The notes below the pieces were generated by a model. The model searched no databases, was not told the origin of the DNA, and was given only the letters and a program-made list of their open reading frames with translations. DNA of 56,483 nucleotides from positions 1 through 56,483 of the IMG/VR virus record IMGVR_UViG_3300034093_004958. One strand, given 5' to 3'. This stretch comes from a virus (Duplodnaviria; Caudoviricetes). This document shows positions 1 to 56,483 of the stretch, piece after piece. How positions within the stretch are numbered: position 1 is the first letter of the stretch; each line of letters opens with the position of its first letter. The translations under genes were made by a program, and so were the position numbers.

Positions 1-82
1 AGTATTTATCATATCTTACTCCAGCACGATTCAAAGCAATCTGCCCACAACTCATTCCGTCAAATAAACTTAATACATTCAT
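1..82 (-). CDS. DNA (cytosine-5) methyltransferase, N-terminal fragment (runs off the window)
   Basis: Not in ORF track. Manual translation from ATG at 82 gives MNVLSLFDGMSCGQIALNRAGVRYDKY, matching C5-MTase motif I (SAM-binding LSLFxG). Confidence 0.85.
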   Translation of the reverse strand, partial: MNVLSLFDGMSCGQIALNRAGVRYDKY

Positions 83-84
83 AT

Positions 85-127
85 CATTCTCACATAAAAA
101 TATCTATTTAATTATAGTTATTTATTT
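85..127. repeat. 43-bp direct repeat, copy 1, flanking HNH gene
   Basis: cattctcacataaaaatatctatttaattatagttatttattt is identical at 85-127 and 700-742. Confidence 0.95.
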
Positions 128-639
128 TATTTTATTTCTACATGTTTCCAAAACTTTCTTCTTAAAATCCTGCTTACCTGCTGTTGACCAATCCCAAAAT
201 GATCCGCAATTCTTTGTTGAGTCCATTTTTCTATATTTCTTAAACGAAAGATTTCTATAACAATGGCTTCAGTTATTTTAGCACTTCCATTTTTTTCGCC
301 TTTAGCGTTTAACCCAAGTTTTTTAGCATGATCTATATTTTGTTTACATGTGCACCACTCAAGATTGCTAACATGATTATTTAATTTATTTCCGTCGATA
401 TGATTGACTTGTTTGTAATTATTTGGATTAGGTATAAAGCAAATAGCAACTAATCTATGTACAGAATATTTTTTTTCTGTACCATTAAACGATAAACCAA
501 CTCGCATATAACCCCTGGTATTATTAATACTAGGTATTTTTCGCTTTCTTTTGCCTGTACCACGATAATTAAAGCTATCAACATTTCCAAAATTAGAAAC
601 TTTATATCGCTCGCTAAAATCTTCCCAAAGTTCTTGCAT
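127..639 (-). CDS. NUMOD4-HNH homing endonuclease with C-terminal HTH
   Basis: W..F..RYKVSNFGNV (NUMOD4), VHRLVA..F..N....VNHIDGNKLNN...NLEW (HNH_3) and a C-terminal TQQRIADHFGIGQQQVSRI HTH. Confidence 0.92.
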   Translation of the reverse strand: MQELWEDFSERYKVSNFGNVDSFNYRGTGKRKRKIPSINNTRGYMRVGLSFNGTEKKYSVHRLVAICFIPNPNNYKQVNHIDGNKLNNHVSNLEWCTCKQNIDHAKKLGLNAKGEKNGSAKITEAIVIEIFRLRNIEKWTQQRIADHFGIGQQQVSRILRRKFWKHVEIK

Positions 640-699
640 CTCACATTTCCATAATATTTATTATTTATGTTTTAGTAGAAACACAATAAAAAGATATGA

Positions 700-742
700 C
701 ATTCTCACATAAAAATATCTATTTAATTATAGTTATTTATTT
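700..742. repeat. 43-bp direct repeat, copy 2
   Basis: Identical to 85-127. Confidence 0.95.
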
Positions 743-1043
743 AATTTTGTTTAATATGTAAAGTATCTTTCATTTTTATTAAATCATCTTTAACTTCTTC
801 AAAGTTATCAGGAGAAAAAACATCTGTTCTATAAGACATTTTAAATCTAAAACTGGAGTCAGAGTAGAATCCTTTCTTTACTGATTCATTTGTTTTATCA
901 CAAAATCCTCTGCGAACTGCTTCGTCTCTTACGTACCTTGCAAGTAAAAAGGATTCTTTAGTAGGAGAAATTTCATGCACAGCGTTTGCTACCCACTCAG
1001 GAAGCCCAAGTTTATTTACAATATTTTTCCTATGATCACCCAT
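741..1043 (-). CDS. hypothetical protein
   Basis: 100-aa ORF co-oriented with neighbours. Confidence 0.6.
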   Translation of the reverse strand: MGDHRKNIVNKLGLPEWVANAVHEISPTKESFLLARYVRDEAVRRGFCDKTNESVKKGFYSDSSFRFKMSYRTDVFSPDNFEEVKDDLIKMKDTLHIKQN

Positions 1044-1066
1044 ATGTATCCATTAATAGAAACATT

Positions 1067-1615
1067 TTAATTACCTGAAAAGTCTATTCTTCTTGAAACA
1101 AAAGTATATGTACTATACTCTAATGTAACTATAAGCTTACCACATCCATATTTATTTTTATCCCAAGATACCCATGTATTATCTTCATTCTCTTCGGTTG
1201 GATATCCCCATGAATCATAGGAATCTAATAAAACATGGAACAATTTTTGATTCAGTAGTTCCTCGTTCTTAGTTTGCCAAGTTTCGGTAATATGTGATAT
1301 ACCTTTACTTCCTACAGCGACCCAAAGGCTCCATTCATATGCTTTGTCTTTATGATAAATTATAAACTCTTTTTCTTTTGAATTATTTCTTTTTACTTTT
1401 ATTAACTTGACACCAGTTTTCTTGGATAAGTCTCGTAAAAAAGCTATAGCTTGAATAGAATCCCTCGCAGGGTTTTCAAGGTCTTTAATACAAGGTGAGG
1501 TCATATATGTATTAACTACTTTAAAAAAGTAGTCATACTTAGATTTTGTATCCTTTGCATAGACTGGAAAAAGAGAGAGGAAGAAGAGAAGAATAATGCT
1601 GCTTATATACTTCAT
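1067..1615 (-). CDS. putative secreted protein
   Basis: Likely start MKYISSIILLFFLSLFPVYA (signal peptide ending VYA). TATATTTG promoter element at 1640-1647. Confidence 0.65.
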   Translation of the reverse strand: MKYISSIILLFFLSLFPVYAKDTKSKYDYFFKVVNTYMTSPCIKDLENPARDSIQAIAFLRDLSKKTGVKLIKVKRNNSKEKEFIIYHKDKAYEWSLWVAVGSKGISHITETWQTKNEELLNQKLFHVLLDSYDSWGYPTEENEDNTWVSWDKNKYGCGKLIVTLEYSTYTFVSRRIDFSGN

Positions 1616-1680
1616 ATATTTTCTTTTTAATAATTTATACAAATATAGTAATAAAAGTTTTTAAAAACTATATAAAAAAT

Positions 1681-2316
1681 TTATTCAATCTCATGATTAT
1701 AAAAATAGTAAGCTGTATTACCGTAACTTCTATCAATGTCTTCACTTGATCTTAGAGGATTATCAATTTTAATTTTGGGAGGATTATTTTTATCATAAGG
1801 GATGATAAAGTCTGGATTATGCCATCTTAATAAATTATTAGGTTGTATGCAAAAATTGCCATCTTCTAATTCTATAAATTGGTAGCATTTACTATCCATA
1901 TCTTGAGAATATCCTACATGTATTTCATTTACATCTGTATAATAGTCATCAATGGTAAAATGATAAATACCACTACGCCATTTCTTATCTCTACAAAATA
2001 CATCTACTCTTTTATGTTGTAAAAATTTAAAACAACATGTTGATATAGCACTAGATTGACAATCCCAAGTTTGTAACAATTGTAATCTAGTTTGTTCATT
2101 TGAAGACAAAATATCAAAATTTTCTTTATGAAAGAATGCATTGATTGGTATATTCCAAAATACTGCTCCAAGTTCACTTTGAAAGTGAAATAACATTGGA
2201 TAATTTATCATAGATTTCACCCCAAAGATATATCCCTGTAAATGTTTTTCATAACCTGTTATTTCCTTTCTGATATAACATTGTATATTAGGAGTGTTAG
2301 CATTTAATTGTGCCAT
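1681..2316 (-). CDS. conserved T4-like phage hypothetical protein
   Basis: MAQLNANTP..CYIRKE, LQTWDC and FCIQPNN resemble, from memory, a family common in aquatic T4-like phages. Confidence 0.6.
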   Translation of the reverse strand: MAQLNANTPNIQCYIRKEITGYEKHLQGYIFGVKSMINYPMLFHFQSELGAVFWNIPINAFFHKENFDILSSNEQTRLQLLQTWDCQSSAISTCCFKFLQHKRVDVFCRDKKWRSGIYHFTIDDYYTDVNEIHVGYSQDMDSKCYQFIELEDGNFCIQPNNLLRWHNPDFIIPYDKNNPPKIKIDNPLRSSEDIDRSYGNTAYYFYNHEIE

Positions 2317-2443
2317 CTGATATTGTTTTTGAAATTATATATGTTTTATTGAGTATCAATTTTTATTACTTATAAAAAAATAGCATATGATTTATGTATT
2401 CATCATATGCTATAATATTATCTTAATTTATATAAATAGTAAT

Positions 2444-2860
2444 TTATAAAAATTTGTTATGTTCGTATACTTTAGAAAAGTTTGATGTTTTAAAGCCATG
2501 TTTTGCATAAAATTTTAATGAGTTTTCAGTAGCATTAAGAAAAATCCATTTAATTCCAAATTCTTTAACGTGGGATTCGAAATAATTTAATATTTTACTT
2601 CCATAACCGTTGCCTTGTTTCGCTGGATCTGTTGCAATATACCACAACATACATCCATCGTACGATAGTCTTTCAGCCAGTAACACAGAAACTAAGATAC
2701 TTCCCTCTTCATACAATCCGAAAGCAAAACACTCAGTATCTGTTATAAAGTTCAGAGTACTACTTATGTCAGGATAAGTACCCTCAGATGATCTGAGCGA
2801 GTCTTGTTTTAAGATCGCAAGAAGATTGTCGATGTCTCCCAATTCCAATTGTTTAATCAT
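2444..2860 (-). CDS. GNAT family N-acetyltransferase
   Basis: Motif A (YIATDPAKQGNGYGSKIL) and motif B (LNATENSLKFYAKHGF). Confidence 0.9.
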   Translation of the reverse strand: MIKQLELGDIDNLLAILKQDSLRSSEGTYPDISSTLNFITDTECFAFGLYEEGSILVSVLLAERLSYDGCMLWYIATDPAKQGNGYGSKILNYFESHVKEFGIKWIFLNATENSLKFYAKHGFKTSNFSKVYEHNKFL

Positions 2861-3344
2861 ATATTAATTGATTAATTTTTATAAGAAAAATTCAACATAT
2901 ACTAATCATTAATTAATATTGATTAGATACATATAAACTTTATCTTATTTTTTTGATATATCAGATTATTTTAAACGTTAAAGCCAATAGAATACACTTC
3001 ACCTTCATAGTCTTTCAAATTTGAAGATTAGTTATTACCGTTTTTAATTTTTGTAGTTCGTGAGGAAGAATTTAGCCAATGACTCGTTTGCTGCTTTTTT
3101 GTCCTTCAAAAGTGTAAACTTTTAATTACCTATATACAATAGAAAAAGTATAATACGTTAATGTATACTTTCCTATCTAGTGTTAGGTTTAAATTTATTA
3201 CTTTAATGGTAAGTATTATATATCTATTTTTTTTCTGTTTTTTTTCAAAAAAATGCTTTTTAGAAAAGTTTTTTCAAAATTTTTTTTATTTATGTAAATT
3301 TTTTAATTTTGTTAAATTTTTTTTTCAAAAAGGAGTAATCCACT

Positions 3345-3728
3345 ATGGATTTACAATCATTTACTTTGGGGATTGTTAGTGTAGTGATATCGATTATGAT
3401 TGGTGTCATTATATTTACATTCTTGAGAGTGCAAAAGTATCGTAAAGAGATTACATCTCTGAAGGAAGATTTAAGGCATTTAAATAATTTTATGCATGAT
3501 TCTTTGCAAAAAACACAGGATCGTCTTTCGAAAATAATGGAAGGTGATAGGCAGGAAATGTTTAAAATGTTTGATGAATTCAAACGAGATTTGAATATTG
3601 TAAAAGAAGATATACAGTCAAAAGAATCTTCTCTTACTAGTCACATTAATCAACGATTCGATAAATTTGAAAATAGGCTAAATACTTCCTGTTTCAAAAG
3701 TAATAATGATGATACATTATATTCATAA
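3345..3728 (+). CDS. membrane-anchored coiled-coil protein
   Basis: GGAG RBS, N-terminal TM helix, heptad-rich remainder. Confidence 0.65.
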   Translation: MDLQSFTLGIVSVVISIMIGVIIFTFLRVQKYRKEITSLKEDLRHLNNFMHDSLQKTQDRLSKIMEGDRQEMFKMFDEFKRDLNIVKEDIQSKESSLTSHINQRFDKFENRLNTSCFKSNNDDTLYS

Positions 3729-3747
3729 GTATAATTTAAATTAAAAC

Positions 3748-3782
3748 AAAAAAGAGTCTTCTTTTCAGGAGACTCTTTTTTT
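3748..3782. terminator. bidirectional intrinsic terminator
   Basis: aaaaaagagtcttc-tttca-ggagactcttttttt hairpin between convergent genes. Confidence 0.75.
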
Positions 3783-3894
3783 GTTCCCATACATCCCAAA
3801 TGCAAGATATATGAGACAGTTAACAGTTTTGATATTTAGTTAACATATTAATATACGAAAATAATTTTACTTATTATATTGCTTTTAAAAAATA

Positions 3895-5475
3895 TTAGCA
3901 ACCAGTTTTTTCTTTATATTCTGTTAGAATAGAAATTACTGATGGAATACTTTCTATTGGTATTTTATTTTCTTCTATTATTTCTAAATTCAAGCATGGA
4001 TTTGAACCGAACTCCAAGAACTGACGAATTATTTCTAATAGGCTAGAATCTTGTGTTTTAATGTATCTGCTGATGATTAAAACTATTGGTGTAAACCTTT
4101 TAGCTCCTGGAGCAAGAGCATTTAGGTTCATTCCTTTTTCTATGAACGATGAAATTAATTCTGAATAGTCTTTATATGATAATGAATCTTCACTTCCATT
4201 TGGGCTTATTTTTATTGATGATATGAAGAATGCAGATTTATTTTCTATTTCTTCTAAATTTTTTGAACTTTTATCATAATTTGGTAAATCCTTTAATACG
4301 ATAAGAGTTTTATATTTCTTTTCATATAATGCCTCTAAAAGAATATTTGATTTTCCATGTTCTTTTGTTCCAGCACCATCAGCACCTTTAGAAATCAGAT
4401 ACTTACACATTTTCATCGTTTCTATATCTTCTTGTTCTAAAGGTAGTGTTGGAGACTTTGAACTTATACACATCATAATAGGAGTCAATCCATTTTCTAA
4501 CTTTTCATTAATAGCTTCTGGATATTTATCAAAGTACGTTTTAATAATTTTTTCATTGAGAGTTTTTAATCCTAAAATCAAAACTTTATCTAGATCTTTT
4601 CTTGAAAGTTTTGAGAACAGATCAGTCTGATAAATCATTGTTGCTATGCTATCAAATTTCTTTTTAGGATCTTGTAAGTATTTATTTAAAAATGAACCGA
4701 GAGAATCTTTTAATACTGGATTATTAGTTTTCCAGAACTCCAAAAGAGATTCTATAAACTGTGGGTGGCTTTTGATAAAATCATCAAAGGAAACTTCACT
4801 ATTCCTATAATCTTTAAATTCAAAGTTCTTTTTTACACCAAGGAATAGTTGATGATTTAACATTTTATCCTTTTTATTATGAAAGATATAAAGAGGTGAA
4901 TCATTTGAATATGTTTCGTAATGCTCCCTTTCATTAGAAGGAGATGCTGTGCACCATTGTGCACCATCACACCAGAATCTAGACTGTGGATATGTAAGTG
5001 GGATTATAATCTGCCATTCAGGATCATCATGTATTTCAATATATTCGTCATGAATAGCAATCTTACTTTTAGCTTTCTTTTCTTTTAATCTTTCTTTTTT
5101 TGAGATATGCAGTTCATTTTCTTGAATGTAACTTGTAACTTCTCTTAGATCATCAAAAGTCTTTGCATTATTTATATTCTTGTATGTATTCTCTATTGGT
5201 AGACGTTGTTTCCCCAAATTATAAATACGTAGAAGTTCTTTGACATTACTTAGTTCAATCTTAAATTCAGAGAAGTCATATTTTTTGTACATATTAAAAA
5301 GCCACTGACGATACTCTTTATTTTCAGTCGGATCTGCATTTAATATTTCTTCACCTAATTCATCAGTCATCTGAACTCCATCTGTAGATGTATATTCAGA
5401 GAAATATGATTTATATAATTCTACATAATTCTTATCTTCAAATAAAAATTCAAACGATTTAAATGAGGTTATCAT
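3895..5475 (-). CDS. putative packaged protein with 'WCT' domain and ankyrin-like repeats
   Basis: N-terminal MITSFKSFEFLFE tag; IIPLTYPQSRFW..GAQWCTAS..HYETY domain; GLTPIMM..YLISKGAD and FTPI..FLEFGSNP ankyrin-like repeats. Confidence 0.65.
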   Translation of the reverse strand: MITSFKSFEFLFEDKNYVELYKSYFSEYTSTDGVQMTDELGEEILNADPTENKEYRQWLFNMYKKYDFSEFKIELSNVKELLRIYNLGKQRLPIENTYKNINNAKTFDDLREVTSYIQENELHISKKERLKEKKAKSKIAIHDEYIEIHDDPEWQIIIPLTYPQSRFWCDGAQWCTASPSNEREHYETYSNDSPLYIFHNKKDKMLNHQLFLGVKKNFEFKDYRNSEVSFDDFIKSHPQFIESLLEFWKTNNPVLKDSLGSFLNKYLQDPKKKFDSIATMIYQTDLFSKLSRKDLDKVLILGLKTLNEKIIKTYFDKYPEAINEKLENGLTPIMMCISSKSPTLPLEQEDIETMKMCKYLISKGADGAGTKEHGKSNILLEALYEKKYKTLIVLKDLPNYDKSSKNLEEIENKSAFFISSIKISPNGSEDSLSYKDYSELISSFIEKGMNLNALAPGAKRFTPIVLIISRYIKTQDSSLLEIIRQFLEFGSNPCLNLEIIEENKIPIESIPSVISILTEYKEKTGC

Positions 5476-5605
5476 ATATTTATTATTTTTAAACTAATAG
5501 CATAGTAACATATATATATATTAAATGTAAGGTAATTATAAAAAGAAAAAACCCACATGTTATACATAGGGTTTTTCTTAATACAACTTTAGAATTATAT
5601 TTATA

Positions 5606-6121
5606 CTACAAAATATTTTCAAGTTCTTTCATTTTATTATATTTATTATCTAATTTTTCTTTGTCTATATCAAGAAATGAAATATCTTTTAAATCTTTAG
5701 TAAAAACTAATACTACTGCATCTTTCCTATTACTTCTTCTATAGATTCTGTATAATTCTGGGGATGTTACAAAGTTTTCTTTGTCTATTATCTTAGAATC
5801 TAAAAGCTCAATAAGTCTAGGTCTTTCTACTAATATCCACGATTTCTTAGTTTCAAATGCAATGACTTGAGCTTTACCGTGAACCCATCCTTTTTTTCCA
5901 TGAACATTTCTAAGTTCTAACCAATGTATATCTTCATTATAATCTTCATCGTTTCTATTAAGTTTTTTCATTGTTTTAACATCAATATTGATAGTAAATG
6001 AAAAATCCCAATGCTCGTGTATATCTTCATATTCAGAAGCCATTTTGGTTTCTCCAAAAATCTTGAAGAGTTCACATAAAAGATATTCTGCTTCTTTACC
6101 TTTTTTTAAAAATGATATCAT
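5606..6121 (-). CDS. PD-(D/E)XK nuclease-like phage protein
   Basis: E...EDIHEHWDF...DVK...WLE pattern. Confidence 0.5.
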   Translation of the reverse strand: MISFLKKGKEAEYLLCELFKIFGETKMASEYEDIHEHWDFSFTINIDVKTMKKLNRNDEDYNEDIHWLELRNVHGKKGWVHGKAQVIAFETKKSWILVERPRLIELLDSKIIDKENFVTSPELYRIYRRSNRKDAVVLVFTKDLKDISFLDIDKEKLDNKYNKMKELENIL

Positions 6122-6213
6122 GATGTATTTTAAATAATAATTAAAATTTCAAAAATTATGTGGTACTTATACTTTAAATATTATCAAGAATATTTAAACA
6201 ATTAGATACATAC

Positions 6214-6456
6214 TTACATTTTTTTTGTAGGATCAAATTCGTCATTAAGGTTTCCGCATTTTGTACAAATAGCTGTTTCAATAGGTATTAATACTTCTTC
6301 ACCATTTGGAGAAGCAATTGCTGAAAGTTTTTTAAACATTAATACTGGCTGAAAAAAGGTATTACCGCATTCCGCACACAATATATCAGTTGCAAGTGAA
6401 ATATCCAGTTGCATTTGTTGGTTTGGATTACCTTGTGAATTATTAGGTTTATTCAT
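6214..6456 (-). CDS. small zinc-ribbon protein
   Basis: CAECG...CTKCG. Confidence 0.7.
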   Translation of the reverse strand: MNKPNNSQGNPNQQMQLDISLATDILCAECGNTFFQPVLMFKKLSAIASPNGEEVLIPIETAICTKCGNLNDEFDPTKKM

Positions 6457-6472
6457 TTTTTTTCCTTGAAAA

Positions 6473-6778
6473 TTAAAAATTTATTAATCCGATCTTTGCA
6501 TATTTAATTAAAGTATCCACACCTTTCCCACGATATTCAGTACTCTTACAAGTAAAAAAACCAGTACCTGGATAAAATTCAATAGTACCTTTTATACCTT
6601 TGATAATAAAGAAGCTATCATTAAATTTTGATTCATATATTAAACCAGATTTCTTTATCTTAGAAACTGCGAAATCTCTGCCAGCATCCTTTGAAGGGTC
6701 TTGTGGTTTTCTTTTATTGATTCCTTCATAAACTGGTTCACCGAAGAAATAACCTACGTTTTGTTCTTTTCTTTGCAT
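6473..6778 (-). CDS. hypothetical protein
   Basis: 101-aa ORF containing IEFYPGTG. Confidence 0.6.
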   Translation of the reverse strand: MQRKEQNVGYFFGEPVYEGINKRKPQDPSKDAGRDFAVSKIKKSGLIYESKFNDSFFIIKGIKGTIEFYPGTGFFTCKSTEYRGKGVDTLIKYAKIGLINF

Positions 6779-6882
6779 GTTTCTTTAAAGTTAAATTATT
6801 TTAATTACGATATTCTTTTGATCTGAATTAATGAATTTTGTTGTTTTATGTTATAAAGGATAAACAAAAAAAGTTTAATTTT

Positions 6883-7314
6883 TTAATTTGATCTAAGATA
6901 ATCATATTCACAAGGTATCCATTTAATATATTCGAATAAATAATAAGATGCGATTGTATCATATTCAATTTTATCTATATCTATATTTAATTCTAAAGCA
7001 ATCTTATATCCCCTATCCCAAGCTTCAATCTCATCTTTCATTATTTGGAAAGATGCTATTTTATCAACAGGCTTATTTACACCAAGTTCATGTATCTTCC
7101 AATTTCGTTCTGAAAAAGAGTCATCGAATCTATTCATCATATGACCCAATTCATGTAATATTGAATATAACCAGGTCTTTGTGGGTTTGCTTCTCCATAC
7201 TTCTGTTATTAATCGTTCATTATGATCAAATGACCACATATTACTTTTAATAACTTCTATATTTTCTCTCATACAATAATAACGAATCAATGCATGTGAT
7301 CTTAAGATATCCAT
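6883..7314 (-). CDS. zincin-like metallopeptidase (HExxH)
   Basis: ILHELGH followed by EIEAW. Confidence 0.65.
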   Translation of the reverse strand: MDILRSHALIRYYCMRENIEVIKSNMWSFDHNERLITEVWRSKPTKTWLYSILHELGHMMNRFDDSFSERNWKIHELGVNKPVDKIASFQIMKDEIEAWDRGYKIALELNIDIDKIEYDTIASYYLFEYIKWIPCEYDYLRSN

Positions 7315-7391
7315 GTGAACTACCTAAACTGGATAGTAAAAGAAGTCTACCATAAGTAGACTTCTTAAACTTCAATGATTTTAAAAATATA

Positions 7392-7490
7392 TTATTTTTG
7401 TTTCATAACATTTTTAACAACAGCAACAACAGCGATAGCAAGTGCAGCAATAGATGCGATCTTTACAATTTTTTTCATAATATTCTTCAT
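7392..7490 (-). CDS. small membrane peptide (32 aa, not in track)
   Basis: MKNIMKKIVKIASIAALAIAVVAVVKNVMKQK, followed by a hairpin at about 7340-7367. Confidence 0.5.
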   Translation of the reverse strand: MKNIMKKIVKIASIAALAIAVVAVVKNVMKQK

Positions 7491-7527
7491 TTGATTAAGT
7501 TATTTAATATATGTATCTAAATTCGTT

Positions 7528-7764
7528 TTAATTTTTAAAAGCTTCGCTATCTTCACTAGGTAAAGATTCATTTGTTGTGTGTTGTAGAATAATCGATAGG
7601 AGTGTTTTATAATCTCCTTTCACTGCCTCAGATGTTACAATATTAATTTCTTCTTGTAACCATCCTTCTTGTTGTGCTTGGATTGAAAATGCTAAAAGTA
7701 AATTAATAGCATTACCATCTAATTTTTTTGTATCCAAGGTGATTGGGTTTTTTGGTACTAACAT
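7528..7764 (-). CDS. conserved small phage protein
   Basis: LDGNAINLL...GW..EEI......GDY..LL pattern. Confidence 0.6.
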   Translation of the reverse strand: MLVPKNPITLDTKKLDGNAINLLLAFSIQAQQEGWLQEEINIVTSEAVKGDYKTLLSIILQHTTNESLPSEDSEAFKN

Positions 7765-7784
7765 ACTTCCTCTTTAAATGTGAA

Positions 7785-8327
7785 TTATTTCATTCGTCCA
7801 GAATACTGAGTAATTATATATGTGTCTTTATTTACAATATTATTAGTAAGCATAGTCATAATATTCTTATCACAACTAGTATTAAGCCATGTATAAGATG
7901 TGGACTTTTCATCATTTGCATATATCTTTCCCTTTTCTTTATATATGATTTCTAATTTATTCTTTAGGGCCTCAGCTATTTTAACTCCAGAAATTGACTT
8001 CACGATCAAAATAATTCCAACATTTTTGATTTGAGAATCACTATTAAATATAATTTCAAATTTTAATAAGTTTTGGTGTTTCCAGGATAAAGTAGAATCA
8101 GTTTCTTCAATACTATAACCGTCTCGAACAAGTGCATATTTAATAATTTCTCTGGTAGCATTCCAAGGTAAAATCCATTGTTTTCCTTCATCTGGAATTA
8201 AGTCATATTCTTCGCAATATGAAGTTAGAACTCCCTTCCTCCACCCAATAGAACTAAGTGCATCAACTTGAGCAAATGATGTGTCCACTGTCATTACAAA
8301 TGCGATAAGCATAATAATCTTTTTCAT
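7785..8327 (-). CDS. putative secreted protein
   Basis: Signal peptide MKKIIMLIAFVMTVDTSFA-Q with a Bacteroidota-style Q at +1. Confidence 0.65.
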   Translation of the reverse strand: MKKIIMLIAFVMTVDTSFAQVDALSSIGWRKGVLTSYCEEYDLIPDEGKQWILPWNATREIIKYALVRDGYSIEETDSTLSWKHQNLLKFEIIFNSDSQIKNVGIILIVKSISGVKIAEALKNKLEIIYKEKGKIYANDEKSTSYTWLNTSCDKNIMTMLTNNIVNKDTYIITQYSGRMK

Positions 8328-8392
8328 AACGTTCCTTAAATAATAAAACTAATAAATAATAACTTCTACATAAGTGTGTTTACTTTCTGATA

Positions 8393-8424
8393 CAAACCTA
8401 ATAAAAAATATTGAATTATCCAAA
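8393..8424 (-). promoter_or_regulatory. Bacteroidota sigma-A type promoter
   Basis: TTTG-N20-TAGGTTTG on the minus strand upstream of 8327. Confidence 0.6.
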
Positions 8425-8518
8425 TATTTTTTTATTAGTTTATTTTATTATTATCGTTGTATAGTTTTTAGAAATGTTAAGTACATGATAAATATAGATT
8501 TATAGAGTTTAAGCCGAT

Positions 8519-9178
8519 TTAATTATTATCGAATAAATCTATCAATTCTGGATCTTTATTATCTTTTGCCAATTCCAATGGAGTTTTACCATCTTCATTT
8601 TTAATCATTGGGTCAGCTCCTGCATCTAATAAATATTTAATTGCCTCTGGGGATTTATAGTAGAATAATACAGCCCAATGTAAAGATGTATTTCCATTAT
8701 CAGACTGAATATTTGGATCTGCACCGTTTTTTAAAAGAAGTTTAATACCTTCATTATTATCTTGATGCAAAGTATACATTAAAGGCGTCCATGTCCAAGT
8801 GTTATCTTTTATATTAACTTCAGCACCTGCATCTATTAAAATTTTGAGGAATTCTGTGCTATTATAAATTCTACGATCTTTTGAAGCATAATGAATTGCT
8901 GTAAATCCCTTATTATCTTTTATATTAGGATTGACCCCAGCTTCTAATAGTATCTTACAAAAATTTATATTACCGAAACTTACAGAATAATTCAAAACCG
9001 TCCAACCATCGTCATCTTTCCAATCAAGTTCAGCACCCATAGTAATTAAAGTTTTTACTAGAGTTAAATTTGGTTTACCACTTGCAAGTTCATCGATAAT
9101 CATTTGAGTTTTCTTCTGAGGTGTAACCATCATAAGCTCATATGGATCAAAGTCTTCAAATAACTTAATATATTTCAT
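8519..9178 (-). CDS. ankyrin repeat protein with MKYIKLFEDF N-terminal tag
   Basis: About 5 ankyrin repeats (GWTVL, GFTAIH, TWTPLM, GNTSLH, GKTPLE). Confidence 0.9.
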   Translation of the reverse strand: MKYIKLFEDFDPYELMMVTPQKKTQMIIDELASGKPNLTLVKTLITMGAELDWKDDDGWTVLNYSVSFGNINFCKILLEAGVNPNIKDNKGFTAIHYASKDRRIYNSTEFLKILIDAGAEVNIKDNTWTWTPLMYTLHQDNNEGIKLLLKNGADPNIQSDNGNTSLHWAVLFYYKSPEAIKYLLDAGADPMIKNEDGKTPLELAKDNKDPELIDLFDNN

Positions 9179-9990
9179 CCTATTATTTCTTTATCTTTAA
9201 TAGTATATCCTTCTACTGAACCTACTTGAGTATAATCAAATCCTTGTAAAACAGCTATCTTCTGTTCTGGGAAAAATCCGTATTCCACAGCAAAACACGC
9301 TTGACCCACAACTTCTGTAAATAAAGCAGGTAAAGCTTCTGGTGGAGCTAATTTCGCATGATTATTATAAGAAGCAATTTCTCCTTTATCTCCGAATGGA
9401 TGATCACCTAAAATATGAACTATAAAATCATGCACACATCTAAATATAACATTATCAGCAACAGTAAAAATTGGATGATTTGAATAGTCAACACTTATCA
9501 TCAAGCTACCTGTGTTCTCCCATTGTTCTTTCATATCTTGTTGTGAGATATAAGGTTCACCCTCTGTCTTTTGGATTACAAATAGATTACCATCTAAATC
9601 TAAAGTAGTTCCTACTTGTGAATCTTCTTGAGATATTAATATAATTTGAGTTTTAGATAATAATCTTTTGAAAAGAATATGATTAGAAATATTTAAGGCT
9701 TTCCAATGTTTTACTGCTATTTCATCAAATAATGGTGAATCATTATATGCTTTTGCAACAAGTTTTCGGTAAGTCCCCCATTCTTTTAACAATAACTTCT
9801 CGGATATGTTATTTCCGTGTTTAGAATTATAATTTTCAATTACCCAAGATTCAAAACTTTTTATTTTCATACGTAATCTTTTTTTTCTTCCTGCACAATG
9901 CGCCCTTTGAGAAAATCCTTTAGGGTTTTTGCAATCTATGCTTCGTTTATACTTTTGTGACCATTTTTCAAATAACTCAAGATGAGGCAT
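9175..9990 (-). CDS. conserved phage protein; small Cys module fused to HDxxxH zincin-like domain
   Basis: WSQKYKRSIDCKNPKGFSQRAHC module, second tag MKIKSFESWVIE, then FRCVHDFIVH...GE...ALFTEVVGQ...FPEQK. Confidence 0.6.
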   Translation of the reverse strand: MPHLELFEKWSQKYKRSIDCKNPKGFSQRAHCAGRKKRLRMKIKSFESWVIENYNSKHGNNISEKLLLKEWGTYRKLVAKAYNDSPLFDEIAVKHWKALNISNHILFKRLLSKTQIILISQEDSQVGTTLDLDGNLFVIQKTEGEPYISQQDMKEQWENTGSLMISVDYSNHPIFTVADNVIFRCVHDFIVHILGDHPFGDKGEIASYNNHAKLAPPEALPALFTEVVGQACFAVEYGFFPEQKIAVLQGFDYTQVGSVEGYTIKDKEIIG

Positions 9991-10089
9991 CTTTTTTTAT
10001 TATTTTAGTAGTAAGTATATATCTAAACTGATCTTCATTAAGTAAAACATAGTTATATTAATAAAAATATTATAACATATAATCATTCA

Positions 10090-10126
10090 TAGTAAAATAG
10101 TCAGGTTAATCCTGACTATTTTACTA
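10090..10126. terminator. 16-bp perfect hairpin, probable terminator
   Basis: tagtaaaatagtcagg-ttaat-cctgactattttacta. Confidence 0.7.
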
Positions 10127-10138
10127 CAAAACATAATG

Positions 10139-10432
10139 TTATTGCAAATTGAGTTTTCTTAAAATCATAGACTGCGTCATATAAATTAGAGATACATATG
10201 CATCAGATTTATCTTTTAGATTACTAACTATGGTAAGTATATCATCAGAGTTTAAAACTCCACCCCTCTCTACATGTTGGGCTACATGATTAGGAAGAAT
10301 AGTAATCTTAGATGAATTTTCTACAGGAGTAAGAGATAGTTCAAACTTTTTATTTTCATTATCATCTTCAGTTATTATTAAATAAGCATTCATCGGTTTG
10401 ATATTATTCACCTGAAACTCCTTTTTGTTCAA
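10139..10432 (-). CDS. hypothetical protein
   Basis: ORF in a minus-strand run; start may be at 10393. Confidence 0.55.
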   Translation of the reverse strand: MNKKEFQVNNIKPMNAYLIITEDDNENKKFELSLTPVENSSKITILPNHVAQHVERGGVLNSDDILTIVSNLKDKSDAYVSLIYMTQSMILRKLNLQ

Positions 10433-10631
10433 TTAGCATTTTCATTGCTTTAACAACTTCTATTGCTTGATCATACTCAATGATGAACTCTTGATCATTA
10501 TTAATAGCAACATGAAAACTGGATTTGCTTCCAGAAAAAGAAACTACAACTCCATCATTAAGAGAAACAAAGTAATCTTGATCTTTTGGATGGATTGCGA
10601 TTCCAGTAATTGTCTTTTGATATTCTGCCAT
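10404..10631 (-). CDS. hypothetical protein
   Basis: 75-aa ORF with AAGGA RBS. Confidence 0.6.
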   Translation of the reverse strand: MAEYQKTITGIAIHPKDQDYFVSLNDGVVVSFSGSKSSFHVAINNDQEFIIEYDQAIEVVKAMKMLIEQKGVSGE

Positions 10632-10659
10632 ACTGATTCCTTAAATATAGTTATTAGAA

Positions 10660-10809
10660 TTAACTATACTTATATAACCTACATGCATATTTGTTTATCT
10701 TTTTCTTTTTATCTTCTACTGTTCTAGTTTTAAATCGTCCATCATAAGCTCCTGACTCTAGCATATTGAGGCGTTTAATTTTTAGATAAATATTTTCTCT
10801 CTTTTTCAT
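10660..10809 (-). CDS. small basic protein (49 aa, not in track), possibly ArfA-like
   Basis: MKKRENIYLKIKRLNMLESGAYDGRFKTRTVEDKKKKINKYACRLYKYS, with AAGGA RBS and a TAnnTTTG promoter upstream. Confidence 0.6.
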   Translation of the reverse strand: MKKRENIYLKIKRLNMLESGAYDGRFKTRTVEDKKKKINKYACRLYKYS

Positions 10810-10840
10810 AATAAAATTCCTTAATTGTTAATATCTAATA

Positions 10841-10931
10841 CAAACATAATAAATAATGTATTCTCAAACAAATTATTTAAAAAGATTAATAAAAATTATT
10901 TTGGATTATTTAGATTTGTTTATTAGTTTTG
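10841..10931. promoter_or_regulatory. divergent pair of Bacteroidota-type promoters
   Basis: Minus strand: TTTG(10872-10869)-N20-TATGTTTG(10848-10841). Plus strand: TTTG(10900-10903)-N20-TAGTTTTG(10924-10931). Confidence 0.6.
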
Positions 10932-10950
10932 AACTGTTATTAAAAATTTA

Positions 10951-11082
10951 ATGAAAAAAATGGTTAACAGAAAATTAGTTGAAATTATTAAAGTAAGTTT
11001 TATTCTGACAGCTTTTATGGTTGCAATGTATATCATTTTAGCAATAGCTTTAGTTATAGATCTAGACCTTATACCTAGATAA
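10951..11082 (+). CDS. small membrane protein (43 aa, not in track)
   Basis: MKKMVNRKLVEIIKVSFILTAFMVAMYIILAIALVIDLDLIPR, single TM helix. Confidence 0.5.
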   Translation: MKKMVNRKLVEIIKVSFILTAFMVAMYIILAIALVIDLDLIPR

Positions 11083-11117
11083 ATGTATTATTTTTATATA
11101 TTTTTTTGAGTTTTTTA

Positions 11118-12338
11118 ATGAATAGTAATCCGTATGTATGGACAAGTGAATATGTTTCACCAGGACATCCTGATAAGATAGCAGATCAAATTTCAGATGC
11201 TATACTTGATGCATACCTAAATATTGATCATAATGCAAAAGTTGCATGTGAGACCTTAGTTAAAGGTAATAATGTTTATATAGCTGGCGAAATTTCTTCG
11301 CATACACAAATAGGAAATAGTTCTTTAGAGTCCATTGTTAGAAAAACAATTTCAAATATAGGATATGATTCTAATGAACATATATTTAATAGTAATTCAT
11401 GCTCTATAATTTTTGATATTTCAAAACAATCTCCAGAGATTAATGGAGCAGTTGTTTCTGATAATGGAGATATTGTTGCAGGTGATCAAGGTATTATGTT
11501 TGGATATGCAACAAATGAAACACCAACAAAAATGCCTCTTCCAATTTATTTAGCAAAACAATTTATTATGGAAGCATATGAAGGTATTGATAATAAGTAT
11601 GCTTTTAGACCTGATATGAAAAGTCAAGTATCTATAAATTTTGAACATGGTAGAGCAAAAAGCATACATTCAGTAGTTTTTTCTACCTGTCATACTGAAG
11701 AATTATCTTTAAAAGATGTACGAGATCTTTTTCACGCTATGGTTCTACCTAATGTTTTAGAAAGTTTTCCTGAACATATTCAAGAATTATTTGATGATAC
11801 TACTAAATATTTTATTAACCCTGCTGGAGCTTGGAATATCGGAGGACCAGTTTCTGATTCAGGATTAACAGGTAGAAAAATTGTAGTAGATCAATATGGA
11901 GCAGACTGTGAAATTGGCGGTGGAGCTTTCTCAGGAAAAGATCCTAGTAAAGTTGACAGAAGTGGAGCATATATGGCTCGACATATTGCTTTAACTACTC
12001 TTAAAAATCACCCTGAAGCAGATAAGATTAAAGTTCAATTGGCATATGCTATTGGTGAAAAATATCCAGTTTCATATAGAATATACAATCCAGTTACTGG
12101 TCAAGAATATGGTCTTGAAGATTTTACTTTAGAAGATTTAACTCCTAATTCTATTATTGAAACTTTAGGATTAAAAAATCCTATCTATGCAAAAACAGCT
12201 AAGTATGGTCATTTCGGTAATGAGTCTTATATTAAAAATGGCATTGAGTATTTTAAATGGGAAAACAATTTATACAAACCTAATATCGAACATTTGATAT
12301 ATAACAAAAAATCTATGCATCATAGTGAAACATTTTAA
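11118..12338 (+). CDS. metK: S-adenosylmethionine synthetase
   Basis: SEYVSPGHPDK, AGDQGIMFG, PDMKSQV, DSGLTGRKIVVDQYG, GGGAFSGKDPSKVDRSGAY, YGHFG. Confidence 0.97.
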   Translation: MNSNPYVWTSEYVSPGHPDKIADQISDAILDAYLNIDHNAKVACETLVKGNNVYIAGEISSHTQIGNSSLESIVRKTISNIGYDSNEHIFNSNSCSIIFDISKQSPEINGAVVSDNGDIVAGDQGIMFGYATNETPTKMPLPIYLAKQFIMEAYEGIDNKYAFRPDMKSQVSINFEHGRAKSIHSVVFSTCHTEELSLKDVRDLFHAMVLPNVLESFPEHIQELFDDTTKYFINPAGAWNIGGPVSDSGLTGRKIVVDQYGADCEIGGGAFSGKDPSKVDRSGAYMARHIALTTLKNHPEADKIKVQLAYAIGEKYPVSYRIYNPVTGQEYGLEDFTLEDLTPNSIIETLGLKNPIYAKTAKYGHFGNESYIKNGIEYFKWENNLYKPNIEHLIYNKKSMHHSETF

Positions 12339-12858
12339 ACTATATGAACATTATCATAATAATGTAGAGCATTTACAATATGACATTACTCTAGAAAACG
12401 AAGTTCAGTTATATCATTATACTAAATTAGATTTGGGCAATGAAGTTATTCTTTCTCCAGAGGAAAGTAAAAATAAAAGATTGTCATGGTCAATGAGAGA
12501 GTATAAACGCTCAGATATTCCTCGTGTATTTTACTATGTTAATGTAAAAAAAACTGAACGAAGTATAGTTGAAAATAGTAATTTTTTATATACTGGTTTT
12601 GTAAATGGTAAAGATATTATAAAGGTTTCAAATGCGATCCGATCTTATAACAAGAACCCACAAGAATTTGAAAAATTAAATCCAAATGCTTATAATTCTG
12701 TAAAAGAATTTGTTGATAAAGGAAGTTCAAATTATAATATACTTTTTGAAAATCTAAAGCATTTTTTTAAGGGTGCATATTACAAATTTGAAAATGAAAT
12801 GGAAGTTGTAATTCTCTTTCAATCATTAAAAGTGTTTCAAATAGATTATATACAATAA
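12325..12858 (+). CDS. putative ADP-ribosyltransferase-fold protein with packaging-like tag
   Basis: Tag MKHFKLYEH; LYHYT strand 1, RVFYY and C-terminal KGAYY...EVVILFQSLKV resemble the ART-PolyVal layout. Confidence 0.45.
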   Translation: MKHFKLYEHYHNNVEHLQYDITLENEVQLYHYTKLDLGNEVILSPEESKNKRLSWSMREYKRSDIPRVFYYVNVKKTERSIVENSNFLYTGFVNGKDIIKVSNAIRSYNKNPQEFEKLNPNAYNSVKEFVDKGSSNYNILFENLKHFFKGAYYKFENEMEVVILFQSLKVFQIDYIQ

Positions 12859-12871
12859 AACAAACAATATT

Positions 12872-13462
12872 ATGAAAAGAAATGGTTTTTTAAATTTATT
12901 AAGAGTCACATTTAAAGATTTTATACATGGAAAAAAAATGTACGAAGAAATAGTTCCTCGTAATTATTTTCATGCTTTACAAATGAATAGTTTCTCTATT
13001 GATAAAAGTAATGATCCTTCAGCTGAAACTCTTTATTTTGATTTTCCAGAAGATTTTGAATTAACTGAAACGAGCATTGAATATTTTGAAAATAAAGGTG
13101 GGATTATCGTTTTCTCTACTGAAATAAATGCTGTTTCCTTAAGTAAAAGAAAACTTATTAATTACATTTATTCTAAAATTCAGTCTATAAAAAATTCAAT
13201 GTTTGTAAATAAAAAGATTGAAACTATATTTAGAAAACATGAATCTCTTAAAGGTGTTGGGATGACTGTTGGAAGTTTTGTTAATGGAAAATACGTAGCA
13301 GATGACGGAACCATATATACTGAAAAATCTATTTCAGTTGAAATCATTGGAGTTCCAACATCTGTTTTAAATGAAGTTGCTGATAGTATCAGAAAGGAAT
13401 TTAATCAAGAGGCTGTACTGGTTAGAAATTACGAAGAGAATTTAATATACTTAGTTAAATAA
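12872..13462 (+). CDS. SAM lyase (T3 SAMase/PII-like fold)-like protein
   Basis: GKYVADDGTIYTEKSISV...ADSIRKEFNQEAVLV aligns by eye with T3 SAMase GCY...TEEKTVRV...ACNEWEQDCVLV (recalled sequence). Confidence 0.55.
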   Translation: MKRNGFLNLLRVTFKDFIHGKKMYEEIVPRNYFHALQMNSFSIDKSNDPSAETLYFDFPEDFELTETSIEYFENKGGIIVFSTEINAVSLSKRKLINYIYSKIQSIKNSMFVNKKIETIFRKHESLKGVGMTVGSFVNGKYVADDGTIYTEKSISVEIIGVPTSVLNEVADSIRKEFNQEAVLVRNYEENLIYLVK

Positions 13463-13483
13463 GTATTACATTAATTAAACTAT

Positions 13484-14575
13484 ATGAAGCATATCAAGTT
13501 ATTTGAATATTGGATACATGAAGAAAACAAAGAGCTAACTTTAACAGGAGATTATCAGTCTAAAAAATTTATTACCAATTTTTATGAAATGATTCGGTAT
13601 TGGAATATACCTTTGCCAGGTTCAATCTCTCAAGATGCTTTTAAAGTTGCTATAGAATTTCTTGATGATTTAAAAGTAAGAGGACAAGCCATAGAAACAC
13701 AAATAAAAGCTATGGCAAGTAAAACTGAGAATAAAGGAAAAACTTTAGCTCAAATTCTTAAAGATACTCCAGATGAAAATAAAGAAGATATGTTCAGGTA
13801 TTATGTAAATTTTTATTCTAATAATATAACCTGCTATAAGTTTTATGCATTTATGTGGAAAGGAACAAACCCTCAAGCTCAGATTATTATTAATAATTTG
13901 AAAAAAAATATAGAAGATATAAGCCACGATACAAAAGTACCAACTAGTGCATATATTTCATTTTTATTTAATAGCCCATTTTTTAATACTAAACGAAGAA
14001 TAGTTCCATATACTGATTCTAATGTAGATGCAGGTGCACAAGAGTTTAGAAATATTATGATATCAGGTATTGGTTTATTTTGCATTATAATGTTTTTTTG
14101 TGGATTGGCTACTGATTCTTTAGATTATTATAAAACAAATAAAGAAAAATCTCAAGTAATTAGAGAGTCATATATTTTTCTTATGAATATGCATAAAAGA
14201 GGATGGTATGATATTACTGGAGATTTAAATATAATTGAAGATCCAAAAGTAGAAGATAGTAATAGCTCTAAAACTTTATATCCAGAGGATTGGCTTTATA
14301 ATTTATTTACATCTGATAACGAAAAGAATAATGAAACATTTAGATCCGAATATTTTGAATCATTAAGAGATTATTCTATAAATTATTATAAAACTGCTCA
14401 ACTCGATGTTGTAACAAAATATCTTATGGATTTACATTTTATTACACATAGTGACATTCATGAGTTTATAAAAGCAGGAAGTTCTATTGTCCCATCTTTA
14501 GCATCTAACTCGATCCAGTCCAATATTATAACTGGAGAAATTTTGGTTGATAAAATTTCGAAAATTCCGACCTAA
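13484..14575 (+). CDS. hypothetical protein with MKHIKLFEYWIHE tag
   Basis: 363-aa ORF with one hydrophobic segment. Confidence 0.7.
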   Translation: MKHIKLFEYWIHEENKELTLTGDYQSKKFITNFYEMIRYWNIPLPGSISQDAFKVAIEFLDDLKVRGQAIETQIKAMASKTENKGKTLAQILKDTPDENKEDMFRYYVNFYSNNITCYKFYAFMWKGTNPQAQIIINNLKKNIEDISHDTKVPTSAYISFLFNSPFFNTKRRIVPYTDSNVDAGAQEFRNIMISGIGLFCIIMFFCGLATDSLDYYKTNKEKSQVIRESYIFLMNMHKRGWYDITGDLNIIEDPKVEDSNSSKTLYPEDWLYNLFTSDNEKNNETFRSEYFESLRDYSINYYKTAQLDVVTKYLMDLHFITHSDIHEFIKAGSSIVPSLASNSIQSNIITGEILVDKISKIPT

Positions 14576-14616
14576 CACATATTTTTTTAATTAACTTTAG
14601 ATTTAAGAATTAGTTT

Positions 14617-14904
14617 ATGAATGTTTATGTAGCTATTGGAGAAAATATTTTTAAAGATTCAGGAAAATGTATTAATGAAAAAACATTAGGAGTTTTTAAA
14701 AATCAAAGAGCAGCTGAATATTTTATTTTAGATTTCCACGAAAAACTTTGTTTAACCAATAAAAAGAAATACAGAAAGTCAGAAAATACTATGATAAATG
14801 GAGATGTTTGTTTTTCATTGTCATTTGAAACTGAAACCAATATATTTAGCTTTACAGTAAGAGAATTCGAGTTCAACGAAAGAAAGATTAAAAATTCTTA
14901 TTAA
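14617..14904 (+). CDS. hypothetical protein
   Basis: 95-aa ORF. Confidence 0.55.
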   Translation: MNVYVAIGENIFKDSGKCINEKTLGVFKNQRAAEYFILDFHEKLCLTNKKKYRKSENTMINGDVCFSLSFETETNIFSFTVREFEFNERKIKNSY

Positions 14905-14982
14905 ACAAAATAATACGATATTAAATTTGTATTTTATCTTATGAAATTTATTGTATTTGTATTAACTTTAGGGAATTGATTC

Positions 14983-15243
14983 ATGACAAGTAAAACCGAT
15001 TGCGATTGTCTTTTAGGATTTATATCAGGTGATAAAATCTATAGAAGCAATTTAGATTTCGAGCTTGAAAGAACTACAACTGTTCAATCACAGTTTTATG
15101 ATATGGGATTATTGAAAGGTAAACCTTTAAAAGCTAAAGATATTCTTGATAATAGAAGGGGATATATTTCTAGGTTTACTTATTGTCCTTATTGTGGAGA
15201 AAAATTTAATTGGAAAAATATAATAAATAACTATATTGAATAA
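14983..15243 (+). CDS. small Zn-binding protein
   Basis: CDC...FTYCPYCGEKF. Confidence 0.65.
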   Translation: MTSKTDCDCLLGFISGDKIYRSNLDFELERTTTVQSQFYDMGLLKGKPLKAKDILDNRRGYISRFTYCPYCGEKFNWKNIINNYIE

Positions 15244-15276
15244 AAACCCCAAGCATGAAGATGATTGGGGTTTTTT
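15243..15276. terminator. bidirectional intrinsic terminator
   Basis: aaaaacccca...tggggtttttt between convergent genes. Confidence 0.7.
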
Positions 15277-15281
15277 AATTT

Positions 15282-16919
15282 TTAGTTATTATTTTCTTTT
15301 AACCATGTTTCATAATTATCAAAATATGATTCTTTCATTAATTTAGTTTTAATTTTAGAAGCATGTCTTTTTAAAGATTTAAAATCTTTTTTTGGAAGTT
15401 TGACTACTTTTTGTGGAACTATTTTTTCAGTCACTACTATTTCAGGTGCTTGTAAATCTATATTTGTTTTTGACTTAGCTAATAAATTAAGAGTATTGTT
15501 AAATTTTTTAGATAAATTTTCTATTGGTGACGTAACTGATTGAATCGAAGGTTTGATAGAAGATGTAAATTTTGACATAGCATCCGAAATCGGTTTTCCT
15601 AAAGATGATACCGCACCCGATAACATACCCATCGTACCCCCTTTTTTTCCTTCTTCTTCACAAGACTTTACAAAGTCTCCTACCTGATTAGGTATTTTAA
15701 AAGCTGTATCTATACCATTTTGAATCGTACCAACTGATTTCAAAACAGTATCTTTCATATCAGAAGGAATTAAATATTCTAATGCTACTGTACCACCTAA
15801 AGAAATTAAGTGCGGTTGTAAATCTTTTACTAAAGATTCTGGTTTAATTCCATCTTTACCTTTTATTCCAGCCATTGATAAAAGTGTACTTCCCAAACCA
15901 CTAGCATTTTCTTTACTAAAAAAAGATTGACCTTGTGTTTTTAATGAATCATCTGACTTATCAAATAATGATGTTATATCAGTGATACCTGATAAGACAT
16001 CTGGAGATGGATTTATTACTCCTATAATATCTTTAGCTCCTAATATTAAAGAATTTGATCCTGCCAAAATATTAGGCCCATGTTTTGTCAAAGCAGTTCC
16101 AACATCCAAAGCTGATTTTGCTGAACCTATTGTAGATTTTAAATCTGAAATTGGATCCTTAATTTTAGTATATCCATCATATAACCCTAATAATCCAGTT
16201 GCTCCACCTACAATTGTAGACATAAGTTGTCCAGTTCCTGGTGCAAAAACTTGACCAACTGTTCCATAAATACCTCTAAATAAAGTGGATATTGTTTGAA
16301 CTTGTTTAATCCAATCGTCTCCTACAAAGACTGCTACTGAATCGTAACAAGTTCCTATAAATCCCACAACTGATTTAGCAGCGTCCCCTAAACTATTTGC
16401 CCATCCTCCTACTGTATCGACAACTGAATTAACAGCATCCCCTATAATTTTACCTGCACCTGAGAATACATCTCCTATAACATCAAAAATTCCTTCGTTT
16501 AAAGAATTGCTCATTAATATATTATAGGATTCTTTAGAAATAGCAAAAGATCTGTCATTATAAAAAATAAATGTATGAGTTTTTGATTCAAAAAGTATAG
16601 GAGTTTTATTTGATTTTGAAGATTCATTAAACCATTCTTCTCTATGTGTATAGAATAGTTGAGTTTCATATAATGCAAAAATTTTATTTTTTGAATATTC
16701 ATCTTCACTTTCATTAAGAAAAGGAAATGCTTCATTAATAAATTCATCTCTTGAAATAGCTGATGTAAAACTATGTTCATCTAATCTATTTAAATTAGGT
16801 CTATCCAAAATTTCCCAACTTTCAGATATATCATATTTACTTTGAGATATAGTATAGTCTGTTTCATGCTCATTACCCTGTTCTTCTAGTTTCGCCCAAT
16901 CATTAAATTTTTTTATCAT
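15282..16919 (-). CDS. Gly/Ala/Ser-rich helical protein, putative virion/ejection protein
   Basis: Tag MIKKFNDWAKLEE; several (I/L)NE sites; amphipathic Gly-rich core; C-terminal FDNYETWLKE. Confidence 0.6.
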   Translation of the reverse strand: MIKKFNDWAKLEEQGNEHETDYTISQSKYDISESWEILDRPNLNRLDEHSFTSAISRDEFINEAFPFLNESEDEYSKNKIFALYETQLFYTHREEWFNESSKSNKTPILFESKTHTFIFYNDRSFAISKESYNILMSNSLNEGIFDVIGDVFSGAGKIIGDAVNSVVDTVGGWANSLGDAAKSVVGFIGTCYDSVAVFVGDDWIKQVQTISTLFRGIYGTVGQVFAPGTGQLMSTIVGGATGLLGLYDGYTKIKDPISDLKSTIGSAKSALDVGTALTKHGPNILAGSNSLILGAKDIIGVINPSPDVLSGITDITSLFDKSDDSLKTQGQSFFSKENASGLGSTLLSMAGIKGKDGIKPESLVKDLQPHLISLGGTVALEYLIPSDMKDTVLKSVGTIQNGIDTAFKIPNQVGDFVKSCEEEGKKGGTMGMLSGAVSSLGKPISDAMSKFTSSIKPSIQSVTSPIENLSKKFNNTLNLLAKSKTNIDLQAPEIVVTEKIVPQKVVKLPKKDFKSLKRHASKIKTKLMKESYFDNYETWLKENNN

Positions 16920-17068
16920 ACTAATTTGTTTTTTTTTCTGTTATTTTAATTAGTCCATTTTATTCTTTTGAACTTAATTCCTATATATTTATATATTTAA
17001 AAAAATTTAATTAATTTAATGTTTAAATTTGTTAGAAATAAATAAAGCTATTAATATACGATACTAAA

Positions 17069-17452
17069 ATGAATACACATGCATTATGTAATGGTCTTAA
17101 TGATTCTGCTAAAACTATATTGAGTAATAATATAGAAAAGGGATTTAATAACCCAAATTATAATATAGGCGAGCTTTTAATGCTTATTACTAGCGAATTG
17201 GGAGAAGCTCTAGAATCTCATAGAAAAGGTAAGTTTTCTAATTGGGAATCTTTTTATAGTGATTCTTCTAAAGTTGGAGATAATGAAAGTTTTAAAATGC
17301 ATATAAAAGATACATTTGAAGATGAGATTGCTGATGCAATTATAAGATTATTGGATTTATCAGCAAGACTTCATATAGATATAGAAAAACATATTAATGC
17401 GAAAGTGGATTATAATAAAACAAGACCACATTTGCATGGGAAAACTTATTAA
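17069..17452 (+). CDS. MazG-like nucleotide pyrophosphohydrolase
   Basis: LMLITSELGEALESHRK...EDEIADAIIRLLD...KVDYNKTRPHLHGK. Confidence 0.85.
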   Translation: MNTHALCNGLNDSAKTILSNNIEKGFNNPNYNIGELLMLITSELGEALESHRKGKFSNWESFYSDSSKVGDNESFKMHIKDTFEDEIADAIIRLLDLSARLHIDIEKHINAKVDYNKTRPHLHGKTY

Positions 17453-17454
17453 AC

Positions 17455-18132
17455 ATGGAAAAAATTATGTATACCCCAACTCCTGATGATGAAGTTCAAA
17501 TAACAAGAAAGATGTATGGTTTCAATTGTTATTTTGGAATAGTAAAAAAAGAAAAACTTTCATTTTTTGATAAAATCAGTAAAATATTTGGTTTTGCTGA
17601 TGATTGGATTGATTATAAATATGTTTGTGATATTTATGACAATGGTAATTTTTATGATTCTAAAATGATGTATAGTTCAGAGTTCTTAGAATTTATTGAA
17701 AACAAATATGATATAAGAAACATACTATGGAATACAGTTAAAGGATTATCTAAAAATCATATTAAAGATGGATTTACAATGTATGGTGTTGCGTATGGAA
17801 AAGGAATTCATTCAATGTACACTTATAATTTAGACACCATTGAATTTGTAGGTACAGATATATTTGAAAATAAGAATTATATTGCTCCAGATTTAGTCAA
17901 AATGATTTTTGATACAGTTTTAGATTTACCTCATGTTGAGATATTTCATACTGGAGAATGGAATAAAGAAGTTCAAGATGAATATGTTTACAATAACTAT
18001 GTTGAAAACACCAACGAGACGCTCCCACATGCTGGAGTAGTGATCAAACATGTTTCTGGAAATAGGGATAAAATATGTACAATCTATAATCCAGAATTTA
18101 TAATATTTTTAGGTAGAACTGATCTTATTTAA
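17455..18132 (+). CDS. degenerate RNA ligase (Rnl2/DRB0094-like) nucleotidyltransferase domain
   Basis: ITRKMYG (motif I), YGVAYGKGI (III), FVGTDI (IIIa), PHAGVVIK (IV), KICTIYNP (V). Confidence 0.65.
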   Translation: MEKIMYTPTPDDEVQITRKMYGFNCYFGIVKKEKLSFFDKISKIFGFADDWIDYKYVCDIYDNGNFYDSKMMYSSEFLEFIENKYDIRNILWNTVKGLSKNHIKDGFTMYGVAYGKGIHSMYTYNLDTIEFVGTDIFENKNYIAPDLVKMIFDTVLDLPHVEIFHTGEWNKEVQDEYVYNNYVENTNETLPHAGVVIKHVSGNRDKICTIYNPEFIIFLGRTDLI

Positions 18133-18220
18133 CATAGATATTTTCATATTATAATATTAATATTTTTTTAGAATGTAAAAATAATTTGATATATACTTAT
18201 CATTAAATAAAAAAATAGAC

Positions 18221-20770
18221 ATGGATTACATCAAAACGTTTGAATCTTTCAATTTTTCAATTGAAAATTTATCAAAACTTAATGAAGCTGAGGTAGATTC
18301 TCTTTTTCAATCTGCTTTTAAAAGTGTTTTAGGTGGAGCTAAGTTAACAGATAAACCTGCCGCTGAAATTAAAAAAGATCTTGAAAGCAAATTAAGCAGT
18401 ATAAAGAATAATTATAAAGATGCATTAAGTAATTATATCAAAGATAAATATGATGCAAAATGGTATTCGTCCATTTTGGATATAGTTGCAGCTCCAAGCT
18501 CAGGATTTATTAGTGTAACAGGTGCAAAAACAGAAGATACAAGTTCAGTAAAAGCAAGAGAAGATGCGAAATCTAAATTTGAACAACAACCTAACGGAAA
18601 AAGTTTAGTAGAAGAAAGTCCATTAGTTGCAGCATTGATAAAGAATGTTGTGTTAGTTGCTTTACCAGATGGATTAGAGCTAAAAGAGGGAATGAATACA
18701 AAAAATATATCTCCAAATACTAAAAGCTTGACTGAAATGTTATATGAAACATCTTTAGATCATGCAACTAAATTGTTTGAATCTGCAACATCGGGATTAG
18801 AAAGTTTATCAGATATTAGCTTTGAATTTGAAACAGTTGGGGATAAAATTAAAAAAAATGATGATAATTTAAAGAAATATAGAGGCGAACTTAAAGATTT
18901 AGCTAATTCTAATGATGCAAAAGATTGGAATAAAATGATTGAAATGTATTGTATTATAAATACATTGAGAGCTCAGCAGTGTGCCTTGATGGCCGCTCAA
19001 GCTGAATATGAGTTTCTATCTGGTTCTTTTAAGAAAACCTTTTTAGGGGATGTTGAAGGATACGCACAAGCACTATTTGAAATCGCATTCTTTTTATTAT
19101 CTTCACTTGTTGTATCAAAAGCTATTAATGCTCTTGGACAAACATCTTTTATTCAAACTCTTAAAGAAACAGTTTCTAGTGCAGCTCCTACTATAATTCC
19201 TGGATTTCAAAGTGCTATGAACAAAATTATGACTGAAGTTGTAAACCCTGCTTCTAAAAATCCTCTTTTTATGGCTGCTGTACTAGGTGCATACACAATT
19301 ATAAGAGGTGGTCAAATTGCAAAAGAATTAGCTTTTGAACAAAGTGAGCAATATTTACTATTAGCACTTGAGCAATTCATTCCAACAATTAGTGCTGTAA
19401 ACGTTTCTTTGGCTACATGCTATAATTCATTTACGTCTATTTCTGATGTTATGAACAGTAAAAGTTGGAGTCCTAAAAATATATGGAAAGAAGCACTAGA
19501 TGGAAATCTTGATGAAAAAGAGGCTTATACTAAGAGACAATTAGAAAAAATAACTTCTGAACTTTATAATTTAACTTTAGCTGAAATTAGATCCGAAAAT
19601 AGTCCTCTTATTAAAGCTGTAAATTCTATGGAAGTAAATACTCAAATACGTTCATCTTTAACTCCAGATATTATATTTAATAGTCCTATCAGAGGTGCAA
19701 CAGGCTTATATACTTTTATGGGTAAATTAGGTTTAGCTGGAGATTGGATGAAACGTATTGAAGATATATTTGATACTATTGAAAAACCTATGATAGAAAA
19801 ATTAGAAGATCTATTTATAAGTGATGATGTGTATACTAAATTTATAAATAAAGAAAATCCAACACATGCAGCTTTGGGTGGATTAATTTTTATTGCACAA
19901 TCTAATGTGATAATAAAAAATCCAACATTGTTTATGAAGATTCTTGATTATGAACCTGAATTTCCAGATATTAAATTTCTGCGAGCATCTTTTAAAGCAA
20001 GTGTTGAACCTCTTGAAATTAGACCATTTCCTACATTAGTTGATTTTTCTGAACCTGAAGTTGAATCATGTGGAGTATTTGTAAGTATTGTAGATAATAA
20101 AGACAATATTTATAAATCAAGAATTGGTATGCTATATTTCGAAAAGGGATTAGCTACATTAGCTTCAGAAAAAGGTATTACGGGTATTGATGGATTCTCT
20201 CAACTTCTACAAGATTATAAATTTAATTTTGTTGTTGTTGGAAATGCTGATGTTTCAGGACCACAAGAGCAAAAACGTCAGGGAGGATTTATAGGTAATA
20301 GATTACTTTCAGAACTAAGAGCAAATACATTTGTATCTTCTGTTAAGAAATCAGGAGATGAAAAAATTTCAGCTTTAGGTTGTGGTAAGATGTATGCAAG
20401 GAACTATCCAGATTACATAAAAAAAGATTTTTCTACAAGTAAAATAGCTGAGTTATTAGGTGTGTCTAAAACTGATGATAGTTTTAGAAAAAATATGGCA
20501 AATGATAGAAGAATAGAAGTTATCATTTTCCCAGAAAATGTAGATTTTCAATATTTTGCAAATAATGATCCTTTAATTGAAAAAGTTTGTAAAAAACCAT
20601 TTTCTGAAACCGATGATGATAAACTTATTAGAATGAGAGGTGGAAAATGGTTTATTGATAAATCTGCTGAATCTAAATATAGTTTATTCTTTCCTAAAAG
20701 AGGAGAAAAGGCAACAAATGAAAGTAATAGAACGTATGTAATGTCTTTTGATTATTTTTTGAATTCTTAA
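18221..20770 (+). CDS. large tagged protein with hydrophobic helices and C-terminal OmpA/MotB-like domain
   Basis: Tag MDYIKTFESF...LNE; VVGNADVSG...NRLLSELRA...ALGCGK...NDRRIEV matches the OmpA_C-like signature. Confidence 0.65.
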   Translation: MDYIKTFESFNFSIENLSKLNEAEVDSLFQSAFKSVLGGAKLTDKPAAEIKKDLESKLSSIKNNYKDALSNYIKDKYDAKWYSSILDIVAAPSSGFISVTGAKTEDTSSVKAREDAKSKFEQQPNGKSLVEESPLVAALIKNVVLVALPDGLELKEGMNTKNISPNTKSLTEMLYETSLDHATKLFESATSGLESLSDISFEFETVGDKIKKNDDNLKKYRGELKDLANSNDAKDWNKMIEMYCIINTLRAQQCALMAAQAEYEFLSGSFKKTFLGDVEGYAQALFEIAFFLLSSLVVSKAINALGQTSFIQTLKETVSSAAPTIIPGFQSAMNKIMTEVVNPASKNPLFMAAVLGAYTIIRGGQIAKELAFEQSEQYLLLALEQFIPTISAVNVSLATCYNSFTSISDVMNSKSWSPKNIWKEALDGNLDEKEAYTKRQLEKITSELYNLTLAEIRSENSPLIKAVNSMEVNTQIRSSLTPDIIFNSPIRGATGLYTFMGKLGLAGDWMKRIEDIFDTIEKPMIEKLEDLFISDDVYTKFINKENPTHAALGGLIFIAQSNVIIKNPTLFMKILDYEPEFPDIKFLRASFKASVEPLEIRPFPTLVDFSEPEVESCGVFVSIVDNKDNIYKSRIGMLYFEKGLATLASEKGITGIDGFSQLLQDYKFNFVVVGNADVSGPQEQKRQGGFIGNRLLSELRANTFVSSVKKSGDEKISALGCGKMYARNYPDYIKKDFSTSKIAELLGVSKTDDSFRKNMANDRRIEVIIFPENVDFQYFANNDPLIEKVCKKPFSETDDDKLIRMRGGKWFIDKSAESKYSLFFPKRGEKATNESNRTYVMSFDYFLNS

Positions 20771-20785
20771 GATAAACTAACTTTA

Positions 20786-20812
20786 TAAAAAGGGGGCATA
20801 AGCCCCCTTTTT
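20786..20812 (+). terminator. intrinsic terminator
   Basis: aaaaagggggc-ataa-gcccccttttt. Confidence 0.8.
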
Positions 20813-20827
20813 TATTTTTAAAATAAA

Positions 20828-20858
20828 TTTGTAAATTCAAACTTTTTTATTACATTTG
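20828..20858 (+). promoter_or_regulatory. Bacteroidota sigma-A type promoter
   Basis: TTTG-N19-TACATTTG upstream of 20900. Confidence 0.65.
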
Positions 20859-20899
20859 TACCAGATATTATTTTTATTATCATTGTAACGGATGTATGT

Positions 20900-21490
20900 A
20901 TGAAATATATTTTTGTCTTACTTATGCTACTTTCAATAGAAAGATCCAATGCTCAAGACTCTTTATCGACTATATTTATCAAACTTTATAACGAATATAG
21001 AATTCAAAATAATCTCTCCACACTTGTATATGACGTGGAATTAGATTCTTTGGCTATGATTAGACTTATCGAATCATCAACTGGTGTAGATGATTGTTTT
21101 TCTGATCCTATTCTTGGTATGAAATGCGAAAATGAAAATAAAAATCTACATTTTAGATTCAAATCTAATAAGTCAGATTTCAATAATAAAAATCTCAACA
21201 TAATGGTACTTTCTGAAAATATGAATGTATATCCAGGATTTACTATCTATAAAAAAGATGTTTCAGTTTTGAAAAATGTAAATGATTCAGATTATATTAT
21301 AACTAATAATGATTCTATTCCTTTAGAAGTAGTACAAGGTTTTCTTGAAAGCTGGATTGGAAGCCATAATCACAATTTGAATCTTCTAGATAAAAATGCA
21401 ACACGTTTTGCATTTAAGATTTTCACTACTATGCATAATAATTATTCATGGATACATGCTTGTTTTCTTATAGGTCAAGATAAAAAATAA
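20900..21490 (+). CDS. secreted CAP (SCP-like) domain protein
   Basis: Signal peptide; NEYR...L..L.YD..L...A; EN; WIGSHNHNLNLL. Confidence 0.75.
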   Translation: MKYIFVLLMLLSIERSNAQDSLSTIFIKLYNEYRIQNNLSTLVYDVELDSLAMIRLIESSTGVDDCFSDPILGMKCENENKNLHFRFKSNKSDFNNKNLNIMVLSENMNVYPGFTIYKKDVSVLKNVNDSDYIITNNDSIPLEVVQGFLESWIGSHNHNLNLLDKNATRFAFKIFTTMHNNYSWIHACFLIGQDKK

Positions 21491-21491
21491 T

Positions 21492-21863
21492 TTAAAAATA
21501 GAATATTATAGAAAATCTTATACCATTCAAAGTTAGATTAGATATTGTTGTATTAATAAGTAAAGAAAAATCTATTATTTCATTATTATTCAAATCATAA
21601 TTATAATCCAATCCCACTCCATAATTAAAAACTGATTCAGTGCCATATGTACTATCACGTTGAACTTTTTTTATATTTAGAAGTGTAAAACTAAAATCAA
21701 AAAATGTAGTTTGTTTTTCATCTGCCTGTTCAGGATAAAATTTTAAATATGTTTTTTCAATAATTGGTTTTTTACTTACTGAATCAGAATTTATAAAATA
21801 ATACTGAGATGAGCTATAATTTTGAGGAAGTAATAATAGTATTAAAATTAATAAATAACGCAT
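21492..21863 (-). CDS. putative small outer-membrane/secreted protein
   Basis: Signal peptide, amphipathic beta-strands, terminal Phe. Confidence 0.5.
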   Translation of the reverse strand: MRYLLILILLLLPQNYSSSQYYFINSDSVSKKPIIEKTYLKFYPEQADEKQTTFFDFSFTLLNIKKVQRDSTYGTESVFNYGVGLDYNYDLNNNEIIDFSLLINTTISNLTLNGIRFSIIFYF

Positions 21864-21904
21864 TTTTTAAGTTATTTTAGAAAGATATATATTTCATAAT
21901 AAAC

Positions 21905-21934
21905 AAAAAACCCCAATCTTTTGATTGGGGTTTC
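21905..21934 (-). terminator. intrinsic terminator
   Basis: aaaaaaccccaatc-tttt-gattggggttt. Confidence 0.75.
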
Positions 21935-21956
21935 TTATTATTAGTATCGAGGATAA

Positions 21957-23180
21957 TTATTGAACTACTATCCAATTTAAACCATTATACCAAAGAGTCC
22001 TAGACTGTCCTGCTGGGATTGTAATATTGAAAGAAGGATCTAGATTCCATATTGTTTTATCTAATGTAAGTGTATTTGCAGTTGCTCCATTTTGAATGGT
22101 AATAAGTTGTTGATTCTGTGGACTCCACACTGTATTTAATATGTAATCAACAGCAACACGTGAAACGAAATATCGTGTTGTATTAGAAATTGATCCAGGA
22201 GCAGATAATACAATCGTTACATTTGATGTTTTATGATGTGGATTCATCTGCCATGAAAGTCCATTGATACCACGAGTTAGTACTGTACCTACAAATGCAT
22301 TCTCTGCACCTTCTATTGCTAAAAGATTTACAGATCCATTTTTAATATGTCGTGCTAAAACGACTGAATCTTGAAGATTGCTTGCAATCGTTGAAGTTGC
22401 TGAATGACCAGAATTATTTGAATATAAAGCTGTATCTGCATATACAGAATGATATGAACTTGTAGAGTAAATAGCTGAATCAGAATGATAAGAATGTCCT
22501 GAGTTTAAGGCATAAAATGAAGTATCTGCAATATCTGATTTTCCAGCACTAGCAGCATATCCTGCAACCTTCGAATAAATAGCAAGTAGAGCAACATCAG
22601 ATGTATCTGCATATGATGAGTGCATAGAATGCTTAGAATTTACAGATGAATCTGCAATTAAGCTGCGAACTGAACGAGCTGATTTAACAGAAGAATCTGC
22701 TACATTAGAAACTAAACTTCTTAATGATAAAACAGACGTATCAGCTACACCTGCTCTTCTAGCTAATCCAGCTTTTTCCGCATTTAAAGCATTAGTTGCA
22801 AGTTCTGATTTTGCACTGAATCTTGAAGAGACAGCATAAGGAACTTTATGTAAAGCAAGTTTACCAAGATTAACATCATTAAGATAGGCGTAAACAAAAA
22901 TATTACCTTGATTTTTCATGAGAATAGAATCTGGAATATTTTCTAATAGTACATTAATCATACCACTATTGACTTCCACTTTCATTCCTTCTACATACCA
23001 AAAAGCTGACGTATTGATATGTGAATTCTCATTAAAATTATTATCAGCCAAATATGCTGAAAATGATCCTTCTGTACCAATTGCACTAGTTGGAATATGT
23101 GCTTGGTATTGTAAATTTGTTGTTTGTGCAGACAAATTAACTGCAATTAAAGCAAATATTGCTATTAATAGGTTTTTCAT
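21957..23180 (-). CDS. secreted protein with Ser/Ala-rich fibre-like repeats
   Basis: Signal peptide-Q, LQYQA, VPYA, repeated ADT/ADSS units resembling Bacteroidota fibrous surface proteins. Confidence 0.65.
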   Translation of the reverse strand: MKNLLIAIFALIAVNLSAQTTNLQYQAHIPTSAIGTEGSFSAYLADNNFNENSHINTSAFWYVEGMKVEVNSGMINVLLENIPDSILMKNQGNIFVYAYLNDVNLGKLALHKVPYAVSSRFSAKSELATNALNAEKAGLARRAGVADTSVLSLRSLVSNVADSSVKSARSVRSLIADSSVNSKHSMHSSYADTSDVALLAIYSKVAGYAASAGKSDIADTSFYALNSGHSYHSDSAIYSTSSYHSVYADTALYSNNSGHSATSTIASNLQDSVVLARHIKNGSVNLLAIEGAENAFVGTVLTRGINGLSWQMNPHHKTSNVTIVLSAPGSISNTTRYFVSRVAVDYILNTVWSPQNQQLITIQNGATANTLTLDKTIWNLDPSFNITIPAGQSRTLWYNGLNWIVVQ

Positions 23181-23195
23181 GTATTCCTCTTATTA

Positions 23196-23651
23196 TTAAT
23201 TATAAATTACTCTTGATGAGTATGTTTGATTTAAAGGTGTTGTAAATTTAATAAAAAATACACCTCTATATGGGAGTGTAATTATTTGGCTTTGTAGATC
23301 AACAGCGTTCTCTACTATTTTCCCATACAAATCAGTAATAATAACATTTTTCACATCATTCATGTTATAAAATACATGTTCCTGACTTGTAGGATTGGGA
23401 TACACATTTACTCCCAAAAATTCAACTATGCCTCCATCTACTGATGTAGTAAGTTGTCTTGGTATTCTTATACCAATATGAGCGTGGCTATATAGGATTG
23501 AACCATTAACCCTTTTATAACCAGCTATTACCTGACCCAGTGTGGCATTTTTATTACCACCCGTAACAATCTTTTTGAATAGATTGTTACTCTCATTTCC
23601 CTTTGTTACGGTAATAGAATAACAAAGGAGAAATACAAGGATATACCTCAT
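23196..23651 (-). CDS. T9SS (Por) type A C-terminal sorting domain protein
   Basis: Signal peptide; TTSV...VYPNPT...ITDLYGK.V...GVFFIK...RVI. Confidence 0.75.
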   Translation of the reverse strand: MRYILVFLLCYSITVTKGNESNNLFKKIVTGGNKNATLGQVIAGYKRVNGSILYSHAHIGIRIPRQLTTSVDGGIVEFLGVNVYPNPTSQEHVFYNMNDVKNVIITDLYGKIVENAVDLQSQIITLPYRGVFFIKFTTPLNQTYSSRVIYN

Positions 23652-23781
23652 TTAAAAACTCCATTAAAATTTAAAAAGTAAAACTACTAGTTTCACATTC
23701 TCATTATATTAGAATTTAGTAATATGTTTAATTTGATAATTAGATAATAAAAGATATATATTCTTTAAATGATCTTTCGTT

Positions 23782-24180
23782 ATGGATATTACTACTAGAA
23801 AATTTATATTTACACTTCCTACGTTGATAGGTATTTTATCTGCTGTTTCAACAATAATTGGTGGATATTGGTATTTTAAAAATACCTTAGAATCAACAAA
23901 ATCTAATATATCTTTAGCAAATGAAAATTATAAAAAAATGAATGTAGAAATTCAAATACTTAGAGAACAATTATACGATATGGCACTATCATATAATAAA
24001 AATGTACACTTAGAAAACGAAATACATTCTAATTATAAAAGAGGAAGACGACATTTTACTAATGAATCTGATTCACATCAAACAAATTCAAATGAACTTG
24101 TCACGAAGAATAACAAAAGAGATACTATAAACCTGAGTCATATAAAAAGTAAAAGTCATATGTTAAAATCATCACAATAA
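23782..24180 (+). CDS. membrane-anchored coiled-coil protein
   Basis: N-terminal TM helix and coiled coil; GATATATA at 23753. Confidence 0.6.
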   Translation: MDITTRKFIFTLPTLIGILSAVSTIIGGYWYFKNTLESTKSNISLANENYKKMNVEIQILREQLYDMALSYNKNVHLENEIHSNYKRGRRHFTNESDSHQTNSNELVTKNNKRDTINLSHIKSKSHMLKSSQ

Positions 24181-24260
24181 AATATTTTTTAAAAATGTTT
24201 CATATGTGTAAACTTTATAATCCTTTTTTCTATAATGAGAAGTATAATTAGGAGATAATA

Positions 24261-24443
24261 ATGCATATTTATTTAGTAAGAAAAAAAAGAAAACTAAACG
24301 TAAAGCGTAGCTATATTACCATATATGGAATGTTTACAACTAAAGTAAAAGCTCAGAATTGGATCAATAATCAATTCATACCTGGACATTTTATAATTGA
24401 TGAGGTTTTGACTGATGCTGAAGTACATATGGAAATTTGGTAA
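24261..24443 (+). CDS. hypothetical protein
   Basis: AGGAG RBS, 60 aa. Confidence 0.55.
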   Translation: MHIYLVRKKRKLNVKRSYITIYGMFTTKVKAQNWINNQFIPGHFIIDEVLTDAEVHMEIW

Positions 24444-24484
24444 TTCTAAACTGTTTTCCTCAAATTATTATAATATTTAAAATC

Positions 24485-24778
24485 ATGTACAACCCAGAGA
24501 TATTCTTTGTCACTTTTATACCAGAAACTAATTCCTTTTTAGCTCATGCTCGTAAAATATTACAAAATAATTTGGTGTATGTAGCAGAAAGATTAGAGAT
24601 AGATTCAATGATTTTATATCCTGAAAGAAATAATGTAAATATTGCTAGTGAATACAAGCCTTACTTAGAAGAAGCTATTGAAAAAGTTGTTCTAAACCAT
24701 GAGTTACATGTTTTCATTAATGAACTTATTGAGATTTGCAATAAATACCCTGAAAGCTTAGTAAGGGTAGCGGAGTAA
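24485..24778 (+). CDS. hypothetical protein
   Basis: ORF; ATG at 24485 preferred over the track start. Confidence 0.55.
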   Translation: MYNPEIFFVTFIPETNSFLAHARKILQNNLVYVAERLEIDSMILYPERNNVNIASEYKPYLEEAIEKVVLNHELHVFINELIEICNKYPESLVRVAE

Positions 24779-24893
24779 CTTTAGGTGGTGCTAAACACCT
24801 AAATCAATTCTAAAGGATTATGCTAAACTCCAAATAAAATTTCCTTTAGAAATAAAGAAGCCAAAGCCATAAAACTTTGGTTTTTTTATTTAT

Positions 24894-25123
24894 AGAACAG
24901 AGCGTAAAACCCATCGGTCTTTAGCCGATGGGATGCAAGCGACTAAACCTAAAAAAACGTTCTTTCTATTTAAAAAAGTTTGATATATACATTATATGTC
25001 TGAAGATATATCTGGGCAGGGACTGTCCAGTACACGGGTGGAGACTTTAATAAGACTTTGATAGCAAAGCATAAGTCAGCGAAGCCCGAAGCTCATTTTA
25101 GCTTTAGCAAATGGGTAGTTCAC
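24894..25123 (+). mobile_element. non-autonomous IS200/IS605-family relic with tnpB deleted and omega-RNA end retained
   Basis: TTTAT left flank; left-end hairpin cccatcgg-tctttag-ccgatggg (24910-24932); right end gaagcccgaagctc...tttagc...tgggtagttcac; mini-ORF ending in TnpB-tail-like GQGLSSTRVE. Confidence 0.75.
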
Positions 25124-25137
25124 GATATATATACATA

Positions 25138-25201
25138 TATAATCAAGAAGCCTTAATTTTTTTGCTTAATTTTTTTTGATTCACAAGGCTTCTTGATTAT
25201 A
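25138..25201. repeat. 17-bp inverted repeat
   Basis: tataatcaagaagcctt (25138-25154) and aaggcttcttgattata (25185-25201). Confidence 0.85.
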
Positions 25202-25215
25202 CTTTTAATAATTCT

Positions 25216-25557
25216 ATGAGATATAAACATATAAAACAATATTCTGATTTTTTTGTAAAAAATCATCAAGAGAAAACTGAAACTCTTAAAAATCCAAAAA
25301 GTTTCAGAGAATTAAATTATTTTGGTACTTTTAGATGGGAAGCTTGTAGAAGTTATAATCTAGATACATTTTACCAAAGAATTATAAATGGAGATTTCTT
25401 TATAATATTAAATCTAAGAAATCATCCAATATGTTTGATAGATATAGTCACTAAGATTATAATTGATTTTGATAATAAAGAATATAAAAATTTAGATTAT
25501 TATAATTATTTAAAAAAGTATCCAGAAATTTATAAGTATCTTATATCATTGGACTGA
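25216..25557 (+). CDS. hypothetical protein with tag-like N-terminus
   Basis: MRYKHIKQYSDFF; possible degenerate WCT-type domain. Confidence 0.55.
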   Translation: MRYKHIKQYSDFFVKNHQEKTETLKNPKSFRELNYFGTFRWEACRSYNLDTFYQRIINGDFFIILNLRNHPICLIDIVTKIIIDFDNKEYKNLDYYNYLKKYPEIYKYLISLD

Positions 25558-25700
25558 AAAATATCTATTGTTTCATTTTCATCATAAGCTCTATAATATC
25601 TAATTAGACTCATCTCAGAATTATAAAAATCCTTAATGCCGTGAGAGATTAACATTATTTGATACAATGTATTTTTCATAAAATATAGTTTATTAATTTA

Positions 25701-26642
25701 TTACCATGTTAAAATGGTTGGTATTGCTCTTGAAGTAGAAATAAGAGCTTCTCCATTTCTTACAAAAAGTGAAGATCCACCGCCATCTAGATTTATAGCA
25801 TGATGTGCTCCTGCACTTTGTAGTTTATTTGCAAACCCTATTATGTCACTACTAGGTGTGACCATAACTATAATTTCATTAGTAGATGTAATTCCTATTG
25901 CTGTTCTCGGTCTAAATGAAGCATCTTTTGGACCTTGTTTTTTTATATTAACAAAGCCTTCCTTTACTAAATAATGACTACCCGAAAACGCTTCGACTGG
26001 ATTTGGTATTTCATTAATATTACCAATAATTTTTATATCGGGTTTAGTAACCATTAAAGGCCACCATTTACCTAAAGTATCAAGTTTTGCTCCATAGTTT
26101 ATACTATTCGAAAAAAAATTTGCGGTAGGGCTACCATTTGATTCAAAAAAAGTTAGATTTATAAAATTCTTATATCCCTTTTGAATCCATTCTTGTATTG
26201 TTAATCTTTTAAAATCAGAATCAAAAACAACTTTAATTGCAGATGGGTCTATAATTTCAATTCTATCACTACCATTGTCTTTTACGATAGATAATTTTTG
26301 CTCTACTCCATATGCTATAGTATCTTTCTTAATTTCTTTACTAGGGAGTAGATAACTTAAATTAATTGACGCTAAGGTATAGCTATCTATAAGTCCAGTA
26401 GGACTTAAACCTTTAAATTGTTGTAATTTAACTAATGAATCTTTTGATTCTAATCCAAATTTTCCATCGACAGCCGTTTTTCCATTTTGTCGAATTTGAT
26501 TCATATACCCATTATTAACTAGATACGTTTGAACCTCAATGATATTACTTTCAGAAAATCCTTGGTTATCATAAGAACTTTCATTTAAAGTAACCCATTC
26601 TAACCAGGATTCAAATAATAATATATTGTTGTTTTTGTTCAT
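25701..26642 (-). CDS. peptidoglycan-binding domain plus phosphodiester glycosidase (NAGPA/DUF2233) protein
   Basis: VQTYL..GY...VDGKFG.ES...L..LQ...GL.PTG (PG_binding_1); RPRTAIG and AINLDGGGSS. Confidence 0.85.
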   Translation of the reverse strand: MNKNNNILLFESWLEWVTLNESSYDNQGFSESNIIEVQTYLVNNGYMNQIRQNGKTAVDGKFGLESKDSLVKLQQFKGLSPTGLIDSYTLASINLSYLLPSKEIKKDTIAYGVEQKLSIVKDNGSDRIEIIDPSAIKVVFDSDFKRLTIQEWIQKGYKNFINLTFFESNGSPTANFFSNSINYGAKLDTLGKWWPLMVTKPDIKIIGNINEIPNPVEAFSGSHYLVKEGFVNIKKQGPKDASFRPRTAIGITSTNEIIVMVTPSSDIIGFANKLQSAGAHHAINLDGGGSSLFVRNGEALISTSRAIPTILTW

Positions 26643-26799
26643 AATGCTTTTTAAAATATTTGATATATACTGAAAATTTTTAAATCTTTATGGAAGACAC
26701 AATTGCACTTGAAATCCATGAAACATCAGTTTCAGTAATACTATCTAATTTAACCGATGAAGAATTTGATTCATTTAGTGATTGTATAATCTTCTAAAT

Positions 26800-28128
26800 T
26801 TATTCTTCATCATTAAACATAGAGATTTGACTTGGATGATAGAATGGCTTCGTATCACTTTCACCTTCTTCCCATTCACCTAAGTCATTTATTACTAGTC
26901 CTTCTATCTTTACATGTTTTCTTATTTCTTCAGCAGTCATTCTAATCATAGAATTACGACTATTTGATAATGGAGTTCCTTTATAATTAAAATTACCTTC
27001 AACTGTTAAAGGTGCTCCTTCAATAGATATAAGTTTTTTATTATTACTTACATCATATTCACTTCCTATAGTCTTGGGACTTCCATGAAGATTTTCTATA
27101 TCTGTATTAGTAAAAGTAAAATTATAACCAACTTCTTCTGGAAGTCTACAATATACCATAGAAGTTATATCATAATTCTTCTCATTTTCAAAAACTAAAT
27201 CACCATAAATTTTTCTAAAAGAACCTAAATACCCTTCCGAAGGATCAGTATAAGTAGGTATATAAACATCTCCATCATAATCTATCGAACCGTCTTCATT
27301 TTCTTCTGCTTTTGCTGGATCAAGTTCTAAACTTTGTAAATCATACCACCAAGATGGTTTTTCTATTTCGTTCCATTCAAATGCATCTGCTTCCAAACCT
27401 GTGATTTCTTCTACAACTTCAAAAGATATTGAATCGTCATTCTTATTAAAGCATTCCATATGATCTCCATATGGATATACAGCTACTGCCATTTTTGTAT
27501 ACAAACCTAAGTCATATTCATCAGGCATTTCTCCATATACACTATAATACCAATCTTCAATCAAGGATATATTTTTAACCATAATATAAAAAAGATTGAT
27601 TTCCTTATTAAGTGTATAATCTTTCCAATAAGTATCACTACTACTTGTTGTACACCATTTCGTATCATTCCCCCATTCTCGACTTGCTTCATGTGACTGA
27701 GGAACAACTACTAGTAAATCTTTATTATCCTTAATCACGATAAAATCTCCACTTTTAAGGTCAGTTGCTTCTTTTTCTACTTCTTCAATTTCAGCATCTT
27801 CTACTGCATTTCTCAAAGACTTATAATTTTTAAAATAATTTATGTCTGTTTTTGCGATTTTATTTCTATTAACAAGTGTATCAAAACGCTTAATTGTAAC
27901 CCCTATTTGTTGTATGGATTCTTCATCTTCATGCTTTCCCTTCAAATAAAAATCAAGGATTTTTTCAATGTATTTCTTATTTGTAGATAAATCGAAACCC
28001 AAAGCTTCTTCAAATTCTTTTTCAGTTACCTTTTCGGTATCTAAAAATCTGGTTCTAGCTGTTGAAAGTGATTCATTAATAAAAGAATTAATATTCTTCC
28101 ATTCTTCATATAATTTCAAAAATCTCAT
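26800..28128 (-). CDS. tagged protein with 'WCT' domain and C-terminal LRR-like repeats
   Basis: MRFLKLYEEW...INE; PQSHEASREWG.DTKWCTTS; L.GSPKTIG and IEGAPLTVEGNF repeats. Confidence 0.7.
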   Translation of the reverse strand: MRFLKLYEEWKNINSFINESLSTARTRFLDTEKVTEKEFEEALGFDLSTNKKYIEKILDFYLKGKHEDEESIQQIGVTIKRFDTLVNRNKIAKTDINYFKNYKSLRNAVEDAEIEEVEKEATDLKSGDFIVIKDNKDLLVVVPQSHEASREWGNDTKWCTTSSSDTYWKDYTLNKEINLFYIMVKNISLIEDWYYSVYGEMPDEYDLGLYTKMAVAVYPYGDHMECFNKNDDSISFEVVEEITGLEADAFEWNEIEKPSWWYDLQSLELDPAKAEENEDGSIDYDGDVYIPTYTDPSEGYLGSFRKIYGDLVFENEKNYDITSMVYCRLPEEVGYNFTFTNTDIENLHGSPKTIGSEYDVSNNKKLISIEGAPLTVEGNFNYKGTPLSNSRNSMIRMTAEEIRKHVKIEGLVINDLGEWEEGESDTKPFYHPSQISMFNDEE

Positions 28129-28221
28129 ATCATTTGGCCTTTTATATTCAATCTATATATATCAAATACATTTTAGGAATTATTTTTATTACTTTTATAA
28201 ATATATAGAATAAAAAGGACT

Positions 28222-28359
28222 ATGAAGAAAGCAGGAAGTGGTAACGAAAAAAAGAAGTCAGCACCTAAAAAGACAAGACAAGGTAAAAGTATTAATACTA
28301 AATTGGCCCCTACACCATCTAGTCAGAAAAAGAAACTATACAGAGGTCAAGGGAAATAA
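28222..28359 (+). CDS. small basic T4-like protein ending YRGQGK (45 aa, not in track)
   Basis: AAGGA RBS; MKKAGSGNEKKKSAPKKTRQGKSINTKLAPTPSSQKKKLYRGQGK; terminator immediately after. Confidence 0.75.
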   Translation: MKKAGSGNEKKKSAPKKTRQGKSINTKLAPTPSSQKKKLYRGQGK

Positions 28360-28362
28360 ATT

Positions 28363-28385
28363 AAGCCTCGTAAGAGGCTTTTTTG
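28363..28385 (+). terminator. intrinsic terminator
   Basis: aagcctc-gtaa-gaggctttttt. Confidence 0.8.
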
Positions 28386-28473
28386 CTTTATATAAAGAAA
28401 TCTTAACATGTCATAATCTCCCAAAATCTAAATTTTAAATGTATCTTAAATAAGCCGTTTTATATATAATTAT

Positions 28474-29448
28474 ATGAATATTTTATATGGAATACAGCTC
28501 AATGGTAATGGTCATATTACCAGATCAATAGAATTAATCGATAATCTTTTAAAAAAAGATTTTACAGTTGATATTATAGCTTCGGGTAATAATTCGAATT
28601 TAAATTTACCATTTAGTCTCCTTAAAAAGTACAGGGGATTATCTCTTTATTATGATTCAAGTGGTAAAATAAATTGGTGGGACTCTGTTAAAGATGCTAA
28701 TATTAATCAACTCATAAAAGACACAAATCTAGATACATCTAAATACGATTTAGTTATTTCTGATTTTGAACCAGTATCAGCATGGTCAGCTTATAGAAAT
28801 AATAAAAAATGTATTAACATCTCAAATCAAAATTCTTTGCTATCAAATAAATCTCCTCGTTTTAAGAACGAATTAATAGCTAATTCTTTCTTGAAGTACT
28901 TTGCTTACAGCAAATATAGAATTGGACTCCACTACAAAGAATATGATCAAAATATTTATCAACCTATAATATCTAATAAAATATTAGAATCTACTACTTC
29001 TAATGAAGATGTAATTCTCGTATATCTTCCAGCTTATAGTTTGAATTTTCTTAAAACTCTGTTTAAACAATTTACATCTTTTAATTGGATCATTTATTCT
29101 AAAGAAAGTAAATTAATTGAAACAGAAACGAATGTAACTACATGCCCATTAAACTTAAATAATTTTCAAAAACATTTGGTCAGATGTTCTGGTGTAATTA
29201 CTGCATCTGGTTTTACAACAACGTCAGAAGCTTTAGTGTTAAACAAAAAATTATGGTCTATACCTATAAAAGGTCAGTATGAGCAGATTTGTAATTCAAA
29301 GGCTCTTCAAGAAATGGGTATATTTATTGAAGATATTAACTCTGAAAATATTAAGAAATGGTTAGAAGAGTTTAGCCATATAAACTATACTTGGAATAAT
29401 CCAATAAATTCTATAATTAATAAAATTATTGAAATATATGAAGATTAA
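28474..29448 (+). CDS. GT-B glycosyltransferase (MJ1255/VC2487-like)
   Basis: ILYGIQLNGNGHITR, ISDFEP, GVITASGFTTTSEAL, PIKGQYEQ.CN. Confidence 0.88.
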   Translation: MNILYGIQLNGNGHITRSIELIDNLLKKDFTVDIIASGNNSNLNLPFSLLKKYRGLSLYYDSSGKINWWDSVKDANINQLIKDTNLDTSKYDLVISDFEPVSAWSAYRNNKKCINISNQNSLLSNKSPRFKNELIANSFLKYFAYSKYRIGLHYKEYDQNIYQPIISNKILESTTSNEDVILVYLPAYSLNFLKTLFKQFTSFNWIIYSKESKLIETETNVTTCPLNLNNFQKHLVRCSGVITASGFTTTSEALVLNKKLWSIPIKGQYEQICNSKALQEMGIFIEDINSENIKKWLEEFSHINYTWNNPINSIINKIIEIYED

Positions 29449-30172
29449 AACTCTTTTCATATCCGATGTTCATCTGGGGACTATTAAATCTCAGCCTGAA
29501 AAGTTACTCAAAGTTTTTAAAGAATATGATTTTGAGGAGCTGATTATTATAGGTGATTTCATAGATATGACTTCTTTAAAGAGAAAAATATACTGGAATG
29601 AAAATCACTCAGCAGTAATTCAAAAGATTATAAAAATGTCAAGGAAAAATGTTTCAGTAAAGTATATTCTAGGAAATCATGATTATTATTTGAGAGACTT
29701 AATTGAGGAAGAAAATATTAATTTAGGTAATATTCTAATTTGTGATGAAGTTATTTACGAAACAATTAAAGGTGAAAAGATATTTATTTGCCATGGAGAT
29801 CAGTTTGATGGATTTGTTAGAATACATCCTTTTATTTATTATCTTGGTGATATAGCCTATGAGTTTAGTTATACCGTTAATAGGATCTACAATAAAGTAA
29901 GATATGTTTTCGGTTTAAACTATTGGTCTCTATCTAAATATTTAAAGAATAAAGTAAAAAATGCGGTTTCTTATCTTAATGATTTTAAATTCTTAGCTAT
30001 TCAAAAGATACATCAATCAGAATGCGATTCTATTATGATTGGACATATTCACCATCCATGTATTGAAAAAATTGGTAATAAAAATTATTACAATACTGGA
30101 GATTTTTGTGAATCATGCTCGTTTTTATATGAGGATTATGAAGGAAATATAAAGCTTATTATAGTAGATTAA
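29438..30172 (+). CDS. LpxH/PlcP-like metallophosphoesterase
   Basis: ISDVHLG, GDFID, GNHD, HGDQFD, GHIH, NTGDFCES. Confidence 0.88.
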   Translation: MKIKTLFISDVHLGTIKSQPEKLLKVFKEYDFEELIIIGDFIDMTSLKRKIYWNENHSAVIQKIIKMSRKNVSVKYILGNHDYYLRDLIEEENINLGNILICDEVIYETIKGEKIFICHGDQFDGFVRIHPFIYYLGDIAYEFSYTVNRIYNKVRYVFGLNYWSLSKYLKNKVKNAVSYLNDFKFLAIQKIHQSECDSIMIGHIHHPCIEKIGNKNYYNTGDFCESCSFLYEDYEGNIKLIIVD

Positions 30173-30437
30173 TATTTAGTTTTTTAACAAGTATTTTTAA
30201 TTCTCCACTTCCTTTTATTAATCTATGATATGTTTCCTTTGGAATAAATATTGTTCTATTTAGTTCTATAGGTAATTGATTATCAAATTGAAATTTCCAA
30301 TTTGAAGGTTCGAACGATTGTATTATTCTATCTTCTCTATCTCGATGCCAAACTAGTTCATGAGAATCTATATCTTGTGAAAATACTCTTATGAAGGTAT
30401 CTTCATTAATTTGCTCTTCATTAAAAGGAAAATCCAT
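30159..30437 (-). CDS. small cupin-like phage protein
   Basis: ELVWHRDREDR...WKFQFDN.LP...YHRLIKG. Confidence 0.7.
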   Translation of the reverse strand: MDFPFNEEQINEDTFIRVFSQDIDSHELVWHRDREDRIIQSFEPSNWKFQFDNQLPIELNRTIFIPKETYHRLIKGSGELKILVKKLNINLL

Positions 30438-30443
30438 AATGTT

Positions 30444-31031
30444 TTACCAATAACCAGGATAACTTTTACCACCCCATAAATGTGCATAACGATTTACTCG
30501 ACATGCCCAATAACCTGGAGTTGTTTTATCTTTTTTTAAATGACATTTATGTCTAGCTGCAAAGTTTTTTCTGGCCTCTGGATCAGAAACCTTGGCTTTA
30601 AGACCACCAGTTACATCTCCAAAATGAACTATTTTTACTTTACCAGTTTTAGGATTTTTTACATATACTTTGTATTTCTTTGGTCCACTACTTCGTGTGG
30701 GTTTATTTAAATCAACTTTACGCCCTTGATATTCAGCTTCGAGTAGTTCAATATATTCATCAGAGAACAGAGGTAAATCGAGAGGTACTAAAGAATTTTC
30801 ATAATTTTCAAATAATCCAATGTCAGTTGATGTAAGTAACTGTGAATCTAGTTCATCTAAGTTATCCAATTGACCACTTTCAAATAATATTCTAGATTCC
30901 TTTAACAATTCAAAATAAGAATCAGACTCAGGCCTAAATACATTATCTATAGGTGAAATATTGTTAGAAACATGATAGTCCATGTTTTCAGACATTTCTA
31001 TGAATTTTTCAAAGTCTTTTATTTGCTTCAT
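30444..31031 (-). CDS. conserved T4-like phage protein with tag
   Basis: MKQIKDFEKFIE; KKYKVYVK...VHFGD...RKNFAARHKC...GYWAC. Confidence 0.7.
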   Translation of the reverse strand: MKQIKDFEKFIEMSENMDYHVSNNISPIDNVFRPESDSYFELLKESRILFESGQLDNLDELDSQLLTSTDIGLFENYENSLVPLDLPLFSDEYIELLEAEYQGRKVDLNKPTRSSGPKKYKVYVKNPKTGKVKIVHFGDVTGGLKAKVSDPEARKNFAARHKCHLKKDKTTPGYWACRVNRYAHLWGGKSYPGYW

Positions 31032-31044
31032 AATAATTGAATAT

Positions 31045-31278
31045 TTATTGTATATATTCAATTATTGATTCATAATGTTTACTAGCCTGATCTTTTAAAT
31101 AATCTACATCTTCTGAAGTTTCTATAATGTCATAAAAATCAAGATTGAATAGGTCAGAAGAATAATTTAAAGTATAAATATCTTCGCAAGATAATATCCA
31201 GTAGAGTGATGATGTTCTTTCTTGTTTGGCTTGTAATACATTATCTTTGGGAAAATATTCCCATTGTAATTTTTGCAT
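31045..31278 (-). CDS. hypothetical protein
   Basis: 77-aa ORF in an operon. Confidence 0.55.
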   Translation of the reverse strand: MQKLQWEYFPKDNVLQAKQERTSSLYWILSCEDIYTLNYSSDLFNLDFYDIIETSEDVDYLKDQASKHYESIIEYIQ

Positions 31279-31280
31279 AA

Positions 31281-31520
31281 TTAGGATTCTTTAATAATAT
31301 TTTTAATTTCTTCTTTTAATTCTCTAGCTCGTTCTCCTCTAAAAGTTGAGGAATTAGATAAGAAATAGGTTAATATACTCTCTGCATTATCAAATCCATA
31401 TTTGTCATTTTTATTTGCAAGAAACTGCATAGCATCTAAATAAGGTACAGCTCCAAAATATATCTTGGATCCCCATTCAGTTTTAATATCTTTAGCAATT
31501 TGAAAAATAGGTCTGCTCAT
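31281..31520 (-). CDS. conserved small phage protein
   Basis: RPI.QIA.DI...W...YFGAVPYLDAM...YFLSN..TFRGE.AR; TTTG-N19-TATATTTG promoter at 31584-31554. Confidence 0.7.
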   Translation of the reverse strand: MSRPIFQIAKDIKTEWGSKIYFGAVPYLDAMQFLANKNDKYGFDNAESILTYFLSNSSTFRGERARELKEEIKNIIKES

Positions 31521-31634
31521 ATAACACCATTAATATTTATTATTAGTTCTTTACAAATATAATAACAAATTTTTAAAAAACAAATAATAATGAACAACTT
31601 TTGAAAGTTTAATATAATATAGAAAAGGAATTTT

Positions 31635-32078
31635 ATGGAAAAGCAACAAAATAGTGTAGCGATTGAGTATATTAATGTACCAGTTCTTATTTTAAACGGT
31701 GAAATAGAAAATGTTCGCTCGAACATAGTTTATACAGTCGATGATAATGGTATCAAAAAATTAGTTACTTCTGAAGATGATGCTAAAAATCTTCTTTATA
31801 ATTACTTTAATTCATCTAAAGAAGAACAAGAAATATTCAATAGGATTAAAGAAGAAGATGTAGATAATGCTCATATTGTTATTGAGTTTCCTTGTGAAGA
31901 AAAAAATTATATAAAAAACTTGAATTACAATATATCTTTAGAATTTATTGGTTATAATTCAGAAAATAAAAATCCTCAATTTAAAATAATTCATGATACA
32001 ATATCAGGAAATCCAAAATTAACAATACAATCTCTAAATCAAGCTGTAGTAATTAAAGAACAATTTCAACTATTCTAA
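31635..32078 (+). CDS. hypothetical protein
   Basis: AAGGA RBS; terminator follows. Confidence 0.6.
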   Translation: MEKQQNSVAIEYINVPVLILNGEIENVRSNIVYTVDDNGIKKLVTSEDDAKNLLYNYFNSSKEEQEIFNRIKEEDVDNAHIVIEFPCEEKNYIKNLNYNISLEFIGYNSENKNPQFKIIHDTISGNPKLTIQSLNQAVVIKEQFQLF

Positions 32079-32108
32079 AAAAAGCCCCTCTAAATTGAGG
32101 GGCTTTTT
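32078..32108 (+). terminator. intrinsic terminator
   Basis: aaaagcccctc-taaatt-gaggggctttt. Confidence 0.75.
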
Positions 32109-32131
32109 CATATATACTCTAAAAAATTCAG

Positions 32132-32482
32132 ATGGGTAAACACGTTAAACTGTTCGAAACATACTTTAATATTAAAGAAGTCGTACATGGGGATTTAAGT
32201 GACATAACACTTAAAATATATGTACCAACCAAAAAAATAGACTTTGACAAATTTGAACCTAAATTAAATAATGTACTTAGATTAACCACTCAATATTATA
32301 AAACTAAATGTTATAAAAATATGTTTATATGTAATATAAAGATTGATGCTAATTCTTATAGATTTTCAACAGATTTCTTTTCTCATATGTTAAATGAACT
32401 TAAAATTCATTTGGATTTTTTCAAACTAGAAGTTGAAAAATCTGATGTGGTAGATTCCGAAATTAATTTATATTTAAAGTAA
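32132..32482 (+). CDS. hypothetical protein with MGKHVKLFETY tag
   Basis: Tag plus upstream CATATATA. Confidence 0.65.
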   Translation: MGKHVKLFETYFNIKEVVHGDLSDITLKIYVPTKKIDFDKFEPKLNNVLRLTTQYYKTKCYKNMFICNIKIDANSYRFSTDFFSHMLNELKIHLDFFKLEVEKSDVVDSEINLYLK

Positions 32483-32487
32483 ACAGA

Positions 32488-33114
32488 TCAACCTCTTTTC
32501 TTTTCTTTTGATAATTTATTATGAAATAACCAATCATTAAATCTCTTAAGTTGTTCTGGATTTAAAATTTCTGAAAAAGAAGAAATAAATTCTTTGTCAC
32601 AAGACTCCATACAATCTTTAACTTTAAATTTATCATTGAGAGCCACGATATTCATTTTGATAGTTCTATTTAATTCTGTCATTTTAGTCCTTGCTTCTAA
32701 TCTGCTTATCAATCCAGAATCTAATTGTGTTTTAATCGACTCCCTTACGACCTTCGCAGAATCTAATATTTTTCTTTCTTCTAATTTAATACTAGATAAA
32801 CAAGACTTGATACAGTCTTCATGTTTTTTGAGATAAATAGATGCTAATGTTCTTTGCATACTATCTAAATCAAGTCTTTTAATAATACCATGAAAAATAT
32901 TTCTTTTGGGACTTGATCTCAAAGAATCTTTTATTATCTTAACATCAACAATATTATCATATGAATCATTTATAAATTCAGGGGAATAAGCATTCACAGA
33001 GAATGTAGAATAATTTAACTTTTCGATAGATTCGATGTCAACAGGTGTTTGAACTAAACCTTCATTACACGAAATGAATAATAATCCAATAATCAAATAC
33101 TTAAATAGTTTCAT
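32488..33114 (-). CDS. putative lipoprotein, helical
   Basis: Lipobox-like LLFISC; C-terminal ILNPEQLKRF (Spy/CpxP-like). Confidence 0.65.
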   Translation of the reverse strand: MKLFKYLIIGLLFISCNEGLVQTPVDIESIEKLNYSTFSVNAYSPEFINDSYDNIVDVKIIKDSLRSSPKRNIFHGIIKRLDLDSMQRTLASIYLKKHEDCIKSCLSSIKLEERKILDSAKVVRESIKTQLDSGLISRLEARTKMTELNRTIKMNIVALNDKFKVKDCMESCDKEFISSFSEILNPEQLKRFNDWLFHNKLSKEKKRG

Positions 33115-33213
33115 AAATTATATTTATTTTAATTATATATCTTTTTTTGATAAAAAAATAATATGATATATAATTGATAATAACTATTCAATCAGAGTTA
33201 GGTTACACATTTC

Positions 33214-34806
33214 ATGAATTCAGCTCTTCAGTTCATCAATAGCAATATTACACCAAATAATCAGAAGTTAGCATTATCTGCATTGGAAGAATTATTACAA
33301 TTTAAAGAAAGTGATGATTTATATTATAGTTGCGGATTGATATCTGCAAACTTAAATGAATTCAATAATTCTTTATATTATTTTAATAAAGCCTTAGAAT
33401 TAAATCCATATCATAAACAATCTCTTTTTGATTTAGGTGCAATAAGTTCTCACTTAGGTAATTGGGATAATTCAATTATGTATGGAGATAGATTAATTGA
33501 TTTAGACCCATCATATAATAATATATTAATACATGTTGCAAATACATATTCATATGTAGGAAATCATAATATATCAATTGAATACTTTAAAAAGGCAATT
33601 GATATTAACCCTTATAATTTAACGGCTTGGTCTGATTTATTTTTATCATTGAATTATGTAGACATTAATATTGAAGATAGAATATCTTTAAGAAATAAAT
33701 TTTCGAGTTTATTTTCATCTTTAATAAAAAATGAATCACCTCAATTACAAAAAAGAAATAAATATAAAGTTGCTTACATTTCTTCTGATTTTAGAAATCA
33801 TGCAGTAAGTTATTTTTTAAAGGGGTTAATTACAAAACATAATAAAGAAAAATTTGATATTTATTTTTATAGTTGCAGTAATATTGAAGATGATATAACA
33901 GAACAATTTAAAAACTCTGGTAACTTTATAAATTGTTATAATATGTCAACTGAAGATGTAGTACAACGTATCAAAAATGATGAGATTGATATTTTAATTG
34001 ATTTAAATGGATTCACTCAATCAAATAGGTTAGAACTTTTTTTATATAATTGTGCTCCTATTCAAGTTTCTTGGTTAGGATTTCTTAATTCTCTTGGAAT
34101 TCCTTCTATAAAATATAAAATTTCAGATGAAAATTTAATTGATAATGATACTGAAGGATATTATTATGAAAATATAATTAAGCTCAAAAATTCTTTAATT
34201 TATGATCCACCTAGCACATACCCTAAAATAACACCTTTACCATATACAAAGAATCAATTTATTACATTCGGTTATTTTAATAATTTAAGAAAACTAAATG
34301 TAAACGTACTCGATACATGGATTGAAATTTTTAAAAATAACCCTAATTGTAAATTAATAATAATAAAAAGTAGTTTTGATAAATTAAATCAAAATTTAGT
34401 TTCATATTTTAATTCTAAAGATTTTTTTAATATTGAATTAAGAGATGAATCAACGTTATATGATCTCATGCATAATATAAGTGAAGTAGATATAGCTTTA
34501 GACCCTTTCCCACATTCAGGTGGAGCAACTACTGCTCATTGCCTTTGGATGGGTGTACCAGTGTTAACTATAGATGGAAAATTAGAATTTGAAAGAATAT
34601 CCAGTTCAATATCTAAATCATTAGGTTTGGATATATTTATAGCCAAAGATAAAGATCAGTATATGAAAAAAGGTATACATTTAAACATGAACGAATTAGA
34701 AAATATAAGATGTAATTTAAGAAGTAGATTCCCTAAAGCTGAATCTGTAATACATGAATTAGAAAGTAACTTTGAAAAAATGCTAACAAAAAATTTTATT
34801 ACTTAA
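33214..34806 (+). CDS. TPR-containing O-GlcNAc transferase (GT41, SPINDLY-like)
   Basis: N-terminal TPRs; YISSDFRNHAV, DILIDLNG, APIQVSWLGF, FGYFNN..K, DIALDPFPHSGGATT...LWMGVPV. Confidence 0.9.
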   Translation: MNSALQFINSNITPNNQKLALSALEELLQFKESDDLYYSCGLISANLNEFNNSLYYFNKALELNPYHKQSLFDLGAISSHLGNWDNSIMYGDRLIDLDPSYNNILIHVANTYSYVGNHNISIEYFKKAIDINPYNLTAWSDLFLSLNYVDINIEDRISLRNKFSSLFSSLIKNESPQLQKRNKYKVAYISSDFRNHAVSYFLKGLITKHNKEKFDIYFYSCSNIEDDITEQFKNSGNFINCYNMSTEDVVQRIKNDEIDILIDLNGFTQSNRLELFLYNCAPIQVSWLGFLNSLGIPSIKYKISDENLIDNDTEGYYYENIIKLKNSLIYDPPSTYPKITPLPYTKNQFITFGYFNNLRKLNVNVLDTWIEIFKNNPNCKLIIIKSSFDKLNQNLVSYFNSKDFFNIELRDESTLYDLMHNISEVDIALDPFPHSGGATTAHCLWMGVPVLTIDGKLEFERISSSISKSLGLDIFIAKDKDQYMKKGIHLNMNELENIRCNLRSRFPKAESVIHELESNFEKMLTKNFIT

Positions 34807-35146
34807 TATTTTTTTTTCTATCTATAGTTTGATAATAAAATTCTGTAAATTCTTTAAATGATATTAAACCGTATCTGATAGCTACTTTAATTATGTACAG
34901 TTTTTTAATTTTATTTATAATATTTTGTAATGCAAAATTAAATTTATGTATATTGTGTGAATCTTTATAGTGATTACAAATATCACATGCAGGCATTAAA
35001 TTTTCAAAGTCATCAGTACCACCTTTAGATTGAGGAATAAAATGATCTATTTTCATTTCATATAAAGATATGTTATTACCGCAATAGGCACATTTGTTAT
35101 TATATTTATTCAGAACACTTTTTCGCAAAGATTCCTTCATACTCAA
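34799..35146 (-). CDS. HNH endonuclease
   Basis: CAYCG...IDHFIPQSKGG....NLMPACDICNHYK. Confidence 0.9.
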   Translation of the reverse strand: MSMKESLRKSVLNKYNNKCAYCGNNISLYEMKIDHFIPQSKGGTDDFENLMPACDICNHYKDSHNIHKFNFALQNIINKIKKLYIIKVAIRYGLISFKEFTEFYYQTIDRKKNIK

Positions 35147-35344
35147 TATATAATTTTATTAATTATATACTTCAATTATAAAAAAATATGATAGCTTTAT
35201 TATCCGAGATTCAAAAATTTTTAAAAAGTATATTATTTATTGAACTAACAAAGAGTTTTTCTATAATATGTATTATACTATTTGTTGTGTTTTTTATAAT
35301 TTACCCAGTTTACTTAAAATTACTTTCTAAATGGAGAAATAAAT

Positions 35345-35590
35345 ATGGAAGAAATATTCAATAATCTTACTGAACTTGAAAAAAAAATCGTAGATTATGT
35401 CTGTAGTGCTAAAACAGTTAGGATGAGTGATATTTTAAATTATATTAAAGGTTACAGTTCAGAATATATGCAAAATAGAGTAAGAGATCTAGTAATTAAA
35501 GAAGTTTTAATTACGCATCAAAATCCTATTGTTCCAGAATGGACATATGAATTAAGTTACTTTTACAAAAGTTATAAAAACTTACTATAA
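35345..35590 (+). CDS. small winged-helix-like protein
   Basis: GGAG RBS; LTELEKKIVDY...; wHTH-like pattern. Confidence 0.5.
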   Translation: MEEIFNNLTELEKKIVDYVCSAKTVRMSDILNYIKGYSSEYMQNRVRDLVIKEVLITHQNPIVPEWTYELSYFYKSYKNLL

Positions 35591-35592
35591 TA

Positions 35593-36666
35593 TTAGTATT
35601 TAAGATTTATTGCATGTGGATTACTTTCTTGTAAAGAATTACTTGAAACTTCTACATACACAGAAGTCTCATATAAATTACTGAGACGTTCTACTCCTGA
35701 ATAAGAGCATCCGCTTCCTACACCACCTATAATATTTTGTAAGAACTCAGCTACCTTACCTTTATAAGGAACCGTAGTTGATATACCTTCAGATACAGAG
35801 ACTCCACCTAACCAATCCTGTTGAGCTTCTTTTGAAGCCATGCCTCTAAATTCTTTTATAGGTCTGCCTAACGTATCATATATAATATTGCCTGGAGATT
35901 CATCATATCCAGAAAGTAATGACCCTAACATAACAGCATTTGCACCAGAAGCGAATGATTTGACCATATCACCTGTGTTTCGAATACCTCCATCTGCAAT
36001 TATACTATAAATTCCTGATTTAAAGAATTCTGTATTTCTTTCTTTACAATCTATTATAGAATATAATGTAGGCATACCATGACCAGAAACAATCCTAGTA
36101 GTACATGCACTGCCTCCACCTATACCGACTCGTACTGAATCTGCACCTGATATAAGCAAATTGGAAAATGAAAGATGTGTTGAAACATTTCCACACATAA
36201 TATGTATATCGTTTGGTACTATACTTCTTAGATATTTAACAGCATCAATGGCTCGTTTAGCCTGACCATTTGCTGTATCTATACATAAAACTTTTACTCC
36301 AGTTTCTAAAATATTATGAACTATTACTTTGTCATTTGCTTCTAACAAAGAAATAGCAACACCCTTTAAACCTTCTACTTTGTTTAAATGCTCTATTCTT
36401 TTTTCAATATTCATAAATCTATGGATTATTCCTAAACCTCCGTATGTAGAAAGTAAAGAAGCCATTTCCCACTCACATACTGTATCCATAGGAGAAGCAA
36501 TTATAGGTAATTTTAAATCTAGCATGGCTAAATAATTTTCCTCGTTTCCTAACTTCATAGATAAATCAACAGAATATCTACTTTTTACTTCTGAATTATG
36601 TTTTGGGATAAGTAAAATATCATCAAAACAAAGAGCTTTTTCAATAAATGGACTATATTTTTTCAT
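35593..36666 (-). CDS. IMP dehydrogenase / GMP reductase family protein lacking CBS domains
   Basis: FDDILLIP, ASPMDTV, GGLGIIHR, IDTANG, RVGIGGGSACTTR (catalytic Cys), ADGGI, FRGMAS, SEG. Confidence 0.92.
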   Translation of the reverse strand: MKKYSPFIEKALCFDDILLIPKHNSEVKSRYSVDLSMKLGNEENYLAMLDLKLPIIASPMDTVCEWEMASLLSTYGGLGIIHRFMNIEKRIEHLNKVEGLKGVAISLLEANDKVIVHNILETGVKVLCIDTANGQAKRAIDAVKYLRSIVPNDIHIMCGNVSTHLSFSNLLISGADSVRVGIGGGSACTTRIVSGHGMPTLYSIIDCKERNTEFFKSGIYSIIADGGIRNTGDMVKSFASGANAVMLGSLLSGYDESPGNIIYDTLGRPIKEFRGMASKEAQQDWLGGVSVSEGISTTVPYKGKVAEFLQNIIGGVGSGCSYSGVERLSNLYETSVYVEVSSNSLQESNPHAINLKY

Positions 36667-36755
36667 ACTTAAAATAAAATATTTAACAATACATATTTAT
36701 ATCATAAATAAAAAAAAAGTTTCACATCTATGATATATAAAAAAAAAGTTTATTC

Positions 36756-37043
36756 ATGAGTGATATATTTAGATTCGATCAATTTATACTAAACGAAGCA
36801 AAAAATTCAAAAACTCTTTCAAGAATTCATATTAAGCCAGGTAAAATGCACAAGTTATTAGGCATTCCTGAAAAGGAAAGAATCGAAGATCATTTCAACG
36901 ATGGTAAACATCTTGCTATGACATTAGTAAAAGCGTTGGGTGGAGATCAAAGAAAAGCATCTGGAATGTTGGCATGGGTTGCAAATATTCAAAAGGGACC
37001 TAGTATATTTGATGAAGCTCTATCATCATTAAAGGAATTTTAA
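36756..37043 (+). CDS. small tagged phage protein
   Basis: MSDIFRFDQFILNE; KPGKMHKLLGIP; GATATATA at 36732. Confidence 0.65.
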   Translation: MSDIFRFDQFILNEAKNSKTLSRIHIKPGKMHKLLGIPEKERIEDHFNDGKHLAMTLVKALGGDQRKASGMLAWVANIQKGPSIFDEALSSLKEF

Positions 37044-37046
37044 ATT

Positions 37047-37793
37047 ATGAAAATACTAAGATTTGAAGATTGGTGTATTAATGAAAATAGAAATACTAAA
37101 TTAAATGAACTTGATGATTATATGCAATCATATAAGCCTCAAAATTCTCCTGCTGGAAAAGACTATACGAATTATGCCAAATCAATGTTTAAACCAAAAC
37201 CATCTATTATTAAAGATAGTGGTGGAGATCTAATAGAAATAATAGATCCATTAGCAATTAAAGTTGATTTTGATTTTAATTTTCGTAAACTGACTATCAG
37301 TGAATGGATTGATAGAGGAAATAAAAACTTTATAAATCTTAGTTTTTTTGAACCTAGCGGTAAACCCACCGCAAACTTTTTTTCGAAAAGTATAAACCAT
37401 GGAGCAAAACTTGATACTTTAGGTAAACGTTGGCCTATGATGGTTATTAAACCAGAATTAAAGATAGTTGATAATATTTCTGAAGATCCATATCCAATTG
37501 AAGCATTTTCTGGTAGTGTTTCTTTAGTTAAAAATGGAGTTATTCAAAAACATACGCAAGGTAATAAAGACGCTGAGCTAAGACCCCGAACTGGTATAGG
37601 TACAACATTGAAAAACGAAATTATCATTATGGTTACTCCTAGAAGTGACTTAATAGGGTTTGCAAATAAATTACTAAATGCTGGGGCTTATCACGCTATC
37701 AATTTGGATGGGGGTAGTTCATCTCTATTTGTAAGAAATGGACAAACACTTTTTTCTACTACAAGTCCTGTATCAACTATTTTAACATGGTAA
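37047..37793 (+). CDS. phosphodiester glycosidase (NAGPA/DUF2233) protein, paralog of 25701-26642
   Basis: Tag MKILRFEDWCINE; RPRTGIG and AINLDGGSSS. Confidence 0.85.
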   Translation: MKILRFEDWCINENRNTKLNELDDYMQSYKPQNSPAGKDYTNYAKSMFKPKPSIIKDSGGDLIEIIDPLAIKVDFDFNFRKLTISEWIDRGNKNFINLSFFEPSGKPTANFFSKSINHGAKLDTLGKRWPMMVIKPELKIVDNISEDPYPIEAFSGSVSLVKNGVIQKHTQGNKDAELRPRTGIGTTLKNEIIIMVTPRSDLIGFANKLLNAGAYHAINLDGGSSSLFVRNGQTLFSTTSPVSTILTW

Positions 37794-38029
37794 TTTAAAA
37801 GTGTATTAAGTAACTTTTACTATAGACTAACGTTTAGTTTTTATGAATTTGTTTTAAAATTATTAAATATTTTAAAAAGTTTTACATATTGTAAAATTAA
37901 TAAAATTTGGGGTTTGTTTATTTTATTTGTATTTTTGTAATGTTGATGAATGAAAATATATTATAATTTATTTTTATTTAGTAATTTGCCTGCACAGGCA
38001 ATTTTTTTATTTATATATTTGGAGTTATT

Positions 38030-38317
38030 ATGACCAAAACAGAATTTATTAAAACTCTTGTTGAAAAGTCTGAAAAAGATAAAAAAACAATTGATTCTGT
38101 CATTTCAGCTATTGATGAAATTGTAAAAACACAATTAGCATTAGGTCAAAATGTACCATTTGGAACTTTAGGAACTTTTAAAGTTACAAATCGTAAAGCT
38201 AGAGAAGTAAAAAACCCTATCACTGGAGAAACTATTCAAGTTCCTGAAAAAACAGTAGTTAAATTTGGAGTTTCAAAATTATTAAAAGAAATGATTGCAA
38301 ATAGTTCTGCTAAATAA
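38030..38317 (+). CDS. hup: HU-family DNA-binding protein
   Basis: MTKTEFI...GTFKV..RKAR..KNPITGE.I.VPEK.VVKF. Confidence 0.93.
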   Translation: MTKTEFIKTLVEKSEKDKKTIDSVISAIDEIVKTQLALGQNVPFGTLGTFKVTNRKAREVKNPITGETIQVPEKTVVKFGVSKLLKEMIANSSAK

Positions 38318-38334
38318 AATCATTGTGAATGATA

Positions 38335-38362
38335 AAGGGTCTCTATAATATGAGACCCTTTT
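38335..38362 (+). terminator. intrinsic terminator
   Basis: aagggtctc-tataatat-gagacccttt. Confidence 0.75.
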
Positions 38363-38402
38363 ATTTTATAAAATAATATGTATATTTAATTGATATTTAG
38401 TT

Positions 38403-39389
38403 ATGAATAAAAAGACTTTGAAAATTGGTATATTTTATGACGGTAATTTTATTAACCATGTTTCTGATTTTTATGTATATAGACATGCAATACATAGCCG
38501 TCTTTATTTAAAAGGATTACAAGATTTTGCTGTAAAATTAATTGCTAAGAAAGAAGATATAAATGTAGAGTTTTGTAAAATTGTTGATTCTCATATTTAT
38601 AAAGGTAGATTTACAGCAAAGTCAGCAGATGAAAGAGATGTATTATATGGTGAAAGAGTTTTTGATGATGCTTGTATGTATGATGGTATTACTACACATT
38701 ATATTCCGATAAAAAAACAACGTGGGAAGATGATTGAAAAGGGAACTGATGTTTGGCTTGCTTTAGATGCATATGAAGCTGCACTACAAAAGAATTTAGA
38801 TATAGTTGTTATAGTAACAAGTGATACAGATTTTAAGCCTCTTATAAGAAAATTGCATTCGTTAGGTGCTAAAACTATGCTTTTAAGTTGGAATCTTGAA
38901 TGGGAGCAGGAAGGAGAAATTCAGGTTACTAAAACATCTCGTGATTTAACAGAAGAAGTAACATGGTTTATAGATGTTGCAAAAGAATTTTTAAATAATT
39001 CTGAAGAGTTAAAATCTATATTTGTACAAAAAAACGATAAAGAACAAAAAGAAGGTTATCAAACAAGTAACTATAAAACTAAATATTTAAAATATAAATC
39101 TTACGATACCAAAGATAGTGATTTATCAAATCAAGTTCCAGATGTTGAGTTCGATCCTGAACAAAGAGTAGAATCAGAAATACAAAGTATCAAAAATGGT
39201 TATGGATTTATTTTATATCCAGAACATAACATTTTCTTCCATGCTAAAGATATTATTAATTGTAATTTTGAAGATTTAGAAATAGGTGATGCTGTAGAAT
39301 TTCAAATCTATTGTAAACCTAATGGAGAAATGGTAGCTAAACAGATTAGTTTATTATTTGCTTCTGATGAAGATTCAACACAATATTAA
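38403..39389 (+). CDS. NYN (LabA/DUF88) domain protein with C-terminal cold-shock domain
   Basis: IFYDGN, EKGTDVWLALD, TSDTDF; GYGFI...IFFH...GD.VEF. Confidence 0.88.
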   Translation: MNKKTLKIGIFYDGNFINHVSDFYVYRHAIHSRLYLKGLQDFAVKLIAKKEDINVEFCKIVDSHIYKGRFTAKSADERDVLYGERVFDDACMYDGITTHYIPIKKQRGKMIEKGTDVWLALDAYEAALQKNLDIVVIVTSDTDFKPLIRKLHSLGAKTMLLSWNLEWEQEGEIQVTKTSRDLTEEVTWFIDVAKEFLNNSEELKSIFVQKNDKEQKEGYQTSNYKTKYLKYKSYDTKDSDLSNQVPDVEFDPEQRVESEIQSIKNGYGFILYPEHNIFFHAKDIINCNFEDLEIGDAVEFQIYCKPNGEMVAKQISLLFASDEDSTQY

Positions 39390-39457
39390 TTTTGATTGCA
39401 AATCTTTTTGTCAAATACAATAGTATTTTCATATATATACTTAAAATATACTATCAA

Positions 39458-39763
39458 ATGGCTGTTTTTACTAATTATAAAAAATATTTAGATAGAGTAG
39501 AAAATCAAACAAATTTGGATAATTGGGGATTTGATAATAATTCTATCTACAGAATATTTGAATTTAAAGATTTTAATAAAGCTATATTATTTGTAAATGC
39601 TGTAGCTGATTTTGCAGAAGAAATTCAACATCATCCTGACATATTGATATACGATTACAAGTATGTCAAGGTTTTTTTAAAATCTCATGAAGAAAACAAG
39701 GTAACTGAAAAGGACTACAAATCAGCACATCTTATAGATAATATATATAACACGACATTTTAA
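39458..39763 (+). CDS. pterin-4-alpha-carbinolamine dehydratase
   Basis: FKDF..A..FVNAVA..AE...HHPDI...SHE...VTEKD...A..ID; ATG at 39458 preferred. Confidence 0.85.
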   Translation: MAVFTNYKKYLDRVENQTNLDNWGFDNNSIYRIFEFKDFNKAILFVNAVADFAEEIQHHPDILIYDYKYVKVFLKSHEENKVTEKDYKSAHLIDNIYNTTF

Positions 39764-39852
39764 TAACCTTCATTATCCAATTTAAGTTTAAACGGACTGA
39801 ATTATAGTTATGCATTTAACTATAATATCTGTCATATTTATTTAAAATAATT

Positions 39853-40137
39853 ATGCAAAATATATCTTCTTATTCTTTACATACCGATCTATATCTTATG
39901 GATATTGAAAAATGTCTGTTAGCTCATGGTTTACTAAACGAATTTGAAAATATTGAAAAAAAACATTCAAAAACTATTCAATCTATATCTAGATATCAAC
40001 AAAGTTTTTATAATTCTATAAGTTATAGTAATAAAGCTCTAAATAATAAAATAACTATGGATTGTAATATAGAATATAGTAAAGAATTAATTGATAGAGT
40101 TTTTGATATAAAAAGAAAACTATATAGAGGTCTTTAA
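39853..40137 (+). CDS. hypothetical protein
   Basis: 94-aa ORF. Confidence 0.55.
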   Translation: MQNISSYSLHTDLYLMDIEKCLLAHGLLNEFENIEKKHSKTIQSISRYQQSFYNSISYSNKALNNKITMDCNIEYSKELIDRVFDIKRKLYRGL

Positions 40138-40149
40138 CATTAATATTTT

Positions 40150-40578
40150 ATGATACATTTAGAAAATAATTCAAACATATATCTCAATTTAGGAGTAGTA
40201 GGAAGTCGAACATTTATAGATAGAGACTTAATATTCGCATGGCTATGTAGAGTTAATAAGGATTTAGGCCCATTCGATAAAATTATTACTGGTGATTCAC
40301 AGGGTGCAGATTTAATAGCTGAGTCATGGGCAAAAGACAAAAATATAGAAACCAAAATATGCTATGCTGATTGGACTACATTAGGAACAAAAGCAAGCTT
40401 TTTAAGAAATATTTCAATTATAGATAATTCAGATTTTGTTATAGCATTTTGGGATGGAGATTCTAAAGGTACTGCTCATGCTATAAGAGTTACTCGAATG
40501 GAAAATAAACCTTTATTGGTAATTTCAAAAAATGGTTCTAATTATGAATTATTATCTACTATTAGATTTTTAGATTAA
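40150..40578 (+). CDS. SLOG/YspA-like (DUF2493) protein
   Basis: VVGSR, ITGD..GAD..AE.WA, RN..I....D.VIAFWDG.SKGT. Confidence 0.85.
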   Translation: MIHLENNSNIYLNLGVVGSRTFIDRDLIFAWLCRVNKDLGPFDKIITGDSQGADLIAESWAKDKNIETKICYADWTTLGTKASFLRNISIIDNSDFVIAFWDGDSKGTAHAIRVTRMENKPLLVISKNGSNYELLSTIRFLD

Positions 40579-40590
40579 TTTTTAAATTAT

Positions 40591-41019
40591 ATGAATGATA
40601 CAAGACCAAGTTGGGAAGAATACTTTTTAGATATAGCCGAAAAAGTTTCAACAAGATCTACTTGTTTGCGATTAAAAGTTGGATGTGTTCTCGTAGCCGA
40701 AGATAATAAAATATTATCTACTGGATATAATGGGTCTCCAAAAGGTATGCCTCATTGTTTAGATGAAGGATGCTTAAAGAATGAAGAAGGAAGATGTATT
40801 AGGACCGTTCATGCTGAAATAAATGCTATTTTATCTGTAGATTCACATTTAAGAAGAAATAGTACTTTATTTTGTACACATGAACCATGTGAGCATTGTA
40901 CCAAATCTATAATACAAGCTGGCATCATAAAGGTAGTATATGAACATCCTTACCCTAATATAGTTAATAAGTTTTTTAGTACATATATCAAGTGGATACA
41001 CTATAAAAAAAGGAGCTAA
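40591..41019 (+). CDS. dCMP deaminase (ComEB family)
   Basis: RSTC.R..VG, GYNG, HAEINA, PCEHC. Confidence 0.93.
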   Translation: MNDTRPSWEEYFLDIAEKVSTRSTCLRLKVGCVLVAEDNKILSTGYNGSPKGMPHCLDEGCLKNEEGRCIRTVHAEINAILSVDSHLRRNSTLFCTHEPCEHCTKSIIQAGIIKVVYEHPYPNIVNKFFSTYIKWIHYKKRS

Positions 41020-41035
41020 TATTTAGCTCCTTTTT
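41004..41035. terminator. bidirectional terminator
   Basis: aaaaaggagcta-atatt-tagctccttttt. Confidence 0.75.
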
Positions 41036-41038
41036 AGT

Positions 41039-43522
41039 TTATGCTTCTATTTCTAAGTTAGTATTATAAGTGAAGATCAGTTTATCAAGTTTTTTATCAA
41101 CTTTTATTTTCACTTCAGAACCATCTTTAATTAAGCCAGACAGTAATTCTTCAGATAATGGATCTTCTAGATATTTTTGAATGCTTCTTCGTAATGGACG
41201 TGCACCATATTTTTCATCAAATCCTTTATCTACTAAAAACTCCTTACATGTTTTAGAAATATTTAACGTTATATGTTTATCAGATAAACGACTTTCTAAT
41301 TTTTGGAGTTGAATATTTAAGATACTTATCATATCTTCTTTTTTTAACTTTTTAAAATAAACAATACCATCAAGACGATTGATGAATTCTGGAGAGAACA
41401 TAGTTTTTATAGCTGAATCTATTGTTTCTATAATATGCGATTCATCACTAGTATCTTTATTAATAGAAAAACCTAAACTTCCACCAGCTTTAATATCTCT
41501 TTGTCCAATATTAGATGTCATTATTAGTATTGTGTTTCTAAAATCTACTTTTCTTCCTAATCCATCAGTAAGATGACCATCATCAAATACTTGAAGTAAT
41601 GTATTTAAAGCATCTGGATGTGCCTTTTCTACTTCATCTAATAAAACTACGCTAAAAGGTTTTCTTCGAACTTTTTCAGTTAATTGACCACCTTCTTCGT
41701 AACCTATATAGCCTGGAGGAGCTCCAATTAATTTACTTACAGAAAATTTTTCCATATATTCAGACATGTCTACTCTAATTAAAGAATTTTCACTATCAAA
41801 TAAATGTTTAGCTAATGTTTTAGCAAGCTCTGTTTTACCTACACCAGTTGGACCAGTAAATAGAAATACTCCAGTTGGTCTAGAAGGATCTTTAAGACCT
41901 GATCTTGATCTTCTGATTGATTTTGCTAAAATATCTATCGCTTCATTTTGACCTATAACGTATTTCTTTAATTCATTATTAATGTTCATAAGTTTTTTTG
42001 CTTCATCTTCAGATACCTTTGTAACAGGAATACCAGTCATTATAGAAATTACTTTTGCTACATCTTCCTCAGTTACAATTTGTTGATTATCATCTAAAGA
42101 TTTTTCCCATGAAAATTTTATTGCTTCTAAATCTACCTGTATATTCCTTTCTCTATCACGAAGTTTAGCAGCTTCTTCAAAATTTTGATTTCTTATAGCC
42201 TGATTTTTTTCAATACTAATTTCACCTAATTCTTGTTCTAATGACAAAATTTCTTTTGGCACTTCGATATTTGATAATCTAACTCTAGCCCCAGATTCAT
42301 CTAGTACATCAAATGCTTTATCTGGAAAGAATCTATCAGTAATATATCGTTCAGATAATTTTACACAAGCTTTGATAGCATCGTCAGTGTATTTTACACC
42401 ATGATGCTTTTCATATTTATCTTTCACATTAGTAATAATTTCTAATGTTTCTTCTCTAGTAGGAGCTTCTATAATTATTTTTTGAAATCTTCTATCTAAA
42501 GCACCATCCTTTTCAATATGTTCTCTATATTCATTGAGTGTTGATGCACCAATACATTGAATCTCACCTCTAGCTAAAGCTGGTTTTAACATATTAGCAG
42601 CATCTAAAGAACCAGAAGCACCACCAGCACCAACAAGAGTATGTAATTCATCAATAAATAATATTATATCTTCATTTTTTTCAAGTTCTTGAACAACAGA
42701 CTTCATACGTTCTTCAAATTGTCCTCTATATTTAGTCCCTGCAACCATTGATCCCAAGTCTAAAGAAATAACACGTTTGTTCATTAAAGCTCTTGGAACT
42801 TTTCTTTCAATTATTTTTAAAGCTAAACCTTCAACTATTGCTGTTTTACCAACACCAGGTTCACCTATTAAAACAGGGTTATTCTTTTTTCTTCTTGCAA
42901 TAACTTGTACAACTCTTTCAATCTCATTAATTCTACCAATTACTGGATCTAATTTTCCTTCTGCCGCTAACTTTGTTAAATCTCTTCCAAAATTATCTAA
43001 AACTGGAGTTTTGGTTTTAGTTGTAGTATTAGGTTTAGGTTTTTTTAATGCAGATCTGTTTATGGTTGAAGATAATGTTTCATCATCATTGTTAATGTAT
43101 AAATCTAATTCTTTTCTAAATGTATCATAATTTATATCTTGAGCGTGCAAAGATTTGGAAGCTTCATTCTCCTCATCTCTCAAAATAGATAGTATTAAAT
43201 GTTCACTTCCTATTTTCTCAGATTTGTACAATTTAGATTCTAAATAAGTTACCTTTAATACTTTTTCAGCTGTTTTTGAAACAGATAAATTTGTCGTTTG
43301 GATTGAAACTTTACTTGTATCTAATTCTTTAACAATTGATTTTTGTAATTGTTTTAAATCTGTATTAAGAGATTTTAGTACTTCAATTCCTATACCTTCA
43401 TTACGTTTTAAAACACCTAATAGTAGATGTCCTATCTGAATGGTATCATGTCCTAATCTCATTGCTTCTTCTCTTGAATTTCTAATGACTTCTTGAAGTC
43501 CTTCCGAGAAATTTGCTTCCAT
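41039..43522 (-). CDS. clpC: ATP-dependent Clp protease ATP-binding subunit ClpC
   Basis: Clp-N repeats, two AAA+ modules ([16 protein letters not shown]), UVR coiled coil (FEEAAKLRD), ClpP-docking LGF loop. Confidence 0.95.
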
Positions 43523-43598
43523 ATATGTTCCTTTTTGTTCTAGTTATTGGTAGTATCTTTTCTAAATTTTATATATCAATTGTAATACACTACAATTG

Positions 43599-44177
43599 CT
43601 ATAGAATTTTATCTATGATACCATAATTTAATGCTTCCTCAGAAGACATCCAATTGTCTCTGTCTGCATCTTTCATAATTTTTTCAACACTCTGACCTGT
43701 ATGCTTTGAAATTACACTATATAAACTTTCTCGAATTTTAATCATTTCTCTTGTATAAATTTCTATATCTGATGCTTGACCTTGTGTACCACCTAAAGGC
43801 TGATGCATCATAACTCTTGAATGTGGCAAGGCATATCTTTTCCCCTTTGCTCCTGCGGTCAAAATCACTTGACCCATAGAAGCTGCCATACCAACACATA
43901 TCGTCGATACATCAGGCTTTATGTATTGCATAGTATCATATATAGCCATACCTGCACTAACACTGCCTCCTGGTGAATTTACATAAAGATGTATGTCTTT
44001 ATTAGGATCTTCAGACTGTAAAAATAAAAGTTGGGCTATAATTATGGAAGAAGCATAATCATCAATACCACTACCCAAATAAATAATTCGATCTTTTAAT
44101 AATCTTGAGAAGATATCATATGATCGTTCTCCTCGTGAACTTTGTTCAATTACGTAAGGAATTAAATGAGATTTCAT
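43599..44177 (-). CDS. clpP: ATP-dependent Clp protease proteolytic subunit
   Basis: [27 protein letters not shown]-like VNSPGG, AASMG (Ser), MMHQP (His), DRD; ATG at 44177 preferred. Confidence 0.97.
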
Positions 44178-44331
44178 ATTTTCTTTTAAAAATGAATAAT
44201 CAACTTTAGTTATAACCTTTTTATTATAAAATTGCAATTAGTTCAAACTAATAAGAAAATGTTTTAATTAATCAATTATGATATATCGTATACATAATAA
44301 AAAATATATAGGTTAAATTTAACTTTGTAAC

Positions 44332-44727
44332 ATGATTACAATTGTATCCATCCATTGGGATGTAAGAAATAAAGGATGGGTAATAGATTCAGATAAATGT
44401 AAGATCAAGTCTAATAAAAAAAATATTGTTGAAATTTCTATTTCTGGTGTTCGTAAAAATATATTCATACATAAAGACATATTTAAATATCTAGAAATAT
44501 TCTACCCTACAGAATATAATAGTAATGATTATAGTAATATAGATTGGGCTGCTTATTCATTGAGGGATTGTATATTCTTTATAGAAAATACTCAGGATTT
44601 AAAAAAAGGGTTATGTTATTTCTATCGAAATTTGGAAAAGGTAGAAATAAATGAAGAACTTAATGGAAATAAAATAGATTATTTTATAGATAGATCATCA
44701 TTTTCTCATGGATTTTTTATTTCTTAA
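44332..44727 (+). CDS. hypothetical protein
   Basis: 131-aa ORF. Confidence 0.55.
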   Translation: MITIVSIHWDVRNKGWVIDSDKCKIKSNKKNIVEISISGVRKNIFIHKDIFKYLEIFYPTEYNSNDYSNIDWAAYSLRDCIFFIENTQDLKKGLCYFYRNLEKVEINEELNGNKIDYFIDRSSFSHGFFIS

Positions 44728-44784
44728 ATTATTTTAATAAATAATTTGAACTTTTCAAAATAATTTACTATATTGATAATAAAT

Positions 44785-45173
44785 GGGGGTGTCATTGGTT
44801 TCGATTAGCTTTTGACGCATCAAGAAGCAACCCGTGCTGATACTCGGTGGAGCACGATAATACAACTGAGTAATTTATAAATGGCAAAAACACACATATT
44901 TTCAATCATTATCCAATGGTTGAAGTATCTCAGAACCAATACGCAATAGCGGCTTGATTCCGAGTGATATAATTTGCGGTCGTTCTCATTATATCACTCG
45001 TCGCTTATAACGACATATATCATAAGAAGCTTTCGTTTTATGAAGAACTTTAGAAAGCACAGTTGCTATCGGCTGCTCTTTGCCTAAATAGATAACTTAT
45101 TATAAAAGAGATATGGTTGTAGTGTTCTAATAACTTGGAAGTTAAGACAGGGGTTCGATTCCCCTCACCTCCA
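44785..45173 (+). ncRNA. ssrA: tmRNA
   Basis: 5' GGGGGUG pairs with 3' CACCUCC-A including G3:U; GG-UUUCGA D-loop; T-arm AGGGG-UUCGAUU-CCCCU; tag frame 44883-44957 ending YAIAA*. CCA is not encoded. Confidence 0.92.
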
Positions 45174-45239
45174 CAAATTTATTTTTTATTATCATTTTAT
45201 TTATTATATTTGTATTAACATAATTTTAAAGGTAATAAA

Positions 45240-46043
45240 ATGAATAATTGGAAAACAAAAAGCTCATATGATATTCTTGAAGAATTTTCAAAGATATTAT
45301 CTCATTCATCTTTTGATAAACACGCTCCTACATGGAATCCAAGACTTAATAAAATAACCAGAATTCTTGTTGAGTCTAATATTCCATATGAAACTATCCA
45401 TTATAATGTTCCATTTTATAAAAGGGATTTTACAAATATTTATATTTCTTTTTCAAAGGATTTAAATATTCCAGGGCTTATGTTTTTAGCACATCATGAT
45501 ATTGTAAATGAAGATTCTGAAAATTGTCAGGATAATACTGCATCTATAAGTCATTTGTTAAAATTGGCATTAGACTTAAATGATAATCCTCCTCCTATAC
45601 CTATACATATTGCAATAGTTGATTCAGAAGAACATGTAAATCCATATTGTTGTGGAAGTCAAGTTCTTTCTGAAGATATTAAATGTGGTAAGTTTGGAGA
45701 TATATCCGCTTGTATAAACTTGGAACTAACAGGACTAGGAAAACATATATGGGTAAGTTCGTTTGAAAAATTTGAGGATATATGTGATCCTTATATACAA
45801 TTACTTAATGCAAAAAAAGTCCAAACTCCATATAATGATGCCTTTGTTCTTTCTTTACATGGAATACCTGCAATGTGTATAGGAATTCTTGATGATTATG
45901 ATATAGATGTTGCCTTAAATGGCTATGGTTATCCAAACATTTGGAATTTGTGTCATAGAATGGAAGATACATTTGATAAAATATCTAAAGAAGATATGGA
46001 TGAATTTTATTTTAAACTTTTGAGCATTTGCAATTATGAATGA
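45240..46043 (+). CDS. M28 family metallopeptidase
   Basis: AHHD, QDNTAS, DSEEH..GS, INLE, ND, CH...D. Confidence 0.8.
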   Translation: MNNWKTKSSYDILEEFSKILSHSSFDKHAPTWNPRLNKITRILVESNIPYETIHYNVPFYKRDFTNIYISFSKDLNIPGLMFLAHHDIVNEDSENCQDNTASISHLLKLALDLNDNPPPIPIHIAIVDSEEHVNPYCCGSQVLSEDIKCGKFGDISACINLELTGLGKHIWVSSFEKFEDICDPYIQLLNAKKVQTPYNDAFVLSLHGIPAMCIGILDDYDIDVALNGYGYPNIWNLCHRMEDTFDKISKEDMDEFYFKLLSICNYE

Positions 46044-46227
46044 AGAATATGGAAGAAGAAATTTATCATATAGAAATTTAAAACAACAAAAGATAGAATT
46101 AGATGAATCAAAAATAAATCCAATACTAAAAAAATTAATTCAACGAATGAATCAAGAACATTTCATGGAAGAAGAACCTAATGTTCTTATTAGATTGGAA
46201 GAATATAAAAAAAGGTTTTCTGATTAA
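46036..46227 (+). CDS. hypothetical protein
   Basis: 63-aa ORF overlapping the peptidase stop. Confidence 0.5.
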   Translation: MNEEYGRRNLSYRNLKQQKIELDESKINPILKKLIQRMNQEHFMEEEPNVLIRLEEYKKRFSD

Positions 46228-46280
46228 AATTTATTTTTAAAAATGATATATAAATTTCACTTAAAAATAAAGTAAGATAT

Positions 46281-46622
46281 ATGACAATTTTTTTAATAAG
46301 CTTTTCTTTAATAATTTTAGTTTCTGCATATTTTTTTATTTCTGATTATTTATTTCTTTTTCAAAAACCTTCTAGTGATTCAGAAAAAGAATCTGTTGAA
46401 ACTTCAAATGAAAAGCAAAATGTTGAATTATATCCAATTCCAGAAGATGTAGAAAGTATTAATTCTACTCATAAAAAAGTTAAAAAGAATAGAAAAGTCA
46501 AAGACAAAGATACTGTTAAAATAAAAAAGAATGAAGTGTTAACGACAGGTACAGATTTCATTCAGAAATCTCAGGAACCCCAAACGGGTAAATCGAGAAG
46601 AGGAAGGAAGAAAAAAAGTTAA
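46281..46622 (+). CDS. membrane-anchored basic protein
   Basis: N-terminal TM helix, Lys/Arg-rich tail; GATATATA at 46245. Confidence 0.6.
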   Translation: MTIFLISFSLIILVSAYFFISDYLFLFQKPSSDSEKESVETSNEKQNVELYPIPEDVESINSTHKKVKKNRKVKDKDTVKIKKNEVLTTGTDFIQKSQEPQTGKSRRGRKKKS

Positions 46623-46625
46623 ATT

Positions 46626-46648
46626 AAGCCCTGAAATCAGGGCTTTTT
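46626..46648 (+). terminator. intrinsic terminator
   Basis: aagccctga-aa-tcagggcttttt. Confidence 0.75.
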
Positions 46649-46726
46649 ATTTTTATTTCTAAATTGAATGAACAAATATATTATTTTGCATAAAATAATA
46701 TGCACGATCATATTGGTTAAATTACA

Positions 46727-46948
46727 ATGATTACAATTGATGATTTAGAGCGATTAAGTGAAATCGTTAAAATAAAAAAGTTATGTGAAGAGTGTAATAT
46801 TAATTATTCCACTATTATGGCTAAAATAAATAGAAAAACTGAACTTTCTATTAAAGAGAGTGAGTTAATATATACATTTTTACTTGGTAATGGGTTAAAA
46901 TTTCAAGATGTTTCTCACATTAGTATAGAAGAATTAAAAAAATCATAG
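46727..46948 (+). CDS. small HTH (XRE-like) protein
   Basis: IKKLCEECNINYSTI...INRKTELS..E. Confidence 0.6.
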   Translation: MITIDDLERLSEIVKIKKLCEECNINYSTIMAKINRKTELSIKESELIYTFLLGNGLKFQDVSHISIEELKKS

Positions 46949-46950
46949 CT

Positions 46951-47190
46951 ATGAAAATTAGTGAGTTAAGAAAATTTGTAAATGCTATCCCAAAAGAAAT
47001 GGATGATTTTCAAATAATATATAGAAGATTTGAAGATGAAGATGATAATGTATTATTTTTAGATTATCCTCTTATTAGCATATATGTGGATGAAGAAAAT
47101 CAAGAATCTATATTTCTAGATGAAGATGGATGGCACTATTTTAAAACAAATTTATTAATAACTGATGATGAAGAAACTGATGAAGAATAA
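46951..47190 (+). CDS. small acidic protein
   Basis: MKISELRKF...P..D. Confidence 0.55.
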   Translation: MKISELRKFVNAIPKEMDDFQIIYRRFEDEDDNVLFLDYPLISIYVDEENQESIFLDEDGWHYFKTNLLITDDEETDEE

Positions 47191-47558
47191 AATATTTCCA
47201 GAATATCATTGTACTGAAGATAATATAATGTTTATATCTATTTCAATTTGTATCATTTTTTTAGTAGGTTCTTTTTTATGAAAGAAATATTTTTTTTAAT
47301 TATTATTATACTCAATCTCATTTCAATTTATTTTATTTCTAACACATTATGTTCTTATTGGAAATTTTTATTGCCTAAAAGAAAATATACGTATGTATCA
47401 CTTCTACTTTTTTTATTATTATTTTTATTTCTTTTTGTTTTATATGTAAAAAAATAGTTTAACTTAGATATATAGATTTCTATATACTAAAGATTTAAGA
47501 TATTTAGAATGTTTTAATACTTTATAAATAATAACTATTTTTAAAATTACTATTTCTT

Positions 47559-47936
47559 ATGGTTGCATTAGCAGCTTCTGAATTCTATGAAGATAGAACA
47601 AATGTAGATGAAATGATTCGAGTCATATCAGATTCCACAGAAAGGATTGAGATAATTAGAACTAACTTTGAAACTTTATTAAATGATATGTATGATAATA
47701 TGATTGAAAAAGATCAAAACTTTGTCTACATACTTTCTCAGAAGTTTAAAAAACAAATAGAAAACCTACCTGATTATAGAGATTTATATACAATTTTAGT
47801 TGAAATAGATCTTAATACTTCCAAGCTTAAAACAACTCAAGATTCTTTTACCTTAATAGAAATATGTCAAGAGCATAAAGTTATTTTTGAAGAATACATA
47901 GACCTTCAGAAAATTTTTATCAATTTATACAACTAA
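47559..47936 (+). CDS. hypothetical helical protein
   Basis: 125-aa ORF. Confidence 0.55.
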   Translation: MVALAASEFYEDRTNVDEMIRVISDSTERIEIIRTNFETLLNDMYDNMIEKDQNFVYILSQKFKKQIENLPDYRDLYTILVEIDLNTSKLKTTQDSFTLIEICQEHKVIFEEYIDLQKIFINLYN

Positions 47937-48023
47937 CCTCTCTTCTTAACACTGTTATAGCTATTTATTTTTCTAAAATTAAAACTTTTAGATATATAAA
48001 GTAATAAATAAATTTCAACTGCT

Positions 48024-48755
48024 ATGACACTTGATGAACTCGTTGAACTAACTCAAGATGAACTTACTGTTTCGAGTGGTTTACCAAACTCAATATCCCC
48101 TAGAGAAATTGAACGTATTATAAAAAATGCTGAACGCTGGTTTTTTATAAATTATAAAAACGCAGTAGAAAGTGACTTTTATATTATTCCACATTCTTAT
48201 TTTGAATCTCAAGAATTTAAAAATAGAAGATTTGTACAGTTACCTGATTGTGTAATGACAATTTCTGATTTTAGGGAAATTAGAGGAGGTTCTCGTATTG
48301 GTATTGTGGATCGTGATATTACTGAAAATAAGATTATAGCATCTGAATTATTTTTATCACCTGTTACTGGCACTGATTTGGTTATGAGAACTGCTCAATA
48401 TGCATATTGGGATATTACAAAAGCATACTTCTTGGATACTATAGCTTATTCGTTTAACCAAAATTCCAAAAGAATTAAAGTTACTGGTAGAAATCCTAGA
48501 ACGAGTTCAGTTGTTAAATGTTATTCAAAGATATCTCAAGAATCTCTTTATAATGATGATTTATTTATAAGATGGGTTTTTGCTAAAAGTAAAATTCAAT
48601 TAGGATTTATGTATACTCTTTATACATTTCAATTACCATCGGGAGTCACATTAAATGGTAATATATTAAAAGATGCAGGCGAAAAAGAGTTACAAGAAGT
48701 TAAAGAACAAATTGATAAAGAAGCACCACCAAGTTGGTTTATACAATTTAATTGA
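48024..48755 (+). CDS. neck protein (T4 gp13-like)
   Basis: C-terminal W..AKSKIQLG....FQLPSGVTLNG..L...G.KEL..VKEQI resembles gp13; GATATATA at 47991. Confidence 0.7.
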   Translation: MTLDELVELTQDELTVSSGLPNSISPREIERIIKNAERWFFINYKNAVESDFYIIPHSYFESQEFKNRRFVQLPDCVMTISDFREIRGGSRIGIVDRDITENKIIASELFLSPVTGTDLVMRTAQYAYWDITKAYFLDTIAYSFNQNSKRIKVTGRNPRTSSVVKCYSKISQESLYNDDLFIRWVFAKSKIQLGFMYTLYTFQLPSGVTLNGNILKDAGEKELQEVKEQIDKEAPPSWFIQFN

Positions 48756-48792
48756 TTGTATTATAACAAGATATATAAAATAAATATTAGAT

Positions 48793-49341
48793 ATGCCTGC
48801 TAAATCAATTGCACAATTAAGACTTATGAGAATGGCTTATGCTTATAAATTAGGAAAATTAAAATCTGAACCTTCTCAAGAAGTAAAAGATATTGCTGAT
48901 TCAATGACAGTAAGAGAGCTTACACATTATATAAAAACATCTGAAAAAAATCTTCCTATGCATGTAGACGAAGAGTTTGCAACACTAGCTAGTACTCCAG
49001 GTATGGGTTCAGTTACAGCACCAACTGCTACTACAACAGGAAGTGGGGATTCTTTTAATTCTTATGGTTTGTATACTCAAAATTTTTTAGATAAAACAAA
49101 AAAAGATAGGAAATCAAAGAAAAATGATCCTATGAAACATTATCATCCAGAAAAAGGAATTGTGAAATTTCAACCACATGGTAGTATCTTACATTTTGAA
49201 GATTTTATAAAAAATTTACAAATTAAAAATAAAGAAGAGTTTAACGATTATAATGACGAAAAAGATACAGAAGGTGATATAACGGCTAAAGATGGTTTTA
49301 GTGGTCGAGAACTAAATAATGATGGTGCTTTTGAAGAATAA
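48793..49341 (+). CDS. DUF3008-like N-terminal domain protein
   Basis: MPAKS.AQ.R.M..A...K.G.......A.SMT..EL.....T..KNLP; internal ILHFEDFIK tag-like motif. Confidence 0.65.
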   Translation: MPAKSIAQLRLMRMAYAYKLGKLKSEPSQEVKDIADSMTVRELTHYIKTSEKNLPMHVDEEFATLASTPGMGSVTAPTATTTGSGDSFNSYGLYTQNFLDKTKKDRKSKKNDPMKHYHPEKGIVKFQPHGSILHFEDFIKNLQIKNKEEFNDYNDEKDTEGDITAKDGFSGRELNNDGAFEE

Positions 49342-49365
49342 AAACAAAGTTTAATTTTTAAAATT

Positions 49366-52300
49366 ATGATGTATGCAGCCGATCAGTTTTTACGTAAGTT
49401 TTTAGGTATTTCTAGTATAGTGGATCCTGGAATACTAAATAATTATAATCATGAAGACCCTACATATCCTATATTTCATATTAAGTTTGCTTTTAACCCA
49501 CCAGAAGCAAAGCACCCAGATTATGTTACAAATAGATTACTAAGTGACCTCAAAGATGAAACGTCTCAGGTAGCTCCAGAATCAGCTATAAAATTTCTGT
49601 ATAATGTAGGGGAGCCTGAAAGAGCAATTATGCTAAGAAAATTCAACTTAGCTTTAAAGTCAATTAGTGAACAAACCCCATGGTATTTTCAAGGTATAAG
49701 TGGAATAGAAGGTTTATTTAAACATGCATATCCATCTGAAGGTAGAGGTGAAGCAGGACTTACGGATGCAGTTATTGACATATCTACATTGGATAGTATT
49801 GACTTTAGGATTACGGCTTTAAAGGATCTTTATAGAAAAGCAGCATATGATAGGAAGTATAGAAGATGGGTTTTACCTGTCAATATGAGAAGATTTCGAA
49901 TGACTATTATGGTCGGAGATGCAAGACAATTAGCTATAACAGAAGATAATTACTCTATAAATGGTAAACAAGCGTTACAAGCATTAAGAGATATAGATAT
50001 TTTTAATGCTAGTAATATAGGTGGAAAACTTCTAGGTAAAGTTCGTGATGGATCTTTATCTTTTGTTAAAAGACTTCAATGGTGGGATAATCATTTTTCA
50101 TGTTTAGTATTTGACTGTCAAGATTGTGAATTTGATATGAATAGTTTTAGTGGAATAAATAGCTTAAGTCACCCAAGACTTAAAGATACTACTCTTGCTC
50201 AGAGTCTAAAAATAAAAATAGGAAGAGTTATAGAAAGTAATACATATAGTCTTTTGGAATATTCATTAAGTGATAATTTAATTGAAAATTTTTTAAAGTC
50301 TGAAAATAAATCAGATGTAATAAAACTTTCTCAAACTTTAAATGCGGCTTTTAAACCTAAGGTTCCTTATTGGAATAATTATCAAAATCTAGAAAGAGAT
50401 AAAGGGGATAATAAAAGAATTATTACTGAAGATGGTGGATTTGGAAGTGCTATATCTCAAGGTGCAAATGCTGCTGCTGCTGCTTTAGGCATAGATGGTA
50501 TCACGCAAGGTACAAATCTTGGTGGTGGAGGTGGAATTTTAGGTTCTTTAGGCTCTATTGTTGATTTTGCTGGAGATACTGCATCAGAAATAGCTCAAGA
50601 AGCTTTAGGTTTGGCAACTGAACAAATCACAAAGAATGTATTTGGTAATGATCTTTATCGTTCAGCAGCAGGTATAGGGCTTGGTATTTTAAATGGAGAT
50701 TTAAATCAAGTAGCTCAAAACTTTGTAAATCCTGCTATTGCAGGTGCTTTAGGTATTAACATAGAATCTTCAGGAAGACCAATACAACCAAATCTCAGGG
50801 ATGGTATTCCAACTAAATTAGAATTAGTAGCACCAAATGTACAAAAGTCTTTAAGCGACATTCAAGCAAATCTTTCAGGTCAAGGTGCAGATCCAAGATT
50901 TCAATCAATTGGAAGACCTGGGGGAAGTTTATTTAATAATCCTAATCCAACTGAAAAACTTTTTGATCAAAAAAATATTGATCTACAAGCTTCAAGAGTT
51001 GAAAAAGAAATGCCTCAAAATATTGAGTTCCAAACTGTTAGAAAAGAAACTAAAATTAATCCTAAAAAAGAAGTTTTAACTGGAGCAACTAAAAAAACTA
51101 CATTTGATGAATCTTTAATAAACTTGGAAGGAGCAGGTAAAAAATTAGATTTAACTCCAAGTAGTGCAAATCTAAGTGGTGCTCAACCTCTAAAAGATTT
51201 AACCCCTAATAATGCAGATTTAGTAGGTGCTCAACCTCTTAAAGACTTAGTACCTGATAATGCAGATTTAGTAGGTGCTCAACCTCTAAAAGACTTGATT
51301 CCTGATAATGCAGATTTAGTAGGTGCTCAACCTCTTAAAGACTTGATTCCTAATAATGCAGATTTAGTAGGTGCAGAACCTCTTAAAGACTTGATTCCTG
51401 ATAATGCAGATTTAGTAGGTGCACAACCTCTTAAAGACTTAGTACCTAATAATGCAGATTTAGTAGGTGCAGAACCTCTTAAAGAGTTAGTACCTGTAAA
51501 TGCAAATTTAATTGGGGCTGAATCTTTAAAAGACTTAGTACCTACAAGTGCAGAACTAACAGGAGCTGAAGCACTAAAGAAAATTGATCCTGCAAAAGTT
51601 ATATTAGAAGGTCAAGATCCATTATTGAGTTTTGATCAAAAATCTATAACTTTAACAGGTACAACTCCTCTTACAAAATTCGCTTCTGCAAATGAAACTT
51701 TAGTGGGTGCAAAAGTGCTCACAGATTTAGCTCAAAGTAAAATTAATTTAGAGGGTACAGAGCCTTTAAATAGTTTAAGTTCTACAAATGTAGATTTAGC
51801 TGGAAAAACACCATTGAGTAAATTTGAAGAATCTAAAATAGATCTTACAGAATCAAAAGTATTAAGGGATCTTCCTAATTTAAAAGAAGAATTGATTTCT
51901 CCCACTAAGCAAACAAGTTTTAATGAAACTACAGCTGATTTAGATGGAATAAAACCTCAAACTAAGTTTGCTGAAGACAATGTAAATTTAGAAGGAAGTG
52001 CAATTAAGTCAAGTTCAATTAAAAATGCTAATTTAATAGGAACACTACCAATTTCTAAATTGAATGAAAGTAATGTTGAATTAACTGGAAATAATAAAAA
52101 TACTGTAAAAGAACTTGGAGTTGCAGAACTAAATGGAAAAACACCAGCGGATAAACTTTCTGAGAGTAATGTTGGAAATATGGAATATAATGAAAGCTTA
52201 ACATCTACTTCATTAGGAAAAGAAACGTTACTTGGCAAAGAGCCTGTCACAGCTTTTTCTGAAAATAATATAGGTAATATGAAAAATGAAGTTCCGAATA

Positions 52301-53199
52301 CTTTATCTTCATTAGGAACAGAAACATTGCTTGGAACAAAACCTCTTACGAATTTATCTGAAACTAATGTTAATCTTGTAGGAGCTACAGTACAAAATAA
52401 AATTTCTGAAAAAATTGAATTAAACAGTGCAAGTATAACTACAAAAATGGATAAAAATGTTCGTTTAGAAGGTACAGCTCCATTAAATCATATGAATGAT
52501 AATGTAGAATTGAAAGGTGCTATAAATATAAATACAACATTTCCATCTACAAATATTAATCTAGAAGGTAAAGAGGGTGCTACTTTACTACCTAATCAAA
52601 ATGTAGAATTAGAAGGTAAGCAGCCTCAGAGTAATACCATAAGTAATGCTTTTGAAGGTCAACGTACTCTAGGTATAAATAAAAATAAAAAAACTTCCCA
52701 AGGAAATGTTGAACTAGAAATTTCGAAACCTCTACAGGTTCTACCAACAAAAAATGTTGATACAGAAACAAGAAGTTCTTCATATACAATAGGTCAAAAT
52801 GTATTTCAGGAAAATAAAGGTATAGGGATAAAAAGTAATAATCAAACACTGCCACAAAGTCGTATAGAGTTTGAAACATCTTCTGTTATGGGAAATACAA
52901 CTTCTGAAAATGTAGGTTTTGAAACTCCCTTTACTAGAGAGAATACAACTTCTGAAAATGTAGGTTTTAAAACTCCTTTTACTAAAGAGAATACAACTTC
53001 TGAAAATGTAGGTTTAGAAGCACCTTCTATTCAAGAAAATACAAATTATAAAAATGTAGGTTTAGAAGCACCTTCTGTTCAAGAGAATACAGGTTACAAA
53101 AATGTACAATTAGGAGTACCTTCAGTTAATACACCAATAAGAGAAGTTTCTGGAGAACTGTCTGTTGTAAAAAATCCTAAAGATTCAAACTCACAATAA
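49366..53199 (+). CDS. putative tail/baseplate-associated protein with long 16-aa periodic C-terminal region
   Basis: Lies between neck and gp5-like genes; globular N-terminus, Gly/Ala-rich middle, repeat C-terminus. Confidence 0.6.
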   Translation: MMYAADQFLRKFLGISSIVDPGILNNYNHEDPTYPIFHIKFAFNPPEAKHPDYVTNRLLSDLKDETSQVAPESAIKFLYNVGEPERAIMLRKFNLALKSISEQTPWYFQGISGIEGLFKHAYPSEGRGEAGLTDAVIDISTLDSIDFRITALKDLYRKAAYDRKYRRWVLPVNMRRFRMTIMVGDARQLAITEDNYSINGKQALQALRDIDIFNASNIGGKLLGKVRDGSLSFVKRLQWWDNHFSCLVFDCQDCEFDMNSFSGINSLSHPRLKDTTLAQSLKIKIGRVIESNTYSLLEYSLSDNLIENFLKSENKSDVIKLSQTLNAAFKPKVPYWNNYQNLERDKGDNKRIITEDGGFGSAISQGANAAAAALGIDGITQGTNLGGGGGILGSLGSIVDFAGDTASEIAQEALGLATEQITKNVFGNDLYRSAAGIGLGILNGDLNQVAQNFVNPAIAGALGINIESSGRPIQPNLRDGIPTKLELVAPNVQKSLSDIQANLSGQGADPRFQSIGRPGGSLFNNPNPTEKLFDQKNIDLQASRVEKEMPQNIEFQTVRKETKINPKKEVLTGATKKTTFDESLINLEGAGKKLDLTPSSANLSGAQPLKDLTPNNADLVGAQPLKDLVPDNADLVGAQPLKDLIPDNADLVGAQPLKDLIPNNADLVGAEPLKDLIPDNADLVGAQPLKDLVPNNADLVGAEPLKELVPVNANLIGAESLKDLVPTSAELTGAEALKKIDPAKVILEGQDPLLSFDQKSITLTGTTPLTKFASANETLVGAKVLTDLAQSKINLEGTEPLNSLSSTNVDLAGKTPLSKFEESKIDLTESKVLRDLPNLKEELISPTKQTSFNETTADLDGIKPQTKFAEDNVNLEGSAIKSSSIKNANLIGTLPISKLNESNVELTGNNKNTVKELGVAELNGKTPADKLSESNVGNMEYNESLTSTSLGKETLLGKEPVTAFSENNIGNMKNEVPNTLSSLGTETLLGTKPLTNLSETNVNLVGATVQNKISEKIELNSASITTKMDKNVRLEGTAPLNHMNDNVELKGAININTTFPSTNINLEGKEGATLLPNQNVELEGKQPQSNTISNAFEGQRTLGINKNKKTSQGNVELEISKPLQVLPTKNVDTETRSSSYTIGQNVFQENKGIGIKSNNQTLPQSRIEFETSSVMGNTTSENVGFETPFTRENTTSENVGFKTPFTKENTTSENVGLEAPSIQENTNYKNVGLEAPSVQENTGYKNVQLGVPSVNTPIREVSGELSVVKNPKDSNSQ
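51151..51582 (+). repeat. 48-bp tandem repeat, about 9 units (LxPxNADLVGA(Q/E)PLKD)
   Basis: Unit gctcaacctctaaaagatttaacccctaataatgcagatttagtaggt recurs every 48 nt. Confidence 0.95.
52894..53133 (+). repeat. 48-bp tandem repeat, about 5 units (NTTSENVGFETPFTRE)
   Basis: aatacaacttctgaaaatgtaggttt recurs every 48 nt. Confidence 0.9.
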
Positions 53200-53233
53200 T
53201 TTTATGTTTTTATTTTTTTGATATATAAATACT

Positions 53234-53983
53234 ATGGAAAGAAATAATACATATTTTGGAAAAGTAGTAATCAATGATGATCCTGAAAGAATCGGTAGAT
53301 GTAAAGTAAAAGTTCTTGGGGTCTTCGATGAATTACAAGACAACGATCTACCTTGGGCGTTTCCTGCTTATAATATGTCATTTGCAGGAGGAGAATCAAA
53401 AGGTTATGGATCTATAAGTGTTCCAAAATTGGATACTATAGTACGAATACGATTTGAAAATGGAGACACATATTTTCCTGTATATTGGAGTATTCCAATT
53501 GCAAATGAAACTATGAAGTCTGAATTGAATGATTCATATTTAAATTCTCATGTAATTACTTACGATGAAGATGAAAATATGAAAATTCTATATAGTCCTT
53601 CAATTGGTTTAAAATACCATTTTAATGGATCTCATGTAACGATAAATCCTGATAAATCTATAACTATTGAACATGATGCAACTCAGTCAGTTATAGAATT
53701 AAATGGATCAAATATAACTATTGTAGCTAATAATAAAATTGAAGCAACAGCTCCAACTAAAATAGAAATAAATAGTTCAAATGTACATGTTAATGGTGTG
53801 AAAACAGAATTAGGAGCAGCTCCAGTATTTTCAAATATATGTGCGGAGCCCCTTTGGGTTTTTTTAAAAGCATTAGCAGCAGCAGCAGATGCAAAATGGC
53901 CTCCATCACCAGGAGTACTTTCAGCACTTGCTGCAACTGCTGAAGTAGCAAGTACATCAAAAACTGTAAAAACTTCATTATAA
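53234..53983 (+). CDS. baseplate hub/spike protein (T4 gp5/Vgr OB-fold)
   Basis: YFGKVV..DDPERIGRCKVKV.G......LPWA...VP....V...FENGD...P; beta-helix-like tail; no lysozyme domain seen. Confidence 0.85.
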   Translation: MERNNTYFGKVVINDDPERIGRCKVKVLGVFDELQDNDLPWAFPAYNMSFAGGESKGYGSISVPKLDTIVRIRFENGDTYFPVYWSIPIANETMKSELNDSYLNSHVITYDEDENMKILYSPSIGLKYHFNGSHVTINPDKSITIEHDATQSVIELNGSNITIVANNKIEATAPTKIEINSSNVHVNGVKTELGAAPVFSNICAEPLWVFLKALAAAADAKWPPSPGVLSALAATAEVASTSKTVKTSL

Positions 53984-53984
53984 A

Positions 53985-56483
53985 ATGGCTAAATCACTAC
54001 TTCAAATAACGCCTTATGCCTTGGTAGAATTAGATTACGACACTACAGTAATATCTACCAATACGCAGTCTTTTTTGTTTTTCAATTCTTCATATACAAA
54101 TGAAAGACAATTACTGAATGTTACAAAAGGAAATAATCCAACATCTAATATTTTAGATAGATCTGCTGTACGTTTGACTGATTCTAGAACTTGGGCACAT
54201 TTAGATCAAGATAGAGCTATCCCTTATAATAGTTATGATTCTGCAAATCTTTCTCAAAGTTTATTAAGTGATTATACTAGTACACAATGGCCAGTTGAAT
54301 ATGAAACTTTAAAATTACATTTACTATCAGGATATAATCTAGAAGATTTAGATGGTTTACTTCTTAGTGTTGAATACCCTGAAGTTTCTGGAAAGAATTG
54401 TACAGTTGCTCAAATAGCTTATTTAAAAGGCGATGAGTTTATTAAATTCAATGCTAGACCAATTGTAATTTCAGGACGAAGTTATGATAGATATATTGAA
54501 GTGTTAATACCCTCTCTTTTTAGTCTTAACGATGAATTTTATGCTAACCCTACATCTGGAGCTTTAGCTTATTGGTTAAGTTCTAATAACAAAGGTTTTT
54601 TGAGAAGCGGTTTAATTTCTATTACATTAAGAGAAATTACTACATCATCAGATAATGGAACAGTTCTTTCATTAACGGCAGGTAATGTTACAAATATAAC
54701 ATATAAACAACAGGATGCATATAGTTTATTAAGTGCTGTTATCATTGAAAATGATGAAGAAGATTGTTTTGAATATTACCCTTCATGGCAAGGTGGATTT
54801 GTAGAAGATTTAGTTTCTAGTTTAAATTCAGTTGGTGGAGATTATTATGTTTTTCATGAACTATATATTTATGAGCAATTAGGGTTTAGTCAAGTACAAA
54901 GCGATTATTTTGTTTCTATACAAGAAGGTAATTTTAATGAGCCTAAAAAATTTAGGCCTATTTTAAAAAATGCAGATTCCGCATATTCCTTTAGTATAGA
55001 TTATGTAATGAGACTTACAGACAAAGATACTGGAAATCAAATTGTAAGGACAGCCTCTATCACTTCATTTGAGCCTAAAAGACATGGAAGAAAAATAGAA
55101 AAAGTTAATTTAGAGGGTTCAGTAAGATCCTTTAAAATTTACAACAAAATTATAGAAGAAACTAAACTTCAAGTTAATAGAAAAGTAGTAGATAAAAGAG
55201 TAGAAAAATTATATACTCCTACATTTTTTGATTTTAATGAAGTAGCTGTAAATACATCTAATGTAATCTTAAAAACTGATGGAACATTTACTACTGAATC
55301 TGTTTGGAATTGGGATGTTATTTTTGGACAAGGCGAAGCTATTATGCTTATACATCCTTATGAGAACTATGTTAAATTTAAAATGCATAGATATTTAGAA
55401 AATAATGTTACGACTTCTTTAGATTTACGTTATGATGTTGATTTATTTTTAGTAATAGAATACGCTGGAAAAAGAGTAAGGTTTTCTAAATTAGAAGGAT
55501 TTTATTCGACAAATTTAGCTGAAGGTGAAATAGTATTTAAGATACCTGCGAAAGATTCTTCTGCTATTTATTCTAATGAAGGTGGCATATTTTATATCAC
55601 ATCAAAAGTTCCATCCTTTATAAAAGTTAAAGTTATGGACAATTTTGTTGGAGGAATTGCTAATAAAGAAATTAATATTATTTCTAAAGAATTTTATTCT
55701 AAGGGAGACACAGATTTATTTGAATTGATATATGATGGGGTTACTTATTTTGTTCCTAAAAATATGCTTCAAGTTATTCAAGTTATTCCTACAGGATCAG
55801 GAGTTAGTGAAACTACTTTATATACAGGTAAATGGAGAAGAATGCAAGATGCAGATACTGTAAAAGATGATATTGAAAAAATAAGAAGAAATGAACTTGA
55901 AAGGGTTTTAAATAATATTAGAACTTCTCAACTATCTTTGAATACTCGTCAATCTGAATTAAGTCAAAAATCATCTGAACTTGCAGCGTTAGAAGCTAAA
56001 TTAAATGCGCAATCCTCCTCACAAAATGCACAAGCAGATTTACTTAATTCTCTACAAAGAGATGTTGCAAGTAAAGATAAAATAAATAATCAAAGAGAAT
56101 TAGATTTAAGAGAACAAGCTAGGAAGGCAGCAGAAAAAGAAAATCAAAATATAGCTGCATTTCAAGACCAATTAAATAAGATTTTAAAATCTATTGAGGA
56201 CCTTGAAAATGTAAGTGGTGAAGGTGCTGGTGGAGGTGAAGGTAACCAAGGTGGAGGTAATCAAGGTGGAGGTAACCAAGGTGGTGAAGGTGGAGGAAAC
56301 CAAGGTGGAGGTAACCAAGGTGGTGAAGGTGGAGGAAACCAAGGTGGAGGTAACCAAGGTGAGGGTTTGGGTAATCAAGGTGGAGGTACACAAGGATACC
56401 AAGGTGGAGATAATCCAGGTGGGGGAGGGATAGTCAAAACAGTGGTAACGCAAAATGATGTAATTAATCCTACGCTTGGATTA
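53985..56483 (+). CDS. large putative virion protein, partial (not in track), with coiled coil and Gly-rich linker
   Basis: ATG at 53985 (MAKSLLQITPYALVELDY...). The same frame reads ...VSGEGAGGGEGNQGGGNQGG...IVKTVVTQNDVINPTLGL to the window end; absence from the track fits a run-off ORF. Confidence 0.8.
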   Translation, partial: MAKSLLQITPYALVELDYDTTVISTNTQSFLFFNSSYTNERQLLNVTKGNNPTSNILDRSAVRLTDSRTWAHLDQDRAIPYNSYDSANLSQSLLSDYTSTQWPVEYETLKLHLLSGYNLEDLDGLLLSVEYPEVSGKNCTVAQIAYLKGDEFIKFNARPIVISGRSYDRYIEVLIPSLFSLNDEFYANPTSGALAYWLSSNNKGFLRSGLISITLREITTSSDNGTVLSLTAGNVTNITYKQQDAYSLLSAVIIENDEEDCFEYYPSWQGGFVEDLVSSLNSVGGDYYVFHELYIYEQLGFSQVQSDYFVSIQEGNFNEPKKFRPILKNADSAYSFSIDYVMRLTDKDTGNQIVRTASITSFEPKRHGRKIEKVNLEGSVRSFKIYNKIIEETKLQVNRKVVDKRVEKLYTPTFFDFNEVAVNTSNVILKTDGTFTTESVWNWDVIFGQGEAIMLIHPYENYVKFKMHRYLENNVTTSLDLRYDVDLFLVIEYAGKRVRFSKLEGFYSTNLAEGEIVFKIPAKDSSAIYSNEGGIFYITSKVPSFIKVKVMDNFVGGIANKEINIISKEFYSKGDTDLFELIYDGVTYFVPKNMLQVIQVIPTGSGVSETTLYTGKWRRMQDADTVKDDIEKIRRNELERVLNNIRTSQLSLNTRQSELSQKSSELAALEAKLNAQSSSQNAQADLLNSLQRDVASKDKINNQRELDLREQARKAAEKENQNIAAFQDQLNKILKSIEDLENVSGEGAGGGEGNQGGGNQGGGNQGGEGGGNQGGGNQGGEGGGNQGGGNQGEGLGNQGGGTQGYQGGDNPGGGGIVKTVVTQNDVINPTLGL
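56214..56430 (+). repeat. Gly-rich GGNQG coding repeat
   Basis: ggaggtaaccaaggt-type 15-nt units with ggtgaa insertions. Confidence 0.9.

Follow-up and report, generated by a model that had tools for sequence, protein, structure and literature searches.

Positions 11118-13462 of the analyzed window, a stretch of 56,483 nucleotides from an incomplete genome (CheckV completeness ~29%) of a large, AT-rich marine phage, probably hold a three-gene SAM module, a reading in which we have moderate confidence. In this module, MetK would make SAM, ORF2 would be coupled to MetK, and ORF3 would be a trimeric lyase-family enzyme with an anti-defense role. The analysis shows homology, a predicted fold, residue conservation, a supported trimer model, and repeated gene linkage and domain fusion that join MetK with ORF2-family and lyase-fold proteins. 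The catalytic activity of ORF3, its substrate, its anti-defense role, and a separation in time of the making and breaking of SAM we infer. A previous sequence-only reading of this DNA had described three genes on the same strand, and re-deriving the ORF coordinates recovered metK, ORF2, and ORF3 with the same positions and strand (Table 1). The first two overlap by 14 nt.

Table 1. Coordinates of the genes, domains, putative ligand-residue codons, and promoter-like box of the locus
Feature	Position	Strand	Basis
metK, S-adenosylmethionine synthetase	11118..12338	+	TIGR01034, three Pfam MetK domains, phrog_1569
GATATATA promoter-like box in metK 3' end	12296..12303	+	Repeat count, spacing to ORF starts
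ORF2, 177 aa, uncharacterised family	12325..12858	+	GTG start; homologs, MetK synteny, lyase fusions
ORF3 N-terminal module, residues 1-70	12872..13081	+	Conserved in lyase-like subfamily; absent from Svi3-3
ORF3 SAM-lyase-like core, residues 71-196	13082..13462	+	PF23780, Svi3-3 matches, trimer model
ORF3 codon G139	13286-13288	+	
ORF3 codon Y141	13292-13294	+	
ORF3 codon E151	13322-13324	+	
ORF3 codon S153	13328-13330	+	
ORF3 codon Q179	13406-13408	+	
ORF3 codon E180	13409-13411	+	

metK and the ORF2 family

The product of metK has 406 aa when translated from its ATG (410 aa from an alternative TTG at 11106). It scored 391.4 bits against the TIGR01034 equivalog, whose cut-off is 309.4, and matched phrog_1569 (E 3e-101) and the three MetK domains of Pfam (PF00438, PF02772, and PF02773, E 4e-31 to 1e-42). 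The equivalog score and the full set of domains bear out the earlier claim that the gene is intact, and its product is a bona fide MetK.

ORF2 has 16 close homologs, and its family counts 103 representatives at E <= 0.001, in which H31, P45, R67, Y71, E78, G150, and Y153 are near-invariant. A gene of this family lies directly 3' of metK in 23 of 80 MetK loci. The same pair occurs in a cultured virus, the Microcystis phage Mel-JY01 (PP395634), where MetK is followed directly downstream by the ORF2 homolog WWT39369. Five of the 103 representatives, moreover, combine the family's domain with canonical SAM-lyase domains in one protein, in both orders: an ORF2-like domain accompanies PF23780 in P0092 (56.8 bits), P0104 (44.3), P0132 (58.4), and P0139 (56.7), and the order is reversed in P0117 (29.4 bits). 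These comparisons point to ORF2, and not the lyase, as the partner that stays constant in this MetK clade. Both this partnership and the fusions between ORF2-family and SAM-lyase domains had been overlooked by the earlier reading, which called ORF2 ART-like.

That assignment found no support from HMM searches, including those with PF18760 and PF26151. ART families gave no match to ORF2 at E <= 1 and none to 55 relatives at E <= 0.1, and the two sub-threshold matches to PF18760 in 15 related virus records fell on other genes. The sole lead is the language-model feature similarity of ORF2 (0.90-0.91) to clusters with ART members, in which 23-29% of the members carry ART-PolyVal (PF18760) and 81% carry AcrIF11 (PF26151). 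ORF2 itself had no Pfam match, the Pfam matches among its 55 relatives were scattered and single, and the ORF2-family profiles (A3 and A4) retrieved nothing from the PDB at E <= 10. DUF3293 (PF11697) had no match within the window. The AF2 model of ORF2 (pLDDT 47.3) was too poor for a comparison of folds. We also considered that ORF2 could be a hidden lyase fold and rejected this idea, because hhalign of the ORF2 family against the lyase alignments gave probabilities of only 0.1-0.2%.

ORF3 and the SAM-lyase family

Profiles and structural models place ORF3 in the SAM-lyase family (PII-like superfamily), as a divergent member. The motifs named by the sequence-only reading were located in the protein: GKY (139-141), followed after eight residues by TEKSISV (from 150), an IIVFS strand (78-82), and EFNQEAVLV (with N178, Q179, and E180). 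They align with ligand residues of the SAM lyase Svi3-3, and the Tyr, Glu, and Gln are kept as claimed. In the profile alignment, G139, Y141, E151, S153, Q179, and E180 correspond to Svi3-3 G56, Y58, E69, S71, Q104, and E105, which are conserved ligand and catalytic residues according to Guo et al. 2021 (PMC7877911). All six equivalents are invariant in 16 close members of the ORF3 family.

The only Pfam match of ORF3 is PF23780, at 19.6 bits (E 9.3e-4; 21.3 bits in a scan of its own genome), below a gathering cut-off of 28 bits that is a curation threshold and not a biological feature. The same family was matched by 19 of 31 ORF3 relatives at E <= 0.1 (best E 6.8e-6), and it is the precomputed annotation of 2 of the 36 ORF3 homologs listed. 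Aligned by hhalign to eight canonical PF23780 domains, the core of the ORF3 family reached a probability of 86.9% (E 4.2e-6, 58 columns). Among 177,635 PDB sequences, the best match of the ORF3-family profile was Svi3-3 (6zm9, E 0.016), a marginal result given that the runner-up was a lactate dehydrogenase (E 0.034). An alignment of canonical lyases (A5) matched no lyase in the PDB. The profile-profile score, the rank of Svi3-3, and the six retained residues uphold the earlier description of ORF3 as SAM-lyase-like; in these comparisons, the T3 SAMase invoked by that description is represented by two stand-ins, PF23780 and Svi3-3. A tblastn search with ORF3 gave no match in 50,697 phage records. 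The search for related loci returned none with the single protein and succeeded with an alignment of 16 sequences.

The N-terminus was proposed to carry a tag (TFKDFI). However, all 21 matches of the first 46 residues were lyase-like proteins, so that this segment is not a shared tag. It is 57-66% identical within a subfamily whose overall identity is 25-32%. It is also kept in a sister subfamily (P0021-P0035) that lacks the Gln-Glu motif and has mostly Gln at the position of Glu151. A T4-style role in capsid targeting is conceivable for the 'KLFE' leader at the ORF3 N-terminus.

A PII/ferredoxin-like fold, as expected by the earlier reading, was predicted for ORF3. The AF2 model had a pLDDT of 68.9 overall, 81-90 over residues 131-196, and low to moderate values in the N-terminal module. 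Svi3-3 came first in both structural searches. In Foldseek, 6zm9 was the top match (E 0.027, probability 0.94), with nothing at E <= 0.001; the SAM-AMP lyase 9gad ranked 7th and had the best TM-score by target (0.50). In VIA-align, 6zm9_A led 48,161 chains with 105 of 129 residues aligned (rmsd 4.0) and a Z of 7.6, which falls in the best-match range reported by the tool for models without a clear match. The runner-up was the SAM-AMP lyase 9gab_D (Z 6.1).

In silico, the models support a homotrimer of ORF3 with the active site between subunits. The trimer gave ipSAE values of 0.67, 0.67, and 0.50, compared with 0.00 for the best of three controls, on a scale calibrated with two copies and not three: of proteins with solved structures, 20 of 30 that form pairs of one chain attained the mark, as did 1 of 23 single-chain ones. 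Contacts agreed between runs by at least 90%, the partner pLDDT was at least 75, and the predicted interface contains residues 135-153. This score may reflect memory of, or likeness to, the solved Svi3-3 trimer.

Linkage of metK with lyase-like genes

Recurrent linkage to metK, set beforehand as the test that could refute the proposal, was observed: MetK lies 289-1,360 bp away and on the same strand in 11 of 98 lyase-centered loci, and at 6.8 kb in one more. The 11 loci belong to at least 6 lineages, with at most 50% lyase identity between lineages, and gene order varies among them. For example, one locus (L084) reads lyase-like, PF23780 lyase, ORF2-family, and metK, and another (L045) reads DNA methylase, metK, lyase-like, and PF23780 lyase. 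Related loci carry tandem lyase-fold paralogs, 2 to 6 per locus. The predicted metK/lyase-like pairing thus recurs in other phages. None of the 80 MetK-centered loci, closest MetK relatives included, has a lyase-family ORF within 5 kb. Of the 17 viral records in which a lyase relative occurs, 15 lack MetK, among them one rated 100% complete.

It seems least probable that the cluster has no functional meaning and merely brings together three unrelated accessory genes in a variable region: the lyase-free MetK loci and the 87 of 98 lyase-relative loci without MetK nearby fit such a view, yet phage MetK is rare (at least ~600 stretches that match it among the 2.9 million contigs of IMG/VR) and still lies within 1.4 kb of a lyase-like gene in the 11 loci of at least 6 lineages, and the fusions of SAM-lyase and ORF2-family domains in both orders also speak against it.

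The GATATATA box and the timing of expression

The window contains 19 copies of GATATATA, where 8.3 +/- 2.9 are expected and 19 were reached in 1 of 100 shuffles, and 13 of these copies precede an ORF start by 14-55 nt. We regard the box as promoter-like. The sequence-only reading had correctly located one copy inside the 3' end of metK, but this copy is found 29 nt before ORF2 and not directly before the lyase-like gene. Since the box also precedes genes for a head-tail adaptor-like protein (48024) and a baseplate protein (53234), its position hints that ORF2 and ORF3 are late genes.

Close variants of the locus are present in a marine metatranscriptome. One contig of the RNA library, ~95.6% identical, covers 11921-12989 (the 3' end of metK, ORF2, and the start of ORF3), and contigs 90-99% alike span most of 9000-17000; as the library may contain DNA, they are no proof of transcription, strand, or transcript ends, and uncovered stretches are uninformative. 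The methyltransferase that phage MetK was said to serve, placed at the start of the window, was not found. The ORF at 127-639 is an HNH endonuclease, the one at 2444-2860 is a GNAT acetyltransferase, and PF01555, PF00145, and PF02086 have no match across the window.

Proposed function and alternatives

In the preferred reading, the metK product would synthesize SAM and, together with ORF2, maintain it for the needs of the phage. ORF2 would be an uncharacterised protein coupled to MetK: its gene shares 14 nt with metK, and the two stay together throughout the MetK clade. For ORF3, the most likely ligand is SAM or a conjugate of SAM, held at the interface between subunits by the six conserved ligand-residue equivalents. 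By the mechanism of Svi3-3, it would split this substrate into methylthioadenosine (or MTA-AMP) and homoserine lactone. Its likely role would be to disarm SAM-dependent host defenses, be they type I/III restriction, BREX, or SAM-AMP signaling. The synthetase and lyase genes are co-directional and closely packed, which would result in a futile cycle if both proteins acted on SAM simultaneously.

This difficulty would disappear if ORF3 were specific for SAM-AMP or another SAM conjugate and not for free SAM, acting against type III CRISPR like the candidate AcrIIIB4 and in no conflict with the adjoining MetK. We hold this alternative as tentative and somewhat unlikely. The SAM-AMP lyase described in PMC12255297 cleaves SAM-AMP and not SAM, and the extra N-terminal module of ORF3, the high fold ranks of the SAM-AMP lyases 9gab and 9gad, and the tandem paralogs of related loci, which suggest differing specificities, are compatible with it. 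However, the SAM lyase Svi3-3 stands above the SAM-AMP lyase in the sequence profile and in both fold searches, and a search with the ORF3-family profile (A1), run as far as E <= 10, missed the C. botulinum enzyme. Only Glu and Gln are structurally common to SAM lyase and SAM-AMP lyase according to PMC12255297. ORF3 retains the equivalents of the Svi3-3 Gly-x-Tyr, Ser71, and Glu105.

A broader reading, which we judge unlikely, sees in the ORF2 family a new enzyme domain of SAM chemistry that, with MetK and the lyase, makes and then processes a SAM-derived small molecule; this joint task would account for its coupling to phage MetK and its fusion to SAM-lyase domains. Such a molecule might serve as a counter-signal, as a decoy for SAM-AMP-type immunity, or as a donor for DNA or protein modification. 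MetK, ORF2, and the lyase would then not be three independent effectors, and the arrays of 2 to 6 paralogs would stand for a family of further SAM conjugates.

Finally, we find it very unlikely that ORF3 is a PII-like protein without catalysis that would bind SAM or MetK and thereby act as a sensor or sponge, or regulate or inhibit the MetK of host or phage. ORF3 and its 15 closest relatives all have Glu151, Gln179, and Glu180, the pattern expected for catalysis, even if the replacements in the sister subfamily make binding-only members plausible there. The recurrent adjacency of lyase-like gene and MetK would suit such a protein, as would the precedent of T3 SAMase, reported in PMC8406200 to bind host MetK and inactivate it through filament formation.

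Significance of a probable SAM module in phages

Phages are known to fight restriction and BREX with SAM lyases, and type III CRISPR with SAM-AMP lyases. MetK carried by phages is counted among the metabolic helper genes. A recurrent module of MetK and lyase would show that large phages steer the SAM pool up as well as down. A domain found both 3' of MetK and fused to lyases provides a testable handle on how the apparent futile cycle is avoided, whether by substrate specificity, timing, or packaging. The analysis also names an unannotated family of more than 100 representative proteins, ORF2, sets it in context, and flags the tandem arrays of lyase paralogs as likely anti-defense islands.

Comparison with known systems

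The closest known relative of ORF3 is Svi3-3 (PDB 6ZM9/6ZMG/6ZNB; PMC7877911), its best match in sequence profile and fold, with which it has the ferredoxin/PII-like core in common and ~19% identity over 105 aligned residues. ORF3 differs from Svi3-3 in its N-terminal module of 70 residues, in the much greater length of its first helix, and in being encoded beside a phage MetK.

T3 SAMase (gp0.3) shares the family name PF23780 with ORF3 relatives, and its depletion of SAM follows an anti-restriction and anti-BREX logic, as described in 10.1101/2023.02.27.530186 and PMC8406200. T3 has no MetK of its own and inhibits that of the host, whereas the phage of the window encodes one. On infection, T3 makes its SAMase before any other protein, while ORF3 follows a box common to structural genes.

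The SAM-AMP lyases (the CRISPR-encoded enzyme of C. botulinum, 9GAB/9GAD, and the phage candidate AcrIIIB4; PMC12255297) share superfamily and fold with ORF3 (Z 6.1), but were below Svi3-3 in every ORF3 search. The catalytic Glu and the B-loop Gln are common to ORF3, SAM lyase, and SAM-AMP lyase and do not discriminate between enzyme types. The contacts specific to SAM-AMP in its lyase are W64, C66, F84, T110, T112, and Y122, of which W64, F84, T110, T112, and Y122 touch the AMP moiety.

Intact MetK on a phage also has precedents. It occurs as an auxiliary metabolic gene in 58.9% of Ca. Heliusvirales genomes (PMC11283538), and the accessible sections of that report describe a cytosine-5 methyltransferase alongside and mention no lyase or ORF2-family partner. 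The nearest counterpart of the metK-ORF2 pair is in Mel-JY01, with a MetK 50% identical to that of the window and an ORF2 homolog, annotated as 'hypothetical protein', 33% identical; the 14-nt overlap is present as well. In contrast to the window, Mel-JY01 has no lyase-family ORF within 6 kb of the pair, which is located in a block of replication and nucleotide metabolism with PolB, a clamp loader, a PD-(D/E)XK protein, and GuaB.

A divergent SAM-lyase relative beside metK

The 56,483-bp window (rated about 29% complete; G+C 23-33%) carries metK, ORF2, and ORF3, the SAM-lyase-like gene, head to tail on the plus strand. The product of metK scored 391.4 bits against TIGR01034 (cut-off 309.4) and carries the full set of three Pfam MetK domains; judged by its sequence, it is a genuine methionine adenosyltransferase. 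A phage methyltransferase had been placed at the window start by the sequence-only reading, and our search for DNA methyltransferases found none anywhere in the window.

The sole Pfam match of ORF3 is PF23780 (S-AdoMet_lyase), with E 9.3e-4 and 19.6 bits, or 21.3 bits in a scan of its own genome, both under the 28-bit cut-off. A search of 5.8 billion proteins yielded 36 relatives from 107 candidates, two of the 36 having a precomputed PF23780 match. When ORF3 was aligned with 30 relatives, 19 of the 31 sequences matched PF23780 at E <= 0.1 (best E 6.8e-6). Compared with 177,635 PDB sequences, the family profile placed Svi3-3, a phage SAM lyase (PDB 6ZM9), first at E 0.016, a thin margin, with lactate dehydrogenase next at 0.034. 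Compared locally, profile against profile, with 8 canonical PF23780 domains, the family core gave a probability of 86.9% (E 4.2e-6) over the same motifs. The motifs previously quoted for ORF3 are indeed present, at residues 78-82, 139-141, 150-156, and 178-184. In the family-profile PDB alignment, G139, Y141, E151, S153, Q179, and E180, invariant across ORF3 and its 15 closest relatives, align to Svi3-3 G56, Y58, E69, S71, Q104, and E105. In Svi3-3, Gly56, Glu69, and Gln104 contact the ligand, Tyr58 packs on the gamma carbon and bonds Glu105, Ser71 contacts the ribose, and E69Q nearly abolishes activity (Guo et al., PMC7877911).

The AF2 model of ORF3 is moderate (pLDDT 68.9 and pTM 0.65 overall; pLDDT 81-90 at residues 131-196). 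Foldseek gave no match at E <= 0.001 and had Svi3-3 as its top row (E 0.027, probability 0.94). Svi3-3 was also first of 48,161 chains in VIA-align (Z 7.6, rmsd 4.0, 105 aligned), where Z 7-8 is, by the tool's own warning, the typical best score of models that lack a clear match. Second (Z 6.1) was the SAM-AMP lyase of C. botulinum (PDB 9GAB/9GAD), followed by unrelated ferredoxin-like folds (Z <= 5.6). The predicted fold agrees, at moderate scores, with the lyase likeness first noticed by eye. Three copies of residues 70-196 were modelled together with ipSAE of 0.67, 0.67, and 0.50 (best of 3 controls 0.00), contact agreement between runs of at least 90%, and partner pLDDT of at least 75; the ipSAE mark was calibrated on two copies, being reached by 20 of 30 solved one-chain pairs and 1 of 23 solved single chains. 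The modelled interface takes in residues 135-153, holding G139, Y141, and S153, and this result may reflect the solved Svi3-3 trimer. Since these lines of evidence, each weak to moderate, all converge, we place ORF3 in the SAM-lyase superfamily as a divergent member whose ligand site is predicted to be intact and which has 70 additional residues as an N-terminal module.

Recurrence of the metK linkage

Linkage between metK and the lyase-like gene recurs in relatives. Among 98 lyase-centred loci (18 viral and 80 metagenome, at least 8 contigs being common to both sets), MetK is co-directional at a distance of 289-1,360 bp in 11, and L085 has it at 6.8 kb; of the 49 loci whose flanks reach 1.5 kb or more on each side, 6 have MetK within 1.5 kb. 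The linked loci represent at least six lineages besides the window (lyase identity <= 50% between groups; MetK identity 29-55%), with metK leading in some and the lyase in others. When 17 viral records holding a lyase relative were searched in full, MetK turned up in just 2, and a record rated 100% complete was among those lacking it. In the 80 most similar of at least 598 IMG/VR stretches matching MetK, no lyase-family ORF lies closer than 5 kb to it, at a threshold as loose as E <= 0.1. From these lyase-centred and MetK-centred counts, the pairing is recurrent, far above chance for a rare gene, yet it is not obligatory and does not characterise the MetK clade to which the window belongs.

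The order in L045 is DNA methylase, metK, lyase-like gene, and PF23780 lyase. Tandem arrays of lyase-fold paralogs, canonical PF23780-like and window-type, occur as well: L033 has five or more in addition to its window-type gene, and L055 and L059 have three apiece. The L033 array directly follows metK, and several proteins of its neighbourhood have a common lineage-specific N-terminal peptide.

ORF2 as a partner of MetK

An ORF2-family ORF (E <= 1e-12) occurs in 24 of the 80 most similar MetK loci, directly downstream of metK in 23 and upstream in one (L130). Those 23 loci (L102-L124) are the ones whose MetK is closest to the window's, and in this clade ORF2 accompanies MetK constantly. This pair, overlapping by 14 nt as in the window, is also present in a cultured phage, Microcystis phage Mel-JY01. 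Its ORF2 homolog bears the annotation 'hypothetical protein', and the pair belongs to a block that includes PolB, clamp loader, PD-(D/E)XK nuclease, and GuaB. The 'hypothetical protein' that follows the ORF2 homolog contains F-A-G-I-G-G, by eye a possible motif I of a cytosine-5 DNA methyltransferase. In L080, L084, and L087, the ORF between the lyase-like gene and metK belongs to the ORF2 family (broader HMM, E 3e-8 to 3e-9); therefore the full triad is seen again, in the opposite order, in an independent lineage.

In a full HMMER scan, 103 ORF2 relatives came up among 1.84 billion representatives, with H31, P45, R67, Y71, E78, G150, and Y153 near-invariant in the family. The ORF2-like domain precedes a PF23780 domain scoring 44-58 bits, above the cut-off, in P0092, P0104, P0132, and P0139, and P0117 has the two in reverse order (PF23780 29.4 bits). 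Among the other relatives, P0112 joins NUDIX to an ORF2-like domain, and P0148, of 2,881 residues, has a polyvalent-protein domain (LPD38).

ORF2 and its relatives matched no Pfam, NCBIfam, or PDB profile, and the ORF2 fold model is too poor to use (pLDDT 47.3). Profile-profile comparison ruled out a hidden lyase fold. Its earlier description as ART-like becomes a lead whose sole support is language-model feature similarity (0.90-0.91) to clusters in which ART-PolyVal is carried by 23-29% of members, or AcrIF11 ADP-ribosyltransferase by 81%, 7 of the 10 best named matches agreeing with the top one; PF18760 (ART-PolyVal) does not match ORF2 homologs.

Promoter-like box, leaders, and other window features

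The box GATATATA is found 19 times in the window (8.3 +/- 2.9 expected), and 13 copies sit 14-55 nt upstream of ORF starts, those of a head-tail adaptor-like gene and a baseplate gene among them. The box, whose extended form reads (T/A)GATATATA, is probably a promoter element of the phage. The copy at 12296, previously assigned to the lyase-like gene, is present but lies 29 nt before ORF2 rather than directly before ORF3. It would drive ORF2 and ORF3 separately from metK, possibly late.

The idea that TFKDFI in ORF3 is a general tag did not hold, as all 21 matches to its first 46 residues are lyase-like proteins. A sister subfamily (P0021-P0035) is 57-66% identical there and 25-32% overall; it lacks the Gln-Glu motif, and Gln replaces the catalytic Glu in most members. 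Several of its gene calls extend upstream into a common peptide, which by eye may be read-through of a neighbouring tRNA gene. A distinct leader, M-K-x-I-K-L-F-E-x-F/W/Y, starts ORF2 and about a dozen window ORFs; we presume that its L-x-E end resembles a prohead-protease or capsid-targeting signal. Its bearers, otherwise unrelated, include ORF2, an ankyrin-repeat protein, several large proteins of unknown function, and a pair of NAGPA phosphodiester glycosidases, of which one has a peptidoglycan-binding domain.

One marine metatranscriptome has contigs 90-99% alike to the window. One of them (11921-12989; 47 differences in 1,069 bases) runs from the 3' end of metK across ORF2 into the start of ORF3, and a second falls inside ORF3. 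The bridging contig is evidence of the junction in a variant strain, not of transcription, strand, or timing. Elsewhere, an RNA-library contig skips 333 bases, with two other letters between, and thereby a small ORF (86 aa, weak zinc-finger match); the strains differ here by an indel.

Features of the window and of related loci
Feature	Position	Strand	Remark
metK	11118-12338	+	alternative start TTG at 11106
ORF2	12325-12858	+	GTG start; 14-nt overlap with metK
ORF3	12872-13462	+	SAM-lyase-like
Box sites (examples)	12296, 18188, 33165, 36732, 47991, 48770, 53220	+	
Box sites (examples)	10023, 28163, 33141, 43577	-	
Leader ORF starts	12325, 13484, 18221, 32132, 37047	+	
Leader ORF starts	5475, 9178, 9990, 16919, 26642, 28128	-	
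Skipped stretch	14910-15244		small ORF 14983-15243
IMPDH/GMP reductase	35593-36666		near Clp genes
NYN + cold-shock domain protein	38403-39389		near Clp genes
SLOG-family protein	40150-40578		near Clp genes
dCMP deaminase	40591-41019		near Clp genes
ClpB/ClpC-like double AAA+ chaperone	41039-43522	-	adjoins ClpP gene
ClpP protease	43599-44237	-	
tmRNA gene	44785-45174	+	ARAGORN call; 24-residue tag peptide ending AIAA
Protein after ORF2 homolog	L185 6450-7367		Mel-JY01 80461-81378
Tandem arrays (3-6 paralogs)	L033 1302-6434; L055 5109-8378; L059 1691-4531		
Loci with close MetK	L014, L031, L033, L045, L076, L079, L080, L081, L083, L084, L087	same	289-1,360 bp away

Possible function and comparison with known systems

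On balance we lean towards reading ORF3 as a trimeric, catalytically active lyase whose substrate is SAM or a SAM conjugate and which would act against host defence within a functionally linked MetK/ORF2 module. A lyase specific for SAM-AMP seems rather unlikely: with such a substrate there would be no futile cycle with the neighbouring MetK, and AcrIIIB4, a phage SAM-AMP lyase, also has an extra N-terminal domain and is described as leaving SAM untouched (PMC12255297), but Svi3-3 is closer to ORF3 than the SAM-AMP lyase in every search, and the Tyr, Ser, and second Glu specific to Svi3-3 are retained in ORF3. With its motifs retained, a role for ORF3 as a non-catalytic binder or regulator is improbable, and coincidental clustering of the three genes, set beside their recurrence, slightly more so.

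A search of the open full text of articles found no description of a MetK/SAM-lyase pairing or of the ORF2 family. The articles found that name SAM lyase, phage, and MetK together concern the host MetK (PMC8406200), and phage MetK is already published as an auxiliary gene (PMC11283538). The feature itself is real: a relative of the SAM lyases, set in a recurrent MetK module together with a new partner domain.
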